Source of the DNA: Azolla caroliniana
Lineage: Eukaryota > Plantae > Polypodiophyta
Reading direction: 5' to 3'
NCBI GenBank assembly: GCA_043228905.1
Contig: JBHGNT010000013.1
Span: 13,268,001-13,332,000, forward strand
Length of the DNA stretch: 64,000 nt
Positions 1-64,000 of this stretch are shown in pieces. How positions within the stretch are numbered: position 1 is the stretch's first letter; each line of letters opens with the position of its first letter. The notes under the pieces were generated by a model. It saw only the letters and a program-made list of their open reading frames with translations. It did no database searches and was not told the DNA's origin. The position numbers and the translations under genes are program-made.

Positions 1-3000
1 TGATGATGATCTTACCTGTAGTGGGCTGAAACAATCAATAACCTTTGCTTTCTTTGCTGTAGCCAACAAAGATGCATTTTGTTGCTTTGTCTTGAAGCTT
101 ATGGCGTTGCTGTGGTGGCACAAATGCATAAGCCAAACTTCCAAAGATTCTCATGTGTCCAACATTTGGCTTGTGACCAGTTCAAGCCTTATACGGAGTG
201 ATAGTTGTTATTGCTTTTGTGGGGCATCTATTCAAAACATAGTTTGCACACATTACAGCTTCCAACCAAAACTTATGAGGTAGCTTCTTACCGTTGAGCA
301 TGCATCTTGCCATCTCCATGAGAGATCTATTCTTTCTCTCAGCCAAACCATTTTGTTGTGGTGTGTATGGAGTGGTGCATTGATGAATAATACCTCTATC
401 CTTCAAGAAAACATTGAACTCGTGAGACATGTACTCACCCCTCTATCGGTGCGAAGAGTAATGAGTTTGTGACCGCTAAGATTTTCAGCAAGGTGTAAGA
501 ATTCTTTGAAGCATGAAAAGACATTAGATTTCTCCTTCAAAGGATATACCCAAGTGTGTCGGGTAGCATCATCAATGAATGTAAGAAAATAAAGATAACC
601 TCCAATTGATGGTGTCCTCATTGGGCCACATACATCACTATGTACAAGTTGAAGCTTGTGTGTTGCCAAAACATTTGCATCTTTTGGAAATGAAAACCTG
701 TGCATCTTCCCTAGAATACAGCCCTCACAAACATGATTAGATGGTACATGAATGGAAGGAAGATTGCATACCATGTCATGCTTGCTAAGCCGTGCAAGGC
801 TACTGAAATTTAAATGGCCGAACCAAGCATGCCATAGTTCAGATTTGCTTTGTGTTTGGGCATCCACCGCTAATGCATTTTGGTCATCAAATTTCTGATA
901 TATGTCAAGCTTGTAAAGGTTGTTGAACAAACTACCTGTTATGACAATGATATCGCCCTTTGTACGATCATGTATTGTGCATTTGTCATAGAGAAAATGG
1001 ACAGGGTATCCATGCATAGCAATGGCAGAAACAGAAAGAAGGTTTTTCTTTATGCCAGGGACATAGAGAACATTGTTCAAGGTGACTACATCCCCATTGA
1101 CAGCTGTAATATGAACTTGACCAATGCCTTTTATGGTGTAAGAAGCATTATTGGCACAAGTAACGGTGCCCGCCTTATGACAAGCTTCTTCAAGCGTGAC
1201 AAAGAAATTTTTGCAAGAAGTTATGTGTTTAGAAGCACCGCTATCAAAATACCAATCATCTGTAGTCACTTACTGATAAACATACATCATCCTTTGAGGG
1301 ATCATACATTGTATGTATCGAGAATGCCCACTCATGTTGAGCAATGTGTGCTTCTACCTTCGTACCAGTAGAGGTGGTGACATTAAGACTAGACTGCTTT
1401 TTCTTCTCTTCACTAGCTTTCCTTTTTTGACACTCGCTAATGTCATGGCCTGGTTTACAACAGTAATTGCACCTTATCTTCTTCTTCTCATCATGGAAAG
1501 TCGAGGCATCATTGCCTTTAGAAGAAAGGTTACTTTGTTTTCGTCCTTGTTGGCCTTTGAACTTGGAAGAGGTAACAAAGGCTTGATCACCACTATTAAG
1601 AACATCTCGATTTGCTCGAGACTGAAATTCCTGTAAGAGAAGGGAGATTAGCTCATCAAAACTGAAGCTCTCTTTACCTCTTGTAAGAAGCCTTATTGTT
1701 GTGGCGAAGCCTTGATATGAATCCGGAAGCGCGGCAAGAACTTTAGAAACGAGTTGCTTGTCTGAAATCACTTCATCAATGTTGAGTAGTTGTTCTTTGA
1801 AGTCCTTGATTTTTGTTAAGAATGCATCCATGGATTCACCTTCTTGCATCCTTGTTTCTTCAAGTTGTCGCTTAAGCATAGCGACTCTTGCTTCATTCCT
1901 TTGAGCATACAAATTCTTTAACACATCCCATGCACTTTTTGAAGTCATGCAAGATTGGATATGTGGAACAATGTGACGTTTGACCGATAGTGCGATGAGA
2001 GCATGGGCTTGAGCATCCTTACCATCCCACTTAAGTTGTGAAGAGGTGGGTAGTTGAGTGGAGCTTGAAGCATTGTCTGCGTCAGTTGTTCCTGAACGGG
2101 AGGGAGAGTTTGGAGAAGAACTCAAAGATGGACGTTCATCGGATCCGATGACAATGTCCCATAGCTGCTTTGCTACTAGTACATGTCTCATCATGTACGC
2201 CCACATAGGATAGTTAGTACCATCCAACTTGTCTTCAACATTAAGCATACTAAAAATATTAGTTTGCTCAGCCATTGAAGAAGCAAGAAATATGGATTAG
2301 ATATTGCAATACTTGGTGGTTATATTCACCAAAATGTACTGAAGCAATATAATATTGAGGCAATAGATGAGAGATAAGAGTTACTCTGATGTGCTGAAAA
2401 CTAATTTTGTTGTGGTAAAAATTGGTTGCTGCAATTGCTGTGCAGTTAGGGTTTGAGACTGCTACAAATTTTGTTTTGACTATACCTCCAAAAACAAAAA
2501 ACCGATTTGGGTGTGCAAGTAGTCAGAAGAATCAGCTTGTAATCTAATTTCTAAAAATGGGAAAATAGAGAAAGATCGCCTTTGCTGTAGCTTTTTGTTC
2601 ACACTTTTGTTGCTGTACATGGAGAGGTTTGATGTCTTCTTAGGTGGGAAGAGATAAACAGAAAGATCTATGTATGCCTATTTGGAAGGATAGGATAGAG
2701 AAAGTAACCTAAACCTGCTCTGATACCATGTAGAAAAATCAGGGATCTAGACTAACTCTCATACAGCAAGATCACTTAGAAGACTTAAGAGAATATTAGT
2801 AGATTAGGGAAAAACGAGCACTACTATTACAAAGATGTAGAATCTGGTTTATATAACCAGTTTCTACAAGACTTATAGACCCAACAGTTACTATATTAGG
2901 TTCACACTATTATAGCTATATTCACACCTAACAACTACCTAACTAGGTTCAAACTATTCTAAGTGTGTTCACACCCAACAGTTACTTAACTGGGTTCACA

Positions 3001-3125
3001 CTATTATAACAATGTTCACACCAAAGCTTTCATAGGATACACATTAAGTGTAACAAGTACCCTTCTACCCATCATCTTCAAACTTAGATATACACAAGAT
3101 ACCCCTAGGATAAGAATTCACGACA
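1..3125 (-). mobile_element. Ty1/copia LTR retrotransposon, 5' part (LTR 2729-3125, iMet PBS, gag-PR-IN), degenerate, continues beyond window start
   Basis: LTR bounded by TG...CA; PBS TGGTATCAGAGC at 2728-2717; gag ORF 2275-1256 with CCHC knuckle; WYFDSGAS protease, LWH..FGH GAG-pre-integrase, HSDVCGP/DDATR/PQQNGLAERKNR integrase; frameshifts near 1265 and 435 and a stop at 182. Confidence 0.95.
182..2275 (-). pseudogene. Copia gag-pol polyprotein, broken into three ORFs
   Basis: ORFs 1256-2275, 403-1269 and 182-430 are consecutive parts of one copia polyprotein. Confidence 0.9.
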
Positions 3126-3600
3126 TGCGAAAAAAATCTTCATGTGAACTTACTCATAGATCCCCAACTATTCAAAATACCCAAACCCTTTATATGCTGG
3201 AGTAAGTCCAAGTCCGTTCACTCTTTTCTTGTCAAAATGAAATATAAAAGATCATCCCCAAATCCTCTTACTTAATACTATACACATACTTATAATCCCC
3301 CTCTTTTCATAGCCCACCCCCACTTATTACTTACCATACAGGTACTTATAACCGCTCACTTTTCATAGCCCACCCCCACTTATTATTTATCAATTCATTG
3401 CCTATCACTATCCCTCACTAACTCGTATTCCATCTCTGCCCCTTCTCTCCCTATATAAACCTATACCCATGTTGTTAATGACCTTTGCACTAATGAGCTC
3501 ACTCTAGAGCGAAACTAGTTTGCATAAGGTCTTTCCTCGTAATGAAATTTTCTTGAGTTTCTCTCTCTATCTCTACTCTCACTCTCAATTGCCATAGTAC
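3126..3600 (+). mobile_element. 3' end of a putative Penelope-like retroelement (RT thumb tail, 3' UTR duplication, hammerhead); right boundary approximate
   Basis: Open frame 3126-3275 (EKNLHVNLLIDPQLFKIPKPFICWSKSKSVHSFLVKMKYKR...stop) resembles the PLE post-RT motif; ~56-bp direct duplication at 3287-3385; TATA at 3452; hammerhead at 3480-3531. Confidence 0.6.
3480..3531 (+). ncRNA. Minimal type I hammerhead ribozyme (PLE-type) with a G5A core substitution
   Basis: Stem I GACCTT-TGCA/TGCA(T)AAGGTC; core CTAATGA; stem II GCTC-actcta-GAGC; GAAA; stem III A-[CTAG]-T; cleavage triplet GTT. Confidence 0.85.
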
Positions 3601-4257
3601 GTAATATATTGAATGCATTGGCAAACTTTTTTTCATACAAGTGCAAACAAATGCGTATGTTATCACAACATTCTTATGTTTTTTTTTACACTTTTTACCT
3701 TATAATAAATAATGAAACAAAAGTATGGTATTTACCATACTTCAAGGGTGGTTACCATACTCGAATGATTGAAACATTCTGGAATGCGAATGCATGTATG
3801 GTACGTATAGTTTATATTATGATCCATACATCATCACATTAGTTGGAGATAGAGATATGAGGGTGAGGGGTGTATGTTCCAAGCAAAGAATGTCTTTGTT
3901 ATGCCTTACAGAGCCAAAGCTTGAGGAGCACTACCTTGTTGCTGTGCAATGTACTTTGAGATTGGAGGATGCTTCCACTATCTCTCTAGGGAGAGATTTT
4001 TGTAGTTCTTATTACTTGTCATCTGTAGATTTATTGAATCTAGAGTCAACGAGGTGCATACAAAGACAAATGTTAGAGTTCTTCTGAAGGATGTGTCCAG
4101 TGCATTTTGCGAGCACAACTAGCACCTCAAAGGGATATTGCTTGACTAGCTAGTGCATTTTGTTTACCTTAGATGCATAGTGATTAACTTATTATCACAT
4201 AGAAGGTGTAGTAAGATGTAGCCCGCATTGGAACACATAGTAGTGTTGCCCAATGTG

Positions 4258-5587
4258 AAAAAATCTTGGAAATGCTAAGCACATTTATGGGTTAAGAATC
4301 AGTCAGAACAGGCAAAAGAAGTTACTATTTGTGTCCCAAGAGATGTACGTTGAGAAGGTATTGGAAAGATTTCAGATGACTAATGCAAAGCCATATTCAA
4401 TGCCTCTTAAATCACAAGAAAAGCTTTAAAAGCACATTATCACAAAGACAAAGGAAACAGAAAAAATGCAGGCTATCTTTTATGGAAAAATAAATGCAGG
4501 CTATCCCATATGCCTCAGCTTGTGGGTCATTGATGTATGCAATGGTATCAACATGACCTGATATTGCTAATGCAGTAGGAGTAGTAAGCAAATTTATGAG
4601 TCAACCTAGACTAAGCCATTGGACTGTAATCAACTCTATCCTTAGATATCTCAAAGGCAGTAAGGAAAAAAACATTTGTTATGGCAAAGGGGACTTGAAT
4701 CTTCATGACTAGTGTGATTCTGATTTGGTTGGAGATGTAGACATTTGGCTACATCTATACCCTTGCAGGGGGAGCTATTTCTTGGTGTTCAAGGCTGCAA
4801 CGAATCAATGCACTCTCTACTACAGAAGCTGAATATATCTCAGCTACAGAGGCTTCAAAGGAGGCCATTTGGTTACCTCTCTTGGACTCCCAAAGCAAAT
4901 TCTAGTCCTACATTGTGATAACCAAAGTCCCATATGTTTGGCAAACAACCCTGTTTACCATGCACGGACCAAACATATTGATATTTACTATCACTTCATT
5001 AGAGATGATAGACAATGGTCAAATCCAATGGATAAGGATTGATACCACTAAGAATCCGAAAGATTGTTTAACAAATTGTTTATTAAAGACAGTTCTCCAA
5101 CAATGACTTGAGCGAGTGGGAGTTGTCCAGTAGAGTAACCTAGCTCCTTTAAGTGGGAGGTTGTTGGGATTTAAGGTCCTTTAGGTTTCTCTAACTAAAC
5201 TAGAAAAACGTTTTTATATTATTTAATATTTTCTAATTTTTGTTAAAGTTATACATTCTCGTTTTCATAACTGTACTACAACTTTTAAAAGAATATTTTG
5301 TAGTTTGAATGGGATCCTTGAATAAGATTCCCACTCAACATTAAATAGGTATTTATGAGACCACGACTTAGTTTTCACATCAGCATTTAAAGCTCTTCTT
5401 CTAAGAGCATATCCTATGTATCTTGGATAGCACATATATGTGTTTGTGAGCACTCCTACCTTGTATATTTTTGAAGTGAAGTGTTTTGCAGAACTGCTTC
5501 TACTTTTTTAATCCCTCCAATCTGTTAAACCCTATAATTGTTTTTAGTTTCTATATCTCTGTCTTAAGATATTTCAGAAAACTGTCA
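4258..5587 (+). mobile_element. Degenerate Ty1/copia RT-RNase H, PPT and 3' LTR remnant (right boundary approximate)
   Basis: [53 protein letters not shown]; PPT AAGTGGGAGG at 5151-5160, then TGTTG at 5162. Confidence 0.85.
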
Positions 5588-5589
5588 TT

Positions 5590-6170
5590 CTATCTACTAC
5601 TTACATATCATATTATATGTTGATGACCTTCTAATTACAGGGTCCCTTGCTTCTAAAATCAAGGAGCTCTGCACTGACCACAAAACCACATTTGAAGTGA
5701 CTGATTTAGGACTTCTCCATTACTTCTTAGGCCTGGAGGTCTAGGTCTATCAATCACATGGTGGTATCTTCCTCAGCCAACAGAAGTAGCTTAGATAGCT
5801 CCTTGAGACATGGCGTGTCAAATTGCAGGCCACTCTTATGTCCATGGATCCAAACTCAAAGCTATCGTGTGAACATGATTCTCCCATATTTGAAGATATC
5901 ACAAAACATAGAAGGTTAATTAGTCTCTTCTTCACTTAACTTATACTTGGCTTGATTTGTCCTAAAGTGTAAGTATTCTTAGCTAATTCATTGGCAAGCA
6001 GCTATTCGTGTTCTTAGGTATTTGGCCAACACTCTCGAATATGGTCTCTTTTAGGGCGGAATTGAGCTTGTTGGCTTCTCATACGCTGATTGGGCAGGTG
6101 ATATTGATTCTAGAAGGTTCACATCTGGATATTGTTGTTTTAGGCTCAGGTTTAATTTATTGGAAATCAA
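5590..6170 (+). mobile_element. Second Ty1/copia RT to RNase H fragment
   Basis: LYVDDLLITG..MTDLGLLHYFLGLEV-like and ADWAGDIDSRRFTSGY..LGSGLIYWKSK motifs. Confidence 0.85.
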
Positions 6171-7532
6171 ATTGATGGTAATGGTGGGTGACAATCAAGA
6201 CACACTTCTAACAGATTCCCAGCGGAAAGGTATGTTTTTGTGAATTCTCATACACTGATTGGGCAGGTGATATTGATTCTAGAAGGTTCACATCTGGATA
6301 TTGTTGTGTTAGGCTCAGGTTTAATTTATTGGAAATCAAATTGATGGTAATGGTGGGTGACAATCAAGACACACTTCTAACAGATTCCCAGCGGAAAGGT
6401 ATGTTTTTGTGAATTCTCATACACTGATTGGGCAGGTGATATTGATTCTAGAAGGTTCACATCTGGATATTGTTGTGTTAGGCTCAGGTTTAATTTATTG
6501 GAAATCAAATTGATGGTAATGGTGGGTGATAATCAGATTCCCAGCGGAAAGGTATGTTTTTGTGAATTCTCATACACTGATTGGGCAGGTGATATTGATT
6601 CTAGAAGGTTCACATCTGGATATTGTTGTTTTAGGCTCAGGTTTAATTTATTGGAAATCAAATTGATGGTAATGGTGGGTGACAATCAAGACACACTTCT
6701 AACAGATTCCCAGCGGAAAGGTATGTTTTTGTGAATTCTCATACACTGATTGGGCAGGTGATATTGATTCTAGAAGGTTCACATCTGGATATTGTTGTGT
6801 TAGGCTCAGGTTTAATTTATTGGAAATCAAATTGATGGTAATGGTGGGTGATAATCAGATTCCCAGCGGAAAGGTATGTTTTTGTGAATTCTCATACACT
6901 GATTGGGCAGGTGATATTGATTCTAGAAGGTTCACATCTGGATATTGTTGTGTTAGGCTCAGGTTTAATTTATTGGAAATCAAATTGATGGTAATGGTGG
7001 GTGATAATCAGATTCCCAGCGGAAAGGTATGTTTTTGTGAATTCTCATACACTGATTGGGCAGGTGATATTGATTCTAGAAGGTTCACATCTGGATATTG
7101 TTGTTTTAGGCTCAGGTTTAATTTATTGGAAATCAAATTGATGGTAATGGTGGGTGACAATCAAGACACACTTCTAACAGATTCCCAGCGGAAAGGTATG
7201 TTTTTGTGAATTCTCATACACTGATTGGGCAGGTGATATTGATTCTAGAAGGTTCACATCTGGATATTGTTGTGTTAGGCTCAGGTTTAATTTATTGGAA
7301 ATCAAATTGATGGTAATGGTGGGTGATAATCAGATTCCCAGCGGAAAGGTATGTTTTTGTGAATTCTCATACACTGATTGGGCAGGTGATATTGATTCTA
7401 GAAGGTTCACATCTGGATATTGTTGTGTTAGGCTCAGGTTTAATTTATTGGAAATCAAATTGATGGTAATGGTGGGTGATAATCAAGACACACTTCTAAC
7501 AGATTCCCAGTGGAAAGGTATGTTTTTGTGAA
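6076..7532 (+). repeat. Tandem array of 9 units (5 x 169 bp, 4 x 153 bp), chimeric Copia RNase H / WD40 exon-intron monomer
   Basis: Units start at 6076, 6245, 6414, 6567, 6736, 6889, 7042, 7211, 7364; near-identical apart from a 16-bp indel and a few SNPs. Confidence 0.97.
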
Positions 7533-7746
7533 TAAAAATTGTACTTCAACCACACTGGAGTAAATATGATACTTGAAGTTGCATTACTAAAATCTTGCTG
7601 GAATGTTTAGGTCTTGGCAACGCTGAAAGGTCATCTAGACTACTCTTTTGGCTCAGCATGGCATCCTGATCAGAATCAAGACACTTCCTGCAGACTCTGG
7701 GATGTGAGGAATTTGAGCTCTTCACTTGCAGTTCTAAATGGTAGCC
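7457..7746 (+). pseudogene. Fragment of a WD40-repeat protein gene (C2A9.03/DUF2415-like): two partial exons and one intron
   Basis: KLMVMVGDNQDTLLTDSQ(S)GK, GT-AG intron 7518-7610, then VLATLKGHLDYSFGSAWHPD--NQDTSCRLWDVRNLSSSLAVL; frameshift and internal deletion. Confidence 0.8.
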
Positions 7747-8538
7747 TACTGGATTAATAAGAATGTTGATATAGATTTTCAAGATTATATTGATGTGGCC
7801 AAGGTGCAAAATAACCTGTAGGGGTAAAATATACTTTACATACATTTCATGGCGTCATAACTTACTGTTGAATTTCATTAATGTAATTTAAGGCTCAATG
7901 TATCTTAAATTCTTCAATGTAAGCCATATTGGAGTGACTCTGAGCTCGTAACTGTGCGAAAGACCAGTTCCTTTTCTTATTTAGGATTTTGCAATTGGAC
8001 GCATATCGGCTTGTGCTTGTCCTGAAGTACAGGAATCTTGTGTGCTGCACTGAAACTTTCCAAACTCTGATTTTTCTATTGATAATAATTTGGATTAGAC
8101 TTAATTTTTCTGTTGATGATAGCGTTCTGGACTAGACTTGGCCTTGTCTTTGATGGTGTAGAGATGCTTACCATGTTTTATCCTTTTGCTATGAGGTCAA
8201 TGATAAATTGTACAAAAAAATGTGAAAGTTTGTTGATTGCATTTAAAGAACAATGGGAGATACTCGTAGTACAGTGAATGTGGTATGTGGAGAGTATTAG
8301 AGAAACAACCTTTTTTTGTTTTACGCTAGTATGGTATAGCGGCTAGCCAATATGTCAAATATGGATGGAGAATTTGTCAAATAAAATAAAGCTTACAAAT
8401 GAATTTACAAAAGGCAAATAGGTGAGATTTGTTATAGGATATGTATGTGAGGTCAATTTTGAAAGACTATTTGTGGCATAGGGCTAGAGATATTTCTAAT
8501 GTTTTGGAATATTGTCTATTTGGAGATTCCCCATGAAA

Positions 8539-8588
<50 letters not shown>

Positions 8589-8592
8589 GAGA
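8539..8592. repeat. (TG)n(AG)n microsatellite
   Basis: Read directly from the sequence. Confidence 0.95.
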
Positions 8593-9029
8593 CTACGAAA
8601 TGTTGTAGCTGTGGATTTTATACACAACTAATGTAATTGTGCTTTTACCAAGAGAATTAAAAAATTTATCATACATAAAGAGGCCAAATTTGACCTATGA
8701 AACCAGAGTATACATGTGTTCTTGATATGTGTCTCCTTCCAAAGAAGGGGTATTCATACATTGAAGCACAAAGTCTTTATGCGTGAATAAAGCGTACACA
8801 TATGAGCACAACCTTCTAGGTGGTGTCTTAAGTATGGCACTTAGGTTACCACTCCCTCTTAGTATGTCAGCATATCTTGAATGAATTGCACTATATGTCG
8901 AGCATGTGAGGAGGAAGTAATAACATTCATCCTCTACCATGCCTAGAAGAGAGAGAGAGAGAGAGAGAGAAAGATATATTAACGTCTTTTAAGAGGCCAA
9001 AATGGCCTATATGACCAAACAAGAGATTA

Positions 9030-11460
9030 CATCTTAAGTGTTGTCTTGTCTTTGAGAACAAAAAATCAACAAATCAAAAATAAAATAAATATTACACCGT
9101 AAATATAAAAGTAAATAAGATAAAAAGAGACGAGGGAAACTAATTTTCAGCACATGTATTGTAACTTTTGTCTTCGAAAGATCCCTAGCATAGGTCGATC
9201 CAGAATGGAAAGTTCTTCGAAGCGAGGGAAGCATATGCGATGGTTGAAGATAATGGCTTTTATCTGTTGATGACAAGTGTGGTGAGGTCGTGGTCCATGG
9301 GGTTGAGGCCTACGTGCACAACAAATTGCTATTGGTTGATCAATTGTAAGCCCTTTGTTATGTCTTGTTGGGAGCCCATTTGTGTATCCCATCATTGACT
9401 TGTAGCATTAGTAGGATTGATGGGGCTAAAGAAAGTTGTGATTGTTCTTTGTGGATGAGCTTGTGTGGTTGTCTTCTTCAACAACTTTTCCCGAGGTCTC
9501 TTGAGCTTTAGCAAGAAAAGTCGTAGGCACCATTGGTCCTCATATTCCATTACCTTGTGTAGCGGGCAAAAACTTTGTTTAAAGAGACAATGGTATCTCC
9601 CTCTAATTTCATAAAAGACACCACAGTGACAAACATAGTGTTCTTCGGATTCCACTCCTTGATGACACAATTGGCAAATTTTGTCTTCTAGAGGTATTCT
9701 TGTATATATGCCTACCTCAATCTGTAACTAATGTGATGAAGTTCGCAACTGCCCTATCACACTATGTCGCGCATAGGATAGATGTATGTCCTTATAAGGT
9801 GGCCTAATGATGAATACATCCTTCGATGTGTGTAAGAAGTGTCTTATAGTGGGCCATCTTTGTACCAAGCGATATTTTGGGGCTAATCCATGTTATCTTG
9901 TTTTCCAAGTTAATAATATTAGTGCGGATCACTTGATTCTTTTCCACTTTGGTCATATTTAGATAGGGATAGTCCAAGCAATATTGGAACGGGGGTAGTG
10001 CATCTATACTCAAGCCATGTGACTCGAACCATTGCTGCATTTTAGCATACCAACAATGAATGTCTCTATTTTTAGCCAATTGTCTTGACGACATAAGTGC
10101 CAACCTTGGGTACCTTCGTTTAGGGAGATCCCAGAGATATTGGATAAATGTCACTGATCGGAACAATGCCTCGATGATTATAGGTGTTGCTCCCATCCCT
10201 GCCCGGATTATATTGCGGGGCACCGATGCTTTGCTCCTTATCATGCGAGCAATCGTTGGCACTAAAGGTCTCTCTAAGTCTTTCCGATGATTTGCCTTGT
10301 TAAGACTCGGTCCCCATGTTTCTACTCCATATAGAAGAGTTGGTGCGACAAGTGTATCAAATAACCATAGCCTAGTTAGTGGCTCTTGGAACTGCAAATG
10401 TGCACATTGTCTCTCGAAAGCACCAAGGGTTGCATATCCACGAGAAAGTCGGGCACAAGCAGCCTTTCGTAAGGAGAACCTAGGCCCTGTAAATGTTACT
10501 CCTAGGTATGCGTAGGAGCGTGTGTATTCCACATTTTCCTCTCCCAAGAAGAATTTCGGTTTTGATTTGGTTACCCATGCTTGAGTGGTGTTAAACACCA
10601 TCACTTTAGTTTTATCCATGTTGATTGACAAACCTTTGTCCTTACATTTAAATAGTTTTAATGCATTTAGATGTCTTTGTAGTCCTTCCGGAGAGTCAGA
10701 AATCATCACAATATCATCAACATATAGTAATATTTGTATAGCTATATCTGCTAAGTGTGCGTAAAAAAGGTTGATTCATGTGGGCATGAACCATGTGGGT
10801 TGGGAAGGGGAGGTGCATCTTCATGCCACACCTGAGGTGAGGTCAGTTGTGTGGTAGGTTGCCTCTAATTAAACATTTTCCATGCTCTTTTACTTTCTTG
10901 TCCTAGAAACAAGCGATACAGATGATCTTCAAATTTAGCCAAATACAATCTCTTCTTCTTCCTTACGAGGCGTTGGAAGGTTGCTCTTGCTTGTTTGTGT
11001 GTATAAATGCCCCGAGTTACATCACACTGCAAGCATCTCCTTGTATCATGACATTCCTCATCATACCAACTATTTTACATTACTCTACCACGTTTGGGGG
11101 GATTGGCCGTTGTGTGAGGAAAGGCATTTGTGCCTACTTTATGCAATGATTTTGGCAATCCTTGGGTAAGCTCACCAAGGGGTGCGAAAGGATCCAAATC
11201 TAGCAAGGCATTGTATACTCCACAACTATACACATCAATTGTCTCGCGAGTAAATAGATACTTAGCCAACCCACTCTCCTTAGCATATACATCCCTTCTG
11301 CATCCATCCTTTACCTCGAAGTGTAGGTATGCATGATTTGTTGCCAAGCCAATACGTCTTCCCAATATAACGAACTCTTTTATTTCAGTTATAAGAGATG
11401 GGGATCCCATTAGATAATCAATTGTGCTTGCACCTCCTTTTGGGTTCCAACATGTCAAAG
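9030..11460 (-). mobile_element. Internally deleted non-LTR retrotransposon, RTE-X-like (APE C-terminus, RT C-terminus, C-terminal CCHC)
   Basis: STIDY..TNHAYL (APE end, ORF 11075-11458); LLYVDD near 10720; GLQRHLNAL..INMDKTKVM..YLGVTF (ORF 9804-10709); LRTSSH.LQIEVG...CQLC..ESEEHYVCHC. Confidence 0.8.
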
Positions 11461-12169
11461 CAAGATGGTTTTACTCAATTGGTAAGGTTGTTTAGTGGAG
11501 AGTAAAAGGTCACGCAATGAACTCTTGCATTCCACAATGAAAGTTATGGACAATGAAATAAAGAGGTGTAAAAGTCTTGAATTCAATACCTTGTAATTAC
11601 AAAGTTTTTGCAGTATTTCAAGACATTAAGAAAGTTCACAAAGGGCATGGTTGTAGCTCATAGAGGTTCCGGGTTTTAGTTGCATCTACTGCACAATTTA
11701 GATTTGAACCTAAAAATTCGCTTACAACTTTTCTAAAGCATGTCTCGAATTAGATACCCATGGAGATGGATCATAGTTTCGCAAAGTTTGGGTTGAAGTT
11801 TCATAAAGAAGCGCATCGGGAGGCCTCTTTTTTATCTTTTCCTTTTTCCTTCCGATTACATTGTTGAAACGCTTCGTTGGTTCAAGGAGGGGTACAAAGC
11901 GACGTGGATCGAGAGCAAGGTAGCCTTTTTCCTCTCTGTGAGTCCGAAAAAGGCCCAAGTGTGTTTAGGTGAGTGTTCGACCAAGTGTGGGAAGGAAGGT
12001 GGGTGGGTGGGATGGAGAAACCATGGGATTTGCGATGTGCCGGATTGTGAGGGGACTCTTGTCACGAGCAGATGGACCACGGAGAGCTAGCGATCGGAAG
12101 GAGGAGTGAGTCGTACGAGCGAGAAGAAAGAAGAAAGAATTGTGTTGTGTGGATTATGTGTATATGTAT

Positions 12170-12173
12170 AACA

Positions 12174-12207
<34 letters not shown>

Positions 12208-12257
12208 GTGTATTTGTATAAATTATAATGGGGAAATGGGTGGTGGGTGTGGAGGGA

Positions 12258-12298
<41 letters not shown>

Positions 12299-12393
12299 AA
12301 AGGGGGGCAAATTCAGAGCCTCAAGTTTATTATCTATCACAATTCCTCTTCTCTTCTCTTCTCTTCATTCATTCATTCATTCCTATTCCTGTT

Positions 12394-12430
<37 letters not shown>
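12170..12430. repeat. (GTATAT)n, (GA)n and (CT)n microsatellites upstream of CP12
   Basis: Read directly from the sequence. Confidence 0.9.
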
Positions 12431-12433
<3 letters not shown>

Positions 12434-12586
12434 CTTCCGTGTCTGTGTGGGGGACATCCATCCATCCATCCAGTGAAGAGGGAGGAGGGTAGAATTAGGG
12501 AGAGAGGCAAGCAGAGTGAGTGATTTGATCCATCCATCCATCCATCAATCAATCAATCAATCAATCAAATCAAGCCGGAAGCTTGA

Positions 12587-13030
12587 ATGGCATCCACCAT
12601 GGCCATGATCGCACCTCAATCTACCACACCTTCCATGGCCACGCTCCCACTCGGTAGGAGCCCCATGAACGTGAAAGCCAACCGCCTGCAATACCGTGCA
12701 GGGAATCCATCCTTCTTCCACCTCCGCAGCAGCAACAGCACCAGCACGACGACCTCTACGTCTGGCAGGAGCGGCGCCATAGTGGCCATGTGCAAATCTC
12801 CCTCCTCCAGCATCAGAGACGTCCTTCAAGAGAGCATCAAGGAAGCGGAGGAGGTGTGTGCGGCCGAAGGGGGCTCCGGAGAGTGTGCGGCCGCCTGGGA
12901 TGCAGTCGAGGAGATCAGCGCCACCATCTCTCACAAGAAGCAAGAAGGCAGCTCCGAGGAAAAGGATCCCTTGGAGAAGTTCTGCAAAGATGCACCCGAG
13001 GCCGACGAGTGCAGAGTCTATGAAGATTAG
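12587..13030 (+). CDS. CP12: Calvin cycle protein CP12, chloroplast precursor (147 aa, intronless)
   Basis: Ser/Thr-rich transit peptide; C..EGGSGECAAAWDAVEE (AWD_VEE motif); C-terminal DPLEKFCKDAPEADECRVYED with both Cys pairs. Confidence 0.97.
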   Translation: MASTMAMIAPQSTTPSMATLPLGRSPMNVKANRLQYRAGNPSFFHLRSSNSTSTTTSTSGRSGAIVAMCKSPSSSIRDVLQESIKEAEEVCAAEGGSGECAAAWDAVEEISATISHKKQEGSSEEKDPLEKFCKDAPEADECRVYED

Positions 13031-16000
13031 TTAACATCCCCCCCCCCCCCCCTTTTCCTGTACTTTCTTTGTCCACCATTTTGTTGTTAATGCCTGTTGT
13101 TGTTCATGTTGTTGTTACCCTTTTATTCATAATTTAGTCTAAAACCCTAAAAAAAAAAACAACATCTTCTTGTGGTAAGTCTGTCTTTTCTTTTTGCTTG
13201 TTTTCTTTCCCTTTTGTATATCTTTTCATTTCCAATTGTACTTAAAATCTATTGTATGGTTGTCTTCATCCAATTCATGAGAGAAAGGAAATGAACGATC
13301 CAATCCATGGATTGAGCCCAAACATCATGAATGTTTCCCAAACAAAACATGAAATATGGAGGAAATAGTTTGTCTCTAATGAGTCGCACTGTTCCTTGTT
13401 ACTGATTCATAGTTTTTTTTGCATGCTTGTGATCTGTATATCATTTCATTTTAGCTTACCACTATGTTTCGTTTCTTGTCTTGGTCCAAAGATGGAACTA
13501 AATGAATGATTCACACACATGTATTGTTGTTGAATGATGTATGATCCGTGTTCATAGTCTAAACTGAAACAACAGCCCTTGTAATCAAGAAATTTTGTTA
13601 GGCCTCAGGTAAAATATAACCGACCCTAAGTCTATCGAGTTCAGATGAATAGTTCCGGCCTTTGACCCACCGCCCAACTTCATGGATGGACACTCGAGTG
13701 TGTGCATACGATGCATACGTATTCCATCTATGGGATACCCGCTTTTCCATTTTACCCTAAGACCATGTTTATGTATGCATAGATTTTGTGGATAGATAGA
13801 TGCCATGGGTTTATGGGTATATATAAACCTGGTGAGATGATTTGGCACCTCACTAGGTAAGTCGATGTATGTGTATGGGAGGTCTTGTGTACATGTACTT
13901 CCCGACACATACATACACATTACTCCTGAACACTTGTAATGTTTGCTTAGGGAAATCTCCTCTGAAATCCTGGGTAGTTGTTTTCCGGAAGGAATATTAA
14001 CAAAAGAAGATTTTCCATGCATATATGTTGTCACAACAACAGAATTGTTCGTGACATGCTGGCTTGAGAATGCAATTGAAGAGAGTCATTGCTTAATAGG
14101 GGAGTATGTGGGGAGAAAAATGAACATTGGAAATATGATCATGTGACTATTTTGTGGTCTTAACTTTGCCTGGTATGTGATAAGTTAGTGATTGACTAAC
14201 TTGGTCGTTTACAACAAAGCAACTTGTTTGCCCAAGTGGTTACAGATGTGAATTTATTTGGCGAGGTTATGTAGATGGTGCAATGGATGATCAAAGTTAT
14301 TAAAGGACCAATTCTTATTCAAGTATGTATAGGTTTGTAAAAACATAGTGCTCATTGTGGTTTCATATCTATCTTATTGGGTGGATTCCAAGATTCTGCA
14401 ATGTTAAATTTGGTGTGTGAAAAAGGAAAATATTCCACTGCTTATTGTATGTGAGGCAACAATCAGCTTTTTCCATCTTTCTCAAACAAGCAATTATAAT
14501 TGTATTCATTAACGTCATAAAGCAATTTGGTAATATATTGATGTTTAGTGTTGTGACATGACTTTCAATGGCCAAAAGCTATGACTTAATAGTGATAATT
14601 GAGATCGTGATTAAAATCCGTTTGCTGCAAGAGAGTTTTTAGTCAGGGCATCATATAAATTCAACGTTGATTTATGAGAAAACTTTGATTCTTTTTACTA
14701 TGATCTACTTGCAATTGTAGATGGATTAAACTCTTGGTTTTTTCAAGAATCTTTGGATTCACATGTAGTGGATTGCATATATTTTCTTGTTGGATGAACA
14801 AACGGATGATTTGCATCAGTTTAGTAGGTATATATTTGTGGATGGGATGAAAAAGTTAAATACTGACAATTGGGGTTCTTCACATTGGGTATTAAACAAA
14901 ACAATAAGGGGGCAAGTCATGATTTGATATAGATATCATGGTAGAACATTGTAGTATATGTGTTGGTACGAGAAAAAAAAAGTAATAATGTTAACCAAAT
15001 AGGAGGATGCAAAACTTTTGTAACATAACTCACAACATGATCTTTCATAGTAAATCAATTTGAATAACCAAATGCCTAGCATAAATGAACATTTTTCTAT
15101 GATATAATTTAGGTAAAATAACACTTTGGTCTTGTGGAGTGGAGACATGGATGGAAAGAATCTTCCTAGGAATTACCGCTACATCACTTTCAAATGCTAG
15201 AATGCAATAACAATCTTTTCTACATTTAACTACCTCATGCCACTCGTGCCAATGTTCCATACCAAGAACACTTTGTTGGTACACACAAAGATAAAAAGAA
15301 GTAGGGGGAGGAATGCCTCAAGAAGTTGAAAGATAGACATTGGATGGTTCTAATATGTCGTCCTTAATGAGGAACGTTCACTTGGTTCCTAGTAGTGAGG
15401 AAGATTTAAAGTTCTCGATTTATTAACAAGGTGCCCAAACAGTAAGAGTAAATAAATGTATGGTTTTTGATGCTATATGATTTGTATGAGCAATAATAAA
15501 GCTTTCTAGTATAATACAATATTAAGAAACTGGGCACCATCTCCTCATGTATGAACAATAGAGGGGTATCTTTCTAATTTACTTCATGTGGGTAGTACAA
15601 ACCACTCCTCTAGGCACCCTTTTGATAAAGTTATAATTGTTAAGATCTAATGGTCATGTTGCTCAAGACTTCAACACACACTCTTAAGGCATGAAATCAC
15701 ATGCTTACTACCAAACCATAATTTGTATATTCTATGACTTCATATGAGAAGCGGATTAATCGATAAGCAATAGTTTGAACACATGAGGATAGCTAAAGGC
15801 ATCCATAAAGGCTATGCTATCACACTTTGAAATGTATATCTATATTGTTAACATTTGTATTAAGTTGAGTACCTTTCTACTCATAATATAGTCAAGGACA
15901 AGAGCTTGTGATCAAGCCTAGAAATTTGATACAAGTAACACTAGTTGTGGATATTGATGTGACAAAAGCCACATTTGACTTGCAACTCCTAAAGCACCGC

Positions 16001-16307
16001 ACAACTTCCGTTCAGGGTATTGCCAGTATCTTCTTTGTTCTCGACATTAGCCACACAGCATGACAGAATTCAAAGTTAATCGGCGTGGTGACAACTCATG
16101 GCATTGCAAACGAGCAAATAAATGTACACAAACTAGTGCCATTATCCATAGAGGACAAGGACTCGAGGGAATCCCGACGTGTGGTGCCATTTCCGAAGCA
16201 CATGATTTCCAGCGAAAAAGCTTTTCCGGTCGACAGAATGAATGCCAATCACCTCGGATCACAGTCTATGTATGTATTGTGAGCCGGTCGGCAGACATGA
16301 GGAATCT

Positions 16308-16431
16308 CTTCATCATCATCATCATCATCATCATCATCTTCTTATTGTCATTAGGCTTCTTCTTCTTCTTCTTCTTCTTCTTATTGTCATTAGGCTTCTT
16401 CCTTCTTCTTCTTCTTCTTCTTCTTCTTCTT
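16308..16431. repeat. (CAT)n/(CTT)n microsatellites with a duplicated TTATTGTCATTAGGC spacer
   Basis: Read directly from the sequence. Confidence 0.9.
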
Positions 16432-16706
16432 GAAGTAGCAGTAGCAAATGAGTTATGTAGTAGTAGAGTTAGTAGTAAGCACAAGCAAAACACACACGAA
16501 GGAACCGCCATCGCCATCGCCATCGCCATCGCCAACAGCAACAGCACAGAAGAGTCAGTCTCTCTGACGCCTCTTCCCCCTGCGCTCTTCCTCTCTCTCT
16601 CTCTCTCTCTCTCACAAATTGAGGCCTCCCCCATGCCCTGGTAAGACGGAGCTTCATCATCTCCTCCCCCACCCCTGTTTCCCCCTTCCCTTCCGAGAGC
16701 AATATC

Positions 16707-19700
16707 ATGTGTACCAGAATGCTGCTTCATTCGGATTCCTGGTTCGACCTCAGCGACAGACGGATATTGCCCCTGGAGGCTGTCCATGGCCTCCGAACAT
16801 TCCCCTGCGCCAGCGTCTTCGGCAAAGTCATGTCTTACTTCCCCTTTGCCTCCGCTTCGGTGCACAATTTCTCTCAACGAAGACACGCTAAGAAGACGAC
16901 GTTCAACAGAGCTTCTGCACCTTCTGCTGCATATGCACGCAGACCTTGGCAAGACGACACCATATCCGAACCTAGGCATGATACTTTCAACGACAGTTTC
17001 AATATTGTAAAGGAAGCATCTTTCTCTGAGGACTGGAATGACTCCGAGAACTACAATGAAGCCAAGATAAAGGTCATAGGAGTCGGAGGAGGAGGTTCCA
17101 ATGCAGTGAACAGGATGCTTGAGAGTGACATGAAAGGCGTGGAATTTTGGATAGTGAACACAGACTTGCAAGCCCTGAAAATGTCCCCTTTGGCTATGGA
17201 AAACCGGTTGCAAATTGGGTCGCACCTTACGAGAGGTCTTGGTGCCGGAGGGAACCCTGACATAGGCATGAATGCAGCAGAAGAAAGTAGAGCTCTTGTT
17301 GAAGAAGCAGTACGAGGGGCAGATATGGTGTTTGTTACGGTATCTCTTTCTCTCGCATTCTTTTTATGTTTTACTTATTGATGAGATCTCTCAGAAGAGT
17401 ATGTTTTCATGCCTTCCATTGAATTATATACAATATAGTGGAAGTGATGTCCATGTTTTTGGTGACAGTATGCCTCTCTCTTGTTCAATTGGAGCTTTAG
17501 CCTTTTATGTGTCTGATTGAATGATGTTCAGACAGGTGCACGCACCGATGGGAACTTATAAATTAATATTAATTTAATGTTAGGCATAGAAATATCTAGA
17601 GATGTCTAGAGGTTCTTTGTTTGTAACTTTGAAATGGAATTCAAGCTTTGCTAGTGTAAAAATCATATAAAGTGTTTATGTGTCCAGTTGAGTGGCATTC
17701 AAGTAGGAGGTAAAAAGTGAACCTCTCTACAAACAGATGGGAAATTAATTGGGTGTATTGTGACTCCATGGATTTGATAAAATGTAGGGTGTAAAACATT
17801 CTAAAAGTAGTTTCAATTACCATAATTTGCAGGCTGGCATGGGTGGTGGAACTGGTAGTGGAGCCGCACCTGTCATTGCTGGAGTTGCAAAATCACTTGG
17901 GATTTTGACTGTAGGGATTGTAACCACTCCTTTCTCATTTGAAGGCCGCAGGAGAGGACGGCAAGCACAAGAAGGGATTGCTGCCTTGAGAGATAATGTT
18001 GACACTCTTATTACGATTCCTAATGATAAACTTTTGGCAGCTGTATCACAGTCAACACCAGTGACAGAAGCTTTTAACTTGGCTGATGATATCCTTCGTC
18101 AAGGTGTCAAGGGAATTTCGGACATTATTACAGTATGTGTTTTTCTTTTTCTGTCCCGACATGACAGGTTTTACTAATTCTAAAGACCTAATATTCAAAA
18201 CATTGAAATGCTAACTTTTGTGTAGGTGCCTGGTCTTGTTAATGTGGACTTTGCTGATGTGCGGACAATTATGACTGATGCAGGCTCTTCGTTAATGGGA
18301 ATTGGCACTGCTAGTGGTAACTCTCTCTCTCTCTCCCTAAATATAAATAGATTTGAACAACTGCAACATAGTAGAATAGTATACAAATCCAGAAAGAAAC
18401 ACCGACAATGTATTAATATTTTAAAACTACATTATTCTGATAACTTCATTTATTAAGGGACTCATCTGCTATTTCACTTGAAATTTAGATGATTTACTAC
18501 TCAATATTACGATAGAGGAGACCCCAAATTTGGTATGGATGTACCATCAGTGCATAATATTTTGCAAATTTGGGTGAAACCCCAAATTGGTTGTACCATC
18601 CATTTTGCTACCCATCAAAGTCTGTGTACTCACTTTGAAGGCCCTATCATGTTTGCTGCATAAATAGTACATGCTCTCTTCTAAATGCTGTATATTTAGC
18701 CTCTATCCATCTATCAATATGGTTTTCCTTGCAACAACACTTGCTTCTTTTCCGTGATTTTGTATGGACCAATGCTCATGAGCACATGTTTATCTGAGAA
18801 CTCATGCTCAGGATCATGTTCAGAATTAATGCTTATGTTTCTCTAGCTTAAACTTCAATACTCCTCATCCTCAGCCCATTCCTTATAATGCTCATGCCCT
18901 GGGTGCTATAAAGGTGTGGAATCTGAGTTGAAATGTACCCAATCCCCAACTTCCATAACTCTTCTATGTTATCTCATGCTATCTCCTGATGCCATCTTTG
19001 ATAATACTGTAGAAGAACGAATATGTGCACCTCTAATGCATGCGTTATATATACTAGGAAAAGGGTATTGACTGTGATATGATCCTCCAATTTTATGGAC
19101 CAGTTCAGCTCACGTTGGTTTATATGGTTGCAATGATCACCTTGTTGCTGAATTGATTAATTTGTGACCATTTCATGGCGGGGATACAGATGACATCTGC
19201 CCCATTATGGCGTCGATTATCACTATTTTTTTCTAATTTGTTTTTACTTTGTGGCCAATATGCATGGCAGATTATGCACAACCTTATTTTTGGAACTATG
19301 CATATACATTTAAATCAGGGATGGTGGTTTTCTTGCATGTGAACTTCTATTGCAAGAGATCTGGCACTTTGTTGTTTGTCTTATAATCAGCTCTTCGAAG
19401 AAGAGAAAAAAAGAAAGTTACATTATCGTCTACCCAGGAGACAATTCAGAAATACAAACAGTAGTGTGAGATGATGAATATTAACTTCCATGGGGGGGGA
19501 GGGAGAGCATGACCCATGGGACCAACAATCGTCATACACCACTCCCCTAGTGGTGTATGTGAGGGGATTCTAAAATAGTAGAACAAACAGAAGAACTAAA
19601 AGCTTAGAAAGGAAAACCTCGCTTGTTTCCAAATTTCTCTGTTTGGATCTTCTACAAGTTTGGTTCTGTTATTGAGTAAACAAGCAAAAAGTGTTCCTAG

Positions 19701-21473
19701 TGGTTCTGGTGTTCTTCTTCAAAGCAAGTACAACCTTGTATGAATTCTTGAAAATCATGCCTGATGTCCTCAAATGTGTGACATTCTAAAATGATAGGTC
19801 AGAGATTCTCTTTTCCTTCTCAATATTGAACCAACCCCCATTTCCTATTTTCAATTTGTGTGAGCTTATGTGGTTCAGTTTGAGGGCATGTCTCATTTTG
19901 CTTCGGCATGGCTGTCCAGACGTAGGCTTGGGCGTCAGGCCAGCCACCTTCAGTAATCTTCCCAGTATTTAGCTGTTCTCCATTTCTTGTGGATGGCTTC
20001 CAATGTTTCTGAGTAAAACATGGACTCATGTTGTCCTGTCCCTTTCTTTTTGGCTACATTTACATCCAAATATTCTTCAGCATGCCATCTTGCAAACCAT
20101 TTCTAAATATCTTGGACCCATCTGGGTGAAAGAAATTTGCTTCTGGAGGTTTTCTGTGGTAAGCATCCAATTTCCCATGCAACATTGGAGAGGAATGGAG
20201 TACAGTTTTGTGCTCTTAACTGCTAAATGGTAGTGTAAAACTTCCTTTCTTATTTTCTCTATTTCATTTCATGAGCTTAGTGAAATATTTCCATCCAAAC
20301 CTCAGTTTCGTTAAGCAGAGTTCTCACCAAACATACATTGAATACTATTGCTCTAATCTCCTGTCTGGGGTTTTCCTCCAGTACCAAATCCTCTCGAAGT
20401 TATAGTATTGGATTGTACTGGCCTCTATTCTCCTAGTTAGACGCTGTTCCAAGTGTAATGACTCAGTATGTCAAACTATTAACCGCGCTAATCGATTGCC
20501 TCCTCATCATTGTACACTACAGGCCGATGACATTCAGATTTGAGAGACAGTGATTGAGAGTGTGCTAAATTTTAATGGTCTGCTTACGCACCTGAACTTT
20601 CAGGGAAATCAAGGGCAAGAGATGCAGCGATGAATGCAATCCAATCACCTCTACTTGATGTAGGCATAGAAAGAGCTACTGGAATTGTTTGGAATATCAC
20701 TGGAGGCACAGATTTAACACTATTTGAGGTAATTTCAGTCTTTAATGCAGTGTAAATGCAGTATGTTTTCACATGGGAACGTCAATGTTAAAGTTTCTAT
20801 TTACAGGTAAATGCTGCAGCAGAGGTTATTTACGATCTTGTAGATCCGAATGCCAATTTGATATTTGGTGCAGTTGTGGATGAATCCTATAGTGGCCAGG
20901 TACAAACATGCAAATTCTGCTCAGTTTGACAGTGCTTTGCAAGCTCCCTGGCTACTACATGTGCAAATTTATGTGTAGGATTATTGTTCGATGTGTATGT
21001 GTGAATGAGAGGAATATGTTCTCAAAACTATTCTTTGTTAATGCATTTATGATATAATGGGTATGGTTATTGAAGAAAGAAAAATGAGAATGTTACTCAT
21101 GTTGAACGGGAACTCATGGATTTCGGAAATGAATGTATATACACAGGTTAGCATCACGCTAATTGCAACTGGCTTCAAAGGTCATGTTGAAGGAGAACGG
21201 GTAATCACTCTTCTACATATACATATGAAGTAGCTTAACTCTATAGATATGCATTAGATGGATCTTAATTATAGATATGCATCTTATTGAACCTAACTGT
21301 CAATACGAATCCGATTAAGTTGAAGTGGAATTTCCATAATATTTCAAATATTTGCATGTATGCAGCAAGTATCCCTCCCTACACTTACTCGCCCATCAGC
21401 AGCAATAGGTAATGGAGCTCCTGTCGATGTACCCGATTTTCTAAAGAGGCGAGGGCGTGGCCGGAAATACTGA
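16707..21473 (+). CDS. FTSZ2: Plastid division protein FtsZ2 (about 467 aa, 7 exons)
   Basis: Exons 16707-17339, 17833-18132, 18226-18316, 20604-20728, 20807-20899, 21147-21200, 21366-21473, all GT-AG and in frame; [16 protein letters not shown] tubulin signature, NVDFAD; FtsZ2-type C-terminal core [11 protein letters not shown]. Confidence 0.96.
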
Positions 21474-22734
21474 CCTTCCTAAAACTGAATGAAGCAGCAC
21501 AGATTGTATTTATAGAGTTTTAAGCTTAAACACTGATTACTGGGACGTGTTTGTTTGGCCTCTCGCTATGTATCACGTACCTCAATGTTTGTCAATTTTT
21601 TTCCTGCCATCATGCTTGAGGGCATGTTTTTTCCAGGGCAAAGTTAGGAAAATAGACTATGTAAATAACAATTTGAGGATACATAGCTATCCTAATCTCT
21701 TGATAATGGATGGTGAAAATGATAATAGATCCAAAAAACTAAGTAAAATATTGTTTTTGTGTCACTGATGGTAATAAACAACTTTTGGTTTTCAATGATG
21801 TTACTGAAAGGAATCTTCTTAAACAATGGTGGCTGCATGCTATCCCCTAGATTATCCTTTGTAAAATAATTATTGAGTGTGTTCCTCATGAAGATTTTGG
21901 CACCTTAATATGCTCATCATTACGACAAAGCCAAGATAGACTTAACCAACTGGAACCTCTTTGAATGATGTGCCACTTTTTTAATGTGAGCAATTTAAGA
22001 GTTCAATGAATACAGTGCATGATATTGTGTGGTGAGATCTTTCATCCTGATTCCATGCCCTCATCTCACATGGATTATGTTCTTGCTTGTCTTGCAAAAC
22101 AACAATAAAGTGAGTGCAAGAAAGAAGTCCAAATAGCTTAACCAGAATAATTGAAGATTAATATGCAAAAACTGGGAAAATGACTTCTAATCTCTAATTT
22201 GAATGTATAAAATAAGCACATATAATTCTAATTGAGATTGTTGTATGGAGACTTGTATGTCGAGATGGTTGTAGCACTAGGTTTGGAAAAAAATGATGAA
22301 CCCTATATATTGAGAAGTTTGTGTCAAATGTTTGGAAACCTGTGTGGCATGTAGATAGCGAAATGATATATGGTGCAAACAAAGATGTGTGAAATTCAAC
22401 TTTTCAACCGAACACCTTGTGTTGATAACCTAATAGGTTACCACATAATAGAGAGAAATATAATAAATTATAATTTTTATTAGAGGATAATAATAGTTAG
22501 TCACATGAATGTTTTCATGCCTTACATGAATAACATGCTAAATACAATGTGAAAGGCTAGTAGTGAATGGACAAATGCATATGGATCCATAATTCATAGT
22601 TGCAAGATGTGAGGAATATTTCACCCAAGTATTTGATCCAAAAACCAATATTGATCATGATGTTACATGCTCGTAATATTGTTTTTGAGTGGAGTGCGAG
22701 ATCATATGTCTCAAGAGATATAAGAAATCCTTGA

Positions 22735-23249
22735 GGCAAATTTTATAGAAGATGAGGTGGAGAGTGTGATGTTGCATTTGTCAAAAGATAAAAGCCATGG
22801 TTGGGATGGGCTTACAAATGCATTTTTTAAGAAGTGTGTATAAGAGTTGACGGGACCAATCACAATTATGTTTTAACAAGTTTGGAATTCAAGGCATGTT
22901 CCAAATTCATGGAAGATTGGTTTGATAAAGTTATTGCCTAAGGTTCCTTGTTCATCATCTTTTAAGGTCATTGCTAATAGGTTATAGAAATATTTACCCA
23001 TAATTTTATTCATAGATCACAATACGAGTTTATATTAGGAAGAGATTTTCTACATAATATTCTAAATGTACATATAGATGGTTATGGACTTTGCAAAGGA
23101 AGACAATCAAGAGTTGGTCAGGGTACAATTAGATCTAGAAAAGGCTTATGGTAATGTGAATTGGTCCTTTGTGAGGGAGTTAACGACACATTTGGAATTC
23201 AACAAATGCATATGTATTTCATCGAATTTCATATGTGATATATGTATAT
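22735..23249 (+). mobile_element. Degenerate L1-like LINE RT fragment
   Basis: EDEVESV..LSKDKSHGWDGLTNAFFK and LDLEKAYGNVNWSF. Confidence 0.8.
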
Positions 23250-26200
23250 TGCGGTGTCCCTTTCATGCGAGTGCATGCCTCTTAACACACCACCCTTTTA
23301 GCACACCACCCCTTTTAGCCCACCCTTTTGGGACACGCTAGGCCGGCCCAAAATGGGTACCATTGTATCTTCTATCAATTGAACGATAAGTAAGAAGTTA
23401 GGCAAGCTGGTTTGGTTTCCTTTTATGTGCATTTCACATAATTGGTGGAGAAGCGGGGTAAAATTGTAGCCATTACTACCTCGTTCATGGCATCCCAATT
23501 CCCTCCCGTCACCTCAAACGCTGATACCCCAATGGAGCCTGAGTTCTCGCAACCTCACGAACAACCACCCCCTTCCCAAATGGAGTAGCTCCTCAAACTC
23601 CTCTCCAACACCATGCTTCAAATCAACCATACAAATCAAGCTATGCTTTCCTTCCTCTCCGCTAACAACGACCGCACTCAAGATCGGCCAAATTCCAAGG
23701 TCCGCTCGAAGTCCTTCTCCGGCTTGCCTTCTGAGGATGTCTTAGCCTGGTTGGACCATTTTGAGATGATCTCCAGTTACCATCAATGGTCTGACGAGTA
23801 CACAACTTTGGAAGTTCGTACCCTGCTTGAAAATGTCGTCGCTACCTATTACGTCCAACAATCAAGCGACGTGACAAAGAACTGGGTGATCCTCCGGGAT
23901 TTGCTCGTGCAAAACTTCGCCCATCAAAATTCGGCCCAAACGGCGTTACAACAACTCGAAACGTTGCAACAACAAGCACACGAACTCGTGAGCCAATTTG
24001 GTGTTCGCCTCAATCAATTCCTCGTTCGTGTCGACCCTACCATGCCCAAGCATGTGAAGATTTTCTTCTTATGGCCCCGTTTGCGCCATGACATCACTCG
24101 CCGCGCTCGGGACCAAGGTCCCAAGACATTCAACGACGCCATTCTCATTGCCCAACGCATTGAAGCTTGTACATTATCTCACTCCCAACCATGTTGGCCC
24201 CATCCATCATCGACCGACTTGCACTCCCAATACCAAGGTGCGGCCTCCATGGACATTGATGTGCAAAACATGTAACTGTAGGCTCGCCGCAACCTTCCCA
24301 ATGGCCAAGGGTGCCCGAAGTGTTTCTATTGCACAATTATGGACATGTCTGACGTCACTACTAGAAATTGCAACAACAGTCTCACAAGCAACAAGTCCAG
24401 ATAACTATGGCTGACGCGACATCGTTGGTTGAGCTTCCGGGAATCTGAATTCTAGGGTGCTGATGGAAGAGCCAACCCTTCACATCCAAGTGCCTGCCTG
24501 TTCCAGTTCGCAGATATGCACCTCTCTCGCCACCATTGATCACTGCACCTACACCATCTTGTTAGACTCTGGCAGTAGTATCTCTTCCATTAGCACCGCC
24601 TTAGTTCACCATTTAGGTCTCCCCACATCCACCACTCCTTCCATCCACGTCCTTTTTGGCGATCACCAACATCTTTACCACTCTTGCACGCAAGCCCATT
24701 GCACCTTCACCTTAGGCACTCTCACCGTCTCACACCACTTTTATGCCTTGCCCCACCATCTCTTCCCCCTCACCTTAGGTTGTGATTGGTTCCTCAAGTG
24801 TCGCATTGTGATTGATTTCGATGCCCATAAACTTCTTGTCCCACATGCTCCCCCTATCCCCCTTCTACACGATAGCTCCCTTGTCCCCCACCTTAGCCAA
24901 GTCCAGGTAGCCCTTAGTCCACAAGAGCGATTGGTCTCCATCCGCCAATTATTAGCTCGTTTTCCGTCACTAACCCTCCAACCCACGCATACTCCTACTG
25001 TCTCTTTCCCGGTACAACATGACATTCATACCGGGGAAGCCACTCCGATCCGCATGGCTACCCGCCGACGTTTCCCCCTTGACCATGATCGCATCGATGT
25101 TGCCGTCACCAACATGCTCACTAAAGGTATTATCATTCCTTCCACCAACAATTGGGTTTCGGAACCCCACCTAGTCAAGAAGGATGATGGCACCTTCCGC
25201 TTTTGCATCGACTTCAGGCCTCTCAACAAAGTGACTATCCATGACCTCTACCCGCTCCCTCACGTGGACAACCTCTTGGATCAAATTGGTGGCTCTCGTT
25301 ATTTCACCTCCTTGGACTTAGCTGAGTCGGGATATTGGAATATCCCTCTAAAGCCTTCTGACACCCACAAGACCGCATTCTGCACACGCCGCGGACTATT
25401 CCAATTCACCCGCATGCCGTTCGGCCTGTTGGATGCCGACATCACATTCCAACGCATGGCAAACTCCATCTTCGCCGCCCTTATTAGCAAAGGTGTCCTC
25501 CTCGTTTATCTCGATGACATCCTTATCCATACAACCACTTGGGAGGACCATCTACAAACTCTCATCAAAGTCCTTGCTTGCATAACTAAGCATAACTTGC
25601 AACTCCAATGGAAGAAGTGTTGATGGGGAAGCACCAACCTCCGTTTTCTCGGCTTCATCATCTCTGGCGACGGAATCCATATGGACCCTACAAAGGTGAC
25701 AGCCATCACTGACTACCCCCACCCCACCTCAATAAAATCATTGCAACGTTTTTTGGGCATGAACACCTTTTCCCTTCACTTCATCCCTAACCTCGCCTTG
25801 GTCACTTTTCCCCTTCGCCAACTCTTGAAGAAAGGTGTGTCATTCATTTGGGATCCTGCTTGTGAAGATAGCTTTCGTCGCCTCAAAACCATGATCCAAG
25901 AATCGGGGTTGTTCACCCATCCTAACTTTGGCCAACTGTTCACGTTGTAGACATACGCATCAAACCATGGGTTAGGAGTCGTCCTCTTGCAAGCCGATTG
26001 ACACGAGCAAGAAAAGGTGGTCGCCTTCATTAGCCGCACTCTCACGCTGGTTGAATGCAACTACTCAACCACTGAGAAAGAGCTACTTGCGATCGTCTGG
26101 TCTTTCCAACGTCTTCACCCATACCTTCATGGTGGACAGGTTACGGTTGAGATTGACCACCAACCCTTGCTTTCTCTTATCCATCGACCTCACCCCCTGA

Positions 26201-26625
26201 GCCGCTTGTTGCATTGGACGTTGACACTCCAAGATTATCAATTTACCCTCTCCTTCGGAAATGTCCAACCAATTTGGTCGTTGATAGTCTCTCTCGCGCC
26301 GACTTCCAGGTTGTCCAATTTCTCCCTGAGACATCCGATCTTCCACTACCATTGCCACAACTCGGTACACTTCAGCAACACGAGCCCGCCATCCAAGTGA
26401 TAACCCATCAGTTGCGCTCCCTCCAACCGTTTCCCTCACAACGGCGGTTCATGCTCCGCGATAACTTGGTGTTCTTCATTCAAGTGCATGACGAGCCTCG
26501 TCTCTACATCCCTCATGCCCTACAACAAACGTATCTCCAATTTTATCACAACCACCCATTGTTGGGCCATTTGGGTTTCCATAAGGTTCTTGAAAAATTA
26601 CTCTTAAAGTATTACTGGCCCAACA
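23250..26625 (+). mobile_element. Ty3/gypsy element with short LTR (23250-23438) and tRNA-Ala PBS; gag-PR-RT-RH, truncated at the start of integrase
   Basis: TG...CA 189-bp LTR; PBS TGGTGGAGAAGCGGGGTA at 23443; gag ORF 23613-24275; LLDSGSS, FCIDFRPLN, YLDD, YSTTEKELLA; H..GHLG zinc finger cut off by the next LTR. Confidence 0.92.
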
Positions 26626-28870
26626 TGTTATGTACACATAACGTTAGTGAGGGTAGGTCACTAATATTTACATTAGTGAAGGGTATGTTTACTAATGTTA
26701 AAAAGACGGCTAATTTGAATGGATAGAAGGAATGACAGGTGCATGCACTATCATGATTTGGGCAACCAATGAATGATTTAGACCCTTTTCCTTTTAGAAA
26801 GGCACATCTATTCAAGGGGCCTAGGAAAAGGTATAAATATGAGGCTTAGCTAACCTCATAAGCACATTACGTCGGAAGGTTGTTGTCTTAGACACCGGTG
26901 GTGCGGGCGAGGCTTTCATCTCGACGATCGTGTTTATCTCTTCCAAGGTATTAGTCATCCGGATATCCGGCGGTATGGGACGTCAGTGGTAGGTTGGTTA
27001 TGTCTAGATTGTAGCTCAGGGGTGATTGGGTGAAATGGGTTCTTCTATCCAATCTATTTTCCGTCTTTTACTTTACTTTGGTCTATTGATTAGTAATAGA
27101 CTCTTAATAATGGTATCAGAACCAAGTTTTGATCCTGGGACCTGTGGATTATGGGCCCACCACGCTTCTACTGCGCGACAATGACAGCTCGAGGGACATT
27201 ACGTCGACAATCCAATGACACTCTTGACCGTGACTCCAAGAAACTGGACCTCTTCTGTGCATATTGCAAGAAGCGGGGCCGCACAAAGGATACTTATCAT
27301 CGTCTTGAGAGGAAGTCAATGAACACCCCTCCTCAAGACAAATCTACGAGTCACACAGGTGAGTCTTTTGATGTTGTTGAGGTTCATACCAATCACTTAA
27401 GTTCATGTGAATGCACTTTTCCTTCACATTTACTTGGACCTAATGATTTACTCCGAGCAGTCAGGTATATCAATGGAACACAAGCACCTTTCTTGTTTGA
27501 TTCCGGTAGTTCTCACAATTTTCTTAATGGTCACTTTGTGCAGCAAATGGAACTCCACATAAACGCAAGTGATCATATCTATTAAGTTCACATGGCAAAT
27601 GGAAGTGTTCAATACATCAATGGCATTGTTTGTCAACTGCCAATTCAAATAGATGCCTATTTGGTGAAGCTAGACTTTCATGTTATGAAACTACAATCCG
27701 TAGATGTCATTTTAGGATACCCTTGGTTTTTTAATAAAAACCCTTCTTTGTTCATTGATTGGGTTAATCACTCAATCACATTTGAACTTAATAATTGTAA
27801 ACATTTTATTCAATGTTCCAAACTTCCTTCTCGTTCACTTGTGTCTTCTAAATCTTTAAGTTAGTATTCTAGTTCATTAATTTATTTGTGTAATTGATCC
27901 TGCGCTTCAATTTTATTATTTTAATATTGATGCCACACAATTACCACATTATGAACAACGATTACTCAACCCTATTTTAGACGATTTTTAAGATGTGTTT
28001 CCTAATGAATTGCCGCTTACTTTACCACCAAGATTTTTAGACAACAGTCATGCCAAGATTTGAACTCTTGACAATTTGTATTGTAGTCAAGTGTTATGTT
28101 CTAACCAATACACCCAAGTACATGATCATGTTATGTATATGTCCGTAGATTATTAGTAGAATATCCATTTCAAGTTCTAGTAGTTTGTAGAAAGTTCTAG
28201 AACTAGAAGGTTCTAGAGGAATCTAGAATATTCTAATGCATGTACTTCGACTCATAGTATAAATACTTGTAACCTCCGTGGTCCCTTTCAAGGGAATCAA
28301 GGCAAGTCATTGACACATCAATATAGTGTTCTCATTTCGCCTCATCTTTGTCTTCTTGATCTTTAGTTCTATCTTCATGCCCTCATGTCGCTCACAACAT
28401 CTAGAATTCCTAGCTTCGTCACGCTCCAAGTTCATCCGTCGCTTGTAACCCCATCATCCGTGCTTCGTCATAGTCCGCGCTTGGTTATCATCAGATTGAC
28501 TTACGAACAGGTTATCATTAGATTCGCATTGCCAAGGATGATATTCCTAAAACCATTATGAGTTTTTAGTCATGCCTTTCGGATTGACTAATGCTCCAGC
28601 CACATTCCAACAAGGGATGAATGACGTTTTCCGAGATTAACTCAGTGATTTTGTTGTCGTCATCTTGGATGATAGTTTGGATATATAGTTGTACCTTGCA
28701 AGATCATGTTCAACATGTTCGATTTGGTTTGGACAAGTTGCGTGACAACCCTTTCTATGCAAAACATTCAAAATGTGATTTTTTCCAAAAATCTATTGTG
28801 TACTTAGGTCATTTAATTACGGAAAATGGTATTGAAATTGAACCTTCTCGTATTGAAACGTTGTTTTTTT
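26626..28870 (+). mobile_element. Degenerate Ty3/gypsy element (LTR 26626-27109, iMet PBS at 27111, gag/PR/RT remnants)
   Basis: TGTTA...TAATA then TGGTATCAGA; CAYCKKRG knuckle, FLFDSGSSHNF, VILGYPW, IDLRTGYH, MPFGLTNAPATFQ. Confidence 0.85.
28092..28490 (+). mobile_element. Probable solo LTR nested in the gypsy remnant
   Basis: TG...CA ends, TATAAATA at about 28258, repeated TTCTAG motifs; flanks TCAAG/TCAGA are an imperfect TSD. Confidence 0.65.
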
Positions 28871-29609
28871 CCCCTAAAGAGATATGCCTTGGTATTATAA
28901 GATCATAAGAAATACAAAAGTTTGTTGGATAAAGGAGTATACCAACCCACTCCATTGTGCTCACATCAAAGCCAATTTGATGTGTATATACAAGAACTAC
29001 ACATATTTGTACACCATAGCCCCAAGATTTTTATGGTCTACTCCTCCCAAACTACAAATGAGCATTTTTATCGTTCGAGATGTTGATAGCGCTTTTGCCT
29101 TGATCTAAGGGAAATTTTCTCCTTCGATCGTCCATAACAATATTTGAACCCCTAACCTTTCGCGCATGGTATACATTCTTTGACGTTTAAGCTAAGTGTT
29201 CTTGTTTTCTTTGACTTCGTCTTGTCCCATGACCTTCTTTTCATACTTCTACCATGTCCTTCAATCTTTTATATATTTAATTTAACTTGTTTCCTCATGT
29301 GCCCTTCTCCCATCATGACAATGTAAGATCTCTCCAAATGCCCCTAGACTTGCGAAAGTCACTAAATTCAAGAGAGGTATACTCACCTCCATTGTCTGAA
29401 TATAAAGCCTTACACATTTTTTCCTTTCCAAGTCAACCATTATTAAGACATTTGTCGAACGTACGGTGTTGTGGGTTTCCGCGCGTACGTGTAGGATCTG
29501 GGGCGGGACCACTGGGGTCTTGGACCTAAGATAGACCGAGGCTTCACCGGTTCTGGTGACCGGCTTGGACACCGACCAGAGCATTTCCGGATACGTACCA
29601 GAAGCAACC

Positions 29610-29647
<38 letters not shown>

Positions 29648-31224
29648 ATGCGTGTGGCGCTCTTACTCAACACACACCCTAGGAAGAAATGCTACCGACA
29701 CCGGCAAAGACACAATTACGCACAACCTTATATATATATATATATGTACACGAATGACAGGTTATACCTCTGGCTTTGAGCCGGACCAAACGGATTCAAT
29801 ACAACGAGTGTCTCCAAACAAGCCTCCAGTCGGGGAGCTCACGGGCTCGCCATCAGGAGTGGAGGCCTTGAGCCAATGACATTGCAGAAACCAGAACCCT
29901 TAGAACATACGAGCTCGAGAGGGACTAAGCTTCACACCAAAATGCACTTGACACAAACAAAATGGAACCCCTAAACTCAAAGAGAGAGAAGAAAACACAA
30001 AATCCTGGGAACACATATAAAAAACTGGGAACCCCTTAACCAGAGACCCCTCCCTCCTTTTATAGTTCAAGGAGGGAAGGACGTTACAATGTAGGATAGA
30101 TATTCCTCTTTTTCAAAGGAGATATCTTGCCATGATTTCCGGAGTGGTGATTGGGAAGTGCATTTAATCCCCTCACTTTCACACTCCTGTATGTATGCAA
30201 GTGGACTTATGACACTTATTTCTATATACATTTAGAATGTACAAGTGCACACGATGCACTTCGCCAAATTAGCCAAATCCATCCGGTTTTCTCACTGTGA
30301 CCGGAAATCTTCACAACATCCACCCCCACCAAACCGCACATCCACCGGAATGTGCCAAGAAAGGGAAAGAAGATGAGAGATTTCCGGTGACTGTGATCAA
30401 ACGGTTCCTCCGTCGATCTGGCACCCGACTGCTATGTAGGCGTTTGCCGGTCCCAAACTATCGACTCTCGGACTGACCTCGTCTTGGTCGGGAGCTCGTC
30501 TTCGTCGTTTTCCTCAACTCCCCATTTTGAGGTCGTCCAGCCTCTCCACCCGAACCACTGACTCCATCCGATCCACCATGTTCGTCAATGCTCGTCGAAC
30601 CACTAGGGCCACCCGATCCACTTGATCTTGCGCTCATCCTTGACCGTTTTCTAGTTGGTCGGAGCAGCCATCAGGAATGTTGTTGCCGACCCGACCCGAC
30701 TTCCTTCGTTCTCCGTGCATGCCCTTTGTCCAGACACCTGACCACTTTGACCGCCTATCGAAAGTCGTTCCTTATGCACCTCGTTCGTGCTTGTTTCTAC
30801 TCGTTTGCTTCTTCAGTTTCGTGAACACCATCCCTACTCGTTCCCTTCTCCGCATCCACCAGTCTTGGTTTCTTCGACCCCTAATCAGGTCGGTTCGACT
30901 TCTCTCCGGCTCAATCATCCGGAACTCGACATTCTCAGCTCTCATCCAGGCTCGTTCTCTTCCAATCGGCCCCAGCTCCTTGTTCACCCTGGATTGCATG
31001 TCAAGCCGATTTCGGCCAAAGGATCCATGTCTGGATCACGTTCCATCCGAATCGAAATGCCGACTGGTTTGATTCCCGGTCGGGCCGACTTCCGACTCTG
31101 CTTCCTTCGGCGCCGCCTCTTGCTTCTTCATTTCATTCTGCCTCGGCTTCTTCCATGGCCTCCTCATAGGTCATCTCCCATCCGTCTTCGCAGGCATCGT
31201 GCCAGGACTCCTCGTTGCCTCCTT

Positions 31225-32190
31225 CCATCTCTCCAGTCTCACGTCGGCACACATGCTCGACGGCCGAAGTCTCCGGAATCAGTGTGGAGGACTCCTCTCC
31301 ACCTTCGTCTTCGTCTCGGCTCACTGGCCCTTCCCGCTTCCTCCTCCAACTGGGCCGACTTGCCACCTATTTGGACCGATCTCGGCTGATCGCCCCTTTG
31401 TACACCCAGTCTTTGCACGGACAAACTTTCGACCAAGTCGGATCCGGCGAAGAGGTGCCCAACTAACTCTTCTCAACCGAGTTAGTCTCCTGTCTAGGCC
31501 AGTTGCCGACTCTCCCGTTCGCACCCGTCGTGGTTTTGTCGTTGGCCACCTCGCCGGCTCCATCATTCTTTACACACATGTTGGCCTTGGGCCATGTCCT
31601 CTCGCTGCCACCTTCTTTCTCCCCGGTCTCACGTCATCTCTCAGGTCTGATTGCCGAAGTCTCCGAAATCAGTGTGAGGAGACACCTAGTACCGTCCTTC
31701 GTTTCTATGCCTCCATAATTCCCCTTGGACCATGTCGCCTCGCCGCCACCTTTCTTCTCTCCAGTCGCATGTCAACTCTCGGGCTTGACTACCGAAGTCT
31801 CTAGAACAAGTGTGGAGGGACTATTTGACCTCCAATTTCTCGTCATCCTCCTCCTTGGCATTCCGGCTGCCACCTTCCTTCTCTCCGGTCTCACGTCGGC
31901 TCTCGGGCCCGACTGCCGAAGTCTACGAAATTAGTGTGAGGAGACACCTAGGACCGTCCTTTATTTCTATGCCTCCATAATTCCCCTTGGACCATGTCAC
32001 CTTGCCGCCACCTTTCTTCTCTCCGGTTTCACGTTGGCTCTCGGCCTCGACTGCCGAAGTCTCCAGAACAAGCGTGGAGGGACATCTCTGTTCGACCTCT
32101 GACTCCTCATTGTCCGCCGCCACTTTGCTTCTCTCCGGTCTCACGTGGGCTCTCGAGCAAGACTGCCGAAGTCTCCAGAATAAGTGTAGG
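31225..32190. repeat. Six imperfect internal repeats (core CTCCGGTCTCACGT...CCGAAGTCTC), about 110-140 bp spacing among the last five
   Basis: CCGAAG cores at about 31264, 31654, 31792, 31916, 32054, 32166. Confidence 0.85.
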
Positions 32191-33796
32191 GAACGATTTT
32201 GTAACTTCACCCTTTGCCAACTCGTCCATAGCTGCCGACTCCTCGATGTGGCAGTCAGTAGCTATCTCATCTTCTTCTATCGCGCAAGCCCTAGTTTGGC
32301 TTGCTTCTCCAATGTCTAGAGTGTCGGGCAGTCGTGCTCGAAACCATCGATCCTTTTCTGAACTTGCGATCATCACCTCGTCGAATCCGACCTTATCCTC
32401 GGTCAGTCTTTCTCTGCAAGTCGAGAGGGTGACATGCTTCGCACCCTCTCCATTGATACCGTCATACCGTTCTTCAGCCTCCGCATGGGCTGTGTCCATT
32501 TTGTCTAGAAGGCCGACTAGCTCTGAATCTCCGGAATACAACTGCGAGCCGAATCTCTTTTCTTCTTCGATCTTCACCTTCTGGGCCTCGTACACTTCCC
32601 GAACCAGGGCTTTGACATCGAGCTTCGCGGATCCGCCTCGCTGCGCGTTGGCTCCCTGTTGTGATGGCATGTTGTCGCATATCAACTTCCCCTCTCCTTT
32701 CGCGGGTCGATCCTTATCCAATTGTCAGCATACCCGTTCGACTTTCAACCAGTCCTCGGTAAGGCCATTCGCTCCGTCGTCGTCTTAGAGCTCGATTCCG
32801 ATGGCCATCCGTTCCATTTGATCAATTGACCTAATGAACATCAGGATTTTGTCCACCCCCACCAATCTTTGTTCCTGCTCCGGTGGGTCTTCGCCGCTTG
32901 CAACCCATTGGTCGAAGTCACACCGACCTTGCTTTTCGGTCGCCCTCTGTATGCCTCCTAGAGCGTCTCTTTGAAGGCCTCCCACAAACCATGAGTTTCT
33001 TGAAGCTCCTTTACCTCTGCGTGCATCCGATCCATTGCGACCCGACAGAAGAACTCCAACCTCAACGCCTCGTCCATACCTTGTGCCTCCATTTCTATGT
33101 TGTAAACTTCCAAGTAGAATGGGACTTTGTCCCCGTTGAAATGATCGACTCTTTTGACCACACACCTGACCGCTTGTTGCGCCGCTTCTCGTCTCATTGT
33201 CACTCGCCCGAACTCAACCATTAATTTCTCCATCATCTCTACGAAGTCTTCATCTTCTAACTCCATCCTCCCTTGCCACCCCTTTCACGTTGGGTTCACC
33301 AAAGATGTTGCGGGTTTCCGCGGGTACTTGTAGGATTCGGTGTGGGACCACTAGGGTCTTGGACCTGAGATAGACGAAGGATGAAAGACCAAGCTTCATC
33401 GGTTCCAGTGCCCAACTTGGACACTGACCAGAGCATTTCCAGATACGTACCGAAAGCAACCTAGAGAGAGAACAGGTGTGTGGCGTTCGTACTCGACACA
33501 CACCCCTAGTATGCAAAGACACAATTACGCACAACCTTATATATAAAAATGTACACGAATGACAGGTTACAACTCCGGGTTTGAGCCGAACCAAACAGAT
33601 TCGATACAACGAGTGTCTGCAAACAAGCCTCCAGTCGGGAACTCACGGGCTCGCCATCATGAGTGGAGGCCTTGTGCCGATAACACTGCAGAAACCAGAA
33701 CCCTTCGCGCATATGAGCTTTAACACTCCACTATGTATGCAAATGGACTTATGACACTTATTTCTATATACTTCTCGAATGTACAGGTGCACACGG

Positions 33797-34402
33797 TGTC
33801 GCGTTATTACGCGCGTGCATGTAGAAGGGGCCGGACCACGGGGGTCTTGGACTAGGGAAAAAAGGGATGCCAAGAAAACCGACTCTCGACACGACCCGGA
33901 GGCAACCGAACACGAGAGAGAGAAGGGCATGGGCGCGATGCCGACTCTTATGCACAAGAAACGAAAGGGGCTATGCTCCCGACACCACCAGAAACACCAA
34001 TATGCACAAACAGATATAAGTGTATATATTACAAAGGGGAAAGATACAACCCCGGCTTCGAGCCGGGTACGCTCAGAAGAAAAGAAGTTAGCCCTAATAG
34101 CTTTGCCGCCATGGCCGCGGCGCCCAACTTCCCAAGAAGGAGAAGAAGTTACTAACCCTAGAAACTCTTAATAAAATGACCCTCTACAAAATGGTATACC
34201 CTTACGACTCAAAATGGGCAACCCCTTTACAAGGGATCCCTCCCTCCTTTTATAGACCAAGGAGGGGAGGTGTTACAATGTGGGACAAATACTCCCCTTT
34301 ATTCTATACACAATTTCCTATTATACATGCGCACATGTTGCACACCACCGACTTGCCCTATTCCACCCCGGTTTCACACTATAGCCAGACATCTTCACGA
34401 CA
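33797..34402 (-). mobile_element. Solo LTR of a related family nested in the 5' LTR, TSD ACGG
   Basis: TGTCG...CGACA termini; ACGG at 33793-33796 and 34403-34406; host LTR resumes colinearly; patchy homology to the 29467-30318 LTR. Confidence 0.9.
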
Positions 34403-35783
34403 ACGGTGCACTTCGCCAAACTAGCCCGATCCATCCAGTTTTCTCACTATGGCCGGAAATCTTCATGACAACGGTATATAATATCCTTTCCCTTAATTGG
34501 ATATACCCAAACTTTCCTAGTGGCATCAATGAAAATGATGAAATGCACCACCCAAGGAGTGGCTTCATAACATGTGAACCACTCTTTGTGTGGAGTCACA
34601 TGAAATCCTGCACGAGAGTGTAGCGACAATGTTTAGGAGGGTGATGAAACCATATTTACCCAATCGTGTGTGGTAACATCATCCAAAACCAATGTGTTTG
34701 TCTCATCACAGTTGTATTTGTTTCCTCTATCTACATAGAGGATGAGGGATCATTCAGCAAGATTGCTTCTAATATCGATCAGTTCACGTCTAATGTCGAT
34801 TAGTTCTCTGGCTTTGATATTTTCCTTTTCTTTAATCGTTAAGGCATAACAATAATTCTTAAAATGCCCCTCAAGACAATTATAGTGGCATTCAACATTT
34901 TTCTTTCTAGGTTTCGTTCTACTACTAACGTTTTCCGTTATTGTTTCTAGTATGGCTTTTACTGCATTGTTGGTTCTTGCAAGAACTAAGCTAATGCATC
35001 TCCGACATGTGTGGTAGGCATAGATTTTCCTATGGATTTCTTCACTCCTATGGCACTTATAGATAAATTGGGCCCCATTTGGTGCAATACTGCTAACAAC
35101 AATGCAAAATGTATAATAATAAAAAGACACATTTCTAACTCATCAATCCATGGGTCACTTCTTTTGCGCCTGCAATTGAGACCATAATGCATCAAAGTCA
35201 TTCAAATAATTAGATCTGATTCCGTACAAAGGACCTCGAGAACAACGAAAGCGGGCAGGAGAAAACATAGACAAGAGAGTTTTTTTGGTGGCACAATGCG
35301 GAGTGACCTTTTTTTACCATATACACACATAGGGTGACCTTTTGCCTTATTTTCATTTTTGGCCTTTTCTCACACACACACACACACTACATATATGTGA
35401 CATTTTAACCGGATAAGCAACAATATTTGTGGATAAGCTTACACAATGAGCATCTGATTTGTCCAAATTCTTGGTTGGGGGGTTACTGATATTGGACTTC
35501 CTTGATCATTATATAGGGTTTTAAATCAGGCTTCCTTAATTGGGTTAAATCCTTTGTCGCTAATGGTTCTAATGTAAGAATATAATGATCACAAATTAAA
35601 ATTAAAATTTTGCAAAGATTATTTGAATATGTGCCATTTAGTGTGGAATAAATGCATGATAATGGCAACTTCCCTCAGATTGTTTGATTAAACAGAGCAG
35701 CTTCTACATTTTCCATGATGAATATACATATAAATAAAGATACTCGATGAAGGTGGAATCCTGAGAGTTGTATGTTTGAATTG

Positions 35784-38385
35784 TTAGTCATAATTCCATC
35801 TAGGGTTAACATCTTCCCGATGCAGATCATCCTCGTGTAATTGATCATGTATAATAGAACTAGTGCCTCCGCATAAATTCATCATGATTGGTGATAGTGA
35901 TGAAAATATGGATGATGATGGATCGGTAGAGACAGTAGTCTTCAGCGTGATTGATGCATTCCTTGCATTATCTGGTAGAGGATGCATAGTAGGCAAGGTA
36001 GATTGTTGGCGCAGTAATGTGGCATACTCATTAAGCTGTAATTGTCTCTGTAGTATATATTGAGGTGCATTAACACTTAATGATCTCCCATATGGTTGTA
36101 CAGACAAAGAATTTACATCTGTGGGATTAGATCCATGTATATTGTATCCTAGATTCTGCAGAGGATTGACAGAAGTAATCAGATTCTGTGGCGAATCACT
36201 GGGTGGATAGTAATTTGAGTGTACTAACTGTGGATCCAAATTATTGGTATGATTCAGGCTTTGGGAGATGGCATTCCTAATTTCAAGTTGTTCTGAGCGG
36301 ACCAGATCAGTTTGCTGCAGATTACTGTGGATATTCTTATGACTATCATCGTTAGGAGAAGGATAGTGATCATTAGAAGGTTTAATTAGCTGAGAATAAG
36401 CATTAGGGTTAGAAGCATTGGCCATGCTGGGGGGATGGCGGCTGCTATATAAGGGAGAGCTCTTCATGATCCTTAACTCGAGCAGATCGAACCTAGTTAA
36501 TGAAGCATTTCTTGTACCTGCAGCCACGCAAGGTACATTGTCTCTGCGCGATCTTTTCTGTCTTCGAGCGGCTTGGGGATGGAGATCGCCGCCGCTGTAG
36601 TTATCATCGAGGAGCTCTTGAATAGCTCCTAATTCGTATGGGTTACCTAAATCAGCCAAATTAGGGTTAGGGTCAGGGTCAAGGTTAGGGTTAGGGTTAG
36701 GGTTAGGGTTAGGGTTAGGATTAGGGGCACCTTGTTGTTGTTGTTCCTCCTCCTCCTCCCCCTCCTCCTGATGTTGTGTTGTCAACATGATTATCTCTGA
36801 ATTTTGCTTCTGTCTGTTGGTGCTACTGTAACCAAGAAGAGGTGGAGCTATGGCTATGGTGGTGGTGGTGGTGTGAGGATGAGGATTTATGAGAAGGTGG
36901 GCTCTTTCGGGGAAATTGAGCTTGGCACGGGAGCCTCGGAACCTCATCGCGGCCGCATCGTAGGCATGGGCGGCATCCTCCGCGGTCTCGAAAGTGCCGA
37001 GCCACACGCGCGCGGCTCTCTTCGGATCCCGGATCTCCGCCGCCCATTTCCCCCATGGCCTTTGCCGGACACCCCGGTACCTCGGCCTCGTCGCTCGCCT
37101 CGTCTCACAATCCCTCCATTTCGATCCATCCTCCTCCTCCTCTGTAGTTGCATTTTGATTGATCCCGATCATATAATCTGTCTGACTCTGACGATGGATC
37201 GCATTGTCACCAGATTCTGCGTACCATTTTGCGAATTACGACAAAAGAACTTCATCAATTCGATCGGCTCTATCTAGGTCACTTAGGTTTTCTAATGGGC
37301 ACTACTACTAAGCCGATTCAAATGTACAGCATTTCTTCTTAAGACTACAAAATTCATTCACACATGTTATGTTTAATGGGGTTTAAATTTAGGATTAAAT
37401 AACAAAAAACAAAAGTATTAGAAGGTATGACCTTTAAAACACCTAATTTTAACAAGTTACTACGCCAACAAATATATATCCAACGTCAAGGTCAAGGTCA
37501 AGATCAAGAAACGACAGATCAAAATGTCTTTTCTATGTAAAAAAAAAAAGAAAAAAGAAAATGCAGGCAAATGGGGGCCCACATTAGATCATAGTGGGGG
37601 GGAATCCATTAACAGTATTGCCTTTGAGACTTTCTTGTGCATATTAAGATTGAGAATTATACAAAAAGGTTAATAATAAGCAGTTGAACACAAATATTAC
37701 ATGAAGAAGATTGTATTGAATATGACGATGAATGAGATGAAGATGTTAGATTTATATAGAAATTATGGCTTCTTGGTGAATCTACTGAATCAAAACATGC
37801 GGTGCATACTAATCAAAAAACATGGGGTGCATATTAAAAAAAGTATAGATTCCATGGACTCTGTGCATGCATACCAGCAACTAGATGTCTTATTGTATCT
37901 GGCACACTAATTATGTTGTGATCGACGATGCGCCTCTTCTTGATGTCGATCGCGGGTTCACGGGAGCCGTGTTTTGGGCCGGGGAGCGATGACGATGACG
38001 ATGATATGCGATCGAATTCTGCAGTGGGGCTGCTGCTTCCACGGCAAGTAGGCCGTGGTGGCGGTGGTGACCACGAAGGAATATCGGCCACCACCGGCAT
38101 GGACGGCATGGCGGGCGGCTTCAATATCGGGGCCATGGATACAGATGGAGGCAACGGGTGGGCGGTCATCGTCATCGAATTCATTAAGACAAAGACATCA
38201 TCATCATGGTGATGATCATGATCATAATCACAATGGGTGGAGGTGGATGTACAAGGAGGAGGTCCATTTTCATGATGGCAATGAGAATGAGGAGGAGGAG
38301 GAGGAGGAGGAGGATCTAAGGAGTGGCCAGTAGTAACTAAGAGACATTGGCTACTGCTGGTATCTCCATGAGGATCCATTACCAT
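35784..38385 (-). CDS. AP2/ERF transcription factor, group X-like (about 647 aa, 2 exons)
   Basis: Exon 1 38385-37875, intron GTATGC...CGCAG, exon 2 37216-35784, phase-consistent; [49 protein letters not shown]; intron 5' of the AP2 domain as in group X. Confidence 0.85.
36661..36726 (+). repeat. (TTAGGG)n-like array of 11 hexamers encoding poly-(Asn-Pro) in the ERF
   Basis: 8 perfect TTAGGG plus 3 variants. Confidence 0.95.
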
Positions 38386-38420
38386 TAAGAAAGCAAGCAC
38401 ACACTCTGAGAGACAGACAC

Positions 38421-38461
<41 letters not shown>

Positions 38462-38649
38462 AAACAGTACATACATATAACTATGTATATGTAATGTATA
38501 TGTATGCATAAATAGATGAGTAATTTACTTTTTTGTTTATATTAAATTTATTAATTTACTCTTTTCGGTCACATTAATTCTTAGCATGAAAAATAAGCTT
38601 TAAAAACAGAAAGGAAGGGGGGGGGGGATATGGGGACCAATAAGAAAAG

Positions 38650-38682
38650 AGCACGTGCTATATATATATAGTCTATAAATAA

Positions 38683-38713
<31 letters not shown>

Positions 38714-38825
38714 AACATATGTATAAACATATAATATAAACATATGTATAAGGAAGGCAGAATGAAATGTCGTGAAACTCCCCAGCCCAGCCAGCCAGCC
38801 AGCCATTGTGGGTTTTTTCTTCTGG

Positions 38826-38871
<46 letters not shown>

Positions 38872-38970
38872 AAAAACTAAAAAACCGACTTGTTCTCCGC
38901 CTGCCCCTCCTCACGTGATGGAACCGGAGAAATTTCCATCACGTGATACTTACGCTCCACGTCACGTGAG
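38650..38970. promoter_or_regulatory. ERF upstream region with TATA-like tract and clustered G-boxes
   Basis: CACGTG at 38652, 38912, 38940, 38963; ACCGAC (DRE-like) at 38884. Confidence 0.5.
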
Positions 38971-41900
38971 ACTCTTCAAAAACCCTACTTCTAGAAATCT
39001 CTCTTTTTCCTTCTTCTTCTTCTTCTTCACTCGCATAATTCTCCACACGCACACACTTCTTTTCATGCATGTACATATATATCGTTACACACTCCTGAAA
39101 TCCCGATCCCCCCTTACATTTATATATCATTCATGTTATAAACATCGATTGCATCCGCTGCTTTGCTTCCAACTCGCGTGAATGGCTTCGATCCATTTTA
39201 GAGCCCTGCAACGAAAAGATACTCTTGTAAGTTCGCTCTAGGTAACCAACCCATGCCACGTCGTAGTACCAACCTTCACATATTATGCACTTTGCCCTCC
39301 AACAATGTTTCAATATTATTTGTGAAATCCAAATTATAGTTAGAGATCCCCGCTCGTTATTCTCCCATTGAGTCGAGGAATTCAAACATTTTCGATTAAA
39401 CTTGTATAGGAAAGCATCTCAATTTGGCAACTCCAACAAATGGATGCCAATGGAATGCAACAATAATGAATGGACGATCATGTTAGGTCGTGGGTCCAAT
39501 GAAAGAAGCAAGGAAGGAATTTTTACACCTTTATTGAAAATGCTCCTTACAACACATATTCTAGCATCGACATGTATAATACAACTAGCTCTATAGAACA
39601 TTGAGCTACGTCTTTAAAATAATATGTTAAGGAACTTGAGTATGATTTGTTGACATTTAAAGTTTTTAGGATTGGTGGAAGACAATATTCATGAGAATGT
39701 TTGCAATGGTTTGCTCGCGATATATTGAAATAGGCAATTACTCATGATGACAATAGTCAGAAGATAGCTAATGATTTGTTTATGTGACTAAGAAAAGAAT
39801 ATCAAATGCCAATATCACATACACACACACATAGAGGAAGAATATTCTCGTCACAAAGATGTTTGACTCACATAGATGAGAGGATTTTTGTTTTGCCATT
39901 AGATATTAGAGTTAGGTTAGTTCTTTCACAATTTGATAGTCCAAACATGATGTCAAGAATAAAAATTATGCAATACTATTCAAGTTGTTAAGGTAAAGGT
40001 TATATTAAATATCTCACAAATTGTTCTATGAAAAGAGGAATCACGTCAATGAAATATGGAAGTTCCAATGTTTAAAATAGAAAATCATATTGGTAAATTG
40101 TAATATATGATACCTAATCTATATGACATATTGGAAACTCAAGAAACAAATGGCAATTCATGCTCTTCCATTATTTCCTTTATGAATAAATCTATTTTGG
40201 AGACTCAACAAGCAAATGACAATTCATGTTCTTCCATTATTTACTTTTTGAAGACTTTCCATGGTTTTCGTTAAGATGTTATGCTCGATACGTGACATTG
40301 AGAATACACTTATCATGAAAGCATAGCGTCTCTATTTCGGCTCTCATTGTAATATATGAATTGCTCATAGAAATCTAATCATGTTTGCGCAATGTTTAGA
40401 GAGGGGAGTTCCAACGTGGAATGCCAAAACGATATATGGGTATTTGATGTTCAATGTCCATTAAACATTGTTTAGTGATGATTGTGCTTCGTGGAGACAT
40501 TTATAACCTTTTGACAATTCCCTTGATTTTCAAACGTATACATTATACATCTAGAGGGGGCATCTTACGCTTTCACTTTTCTCTCTGAACTCTTCTTTTT
40601 AGGTCCACGGGAATTCCTTCTGTTCACACCTTAAGTGACCTTGGAATTCAATGGTGGAAATAAAGGCTCGTGATTATCCTCGATTTATATATTGCAAGAA
40701 ATATTACCGAAATGAGTTTGTATTTGTTAGAAATTAAAAAACAACACAAGAAACCTTTTCTTATCATTTCAAATTATGTATTCAAACACCCGCAAGTGCA
40801 TCTTTTGTTAAAGTTCAAGCTCTTGACAACATGAAAAGTAAGATAAAACATAATATTGTATCATAATGAAAAAAACTACATTATGTCAATGTGAGGCTTT
40901 AGACGGTTTCATTTAATGAGGAAATGTGTTTGATTGCTACTAACAAGATTTAATTACAGAAGTACGAATGGCAAGCATATATGAAGTATTCTCATGTTTG
41001 CCATATGAGAATCTTAATTTTCTGATAGCAAATTTCATTATGATGAGGACAAATCTCTTTGTACAGGACAAATTAGAAGCTCAAATTTTGCCAATTTTGC
41101 TTCTTACCAAGGCTTAGTAATGTGCATAGTCTTAATCGGGATGTGAATAAGAGCCCAACTTTGACCAAACATATACATATTGATATGAGTAAGTAATGTT
41201 TGAAAGGCAGCACACACTTTTCCATATCACTTTTAATACATATAAGAACAAGCATAGTTTTGTGAGAAATTCCATAGTTTATCTTATCATTTCCAAAAGA
41301 TCATTAAGTGCACGTATTGCCACGTCACCGTCCATGTCATTGTTTGTAGTCAAACAAGAACTTACAAATCTTGAATACTTTTACTTAATTATTTTGAAGA
41401 CTTTTTCCTTTCTCCGCCCCAAAAAACAGCAAACAAGAAATTGCATCAAGTTTTCTATTTTTTGCTAAACTACAAACTTGGTCCTTGTCGAATTTTTTCG
41501 ACAACATTGCCTACGAAGAGTTCAAACTTCAAACTTTATAAACTTAAATGGATAAACACATATACACATGTTATTTTTTAGCATCGCACTATATTACTAT
41601 TACATTTGGAAATATCAATTTACCCACTCAAGGCACGAGCCATAGACATTACAAACACTATATGTAGGAAAACCTAAATGGCATTGTCAAGTTAGATAAT
41701 TGATTGCCAATGCCTTTATTGATTGCAAATAGTTCAACAAAGCCTAGTATCATATGCACAAGAAAAAGGAGGCAATTGGCTTAAGTCCCCGTGGTGAAAA
41801 GTTGAATAAATCTTGCATGCGTGCAATGTGCACACACATGGCACAACATTCTACCTACTTCTTGTTTGAGGACAATGTTAGACTATGGGCAAATTGGAGG

Positions 41901-43847
41901 CTAGAATATTAAAATTGTTAGGTACTCGTTCAATTTGGGTAATTCCATGGTATTAAATATATTCCAAATCACACATCCTCAACATTATAAGTATTGCGTT
42001 TCACATTATATTTAAGGTCATATTGTATTTTGTACTCAACCAGACTAACTATTTCTTCTAGGATATGTGGTCTCGTCAAATGGGAGTTGGTTTTTCTTAA
42101 TTCTTCTTATGGAATTCCTTTTAGGTATGTAGACTTGCCAGATGGGACCTTGTCTTTTCTTAATACCTTTCATGGATTTCCTTTAGCAACATATTAGTCT
42201 AACTTCATATATACAACCATATCACTAATGGGTGGTCGTTTCTAACTAAAATATGCTTTTTGATTGATCGATTGGATTCTAACTACTGTTAAATGTTTCC
42301 AAATTAAACATTTTGTATCCTAGGAAGAATTGGAGGGTTCCCTTTTTTTTTAAATGTGATTGTATTAATAGGATGTCCTTTTCTTGTCTAGAATTGTCCA
42401 CTAAGGCTTCGACAACTCACAATGTCTTATTTATGTTTGTCATTTTGTCTTTGATGATTACTTTCATCATATTTTGAATATTTGCATGTTGTTATTTTCA
42501 GCACCTACTATTACTTGAAAGCAAGTAACAAGCGGTACATGACAATGTTGCTACATTGACATGGAGATGATTTTAATTAGTTCTTGTGAACCACCGACGG
42601 AGGAAAGATGCTCCAAAAAGAATTAGAGATGGAACAAATAACATGTGATGTAGTTTTAAAGCTTACAAATATTTGTACTAATGTTTATAACATCATTTCG
42701 TATATAATATATGACTTTAAGGTTTACTTAGGGCTATTAATATTATAAGGTCCAAACCGTAACAAAAAGTCTAAGCAAATATATGATTATCACACTATTG
42801 TGAAACGGTGGATAATAAAGATAAGAAGTATCGTCTACTTATCGAACATCCACATGTTTGTTCATCACTGAACATGCTTCCTAAACTTATTTAATGTAAT
42901 CAATGCCCAACATCCCAATGTTAAATATAATATCACCAATTGTATGCATCATGAAGAGACATGAACCTATTACATTAGGCGTTTGGATTATTGTACTAAC
43001 ATCATACAACTTCAAGGAGAACTACTGTTTGATTAATGACACAAATATCCAATAATGAATCACTTGCCATGACATGAGTTTTGCTAGAGATGCCAATATT
43101 TTGTAGAACCTATTTACAAGCACATAGAAATATCTCAAAGGCATGCTAGAGAGGCCAATATTTTGTAGAATCTATGTACAACCATATACAAATAGATCAA
43201 CGGCATGGTAGATTACAACAATCTTCATAATTTGGTAGTGAGCTAGTTGTTGGGTAAGGAGGCATCTCTCAAGGAAGCTCCTAGATGTGCAATAGAGACA
43301 TCCCTTGAAGAGCTCCATGTTTGAGCTAAAAATTATAACGGCCATAATGTTGGGATAAGAGAGGAAGGTTGGTATGAGAATGGATGACATGTGGTTCGGA
43401 TTCTCTATGTTGCATCATTTCCAAGGTAGCAGAAAAACCCCATGCATTGATCACAAAATACCCCACCTTTGACCACTCTAATCGCCAATTCCATTGGTGC
43501 GTGAAACATGTCCATCCTTCATTTTCATGATTCGAGTGTCTTTCAAGCATGAAACATGCCCATCTTTCTTGTTCATGAAAGTGTCAAAAGACGCTCCATT
43601 GTAAAAGGACATGTGTACTTCAATAAAGGTGTGCCGTCACACAACAAAGATGTATACATTGCAACAACAAAGATGTACACATTTTTCTTACTTGGAAATG
43701 GCAATAGACATTGGAAAGTTTCAGATGCATCGCATATCAATTGCATTTTAAACGTTTTTTTTCTTTTCTCAACTCACTTACTTACAATGGAACATACAAT
43801 AGAACCAATTTTACATACGTACAAAATTCATATAGATTCTTGGAAAA

Positions 43848-45048
43848 TTAGCTCTTTTCGTTAGTTTTTTTGGGCAAGAGAACAGAGTGGATGTTAGGAA
43901 TGACGCCGCCATGAGCTATTGTCACGTTATCGAGAAGCTTGGCAAGTTCCTCATCGTTGCGAATGGCAAGTAGGATATGGCGAGGCGTGATACGACTCTT
44001 CTTGTTGTCGTGGGCTGCATTTCCGGAAAGTTCCAATACCTAATATCACACACACACACACACACACACATGAAAGGTAAAAGGAAAAAAGCACCAAGGA
44101 AAAAATGAATCTAAAGTGAAGTAAAAACATAGGACCAATAAAAGCTAACGGCTCCGGTACCACAATTAAAGATCCCTTCACTCAAGACAAGGAATCATAG
44201 AAGCAAAAAACAATGCAACACATTAGAAATAAAAAGATGGTAAATCGGTAGACTTAAATTAAAGAATACTCAAAGCTTGGTGGTGCAATTTGGACAAGTA
44301 AGAAGCTTAAAAGGCAAAAAATTTGCAATACCAAATCAAAGTATGACAAAACGTTTTGCAACGGTCACAATCAACAACGAAGTTGAATGTAAGTAAACAT
44401 AAAAAACATCAGATGTGATGAAAGGTCAAAGAATTAGTCTAAAAGCAAAAATGGTATGACATCAAATTCACATGAAAGCAAAAAAATCCTCTAGTAGGAT
44501 CCTTGCAACAATCAAATTGCTAGTAAATGCAAAAGCTTCAAAGCATAATCCAAGAAACATAGAATATACGTGAGGCCGAACCGAACTGAAATTGGACAAG
44601 CCATTAAATAGTCTGGAGAGTAATTTCAAGTATTTACCTCGGCCGCGAGGTATTCGAGGACGGCGGCGAGATAGACGGGCGCACCGGAACCGACCCTCTT
44701 TGCATATCGTCCGGCCTTGAGGTATCGAGCGACACGGCTCACCGGGAACTCAAGACCCGCCTTCTGGGACCTCGACACGGCCGCCACGCTCTTCCTCTGC
44801 CCGCTACTAGCACCCGATAATTTCACATGGGGCCCCTGGCCTACCCCACGACTGGGACCGGGACCCGAATCGGTTCCTCCTCCTTCTCCGTCCAAAGAGG
44901 AATTGTCCGCCACCGATGCCGCCGGTTCGGCCCTCGCCTCACCTTCCTCATCTTCCCCATCACCATCTGCTGCACCCTTGCTATTATTCTTATTATTCTT
45001 CTTATTATTCCCAACTGTCTCTTTCGTGTTATCGATCAATCCACACAT
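43848..45048 (-). CDS. H2A: Histone H2A variant (H2A.W/H2A.M-like core) with long N-terminal extension, 200 aa, 2 exons
   Basis: Exon 1 45048-44638, exon 2 44039-43848 (intron at LAAE/VLEL); [59 protein letters not shown]; TATA at about 45190. Confidence 0.93.
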
Positions 45049-46138
45049 CTTCCCTCTCTCTTTAAGAGTTTTGCCTTTTTCTTTTTCTTTTTTGTTTACA
45101 ATATGTACAGAGCTCTAGGCTGATCTCTTCATTCTTCTGCTTCTGCTTCTTCTTCCTTTTGCGATATTATGCATATTTGCATGCCTTCTTTATATCTCAG
45201 CTAAAATATAGGAATTTGGTGGAGGGTGAGATTCGATCCTTTGGCCTCAACACCTATCATTATCAGCGGTGTCAAAGTTGGTCATATGTTATAGCAAGAA
45301 AAGCCTTATTACCCTAAAAAACTAGTGATGAGAGTTTTCCCCACTACTTATAACTTCAGATTATGATGATGTTTATGCTTAGCTTCTTATACATACATTC
45401 GAAACTCTTCCAAGCGAGGGGTACATGGGGGTGTTGGTTTCCAGATCATTCGCCTTCGCACTGAGCGTTGTTATTTATGTTATATGCTCTATTACAATAA
45501 CCAAGTGCATCGTAAAATGTATTTGCACATCGATACACATGATGATGCTACGGGTAACGGCTGGCCATTTGGTTTTGGATGATTAAGACCTACTGCTTGT
45601 GCCATGCTAGAGGCTTAGCATCGGTAGCTCTTACAATTCATATTGCGAGGGACATGAAGGTAACTAAGGAGACATACATTATACCCTATCATACCTAAGA
45701 GATATATAATTGTATAAACATATGTGTATATATAACAAGAAAGAGCGAGGGCATCTTGCCCGTTAATGCTTGTGTGGTTGAAAACCTATGTGAGGGAAAA
45801 CACAAAAAACACAAGGCACCTTATTGCTTTTGTCCTCAATTTATAGCCTTCCACAATAAGACAACATCACTTTGCCACATGGATGTCAATGGAGCTATTC
45901 GTTCCGCTCTCCTATTCTAACACATACCATCTTGAGTCAGATATGCTTTTATTATTGACATCCTTTATTTTAAGAGTAACCGACTTTAATTTTGTCTTTG
46001 CCTTGTAATTAACACAATCCCACTTCGTTCTTCTGAGCTTTTACATTTCCACATGTGATTGTATTTTATTTGTGAAACATGGCATTTCCCAATCTCGTGT
46101 GAAACTAGATGGGTCAATATACTTAATAATCTATAGCA

Positions 46139-49100
46139 TTTTTTTTTTAATTTTTTTTTCCCAAAAAAAACACTACTCCCCATTAGTTAGCAAAAGAATT
46201 ACATCGAAGAACAGCCATAATCAAAACAGCATAATCCTCACCTAACTATTTACAACAAGAGTAACCCACTGCCTCTTTTTACATAGAGACCACCATGGTG
46301 ACCACATATTCACAACGAAGCCAATGGCGGAAACAGCCATCTTGGTGCTTGGTAATTCCATTTAGGACCAGACGCTGAATTAACCATCATAGGAGAGCGA
46401 CCCCATTTCAGCAAAAACTTTGAGCGAGCCCTGTCTGCTGCATCCGAGTTCCCTTCAATTGAGTTGTACTGTCCACGCAGCCAAGATACCAGCTCAAACC
46501 AAATGTTTAGCAACACCTCACCGCTTGGGAGTTTTCGTTGCTGAAAAACAAACATACATCGTCTGGTCCAAATGTGCCAGACCGAGAAGCATGCCACCAA
46601 CATCCATATCTCCTCAAAAAAACCAGAGTTTGTACCAGGTTCTACTCCAACACTTTTGAATACACTGCCGCCCTGCAATATAAAACCATGACCATGTGGA
46701 TTTAATTGTTCCGCCCAACCTTCCTTAGTTAGTTTCAAACCCTGTAAGGACCCCCACACAACTCTCCCATTCACCCCGCATGCTGCCACTATCCTGAGAC
46801 TTCGACCCCAAATGCTGATTGCCTCTACACAATTCCAAAAACAGTGAGGTATCGATTCCAAAGAGTGACCACATAACAGGCAACCAGCCTCCCCACCACG
46901 AGACCTCATCCACTCCCCTACCGGTAACGCCTTATGACTAAGAAGCCAAAACCACACCTTGATTTTTTCTGGCATATCAGATGCCCATAGTCTCCGCCAA
47001 AACGACTTCAACAAGTCATCTGATATGCCTTTATCCCTCCAACTATTGCAAGTTTGAGCAGCACCCACTGATTTGGAGCCAATGATTTGCCTTCCGAGCT
47101 TAGTACTATAATCAAAAAACCCCACCAGTTTGTTCGTTCCCGGTTTTTGCCACCATACCTCTAGTGGATCCCACTCCAAATCATGTAGAGGCTTGTTGTC
47201 CAATAGCCATAGTTTACAATCATTATCTAGCTTCCCTGGGTCTGGGTTTAATTGCCACTTCTTACCTTCCAACACTGCCACCCGCACTGCCAACCACTGA
47301 CCATTGTCGGACAAAGCACTTAGGTTTCCCCACAAACGATATTCATTAGATGGACACTTGCCACGGATAATTTGTCCATCACTCTCACCTACAAACCACC
47401 CAGACCAGACCCCCTCTTCCTTATCCAACCTATCTAGACCATCAACAGCCTTATTTATCAGTTGGGTCACCTTCTCAAGCCTACAAGAAATGCTACCAAA
47501 CTGACCCTCCCTCCTCTTCATTTTGAAAACATCCCACTCTCTTACTGAACTAACATTGTACCCTAACATGCGGCCCCATGGCAAATATTTTTTCTGTCCA
47601 AGCATCATGCCGTCCTCATTTCTAATCCTAGGGTTCCAAAATAACGGTTGTCGGAGTTGTTCCTCCAATGTTTTCGGTTGCATTAAGACCAACCCATCTC
47701 TTACACTTGACCAAGCCATCATTATGGCACGGGCCACCCTGTCCTCCATGCTATTTGGTTGTTTCAGCTTTAAATCTGGACTGAACAACCACCACATCTT
47801 TGCCTTCCAAGGGCCGCCATTCCTTGGACACCAAAGGTCAGCTCTATCCCTAAGAAGCAACTTCCACAGTTCAGGACCAGGTTGTAAACTTCGCACAAGT
47901 AGCTTACCTAGTAAAGCTTTACTTCGGTGAACTGGATCCACCAACCCAAGTCCACCTTGGTTTTTCGCCTTGATCAAACAACTCCACGCCACTTTAGCTG
48001 ATGCCCTCTCATGGTCTCTACCCGACCATAGGAACCCTCTCACCATTGCCTTAATATTTTTGATGCAAGTTTTGTCTAACACCCAACATGCCACCGAGTG
48101 CCACATGGTGGCTAACAAAATGTGGTTTACCACGACCACCCTACCTGCAAGAGAGAGCTTTACTGATGCCCACACCCGAAGCTTTTTTCTGATTTTGTCT
48201 TTCACTTGCTCAAGTTGCTGATTTTTGGGTGTCTCAACGCCCACCAAAAAACCCAAATATTTAATAGCCATTCCATTGGGGACCCATTGAAAATCAGCAT
48301 TAGGGCACCAAAGAGGCCATGGGTTTGAACTTACCCAAAATCCCTTGCTTTTGTTCCAATTGATTTTCCCTCCTGATGCTCTACAAAACAACTCAATTCG
48401 ACTTTCAGCAAGCTGTAAATTATCGTCATTGCCTTGTAGATAGAGCATAGTGTCATCTGCGTATGATGAGTCCAACAACTCCTTGCCCGCTTGTGGGACA
48501 ACTAACCCCCTTATTCCTGCATCTGGTTTGTTTAAAAAGAAAGAGAATGCCTCTGCAATAAATAAATAAAGGTAGGGGGCCAACGGGCACCCTTGCCTGA
48601 CAGACTTGCATAATGGAATTCGTGGGCCCCGATGCCCTGACACCATCACCCTACTCAAACTTCCTTCGTAAAGGGCTAACGCAGCCGATCTCCATTTGGA
48701 GGGTAGTCCCAACCTCTCCATCACTTTATCTAAGAAAGGCCATTGTACTCTGTCATACGCCTTCTCGAAGTCAAGCATGAGACATGCAATATGTTGATTG
48801 GTTTTCTTTGCCAAGGCAATCGCCTCCCAAAAGGTCAACACATTATCAATTATGCATCTGTTTGCCATGAATCCTGTTTGTCCAACATTAATTAGTGCAT
48901 TCAAGTGGGGTTTGACCCCCTTGGCCAATATATTGGCAAAAATCTTATATATTGTGTTGAGCAATGTAATCGGTCTCCATTGCCTTGCATCAGCTATTAG
49001 GCCTTGTACCTTTGGAATTAGAAATATCAGCCCCTCTTTAAAATGCTCAGGTAAACGGCCAAGAGCCCATGCCTCATTAAGACCATCAACCAAGTCAACC

Positions 49101-49592
49101 TTAATCACTTCCCAAAAGTTTTCAAAAAAATCTCTTGATAATCCGTCGATGCCTGGACAAGACGTTCTACATATACCCGCCAAAGCATCTGACACCTCCT
49201 CTTCCAAGATTGGCCTTGACAAATGAACTTGTGCAACCTCTGAAATTCTTTGTTGCATACCCTCCAATACAAATTCTGTTAGATTAGGCTGTTCGGGGAT
49301 AATAGAACTGTATGAGAGTAACCCACGATAGTGAGTTGTGATTGCCTCCATGATCTCTGACACATCCTCCGATGCTGATCCATCCTCCTTAATCAGCTTA
49401 GGATTGCAACTACAGTTTGATCTCGGCTTTTTATACTTAAAAAATTGATGATTTACCTTATCCCCATTCTTGCTCCACCATGCCGCGGAACTCCTGAATA
49501 ACATCGTGTTTCTAGACGTAATCAACCGTTGTAACGTTTCTCTAGCAGCCTCAAGACCGGCTCTAGACCATTGACACGTGGGATCTTTCTGA
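46139..49592 (-). mobile_element. 5'-truncated L1-clade LINE with poly(A) tail
   Basis: Poly(A) at 46139-46159; uninterrupted ORF2 remnant; candidate TSD AGCATT (46135-46140 and 49593-49598). Confidence 0.93.
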
Positions 49593-49597
49593 AGCAT
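46310..49597 (-). CDS. LINE ORF2 lacking endonuclease (RT plus zf-RVT), 1095 aa open frame
   Basis: CPGIDG, WRPITLLN, DFEKAYDRV, SVRQGCPLAP, YADD, KYLG; C-terminal CLLC..ESIPHCFWNC. Confidence 0.9.
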   Translation of the reverse strand: MLQKDPTCQWSRAGLEAARETLQRLITSRNTMLFRSSAAWWSKNGDKVNHQFFKYKKPRSNCSCNPKLIKEDGSASEDVSEIMEAITTHYRGLLSYSSIIPEQPNLTEFVLEGMQQRISEVAQVHLSRPILEEEVSDALAGICRTSCPGIDGLSRDFFENFWEVIKVDLVDGLNEAWALGRLPEHFKEGLIFLIPKVQGLIADARQWRPITLLNTIYKIFANILAKGVKPHLNALINVGQTGFMANRCIIDNVLTFWEAIALAKKTNQHIACLMLDFEKAYDRVQWPFLDKVMERLGLPSKWRSAALALYEGSLSRVMVSGHRGPRIPLCKSVRQGCPLAPYLYLFIAEAFSFFLNKPDAGIRGLVVPQAGKELLDSSYADDTMLYLQGNDDNLQLAESRIELFCRASGGKINWNKSKGFWVSSNPWPLWCPNADFQWVPNGMAIKYLGFLVGVETPKNQQLEQVKDKIRKKLRVWASVKLSLAGRVVVVNHILLATMWHSVACWVLDKTCIKNIKAMVRGFLWSGRDHERASAKVAWSCLIKAKNQGGLGLVDPVHRSKALLGKLLVRSLQPGPELWKLLLRDRADLWCPRNGGPWKAKMWWLFSPDLKLKQPNSMEDRVARAIMMAWSSVRDGLVLMQPKTLEEQLRQPLFWNPRIRNEDGMMLGQKKYLPWGRMLGYNVSSVREWDVFKMKRREGQFGSISCRLEKVTQLINKAVDGLDRLDKEEGVWSGWFVGESDGQIIRGKCPSNEYRLWGNLSALSDNGQWLAVRVAVLEGKKWQLNPDPGKLDNDCKLWLLDNKPLHDLEWDPLEVWWQKPGTNKLVGFFDYSTKLGRQIIGSKSVGAAQTCNSWRDKGISDDLLKSFWRRLWASDMPEKIKVWFWLLSHKALPVGEWMRSRGGEAGCLLCGHSLESIPHCFWNCVEAISIWGRSLRIVAACGVNGRVVWGSLQGLKLTKEGWAEQLNPHGHGFILQGGSVFKSVGVEPGTNSGFFEEIWMLVACFSVWHIWTRRCMFVFQQRKLPSGEVLLNIWFELVSWLRGQYNSIEGNSDAADRARSKFLLKWGRSPMMVNSASGPKWNYQAPRWLFPPLASL

Positions 49598-50651
49598 TCC
49601 TCAAACCAAAATTTGGTGGTTAATGAGAGTTTCAATCGTATAAGTAACACATAAGATGAACAACTCGATGACAATTTTTAAGCCAATAGAGGAACAAAGA
49701 TAATTTCCTTAAAGTGTGGTTGGGGCATGGCCATTTTTGTGGTATAATATATGATAAACTATACAAAATCATGTTATTTTAAGACTTGGGTTGCAAAAGT
49801 CGATAACAAAATCCATTAACAATGTGTCTTTCAAGGGTTCAATATCATTGACTCTCACTTTTTCATGGAGGACGCTCCCTTGAATTTTAATTAAAATTTG
49901 GTAGAAGAAGATACACATGAACTAAGGGCATTAACTTCTTTCATGCAACTGATCATAACATTAGTAATAGTGTTCATTGAATCAATTTTATGAATTTTTT
50001 TGAATCTTTGAAAATTGTATGAATGGTCTTGGAATACTCTTGTCGAGCATATTATCATCATTGTCAAACATTTGTGTGTTTTATTATCTAGTTCTACCAT
50101 TATGCCCAGTAGTAGAGCTACTAACTCTTTTGTACAATCGAAGGCACAAGCCTCTCCAAAACAATGAAGACTGAAAGCATGAATATTTTTATTTATGAAA
50201 AGATACTTCTAATTGAAACTTTAGAATGACTATTGTAACAAAAATTATAATGCTAAATAATAATGTATATATACATTGACATCAACACAAATAGTAGAGT
50301 TGAAGTTCAAAGCTTAATTGACAACGTTGACAATGAAAATTCCCTCATCAAGTGTGGTTCATGATGCATGTGGCTAATTTTTGTCTCTAGAGTTGGTTTT
50401 TTCCACTCATCAATAGATTGTTGTGGATATGTTCATTAAGATGACACAATGACTATCAATAGTTAAGATGCCATCACGGGCTTCCCAATGGCATTGTCCA
50501 TAATCAAGGTCCACAATTTGTCAGGAACTCTATTAAGGCAGAGAAGGAATTAGTACTAAAAGAAGGATTAGTACTATTGTTGGGGAATAGTACTAAGACA
50601 GAGAAGGATTAGTACTATGAGAGGTGTCGAACTTTGAGAGAAGGAATGAGT

Positions 50652-50697
<46 letters not shown>

Positions 50698-50979
50698 TGA
50701 TGCGAAAGATATATGTATTATATGACGGAAGATATACAACAGTAGTTAGAAGGCTTAAGACTTGCGTTGAACCGATTTGGTTCGAACTAATGCCTTGCGC
50801 CTCCTTTTATAGTGTCTTCAGGAATACTCCTGAAGTTTCTAGAATGTTCCAGAGAAATCTGGAATATACATCAATTTCCTAATAAAACCTAAATGAAAAT
50901 AATATCCTTCAAATTACAACTCATAACCTAATGGTAAAGTCTCGACCCGTGTAACAAAAGGTTATGGGTTCGAGTCTAG

Positions 50980-53900
50980 TTATGACACTATCCCCCCTTT
51001 AAAACGACGAGTTTCACGAGTCGTTTTGGATTGAGGACCCGGTTTCTCGGGATATCGTCGATGGAAGTCTTCTAGAAGAGCACGAGCATTGGTCACATTC
51101 TCGATCGGTTCCCAAGTACGCTCGCTGGGACTATATCCTAGCCAATCGACTAGATAGTAGAGCTTGTTGCGAACAATCTTGGAATCGAGGATGGCAGCGA
51201 CCTCATACTCAGGTCCATCTTCGAGCTCGATAGGAGGTGGAGGTTGTATAGTACGTCCTGGGATAGTGCTCTCGTGATAGGGTTCGAGGAGAGAACTATG
51301 AAACACCGGGTGTATCCGAAGTTGCGGAGGTAGCTCGAGACGAAAAGCGACATCATTAATCTTCCCGATAATACGGAAAGGACCTAATCGTCGATAATCC
51401 AACTTCTCACATGGGCGAGTAGTCTTGATGTGTCGTCGTAGCAGCCACACCCGATCTCCAATGTTAAAACTGGATGGAAGTCGATGACGATCTGCGTAGT
51501 CCTTGTGTGATTGTTGAGCTTGCTGGAGTTGAGTAGATAAATCCGCTTGTATCTTGCGTAACCGCTCCAAACGATCCTCCGCGTAAGGATTTGTGGACAC
51601 TTCTGGGGTTTCAAGGACACACCACCGGGGATGATATCCCGTATAAGCGTAGAATGGCGTTACTTTAGTCGATGCGTGGATAGCGTTATTATAGGCAAAT
51701 TCGGCGAACGGAAGAATATCTGCCCAGTCATTCTGATGATAGTTGAGAAAGCACCGCAGATACTGCTCCAGTGTTTGATTTGTTCGTTCGGCTTGACCGT
51801 CGGTTTGTGGGTGGTAGCCGGAGGAGAGGTTACAAGTGACCTTCAGCATTTTAAAAAGGTGCTTCCAAAATTTTGACACAAACTGGGGTCCACGATCGCT
51901 GATGATATTATCAGGGAGTCCATGATGCCGACATACTTCCCGCATGACAATTTCGGCGGTGTCTTCACTAGATATTTCTTTAGTACATGGTAAGAAATGA
52001 GCCATCTTCGTATATCGATCCACCACTGTGAGAATCGCACTGAATCCCTTAGAGACTGGAAGATCTGTAATGAAGTCAAGAGCAATGGATTGCCATGGCT
52101 TGCTTGGAATTGGTAATGGTTCTAATAAACCATATGGATGATGTCTTGGCATTTTCGCTCTGCAGCATGTATCGCAAGTCCGAACAAAATCTTCGACAAA
52201 TTGTCGCATACGGGGCCACCAGAATGATCGTTGTACTAAATCTAATGTTTTAGTACTACCAAAATGTCCTGCTGTATATGTGTCATGGCAGTTTTGTACT
52301 ACTCGAAGGCGGCAAGAACCATTAGGAACATACAAAAGTTCTTTAAAGAAGAGTAATCCATCACAGTATTTGAATTGCCGATAATCCGTACCTGGTGATT
52401 GTGATTGTGAACATGACGCTCGAGAGGGGTCAATTTGTGCTAGTATAGCTTGGGCGAAAGCGTCAGTCTTCAAGTCCTCACATATAGTATTGGTAATGTC
52501 GGAATCCACGGGCATGTCAAAGATCTGTGCTGCTTGCAGTCGTGCTGGACCCAAGATTACTTGCTTCTGGTTATCGAAAGCTGGCTCACTGGGATGTGGT
52601 GTTAGATACGAACGCCGTGATAATGCATCTGCCTTCCCTTGGTGCTTCCCCGGACGATATGTAATTTTGAAGTCGAAGCGTGTGAGGAAATGGGCCCACC
52701 GAGCTTGACGTCGATTCAGTACACGAGCATCTTGAAAGTAGGCAAGGTTCTTGTGGTCACTGAATACAGTGACCTGATGAGGAGATCCCTCCAGGAAATG
52801 CCTCCATTGCATAAAAGAATCAACTATTGCTAATAGCTCTTTATCATGAATTTCGTAGTTGATTTCGGCGGCGTCAAACTTACGGGAGTGGAAAGCCACA
52901 GGATGTAGCTTCTCGTCGTTACCCTGTTGTGACAGAATGCTCCCCAATGCGAAATCCGATGCATCAGCTTCGATAATGAATGGTTTTTCCGGATCCACAT
53001 GACCTAAAATTGGAGCTGATGTAAACGCCTTCTTAAGACTCTCGAAAGCCATGTCCGTCTCTTTAGACCAAATGAATGATTGTCCCTTCCTGGTGAGCTG
53101 TGTGAGAGGCAGCACAATTTTTGAGTAATTTTGTATGAACTTCCGGTAGAAATTTGCAAAGCCTAGGAAGCATTGCACATCCCGCACCGAACGCGGAGTG
53201 TGCCATTCTATCACCGTTTTGACCTTGGCTGGGTCCATAGATATGCCTTCTGAGGAGATGACATAGCCGAGAAACTCCACTTGGTTGCACCCGAAACTAC
53301 ATTTCTCTAACTTTGCATACAGACCATGTTCTCGAAGTCGTTTTAGTACTAATAGTACATGAGAATCATGTTCTTCTTGGGTCTTTGAATAAACCAGTAG
53401 ATCATCCAAATAGATGATCAAAAAATCATCCAAGAGGTCTCGAAATATATCATTCGCCATGTGCTGGAAGACTGCCGGCGCATTAGTGAGTCCGAACGGC
53501 ATGACCGTATACTCGAAGTGCCCATATCTGGTGCGAAACGCGGTCTTCCATTCATCTCCTGGTCGGATCCGTACGAGGTTATAGGCTCCTCGTAAGTCGA
53601 TCTTCGTGAAGAACCTGGCACCGTTGATCCGTTCTAAAAGACTTGAGATAAGGGGAAGAGCATACCTATTTCTTACTGTGACCTTATTTAAGCCACGGTA
53701 ATCTACAACGAGTCGAAGCGAGCCATCTTTTTTCTTGACGAAGAAAATGGGTGCGCCGGCTGGAGATTTCGAATGCCGAATGAAACCGTTCTCCAAATTC
53801 TCCTCTATATAGGCTCGAAGGACTTCTAGCTCGGTTGGTGACAAATTGTAGATCGGCCCCCATGGCGGCTCTTTTCCCGGTTGTAAGTCGATGGCGCAGT

Positions 53901-54576
53901 CGTACGGCCGATGATGAGGAAGTGTGTTGGCTTGTACTTTATCGAACACATCAGCATACTGACGATACTTCTCGGGAAGTTGAACGGTGGACTCCTCTTT
54001 GGTGGTGCTGGAGGGTTGTACTGATATTGCAAAGAGAAACATTTCCTCCTTGCGCCCTTCCTCACGCAACTGACGTAGCGAAATGGTTGCAACCTTCTGG
54101 GTAGATCCTTGGGTTTGTCGCAACCGGATTTCCCTTGTCCTCCAATCTATGTCTGGGTCATGTAACTCGAACCATGGTAATCCTAAAACTATGGGATGTT
54201 CTGGAATACTAATAATATTAAATGATACTACACATGTTAAGTTATCTAGGACAATATTAACGGGTTCCGACTCTTCTATGATATTACCAGAAGCAATGGG
54301 ACGACCATCAATGACTACTACTGAGGCTGGACATGGGAGCTTTCTTAGAGATATCTGATGAGCTCGGGCAAAATTCCTATCCATGAAGCAAGAATTAGCT
54401 CCGGAATCTAGAAGGGCTAAGGTATGTACTGGAGGGGTACTTTTAGTACTAACTGCTACTTGGACTACGAACACATCACTAACTTGCTTAGAGGGAATGG
54501 AACCACTAATGGGCTGCACAGATCTAGGGCTGTCCAACCAAACGGCTCCTATTTTGGCTGGACTTAGTCGTTTAAC
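50980..54576 (-). CDS. pol: Pol (PR-RT-RNase H-IN-chromodomain), predicted to be expressed by -1 frameshift from gag
   Basis: LLDSGA, YLDD, EADASD, HHCC, GPF/Y, EYEVAAILD..YLVDWLGY..TWEP; stop codon lies inside the 3' LTR. Confidence 0.95.
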   Translation of the reverse strand, partial: VKRLSPAKIGAVWLDSPRSVQPISGSIPSKQVSDVFVVQVAVSTKSTPPVHTLALLDSGANSCFMDRNFARAHQISLRKLPCPASVVVIDGRPIASGNIIEESEPVNIVLDNLTCVVSFNIISIPEHPIVLGLPWFELHDPDIDWRTREIRLRQTQGSTQKVATISLRQLREEGRKEEMFLFAISVQPSSTTKEESTVQLPEKYRQYADVFDKVQANTLPHHRPYDCAIDLQPGKEPPWGPIYNLSPTELEVLRAYIEENLENGFIRHSKSPAGAPIFFVKKKDGSLRLVVDYRGLNKVTVRNRYALPLISSLLERINGARFFTKIDLRGAYNLVRIRPGDEWKTAFRTRYGHFEYTVMPFGLTNAPAVFQHMANDIFRDLLDDFLIIYLDDLLVYSKTQEEHDSHVLLVLKRLREHGLYAKLEKCSFGCNQVEFLGYVISSEGISMDPAKVKTVIEWHTPRSVRDVQCFLGFANFYRKFIQNYSKIVLPLTQLTRKGQSFIWSKETDMAFESLKKAFTSAPILGHVDPEKPFIIEADASDFALGSILSQQGNDEKLHPVAFHSRKFDAAEINYEIHDKELLAIVDSFMQWRHFLEGSPHQVTVFSDHKNLAYFQDARVLNRRQARWAHFLTRFDFKITYRPGKHQGKADALSRRSYLTPHPSEPAFDNQKQVILGPARLQAAQIFDMPVDSDITNTICEDLKTDAFAQAILAQIDPSRASCSQSQSPGTDYRQFKYCDGLLFFKELLYVPNGSCRLRVVQNCHDTYTAGHFGSTKTLDLVQRSFWWPRMRQFVEDFVRTCDTCCRAKMPRHHPYGLLEPLPIPSKPWQSIALDFITDLPVSKGFSAILTVVDRYTKMAHFLPCTKEISSEDTAEIVMREVCRHHGLPDNIISDRGPQFVSKFWKHLFKMLKVTCNLSSGYHPQTDGQAERTNQTLEQYLRCFLNYHQNDWADILPFAEFAYNNAIHASTKVTPFYAYTGYHPRWCVLETPEVSTNPYAEDRLERLRKIQADLSTQLQQAQQSHKDYADRHRLPSSFNIGDRVWLLRRHIKTTRPCEKLDYRRLGPFRIIGKINDVAFRLELPPQLRIHPVFHSSLLEPYHESTIPGRTIQPPPPIELEDGPEYEVAAILDSKIVRNKLYYLVDWLGYSPSERTWEPIENVTNARALLEDFHRRYPEKPGPQSKTTRETRRFKGGIVS
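54525..54576 (-). other. Programmed -1 ribosomal frameshift signal
   Basis: G_UUA_AAC, 6-nt spacer, 11-bp stem GUCCAGCCAAA/UUUGGUUGGAC; loop can pair with downstream GCCCUA. Confidence 0.8.
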
Positions 54577-55733
54577 TCTTCTTCTAATTGGCTAAGGACA
54601 TCAAATTTGTTTGCGAGATTCGGACTATTAGTACTATTAGGACTATTATGACTATGAGGATTATCAGAGATTCCTACTGACATAGACTCGGGTTTAGTAT
54701 AGTCAGAACTAACAATGACTTGGTTTACCTGCCTTCTTGGTCTATGGGGACAGTTTATCGCGATATGCCCTGGTCCACCGCAATAAAGGCATAATCGGTT
54801 TGTTCGGCGTCGTTGCTTTTCCTCCTCCGATAGCGGCCCACGACGACGTGTAGTGTCAATTTCCATTGGAGTTGGAGTACTTACTGGAGGCGCATTATGT
54901 GACTCCCTTTGAAAAGGTTTCGCTACCATTGAGGCATAGGTAGGCTCGGATCTTGCCCTCGGCATCTGAAATTGTCGTTCCGAACGTCGCTCGAAGAGGC
55001 GGTTGTCACATCTGACCGCTCGACTGATTGCTTCTGTTAATGATTTTGGCTCTTCAGGGAAAGTCAAGAGTAAATCCTTGACATCGTTGCGTAGACCATA
55101 GCGGAACTGCTCCATCAATGCTTGATCATCCCAGGGGATATCGGCGGCGAGTAGGCGGAAATCTGCAGCATATGCGGAGGCTGGACGGTCACCTTGGCGT
55201 AATCGCCGGATTTTGTTGATTGCAGTCCTTATGCTGTCAGTATCTCCAAAACATGCTTTAAACTCACTTATGAATTCTTCAAAATTATTTAGTACTGGAG
55301 ATTCCTTTTCTAGTAGCGGTGCGAACCATGCTAATGCTGAGCCAGTTAACAACGTGCCTACTAAACCCACTCGTGATGCATCGGTGGGATATCGGGACGG
55401 ATGCATTTGAATAACTAACCGTACCTGGTTAAGAAACCCTCTAAACTGCGATCGCGTTCCATCGAACTTCGTGGGAAGGCCAATCTTGGGTTCTTTATGA
55501 ATCCCTTGTGCTCCGTGCCCTTGTTGTTGCATTGCTACGATGGTTGCTTCGAGTTGTTGCACGCGTAACGCAAGTTCCCCATGCTGTTGTTGCGTTTGCT
55601 GCTTTTCTAAGGAAATTTGCTGAAGATCCCCCAACAAGCGTTGATTTTCTTGTTCCAAAGCATGAAACTTCTCTTTCAAGCATTGAAATTCCGAGAAAAC
55701 GGATTGATACTCTTCAGCGCTAACGGTGGCCAT
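54564..55733 (-). CDS. gag: Gag (PEG10/RTL-like capsid, CCHC knuckle), 389 aa
   Basis: N-terminal coiled coil; LPTKFDGTRSQFRGF..LTGSALAW; PMEID; CLYCGGPGHIAINC. Confidence 0.95.
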   Translation of the reverse strand: MATVSAEEYQSVFSEFQCLKEKFHALEQENQRLLGDLQQISLEKQQTQQQHGELALRVQQLEATIVAMQQQGHGAQGIHKEPKIGLPTKFDGTRSQFRGFLNQVRLVIQMHPSRYPTDASRVGLVGTLLTGSALAWFAPLLEKESPVLNNFEEFISEFKACFGDTDSIRTAINKIRRLRQGDRPASAYAADFRLLAADIPWDDQALMEQFRYGLRNDVKDLLLTFPEEPKSLTEAISRAVRCDNRLFERRSERQFQMPRARSEPTYASMVAKPFQRESHNAPPVSTPTPMEIDTTRRRGPLSEEEKQRRRTNRLCLYCGGPGHIAINCPHRPRRQVNQVIVSSDYTKPESMSVGISDNPHSHNSPNSTNSPNLANKFDVLSQLEEELND

Positions 55734-55811
55734 GGGATGAAGGAAAAGGGAAATAAGAGACTAGTAGGAAAGGAGAGAGACAGAAGGAAGAGGGAGACTA
55801 GTAGGGGGGAA

Positions 55812-55823
55812 AAATCGGTTCAA
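55812..55823 (-). other. Self-priming primer-binding site
   Basis: TTGAACCGATTT (minus strand) is the exact complement of LTR 56081-56070, which starts 33 nt after the TATA box. Confidence 0.85.
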
Positions 55824-55958
55824 ACTGTCAGGAACTCTATTAAGGCAGAGAAGGAATTAGTACTAAAAGAAGGATTAGTACTATTGTTGGGGAATAGTAC
55901 TAAGACAGAGAAGGATTAGTACTATGAGAGGTGTCGAACTTTGAGAGAAGGAATGAGT

Positions 55959-56000
<42 letters not shown>

Positions 56001-56226
56001 TGATGCGAAAGATATATGTATTATATGACGGAAGATATACAACAGTAGTTAGAAGGCTTAAGACTGGCGTTGAACCGATTTGGTTCGAACTAATGCCTTG
56101 CGCCTCCTTTTATAGTGTCTTCAGGAATACTCCTGAAGTTTCTAGAATGTTCCAGAGAAATCTGGAATATACATCAATTTCCTAATAAAACCTAAATGAA
56201 AATAATATCCTTCAAATTACAACTCA

Positions 56227-56280
56227 TAACCTAATGGTAAAGTCTCGACCCGTGTAACAAAAGGTTATGGGTTCGAGTCT
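56227..56280 (+). promoter_or_regulatory. tRNA-like A-box/B-box module at the LTR U3 edge (second copy at 50924-50977)
   Basis: TAACCTAATGG ... GGTTCGAGTCT with tRNA-like spacing. Confidence 0.6.
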
Positions 56281-57451
56281 AGTTATGACACAATTCATTG
56301 GATTGATTATAAACTCTCTCTCTTGAGCTATCATCTATATAATGAATGTATCAATCAAATATTGGTGCAGTTTCTTCATTGTTTCATCAACTACTAACAA
56401 GATGATTGGGTTTACTATTTGCACTTTGTAGATTTTGCTTACAACAATATGATTCACTCTTCTACTATATATACTCCATTCTTTGTCAACATAGGATCTA
56501 ATCCCATTGCATGATGCTTGAACATTTTGAATTCTCGAAAAATCTCATTGTTGAGGATTGTCTACTTTAACTCCAAGAGATTCACATTATTCTTTCTTAC
56601 CATTTAGATGATGCTCAAGCCAAATTTACGAAATTTGTAGATTTTCATCATATTGACTCATCACCATACGAACCTAAGTTATTGACTTGGGGATTGCATG
56701 TGGCTCTTACGAAGTACTATAAAGACAACCATGCCTTGCCATAACTTTGATTGTGAATGTCTTGGTCCACACATAAAGGAGTATTTCCTTGAATCCCCTC
56801 CACTTGGGAGGATTTCATCGAGTCATTATTATGAGCCATGATCTCTTACTAGACAAATGAAGTTGCATTTCGTTTTCAATCTCCCTCACCACACTTGTAT
56901 TCACCTAGTGTTATGTGTAACACTTTTGGAGCTTTATACTTCAAGTTTTATTCTGGATTATGTTGTTCCTCCACCTCTTGTTGAGCCTATTGATGGTATA
57001 GAATACTAGTTAGAAACCATTTTGGACTCCACATTTGTGCACAACAAATTATATTATTTGGTTAATTAGTTAGGATATACACCTAATGACTGAACATGGA
57101 AGTTTGCCAAACATCCCAATGATGTCACACAACTCGTAGGTGGAATTTCATCATTGATATCTAAATAAGACAATTGGTAATTTATGCATTCCGACTCATG
57201 TAACTTGTCATGAAAATAGAGTAGGGTAAAGATTTGAAGTCATGACCTCTTGGAAGATTATATGTAGCCTTAACCATAAGGAGATACCATATAGTTATTC
57301 TATAATCTAGAGAATATACATAATATTATGAAATGTCGCTACATTGCACATGCTAATGTATGATCGCCGAATGCCAAGTGGTGATCATGCATGACTTCAA
57401 GGTGACAAGCATATGCACATGTGTAAACCATGCTATATAAGCATGTGTTAT

Positions 57452-57958
57452 TGTGAACGATTACTTGCGGAAGCGTTAGAAGACAGAGAAAGTAGGAAAT
57501 ACAAGGAGTGCACGGGAGAGACAGAGAGAGCAGAACGTAAGAGCTATATTCAAAACAATATAATCACTCTGTTACATACAACTGTGCTCAGTAGCACTAT
57601 TTATACAAGTGCTCATGGGAGTGACAGAAGTACCGCGTACTTCAATGCTCACACGAGCTTTTGACACTTACTACGAGACTATAATTGCCCAGTAGTCTAA
57701 ACTAATATTGGGCTTCCGGTTACCGATTGGATCCGGCTAACCGTCTCCCTAGCTCACCGGCTCTGTTGCTTGCCGGCTCGGTTGCTCACGGCTTACCGAT
57801 CTGTCTCGCTTGCCGGCTCAGGCTTATTCAGCCGATCCGGCTCCAGTTGAGCTTGCCACTCAATAGTTATGTTATTAGAAATCTTTGTTCGGCAAACCCT
57901 CATTACACCTTAACCACTCTCTCTTGCCACAATATCACTTTGATTCTCTTCGTTCACA
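57452..57958. mobile_element. Solo-LTR-like element with 9-bp terminal inverted repeats
   Basis: TGTGAACGA...TCGTTCACA; TATAAATAG on the minus strand; internal CCGGCT repeats; flanks do not match. Confidence 0.65.
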
Positions 57959-58368
57959 GAATTTGGTGAACTTTTCAGAACGAAGGGATAACAAGGGAGT
58001 AGCAGCATGAGATATAACTCTATGAAACATTTAGATCATTCATCAAAGGCATGGGTGAATTAATCACAACAATGATAGGGTTTTCTTTAGTAGTTCTCTC
58101 GAGTTTTATCTAGGTATAGTGCATTATTAATACATGCACTACAAGACAATAAGCTTTTGGATATCTAGAGTTAATTGCATGTCATTATTTCTCAATTGTA
58201 ATGTCAAAGTTATCGTAATGCTAAGGTGCAACAACTTAGGGATGATCTTATATATAATTGATCTCAATCGCATTTGTTTTTTCAAGTGTTACATCATATC
58301 TATGCTCAATCTAATGTGGCGTACATGAAAGAAGGGGGTGATTTTATAGTAGATTCAACCATAGTAAT

Positions 58369-58546
58369 TGCAATTTGTGTTCATTACTTTAAGGATTTAC
58401 TTGGATCTCACTTATTCATGACTAAATGAGGTGATTAGAGCCACCATTGGTTTTATCATGTGATTGGACATGTATGTGCAATGACCCTTTTAGTTATGAA
58501 TAATTGTAGTCCAAGTAAATCCTTCAAGTAATGAGCACGATTTGCA
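58369..58546. repeat. Foldback / MITE-like inverted repeat with about 65-bp arms
   Basis: TCATTACTTTAAGGATTTACTTGGA pairs with TCCAAGTAAATCCTTCAAGTAATGA, with flanking imperfect pairing. Confidence 0.85.
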
Positions 58547-58564
58547 TTTATTGTAGTGGATATT

Positions 58565-58844
58565 GTAGTAGATGAGGTGGACATGGTTTTAAAGCATTCT
58601 TCCTAGTGGAATGAGCCCTGGTTGGGATGGCTTGAAAAATGAAAATTTTAAGAGACATTCCAACATTTTAAAGGGGCCTCTATCGTTGATTTTCCAATAT
58701 TGTTGCGATTATAGATGTATGCCTCAAGCTTGGAAGTTACGTTACAAATACGTTACAAAAATGACTTGACAAATACGTTACAAAAATATTTGCTATAGTT
58801 GATACACCCAACCCAATATAATTTCATTGCATGTAGGAATATAT
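58565..58844 (+). mobile_element. Degenerate L1-like RT fragment
   Basis: SPGWDGLKNENFK and IHPTQYNFIACRNI; related to 22735-23249. Confidence 0.7.
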
Positions 58845-59430
58845 TGTGGTGTGCATGTGTTCCTTTGTGCCACCCTTTTAACACACCCATTTTAGTTAAG
58901 CCAACCCAAATGGGTACCTTTGTATGAACTATAAATTGAGTAAGAAGTAAGAAGCTAACTAGGCTGGATTTGATCTCTTATGTGCATTTCACATATTGGT
59001 GGAGATGCGGGGTACCAATCCCCCACGTCCAAGCATCCACCTCTTCCCCTTGACCTTAGGTTGCCCACTAACTTCTTGTCCCACGAATTTCCCTGATCCC
59101 CCTCCTACACTATAGCCCTCTTGTCCCCCACCTCAGCCAAGTCCAGGTGGCCCTCAGTCCACAGGAGGGATTGATCTTTCTCCGCCAATTGATCTTTCCC
59201 CGACCCCCCTCCGACACAATAGCCCTCCTGTCCCCCACCTCAACCAAGTCTAGGTGGCCCTTAGTCCACAAAAGCGATTGATCTCTATCCGCCTATCGGC
59301 CTATAGCCCTCCTGTCCCCCACCCCACCTCAACCAAGTCTAGGTGGTCCTTAGTCCATATGAGCGATTAATCTCTATCCTCTTATAGCTCTCCTGTCCCC
59401 CACCTTAGTCAAGTTCAAGTGGTCCTCTAT
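58845..59430 (+). mobile_element. Deleted derivative of the tRNA-Ala gypsy family (LTR 58845-58993, PBS 58997, four internal tandem repeats)
   Basis: LTR homologous to 23250-23438; repeats at 59112, 59219, 59303, 59384 match 24872-24950. Confidence 0.88.
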
Positions 59431-59605
59431 TACGTGATCTTTATATCGAATGTTTTCCTTTTTGGGGAAAGGATCTTGGTGGCCGTCCTCACATTTTTGT
59501 GAGAATGACATTGTCACCATCCCTTTTTTCAACAATTTTTTGTTGAAATCCCCGTTGGTCACTTTGATATTTCGTTACGTAATGAAACAATCATAGCCAC
59601 AATGG

Positions 59606-59877
59606 TGTTGAGTACGTAGGGCTTAACCCACTTCATGTGAGGTCGCTCCTATGACACACATATCCAACATCCCTCCCTCATTGTCGAATACGAGTGTGTA
59701 ATGGCCGTATTCACACTGTCCCTTTGGACAACCCAAGTTTGGGCTATTTCTGTAAATAGCATAAAGGGCAGTTACCCTAGGATAGTCACTATATAAAGTG
59801 ACTTTGTAACCTTTAGTAAGGGTTGTTGGTTGTCATTTGTAATTGTTGCTAGTAAGAAATAAAATGTTTCTTTGTGC

Positions 59878-59925
<48 letters not shown>

Positions 59926-62900
59926 CTTGTTCATTCTCATACACAGGTCCTTCAACATCACAGATGTTGTTTGTTCTTACACACTGACGACCTTGTCCCC
60001 AACATTTGGTATCAGAGCGTTGGAGGTTCTTCAACTCGTTGCCGGCCGTCATAGTACACCACACAACATTGTGTTTCTGCTTTTTTCATGAAGAACAGAA
60101 AAGAGAGAAGACAAACAAGAAGTCTGCATCTCACTATGTTAAATCACTAATTGGAGTAAGCTAGTCGGCTGTACTCTGTTCCTATGATTGTAACCACTTG
60201 AGATTGGTCTCCAGGCAACAACCAAATTCGTGCTTCATTTGGCTGATCGACATTCGGGAGGATCAGTTGGATCCGTCCCTCTCATCGTTGCAGTCATCCG
60301 AAGCAGAATTGGCCTAAACAATCAATTTCTTGTGATCGGTATTCGGCATACAATCGGAAGCTAATCGGAGTCACTCCAAGAAGGCTCAGCAAACAAGTAT
60401 CCGAAACCAAACTGACTTGGGTTCAAGACCGACTAGAATGATATCGGGTGAGCTGATTGACTACAGCCCACTAAGGTTCCTAATCAACTCCGAACAGAGT
60501 CTTACCAACCGAAACCGAATAAGATGGCATCAACATCCGGCTCATCGGAGATGAGTCTAAGGAGGTTCGACGGTTCGAACTTCAACTTCTGGAAGGAACA
60601 AATGTAGGACTATCTCATAGTCAAGGGTCAGATAGACTCGATTGAGAAGGAAAATCCTCCAGAAGCATACAAGGCAAATGAGTGGCTAAAGCTGGACAGA
60701 ATCGTCCGCGCCACGATTTGGATGCACTTGTTGGAGTCAGTGTACTTCACAACGCAATCATGCTCAACAGCTTTTGAACTTTGGAAAACACTGTCCGAAA
60801 CTTATGAAAAGAAGGTCGCCACAACGAAGATGTATCTGATCCGGCGCCTCTACAACTTGCGGATGAAAGAATCCAATTTGGTTCAGGCACACCTCAACGA
60901 GTACGAAAGCCTAAGTTCCCAGATATCGTCTCAGGGGATGACAATAGAGGATGAACTCAGAGCAATGATACTCATGAGTAGTCTCCCCTCTTCTTGGGAA
61001 ACTTTCGTCACAACCATGTGCAATGTTTCAACAACTGCCGTTAAGTACTTTGAAATCATGAGCGCAATCCTAACTGAAGCAGCTCGGAGAAAGTCTTTCG
61101 CCAAAGACTCGGCAGATGAAGCTTACATAGTACAAGGTTCGACCAACTGATCGAACAACTGGGGAAGAAGTTCTTCCCGATCGCCGAACAATCAGCGAAG
61201 CCGGAGCAAGTTCCGGGACAACCGAATCTACAATTACTGCAAGAAACTGGGACACATCAAAGCCAACTATCGGGCACTCAAAGCAAAAACCGACAAAGCT
61301 TAGAGAGCAGATCAGAAGAGTAGCCGGCATGAGGAGGTCAACTACGTCGGCTCTTCAGCCGAAATTTTCACGACCGACCCGAACATACTATCCATAGAGA
61401 ACCCAATCGAATCAGAAGTTCTGCTTACGACTAAGGAATCGAGCACATGGCTCCTGGACTCGGGCGCATTGTATCATGTGACACCTCACCGATCTCAGTT
61501 TCGGCAATACTCGGACCAGCACTCCGACTCAGTTCGAGTCGGGAACTCGCAACACTATGCCATAATCGGAATCGGCACCGTAGAGCTCAACCTTCCAGGT
61601 GGCTCTACACTCGTACTACACAACGTTCGACACGTTCCTGAGCTTTCAAGACCCTTGATCTCAATTGGACAACTTGAGGAAGCCAACATCCGTACCATGT
61701 TCTCATCAGGAGGGTGGACACTCCACAAAGGGAACCTCCTGCTTGCTCGAGGACCAAAGGTACACTCTTTGTACCCTTTATATGTCACACTCAAAGAGGG
61801 TGACTTATTTTTGGTTGATATCCCCATGGCACGGACGACTTGGACACCTCAGCAAGGCCAGCATAACGCACCTATCCAGAGCCGGTTACATCCCCAAGCT
61901 CTCCTTCTCGGACCACCAATTCTACGAGCATTGCCAATATGGCAAATAGGTAGCCGCATCACACCCGACATCAGCACCAAGAGAATCAAGTCCCCTCGAT
62001 TTGGTCCACTCGGACGTCTGTGGCTCGATGCCACATCAATCTCTGGGCGGTGCTTTGTACTTCGTCAGTTTTATTGACGACTCGACTCGGAAGGTGTGGG
62101 CTTACCCCATTAGAACCAAAGATCTAGTGTTCTCGATCTTCTTCGAATGGCTTGCAATGGTCGAAAACCAGACCAGTCGGAAACTAAAATGTCTCTGAAC
62201 TGATAATGGAGGAGAATTCAAGTCTAACGAATTCGTCAAATTTTGCCGGGAATGCGGCATTCGACGTGAATATACGACACCTTATAGTTCGGAGCACAAT
62301 AGAATTGTTGAACGCATGAATCAGACGATTCAAGAACGCATAGTATCCAGGCTCCAACACTCCGGACTGTTGGATGGCTTATGGGTGGAGGCTCTACTGA
62401 CGACAGTACACATAATAAACATGTCGCCAAGTAGACCTCTAGGACTTAAAATACCTTAGGAAACATGGACTGGTAGTAAGCGGAATTATGACAAGCTGAG
62501 GATCTTCGGTTGCGAGGCGTATCCCCTCATACCGAAAGACGACCGCCGGAAACTCGAACCGAGATCAAGGAAATGCATTTTCCTTGGATATGGACCCGAC
62601 GGCGAGATCGGATACCGACTCTAGGACCTCGAGCACAGACAAATCGTCCGAAGTTCGGACGTCGTGTTCAACGACTCGTTGGCTACGCATAAAACGGCCG
62701 AATGGCCTATTGAAGTCCAAAGGGTAATATTTTCCAAAGTGGCAACCCTTCATGAAGGCCCAACCCACAACACGAGATCGGTTTCATGGGTAACTGACAC
62801 CTCTCGTCCTGAATCCACAGATTCAACATCGCCGAATGGCTCGGCTTCTGACCATCCGAAACCTATACCCGGTGCGACCAGTCGAGTCATACCTCAAAGA

Positions 62901-64000
62901 TCCGAGAGACTGTTGCAACCTCTGGAAAGGTACTCTCCCGGAATTTTCTTTATTGACGTCGGCGAACCGACGTCTTATGAAGAAGCATCGGCATCTGCCG
63001 ACTCAGCCACCTGGCATTTGGCGATGGAGTTGGAAATGCACTCCATTCGCGCAACCAAGACTTGGGACTTGGTCGAATTACTGGAGAATCGACGTGCTCT
63101 TCCGTGTAAGTGGGTCTATCGACTAAAAGAGACGGTCGACTCGACCAACCCAAAGTACAAGGTCAGATTAGTTGCAAAGGGATTTTGACAAGAATATGGC
63201 GTCGACTTCGACGAAATCTTTTCACCAGTGGTGAAAATGACAACCCTTCTTTCATGCTCGGCGTCGTGGCCGCCGACAACTTGGAGCTGATTCAGCTAGA
63301 TGTAAAAGCGGCATTCCTCCACGGTGACCTACAAGAGGAAATCTATATGGAGCAACCGAAAGGCTTTGTGGCATCTGGCCAGGAACATCTAGTCTGCCGA
63401 CTCAGGAAGAGTTAATACGGCCTAAAACAGGCACCCCAACAGTGGTACAAGAAGTTCGACGACTTCATCTAGTCGGTTGGCTTCTCCAAGAGCGATGAGG
63501 ACCACTGTCTCTTCACCAAAACAGCTCAAGACGGGTCTCCCGTCTTCCTCATCATTTACGTGGACGACATCTACTCTTTGGCCGACATGCCGGAGAGCTC
63601 ACCGAACTCGTTCAGAAACTGCATTTGAAGTTTGCCATGAAGGACCTTGGTCCAGCAAGACACATACTTGGTATGAAGATCAGTCGGCATCGCGATAAAC
63701 GACAACTCTTCTTGTCTCAAACCGACTACATCGGACGTGCCTTGGAACGCTTCAACATGCACTCGGCCAAGTCTACTTCGACCCCACTCCCGCTCCCCAT
63801 TAACCTTCGGCTGTCTCAACGAGACTGCCTGACATCCGGTCCGGAGGGGGAAGATATGAAGTTAGTACCGTATGCACTAGCAGTCGGCTCCCTTATGTAC
63901 CCGATGGTCGCAACACGGCCTAATATTTCTCACACCGTAGGAGTCGTCAACAGATTCATGCACAACCTAGGCCGATCGCACTGGAACACAGTCAAGCATG
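59606..64000 (+). mobile_element. Ty1/copia retrotransposon (5' LTR 59606-60004, iMet PBS at 60007), disrupted gag-pol, runs off the window end
   Basis: TGTTG...CAACA; TGGTATCAGAGC; ATG at 60524; WLLDSGA, HSDVCG, KWVY, RLVAKGF, LDVKAAFLHG, YVDD; many premature stops. Confidence 0.95.

Follow-up and report, generated by a model that had tools for sequence, protein, structure and literature searches.

Endonuclease-deficient Penelope-like elements (PLEs) of Selaginella reportedly trace back to the work of Gladyshev and Arkhipova in 2007. Among plants, hammerhead ribozymes of PLEs that lack an endonuclease have been described only for Selaginella, type I motifs having been located in the pseudo-LTRs of the endonuclease-deficient PLEs of S. 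moellendorffii (Cervera and de la Pena 2014, PMC4209133). The same authors compare the plant motifs with those of Schistosoma and human, as the canonical type I form, and use the term 'min-HHR' for motifs without any helix III. According to the part of that paper that draws on Forster et al. 1988, a helix III as short as that of these motifs is insufficient to maintain the fold, which is achieved instead by two copies joined through a palindrome (PMC4209133). The role proposed for PLE hammerheads is the trimming of unit RNAs (PMC4209133, PMC6431247), a role called still unclear elsewhere (PMC8557442).

Two other groups of retroelements provide points of reference. Athena and Coprina PLEs and the rotifer Terminons have a reverse transcriptase (RT) devoid of GIY-YIG and a hammerhead close to the 3' end, form head-to-tail arrays and are frequently truncated at the 5' end; their hammerhead is followed by reverse-complement telomeric repeats, and copies reside at chromosome ends (PMC6431247, PMC8557442). 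Plant retrozymes, the best-known plant carriers of hammerheads, are small non-coding elements that bear type III motifs in both of their true LTRs, possess a primer-binding site and a polypurine tract, process repeat-derived RNA and give rise to circular RNAs (PMC5680766).

The locus considered here lies in a 64-kb stretch of plant DNA (the window) rich in retroelements, including LINE and gypsy elements, and also containing an AP2-domain gene. Based on its sequence relationships, the segment at about 3053-3588(+) is very probably a dead, 5'-truncated plant copy of the 3' end of a PLE lacking an endonuclease, with a hammerhead disabled by a G5A change, although the fragment could equally come from a non-coding derivative family instead of an autonomous element. 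The window copy is thus a decayed fossil of a kind already known, for which the nearest known case is the Selaginella PLE hammerhead.

Read from the letters of the window, the hammerhead motif occupies 52 bases (3480-3531, plus strand), comprising three helices, a mutated core and GAAA in the order GACCUUUGCA-CUAAUGA-GCUC-ACUCUA-GAGC-GAAA-CUAG-U-U-UGCAUAAGGUC. Helix I is formed by GACCUUUGCA (3480-3489) and UGCAUAAGGUC (3521-3531), which pair over 10 bp with a single bulged U at 3525, and it is the open helix, as in type I hammerheads. The core CUAAUGA (3490-3496), in which an A replaces G5 at 3492, leads into helix II, a 4-bp GCUC/GAGC stem (3497-3500 and 3507-3510) closed by the 6-nt loop ACUCUA. 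Then come GAAA (3511-3514) and the CUAG of loop III (3515-3518), which is closed by A15.1 (3514) and U16.1 (3519), this single A15.1-U16.1 pair being the whole of helix III. The predicted cleavage site lies between 3520 and 3521, immediately after U17 (3520), and the 8-nt palindrome AACTAGTT extends over 3513-3520.

The required G12-A13-A14, the A15.1-U16.1 pair and a base other than G at position 17 are all present, and these columns are invariant in the cassette alignment (A1), whereas the conserved core C3-U4-G5-A6-N7-G8-A9 is broken by the A at position 5. As far as sequence can tell, this places the window copy among the mutated descendants of hammerhead ribozymes and not among the functional members. 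An earlier note on this DNA had described the motif accurately with respect to its limits, cores, palindrome and single A-U pair; its label of 'minimal hammerhead' holds for the tiny helix III and the palindromic loop but not in the sense of 'min-HHR', and the motif, whose helix III is 1 bp long and whose loop is palindromic, is of the form called canonical type I in PMC4209133.

A motif this short might in principle be a chance hammerhead look-alike in AT-rich repeat DNA, without ribozyme ancestry, and the searches with general models lend some colour to that reading. Rfam at gathering thresholds reported no hammerhead in the window, and a permissive local Rfam search returned Hammerhead_HH9 (RF02275) alone, with 18.1 bits where the gathering score is 52 and with an E-value of about 10 when scaled to the whole window. 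The resemblance to HH9 includes an identical AUGAGCUC...AGAGCGAAAC and a short helix III; the differences lie in a helix I shorter than that of the model, a helix III of 1 bp against 3, and a plant PLE context in place of the amniote introns of the HH9 and amniote type I motifs. Under the same scoring, the published Selaginella PLE hammerhead obtains 41.5 bits, and the values for other intact relatives are 25.8-29.3 bits. Because these intact ribozymes also remain below the threshold, the Rfam models evidently do not cover the group, and the low score was not counted against the motif.

We also searched with a descriptor that allowed at most one core mismatch and demanded a helix II of 4-6 bp, GAAA, an A-U pair closing a palindromic loop, a base other than G at position 17 and a helix I of at least 3 bp. 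In its strict form it matched the 64-kb window only at 3480-3531 and had no matches in 150 simulated first-order-Markov windows of 64 kb. A looser descriptor added one poor look-alike at 56664(-), which is a point in favour of chance resemblance; that match was absent under the stricter descriptor and was discarded as a chance occurrence. The RNA of the motif folds better than its own shuffles (z = -3.5), and a covariance model built from the cassettes of relatives scores it at 80.7 bits. At least 14 homologous cassettes with an intact core and matching flanks, helices that covary across relatives and linkage of the motif to a PLE RT remnant leave chance resemblance with next to no probability, and we regard it as refuted by the homology results.

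These homologous cassettes came from a scan of public metagenome contigs with the pattern CTRATGAGCTC-N6-GAGCGAAACTAGT, in which either A or G was allowed at position 5. The scan yielded 14 loci, and CTGATGA was present in 14/14. Common to these loci and the window are the flanks of the motif, in which a CT-rich run is followed by CCTATATAAACC, a spacer of about 20 nt, the hammerhead and GGTCTTTC..TAATGAAA(A)TTTCTTGA. In the loci the module recurs every ~4.6-4.75 kb, head to tail, whereas the window holds one module only, as expected of a 5'-truncated copy. An intact unit of ~4.7 kb is ordered as a CT-rich microsatellite, a TATA box, the type I hammerhead, a short tail and leader, ORF1, about 100 nt, a 620-aa RT and a 3' UTR, and the TATA-hammerhead module acts as the pseudo-LTR of the head-to-tail units.

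ORF1 (617-850 aa), the large reading frame ending some 100 nt before the RT ORF (L012:2275-4443(-), L010:4411-6858(+) and L013:6391-8943(+)), has no Pfam match. The 620-aa ORF gave a weak RVT_1 match in Pfam, and a word search among precomputed domains returned PF00078, PF28514 and PF26215. Named relatives occur in Cryptomeria, Selaginella (38% identity) and Ginkgo, and the more distant ones are animal PLE proteins, some with an added GIY-YIG domain (PF01541); a protein atlas search agrees. No match to GIY-YIG PF01541 was obtained in either ORF of the loci, the close relatives carry none, and a PDB sequence search with the RT returned no matches. Judged by these relationships, the second ORF encodes a reverse transcriptase of the Penelope-like kind that lacks an endonuclease.

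BLAST aligned about 530 bp of the window, at ~3053-3588(+), to the head-to-tail retroelement units of the 14 metagenome contigs at 71-84% identity, with an aligned span of 3055-3562 or 3055-3585 and with DNA homology beginning at 3055 in all loci. The onset is abrupt and places the 5'-truncation junction at ~3052/3053. Immediately downstream lies the 3' remnant of the RT ORF (3053-3275, plus strand), corresponding to residues ~551-620 of 620. In tblastn searches the RT ORFs of L012, L010 and L013 matched it at 58-69% amino acid identity in two frames, residues 551-614 mapping to 3056-3248, which implies one frameshift, situated near 3130-3154. Only the last ~64-70 RT codons are retained, and the stop of the remnant (3273-3275) coincides with that of the 620-aa relatives. 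No other pieces of ORF1 or of the RT ORF were found in the window.

The remnant is followed by the 3' UTR (3276-3453, plus strand), which is homologous to the loci and includes a CT-rich stretch before the TATA box. A direct duplication of two 56-bp units (3257-3368) extends from the last part of the RT stub into the start of this UTR. The TATA box TATATAAA (3454-3461, plus strand), a putative promoter element, lies 26 nt upstream of the outermost pair of helix I, and the hammerhead itself begins 205 nt downstream of the RT stop. That position, together with the match of the whole 530-bp stretch to PLE units, bears out the proposal that the hammerhead is of Penelope type. Beyond the ribozyme, a conserved tail ending in ...TAATGAAATTTTCTTGAG (3532-3558, plus strand) aligns with the loci, of which L014 departs from the alignment right after CTTGAG, and a CT-rich run (3559-3588, plus strand) closes the homology, the BLAST alignments ending at 3562 or 3585. 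The 3' boundary of the fragment thus falls within 3558-3588, that is, between the end of the conserved ...TTCTTGAG and the end of the CT-rich run, and the sequence past ~3588 is unrelated to the loci. Because it retains no more than a frameshifted RT end, the 3' UTR and the TATA box, with the hammerhead and its short tail, the fragment is taken as a dead, 5'-truncated copy. It runs 38-68 nt past the cleavage site, so its template was not an RNA ending there.

The TATA-hammerhead module has (CT)n microsatellites or CT-rich runs on both sides, in the window (3420-3450 and 3559-3588) as in most loci. An insertion bias towards microsatellites has been reported for other PLEs (PMC8557442), and the CT-rich flanks of the module recall such a bias.

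The position of the fragment offers another reading, in which it would belong to a plant retrozyme, to another non-autonomous element of the LTR type, or to the LTR of the neighbouring minus-strand copia. That copia is represented by a gag-integrase region (182-2275, minus strand) and a tRNA-Met primer-binding site (2719-2730, minus strand), and the PLE fragment, interstitial among copia elements, adjoins or sits within its presumed 5' LTR region. A retrozyme origin would also suit what is known of plants, because retrozymes are the best-known hammerhead carriers there and the window motif, like theirs, is of a plant retroelement-borne kind (PMC5680766). The motif, however, is of type I, with helix I open, and is located in a PLE pseudo-LTR, unlike the type III motifs of retrozymes; it lies antisense to the copia element, and the fragment, over its 530 bp, is collinear with the 3' end of the RT and the pseudo-LTR of PLE units. 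Neither a second copy nor an LTR pair was detected in the window: no further copy of the motif appeared with up to three mismatches, or by self-BLAST of 2300-6100 against the window. The type of the motif, its strand, its PLE-derived flanks and the missing LTR pair all contradict this reading, which we consider highly unlikely.

Derivation from a PLE, by comparison, agrees with what is seen in Selaginella. The RT of the related loci belongs to the same lineage (LOC112343723 being 38% identical to it), and our covariance model finds a hammerhead ~40 nt after the RT stop in Selaginella (L015 595-643, GL377752.1). That motif is likewise of type I; its helix II measures 4 bp, and its helix III is 1 bp long and capped by a palindromic loop of 4 nt. 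It differs from the window motif in loop III (CCGG against CUAG) and in helix II (GUCC/GGAC against GCUC/GAGC), besides the G5A change and the truncation of the window copy, and in being adjoined by telomere-like repeats that are absent beside the window motif. The Athena, Coprina and Terminon elements depart further, for where they have telomeric repeats the window copy has CT-rich runs, and it is interstitial among copia elements; telomere-type repeats were not found anywhere in the 64-kb window, and neither mark of membership in that group, telomeric repeats by the hammerhead or a telomeric location, was found for the fragment, which counts against the PLE reading insofar as reverse-complement repeats of this type are usual in endonuclease-less PLEs that attach to telomeres.

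Hints of such repeats in the related loci were restricted to two of them. In the Selaginella locus (L015:560-595), telomere-like TAGGGTTAGGGTAG lies ~15 nt upstream of the hammerhead, and in L014 telomere-like CCTAAAACC follows the CTTGAG of the tail.

The covariance model, built from 15 cassettes, was applied to further loci with RT relatives (L017-L019, L020-L026, L028 and the Selaginella genome locus L015), and in nearly all of them it found a hammerhead from a few tens to ~800 nt downstream of the RT stop. Across the 17 distinct sequences assembled in this way, standard pairs fill 92.6% of the pair cells, compared with 79.4% in shuffled controls and 21-46% in controls with slid partners, in an alignment that was fitted to the model and so favours the structure. 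Compensatory changes on both sides were observed in 12 of 15 pairs, a level reached by none of 500 shuffles; stem covariation, whose absence had been named beforehand as grounds for rejecting the ribozyme, was accordingly found. Helix II covariation comes from the more distant loci only, as this helix was fixed by the search pattern in the closest 14. Across relatives, helix II occurs as GCUC/GAGC, GUCC/GGAC and GCCU/AGGC, and the distal part of helix I, GACC/GGUC in most loci, is GGUC/GACC in L003.

Loop III is palindromic in all sequences, with the four forms CUAG (that of the window), CAUG (L028), CCGG (Selaginella) and UGCA (L026), and the hexamer from 15.1 to 16.1 is always a palindrome, where a 4-nt loop would be palindromic by chance once in 16. 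Such invariable palindromy is a prediction of the published dimer model (PMC4209133). Cofolding of two copies also gives dimers, but so it does for any hairpin of this type; this result is compatible with the dimer model and was not counted as evidence for it.

The change at the core is private to the window copy. G5 was present in 16 of 18 model hits, the exceptions being the window copy and a decayed copy in L010 (9498-9558) that reads CTAACGA, with both G5A and U7C. The L010 copy shares just 68% identity with the window cassette, while the nearest relatives of the window, at 80-87% identity, all keep G5, from which we conclude that the two G5A changes are independent. With G5 also in every locus of the pattern scan, the expectations of a family consensus CUGAUGA and of a G5A change private to the window copy were both borne out. 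Changes at G5 reduce activity more than 100-fold, and G5A serves as an inactive control (PMC4075628, PMC6128941), so the assertion that G5A inactivates has good backing in the literature. By analogy with those ribozymes, the window ribozyme is almost certainly catalytically dead.

In dimeric hammerheads, a core mutation in one copy affects the cleavage site of the other copy. The active sites of such dimers are composites of two copies (Forster et al. 1988, in the account given by PMC4209133), and the window copy, whose TATA box, helices, GAAA, palindromic loop and U17 site are all intact, might then be not fully inert: if the fragment is transcribed from that TATA box, its own site could be cut through pairing with family RNA bearing an intact core, or its RNA could serve as a decoy for such RNAs. 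The window helix I nonetheless differs from that of the closest relatives, making intermolecular pairing imperfect, and the decay has a neutral look, with a frameshift and 25 private substitutions, so residual activity of this sort is quite unlikely.

The private substitutions, scored at columns where seven distinct relatives agree, also bear on how the predicted death of the ribozyme came about. The 25 changes consist of eight C>T, five G>A, two T>C, two A>G and eight transversions. Changes from GC to AT outnumber the reverse by 13 to 4, or per available base by 13/124 to 4/187 (about 5-fold), an excess that fits decay by cytosine deamination, which may be the cause of G5A too. The earlier note had proposed decay of the CHG-deamination type. 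Deamination is consistent both with a G>A transition in CTG/CAG and with the GC>AT bias, but specificity for CHG is no more than a possibility, since just 3 of these 13 changes fall in that context, among them the G5A site (a minus-strand CAG). Recurring independently in two decayed copies, G5A offers a small example of the death of a ribozyme once selection is lifted.

Upstream of the ribozyme, a TATA box was conserved in all plant endonuclease-less PLE loci examined (the window at 3454-3461 and L003, L004, L014, L017, L020, L024-L026 and L028), at 24-26 nt from the hammerhead in close relatives and at 36-50 nt in distant ones. In intact copies this box would start transcription at the ribozyme or just before it, and a transcript of a head-to-tail or pseudo-LTR arrangement would then carry a module close to its 5' end and another close to its 3' end. 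As a 1-bp helix III would be too weak alone, the palindromic loop could pair with that of a second copy and form an extended helix III, whereupon the paired hammerheads would cut after U17 and trim unit-length RNA from longer or tandem transcripts. For the window copy, the substitution of A for G5, which is a G>A transition in a CTG/CAG context, together with the reduction of the ORF to a frameshifted stub, would have left a fossil of such a system.

We tentatively propose, as a possibility with the odds against it, that in plant endonuclease-less PLEs the hammerhead is part of a fixed promoter-ribozyme module at the transcript start, that the changes of loop III from one palindrome to another are comparative evidence for cleavage by two copies, and that the pseudo-LTR may both start and trim the RNA. 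If such a module exists, the window copy is one fossil of an arrangement not described in this way for plants. Being a broken fragment with a ribozyme dead by prediction, the single copy matters little in itself and is of use chiefly as a way into a plant PLE family. The comparative set of 17 distinct motifs, with its covariation, obligate loop III palindromy and upstream TATA box, bears on the role of hammerheads in PLEs.

Other repeats were noted around the fragment. Just upstream of it, in the presumed copia LTR region, are three 47-bp tandem units (2879-3025). On its other side, a copia RNase H/pol fragment (4331-5100, plus strand) is followed by a satellite (6043-7630), a tandem array of 153/169-bp units whose ORFs resemble copia RNase H-derived sequence. 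Far from the fragment, at 27114-27185(-), a tRNA model matches weakly, with 31.3 bits for a gathering score of 29; the acceptor stem contains mismatches, and the site may be a pseudogene or a repeat derived from a tRNA.

What the first reader, a model, noticed from the sequence alone, without database searches (positions are those of the whole stretch)
56227..57284. Conserved antisense tRNA-like Pol III module at the outer edge of chromovirus LTRs
Seen: both young LTRs start with the reverse complement of a tRNA-like unit, with A-box TAACCTAATGG and B-box GGTTCGAGTCT (10/11 to consensus each) and 44 nt from T8 to G53. The old relative has the homologous unit at 57284-57230 (CCTTATGGTTAAGGC...GGTCATGACTTCAAATCT); the two boxes are the best-kept parts while the spacer has diverged. 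Similar relics occur at 28046 and 29129. Known: Cassandra elements carry 5S promoters in their LTRs, and TFIIIC-bound B-boxes can act as chromatin barriers. Inference: a self-priming, chromodomain-bearing element that carries its own tDNA mimic, either as an insulator against the heterochromatin it targets or as an outward/antisense Pol III promoter. I know of no description of this but cannot verify novelty.
Basis: partly seen in the sequence, partly recalled or inferred. Interest (0 to 1): 0.82.

Follow-up and report, generated by a model that had tools for sequence, protein, structure and literature searches.

The report
Retrotransposon carries backward tRNA promoter
A young, intact plant jumping gene carries in each end repeat a backward-facing, worn-down copy of a tRNA gene that has kept its promoter boxes, shared by some but not all related families, and it likely serves as a docking site for the host's tRNA-gene machinery that would help keep the element's own promoter open, though it may be only a relic.

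Summary
An intact, self-priming-type Tcn1 chromovirus (50519-56290, minus strand, LTRs one substitution apart) starts both LTRs with an antisense tRNA-like unit. These two sites are the only A+B box pairs at ≤2+2 mismatches in 64 kb and the top hits of an independent tRNA profile; 0 of 500 shuffles score as high. The boxes and spacing are kept, the cloverleaf is lost. The unit occurs in 2 of 4 protein-selected plant-like relatives, on separate branches (one clade rejected, p-AU 0.027), and close relatives in four coded organisms. It is absent from a sister family and from the fungal-like relatives checked, so it is optional. Corrections: it lies at the outer edge only in the 5' LTR; across families only the B box beats the spacer (72% vs 56%); the old copy's boxes are broken. 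Best reading (0.45): a TFIIIC docking site beside a heat-shock-element-like array and TATA box; nothing functional is shown. Closest known: Helenus/Cassandra TRIMs (Helenus seen: sense, non-autonomous) and foamy-virus LTR Pol III cassettes. The scan's notes hold related but different cases. New variant of a known kind.

The parts
50519..56290 (-). Intact young Ty3/gypsy chromovirus (Tcn1/Tf1 type), TG...CA ends, 5-bp target duplication CAATT at 50514-50518 and 56291-56295
   Evidence: LTRs 469/465 nt, 464 of 465 aligned letters identical plus a 4-nt (GA)2 gap
55826..56290 (-). 5' LTR
50519..50987 (-). 3' LTR
56220..56290 (+). tRNA-like unit, antisense to the element, 5' LTR copy (tRNA positions about 1-71; its 3' end coincides with the LTR terminus)
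56227..56237 (+). A box (10/11)
56262..56266 (+). tRNA variable-loop-like AGGTY, similar in 5 of 6 units
   Evidence: read from the listed units
56270..56280 (+). B box (10/11; core GTTCGAGTC perfect)
50917..50987 (+). tRNA-like unit, 3' LTR copy (A box 50924-50934, B box 50967-50977); points into the PPT and the end of pol; first T4 at 51024 (predicted 107-nt RNA)
56183..56215 (+). AT-rich stretch about -37 to -8 of the unit, with a CAA at -7 (plant tDNA-like upstream context; this CAA varies in relatives)
56120..56152 (.). 7-unit alternating GAA/TTC array, heat-shock-element-like (label recalled); copy at 50817-50849; the only arrays with 4 or more perfect units in the window
56108..56114 (-). 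TATA box of the element's Pol II promoter (predicted)
56070..56081 (-). Predicted self-primer, 12 nt complementary to the PBS, about 32 nt past the TATA start
55812..55825 (-). Primer-binding site complementary to the element's own LTR
54564..55760 (-). gag frame (stop to stop), Retrotrans_gag/Ty3_capsid
50980..54591 (-). pol frame PR-RT-RH-IN-SH3-chromodomain; its stop lies in LTR nt 6-8, so the B box is outside the coding frame
50988..51000 (-). Polypurine tract
56344..57102 (+). Decayed integrase-chromodomain of an older relative into which the young copy inserted (left piece at 50472-50516)
57230..57284 (-). Decayed homologous unit in the older relative's LTR (LTR starts 57206); both boxes broken
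28046..28122 (-). Unit of a second family at the start of an LTR (probably solo) lying among gypsy RT remnants; matches L002
29129..29200 (-). Unit-like relic, LTR context unresolved

Best explanation
Both LTRs of this intact chromovirus begin with an antisense, tRNA-derived A+B box unit that has lost its cloverleaf, and the unit likely acts at the DNA level as a TFIIIC docking site that would help keep the adjacent heat-shock-like/TATA promoter open in repeat-rich chromatin. Shown: the tRNA likeness, position, orientation, loss of acceptor and anticodon pairing, presence in several families, absence from others, and nested insertion into an older copy. Inferred: capture of a tRNA copy or SINE head at the U3 5' end; copying to both LTRs by normal reverse transcription; gain, loss or exchange of the U3 block between families; purifying selection on the B box and the A-B spacing; TFIIIC binding; a barrier or nucleosome-clearing effect on the 5' LTR promoter about 70-110 nt inward. 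Any Pol III RNA (about 107 nt from the 3' LTR, variable from the 5' LTR) would be a by-product. About 0.9 that the unit is tRNA-derived, 0.6 that the boxes have been under selection inside the LTR, 0.45 for this role.
For: Unique A+B pair in 64 kb; top tRNA-profile hit, 0 of 500 shuffles, and likewise 0 of 500 for L026, L002 and 28046. By hand on the sequence, 20 of 22 box letters fit while only 3 of 12 acceptor and anticodon pairs form. Six units keep the A-to-B spacer at 32-38 nt while the B box lies 10-28 nt from the LTR end. Pairwise identity over 15 pairs: B 119/165, A 93/165, spacer 297/528, upstream 318/600. The protein-selected pair young vs L002 (59% integrase identity) shares 8 of 9 B-core letters against 16/33 spacer letters. 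In contigs of four coded organisms, 0 of 11 B-box positions carry a listed variant against 21 of 76 non-box positions (Fisher p 0.038), and the 7 A-box change types seen in more than one run all stay inside TRGYNNARYGG (p 0.001; p 0.014 with two changes seen in X18 alone). The unit sits just outside a 7-unit GAA/TTC array and TATA. The copy inserted into an older element's integrase. TFIIIC-only (ETC) sites and tDNA insulator activity are described in PMC11346459 (passages).
Against: Optional: absent from L001 (sister of L002) and L023, and by eye from the SM-Tcn1 LTR. The A box is no better kept than the spacer across families; L002 and 28046 have 2-3 A-box mismatches. The one search count is biased: contigs of a subfamily are clipped at 50973-50977, one X18 contig hides a C61 change in its loose end, L026 itself has C56 changed, and 50890-50909 is equally free of listed variants (19 of 88 11-nt windows have none). 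Three of six units were motif-picked. A captured SINE head would already show boxes kept and stems lost. TFIIIC is reported to be excluded by CpG methylation (PMC11346459) and the B core holds a CpG. The barrier evidence in the passages read is not from plants. The CAA at -7 is not conserved.
Confidence: 0.45

Rival explanations
1. Neutral relic: a tRNA retrocopy or SINE head landed antisense at the U3 edge once or twice, was copied to both LTRs by reverse transcription and spread by U3 recombination. The boxes look kept because the donor already had that pattern.
For: Missing from the sister family L001; broken in the old copy; A box not above background across families; variant-free stretches also lie outside the boxes; module-bearing rows are not one clade (p-AU 0.027), which fits recent exchange, so integrase distance need not date the unit.
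Against: A-box changes inside the family cluster stay within the consensus (p 0.001-0.014) and the B box shows no listed variant (p 0.01-0.04, biased). Two rather different units sit at the same place and orientation on separate branches.
Confidence: 0.3
2. Antisense Pol III gene: the 3' LTR copy would make a ~107-nt RNA that covers the PPT and the pol 3' end and limits the element's own copy number, or feeds small-RNA pathways.
For: No T4 inside the unit; first T4 at 51024, right behind an 8-bp hairpin; whole RNA folds at z -2.2; unit hairpin z -2.7 in the young copy and L026; AT-rich upstream stretch without listed variants at 50890-50909; Pol III cassettes with A/B boxes work in foamy-virus LTRs (PMC3993851, passages).
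Against: No shared fold across families (L002 z +0.7, old copy +0.5); the 5' LTR copy would run into unrelated flank; the CAA at -7 is variable; terminator position was checked only in this copy.
Confidence: 0.15
3. The sequence is kept for a replication reason unrelated to Pol III: a hairpin in the genomic RNA just 3' of the PPT, or part of the integrase attachment end.
For: A hairpin of about 13 bp pairs the B box with 50941-50949 in the young family (element-sense z -2.4); the B box starts 11 nt from the LTR end.
Against: The distance of the B box from the LTR end varies from 10 to 28 nt while the A-B spacing stays 32-38 nt; element-sense folding is unremarkable in four of the six units and weak in L026 (z -1.2); L001 lacks the unit.
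Confidence: 0.08
4. Chance resemblance to a tRNA.
For: ARAGORN and Rfam give no tRNA hit.
Against: the same anatomy in independent loci L026 and L002.
Confidence: 0.02

Closest known systems
Helenus TRIMs / TRIMp3 (Kojima 2024, PMC10886601; parts 1-4 of 6 of the text read, plus passages and one supplement search)
   Same: tRNA-derived sequence in both LTRs, boxes kept, tRNA function lost; one plant family (Selaginella). The paper also says that 'not a few LTRs' in Repbase contain part of a tRNA, and analysed only TRIMs under 1 kb.
   Different: Helenus is non-autonomous (311-1263 bp); in the LTRs seen the tRNA part is in the sense direction, and it is proposed to drive the element's own transcript. 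Here the element is autonomous, 5.8 kb, keeps a TATA promoter, and the unit is antisense at the U3 5' end, so it cannot make the genomic RNA.
Cassandra and Ajax TRIMs (5S-derived Pol III promoter; as described in PMC10886601; the Cassandra paper itself not read)
   Same: Small-RNA-gene promoter captured in an LTR.
   Different: 5S (type 1) promoter that starts the element's own RNA (shown for Cassandra), non-autonomous.
Tcn1 clade of chromoviruses (Novikova 2010, PMC2864245, passages and supplement S3; Neumann 2019, PMC6317226, passages)
   Same: About 5.7 kb, LTRs of about 450 nt, 5-bp TSD, PR-RT-RH-IN-chromodomain, self-priming layout.
   Different: Neither paper's passages mention a tRNA-like LTR unit; the SM-Tcn1 LTR start shows none by eye.
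Foamy-virus LTR Pol III miRNA cassettes (Kincaid 2014, PMC3993851, passages)
   Same: Autonomous retroelement with A/B-box Pol III units inside the LTR next to a Pol II promoter.
   Different: They make Dicer-processed hairpins with their own terminators; here there is no terminator inside the LTR and no conserved hairpin.
tDNA insulators and ETC (TFIIIC-only) sites (PMC11346459, passages)
   Same: B-box-centred DNA element proposed to organise chromatin.
   Different: Host loci, not mobile; nothing tested here shows binding.

Membership tests
Tcn1/Tf1-type chromovirus | Ty3/gypsy pol order with C-terminal chromodomain | tested here: met
   RVT_1, RT_RNaseH, Integrase_H2C2, rve, SH3_Tf2-1, Chromo (E 2e-14)
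Tcn1/Tf1-type chromovirus | Self-priming PBS complementary to own LTR | tested here: met
   12 contiguous bases, about 32 nt past the TATA start; the same pattern by eye in L001
Tcn1/Tf1-type chromovirus | Aromatic cage in the chromodomain | tested here: met
   translation shows Y, W and Y at the cage positions (positions recalled); PMC6317226 gives the cage for 95% of Tcn1
Tcn1/Tf1-type chromovirus | Groups with reference Tcn1 elements in an RT-RH-IN tree | not tested
   REXdb reference files were too large to read; trees hold no named Tcn1 element
Helenus (TRIMp3) | tRNA-derived sequence with A and B boxes in both LTRs | tested here: met
Helenus (TRIMp3) | Non-autonomous TRIM without coding capacity | tested here: not met
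   5.8 kb with open gag and pol frames
Helenus (TRIMp3) | Pol III promoter oriented to transcribe the element | tested here: not met
   unit is antisense to gag-pol; Helenus LTRs shown are sense
Functional tRNA gene | Cloverleaf with acceptor and anticodon stems | tested here: not met
Type-2 Pol III promoter / TFIIIC site | A box and B box at tRNA spacing | tested here: met
Type-2 Pol III promoter / TFIIIC site | Plant upstream TATA and CAA signals | tested here: inconclusive
   AT-rich stretch present and CAA at -7 in this copy, but the CAA varies in relatives
Type-2 Pol III promoter / TFIIIC site | TFIIIC/Pol III occupancy or transcript | not testable with these tools
   only contigs were served
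tRNA-derived SINE insertion | Body, tail and own target duplication behind the tRNA head | tested here: not met
   only 10 nt follow the B box before the LTR ends; no free-standing copy at up to 2+2 mismatches in the window; a truncated head is not excluded

The most novel reading that the evidence does not exclude
Plant Tcn1 chromoviruses that insert into repeat-rich chromatin carry a portable U3 cassette, a captured tDNA mimic plus a heat-shock-element array, gained more than once or swapped between families, which recruits TFIIIC to wall off their own promoter from silencing: a self-insulating retrotransposon and a first handle on tDNA barriers in plants.
Probability: 0.3. Interest if true: 0.8.

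Novelty: new variant of a known kind. Interest (0 to 1): 0.52.

Why it matters
Chromodomain elements are thought to insert into silent chromatin (recalled) yet must be transcribed there; a built-in TFIIIC site would be a simple answer and a new anti-silencing route for plant transposons. Natural with/without pairs (L002 and L001) and broken copies make it testable. Even as a relic it extends tRNA-bearing LTRs from tiny TRIMs to autonomous elements and in the opposite orientation, and such units could add to tRNA pseudogene counts in repeat-rich plant genomes.

Tried and rejected
No whole genome was held, so no genome-wide copy alignment. ARAGORN and Rfam: no tRNA hit. Pattern scans of viral contigs: 120 stretches, none with a pol hit; a stricter pattern gave 0. 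Protein-led scans of viral and prokaryote collections gave mostly fungal-like elements or contigs that end before the 3' LTR. No RNA holder listed; X17 and X18 are only guessed RNA and are contigs, so they say nothing on expression or strand. The profile hit at 27180-27134 (E 0.34) lies just behind a TGGTATCA-type PBS of another element and was dropped as chance. The AP2 search did not place the host firmly; 'fern' rests on an unchecked scan note. A conserved RNA fold across families was looked for and not found. A single origin without loss or exchange is rejected only weakly (quick tree; careful tree unfinished). Literature: ten searches; the two aimed most closely at this arrangement returned 0 papers and the listings of the others showed no description of it. 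The library lacks most subscription journals and Repbase Reports, and supplements S1, S2, S4-S6 of PMC2864245 and files 1 and 3 of PMC6317226 could not be read and may bear on Tcn1 LTR features.

Full report
The element. The finding lies in the 5' LTR of an intact Ty3/gypsy element at 50519-56290 on the minus strand, flanked by the duplication CAATT. Its LTRs (469 and 465 nt) differ by one substitution and two GA repeats. It has open gag and pol frames with RT, RNase H, integrase, SH3 and chromodomain, a PPT at 50988-51000, and a PBS whose 12 bases pair with the element's own LTR about 32 nt past the TATA start. This layout fits the Tcn1 clade as described in PMC6317226 and PMC2864245 (passages); no tree with named Tcn1 references could be made. 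The copy sits inside the integrase gene of an older relative. The host is a land plant; an unchecked scan note calls it a fern and my AP2 search did not settle it.

The observation. The A box (56227-56237) and B box (56270-56280) are each one mismatch from the recalled consensus, with 44 nt from T8 to G53. With up to two mismatches per box, the two LTR copies are the only pairs on either strand of 64 kb. ARAGORN and Rfam do not call them. A sequence profile from 62 tRNAs found in fetched loci ranks them first (E 0.006), and 0 of 500 shuffles score as high. By hand on the sequence, 20 of 22 box letters fit, the D and T stems are partly paired, and only 3 of 12 acceptor and anticodon pairs form. 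The unit's 3' end coincides with the LTR's first base. It is antisense to gag-pol: it points outward from the 5' LTR but inward, into the PPT, from the 3' LTR.

Distribution. Loci were fetched by integrase or pol similarity, not by motif (135 distinct loci). 77 of 135 gave an LTR start with at least 90 nt, most called automatically and some probably wrongly. 3 of 77 have an antisense B core within 45 nt: L026 (79% integrase identity), L002 (59%) and L049 (no other support). Of the four loci that branch with the window (SH-aLRT 96), L026 and L002 have the unit and L001 and L023 do not; holding the three carriers together is rejected at p-AU 0.027 on a quick tree (the careful 52-row tree did not finish). 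L001 shares the TATA and self-primer region with L002 (p 0.003) but lacks the unit. The SM-Tcn1 LTR shows none by eye. Contigs from runs of five coded organisms cover the unit, four of them in the close-up call. Inside the window, 28046 matches L002 over 206 nt; 57230-57284 and 29129 align to the young or L026 unit but not in the rest of U3. The unit is therefore an optional U3 block that was lost, gained twice, or exchanged.

Is it selected? Over 15 pairs of six units the B box is 72% identical (119/165), the A box 56% (93/165), the spacer 56% (297/528) and the upstream 40 nt 53% (318/600); three of the six were picked by motif. For the unbiased pair young vs L002 the B core matches at 8 of 9 letters and the spacer at 16 of 33. 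The spacer stays 32-38 nt while the distance to the LTR end varies from 10 to 28 nt, which argues against an integrase-end constraint. Among close relatives in four runs, 0 of 11 B-box positions carry a listed variant against 21 of 76 non-box positions (p 0.038; 21 of 56 and p 0.010 from 50910 on). The seven A-box change types seen in more than one run all stay within TRGYNNARYGG (p 0.001), or p 0.014 with two exceptions seen only in X18. Against this: contigs are clipped near the B box 3' end, one hides a C61 change, L026 has C56 changed, 50890-50909 is equally free of variants, and changes are not independent events. The old copy has both boxes broken and no profile hit. Folding gives a hairpin in the young family and L026 (z -2.7) and a different one at 28046, none in L002, 29129 or the old copy, so no RNA fold is shared. 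The evidence for selection is real but modest.

How it most likely works. The unit cannot make the genomic RNA because it faces the wrong way, and the element has its own predicted Pol II promoter: a 7-unit GAA/TTC array and TATA 70-110 nt inward. With boxes and spacing kept and no common RNA, the simplest selected role is at the DNA level: TFIIIC, with or without TFIIIB, bound at the LTR edge and keeping the U3 promoter accessible. TFIIIC-only sites and tDNA insulators are described in PMC11346459, which also reports that CpG methylation excludes TFIIIC (passages). Binding, barrier activity and transcription are all untested. The relic reading stays close behind (0.3), since a captured SINE head would arrive with the same pattern. 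An antisense Pol III RNA of about 107 nt over the PPT (first T4 at 51024) is the third option. On origin, a tRNA retrocopy, a truncated SINE head and an accident of plus-strand synthesis that copied a tRNA from its 3' end all fit; none was tested.

What is known. Kojima 2024 (parts 1-4 of 6, passages and a supplement search) describes tRNA-derived parts in the LTRs of non-autonomous Helenus TRIMs, sense in the LTRs I saw, and notes in one line that not a few Repbase LTRs contain part of a tRNA. Foamy viruses carry working A/B-box Pol III units in their LTRs (PMC3993851, passages). PMC13570524 cites only Cassandra and Helenus/Ajax for such captures (passages). Ten literature searches, two of them aimed at this arrangement and empty, gave no description of an antisense tRNA-like unit at the U3 end of an autonomous chromovirus. 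The scan's own notes had no look-alike sequence and related but different cases. It works like a Helenus-type captured promoter in make-up but is not a Helenus.

Verdict. A real feature, a new variant of a known kind, with modest evidence for selection and no functional data. Interest 0.52.

Noticed in passing
window 56120-56152 and 50817-50849; L002 4270-4292: Long alternating GAA/TTC array (heat-shock-element-like, label recalled) just upstream of the TATA box; the only such arrays in the window. Suggests a heat-inducible element.
   Followed up: partly
L001 1851-2010 and L002 4134-4450: Sister families share the TATA and self-primer region, but only L002 has the tRNA-like unit and GAA/TTC array, behind a second internal TGTCATG: U3 looks mosaic.
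   Followed up: partly
window 51001-51027: 8-bp inverted repeat directly upstream of the PPT (element sense), inside the pol frame.
   Followed up: no
window 50472-50516 and 56291-57102: The young copy inserted into the integrase gene of an older relative on the opposite strand.
   Followed up: yes
L012 4146-4230: A fungal-like chromovirus LTR has an A+B box pair in the sense direction (0 and 2 mismatches); it was not among the tRNA-profile hits.
   Followed up: no
PMC2864245 supplement S3: By eye, the SM-Tcn1 sequence behind the 5' LTR looks complementary to its own LTR, although the paper reports no sign of self-priming.
   Followed up: no
window 46310-49600: Open 1096-aa frame with RT and zf-RVT domains, LINE-like.
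   Followed up: no
window 6043-7630: Tandem array of 153/169-nt units, several at 100% identity.
   Followed up: no
PMC13578239 (passage): A review lists a fern genome with more than 7500 predicted tRNA genes, put down to repeats; LTR-borne tRNA-like units would be one thing to check there. No link to this window was established.
   Followed up: no
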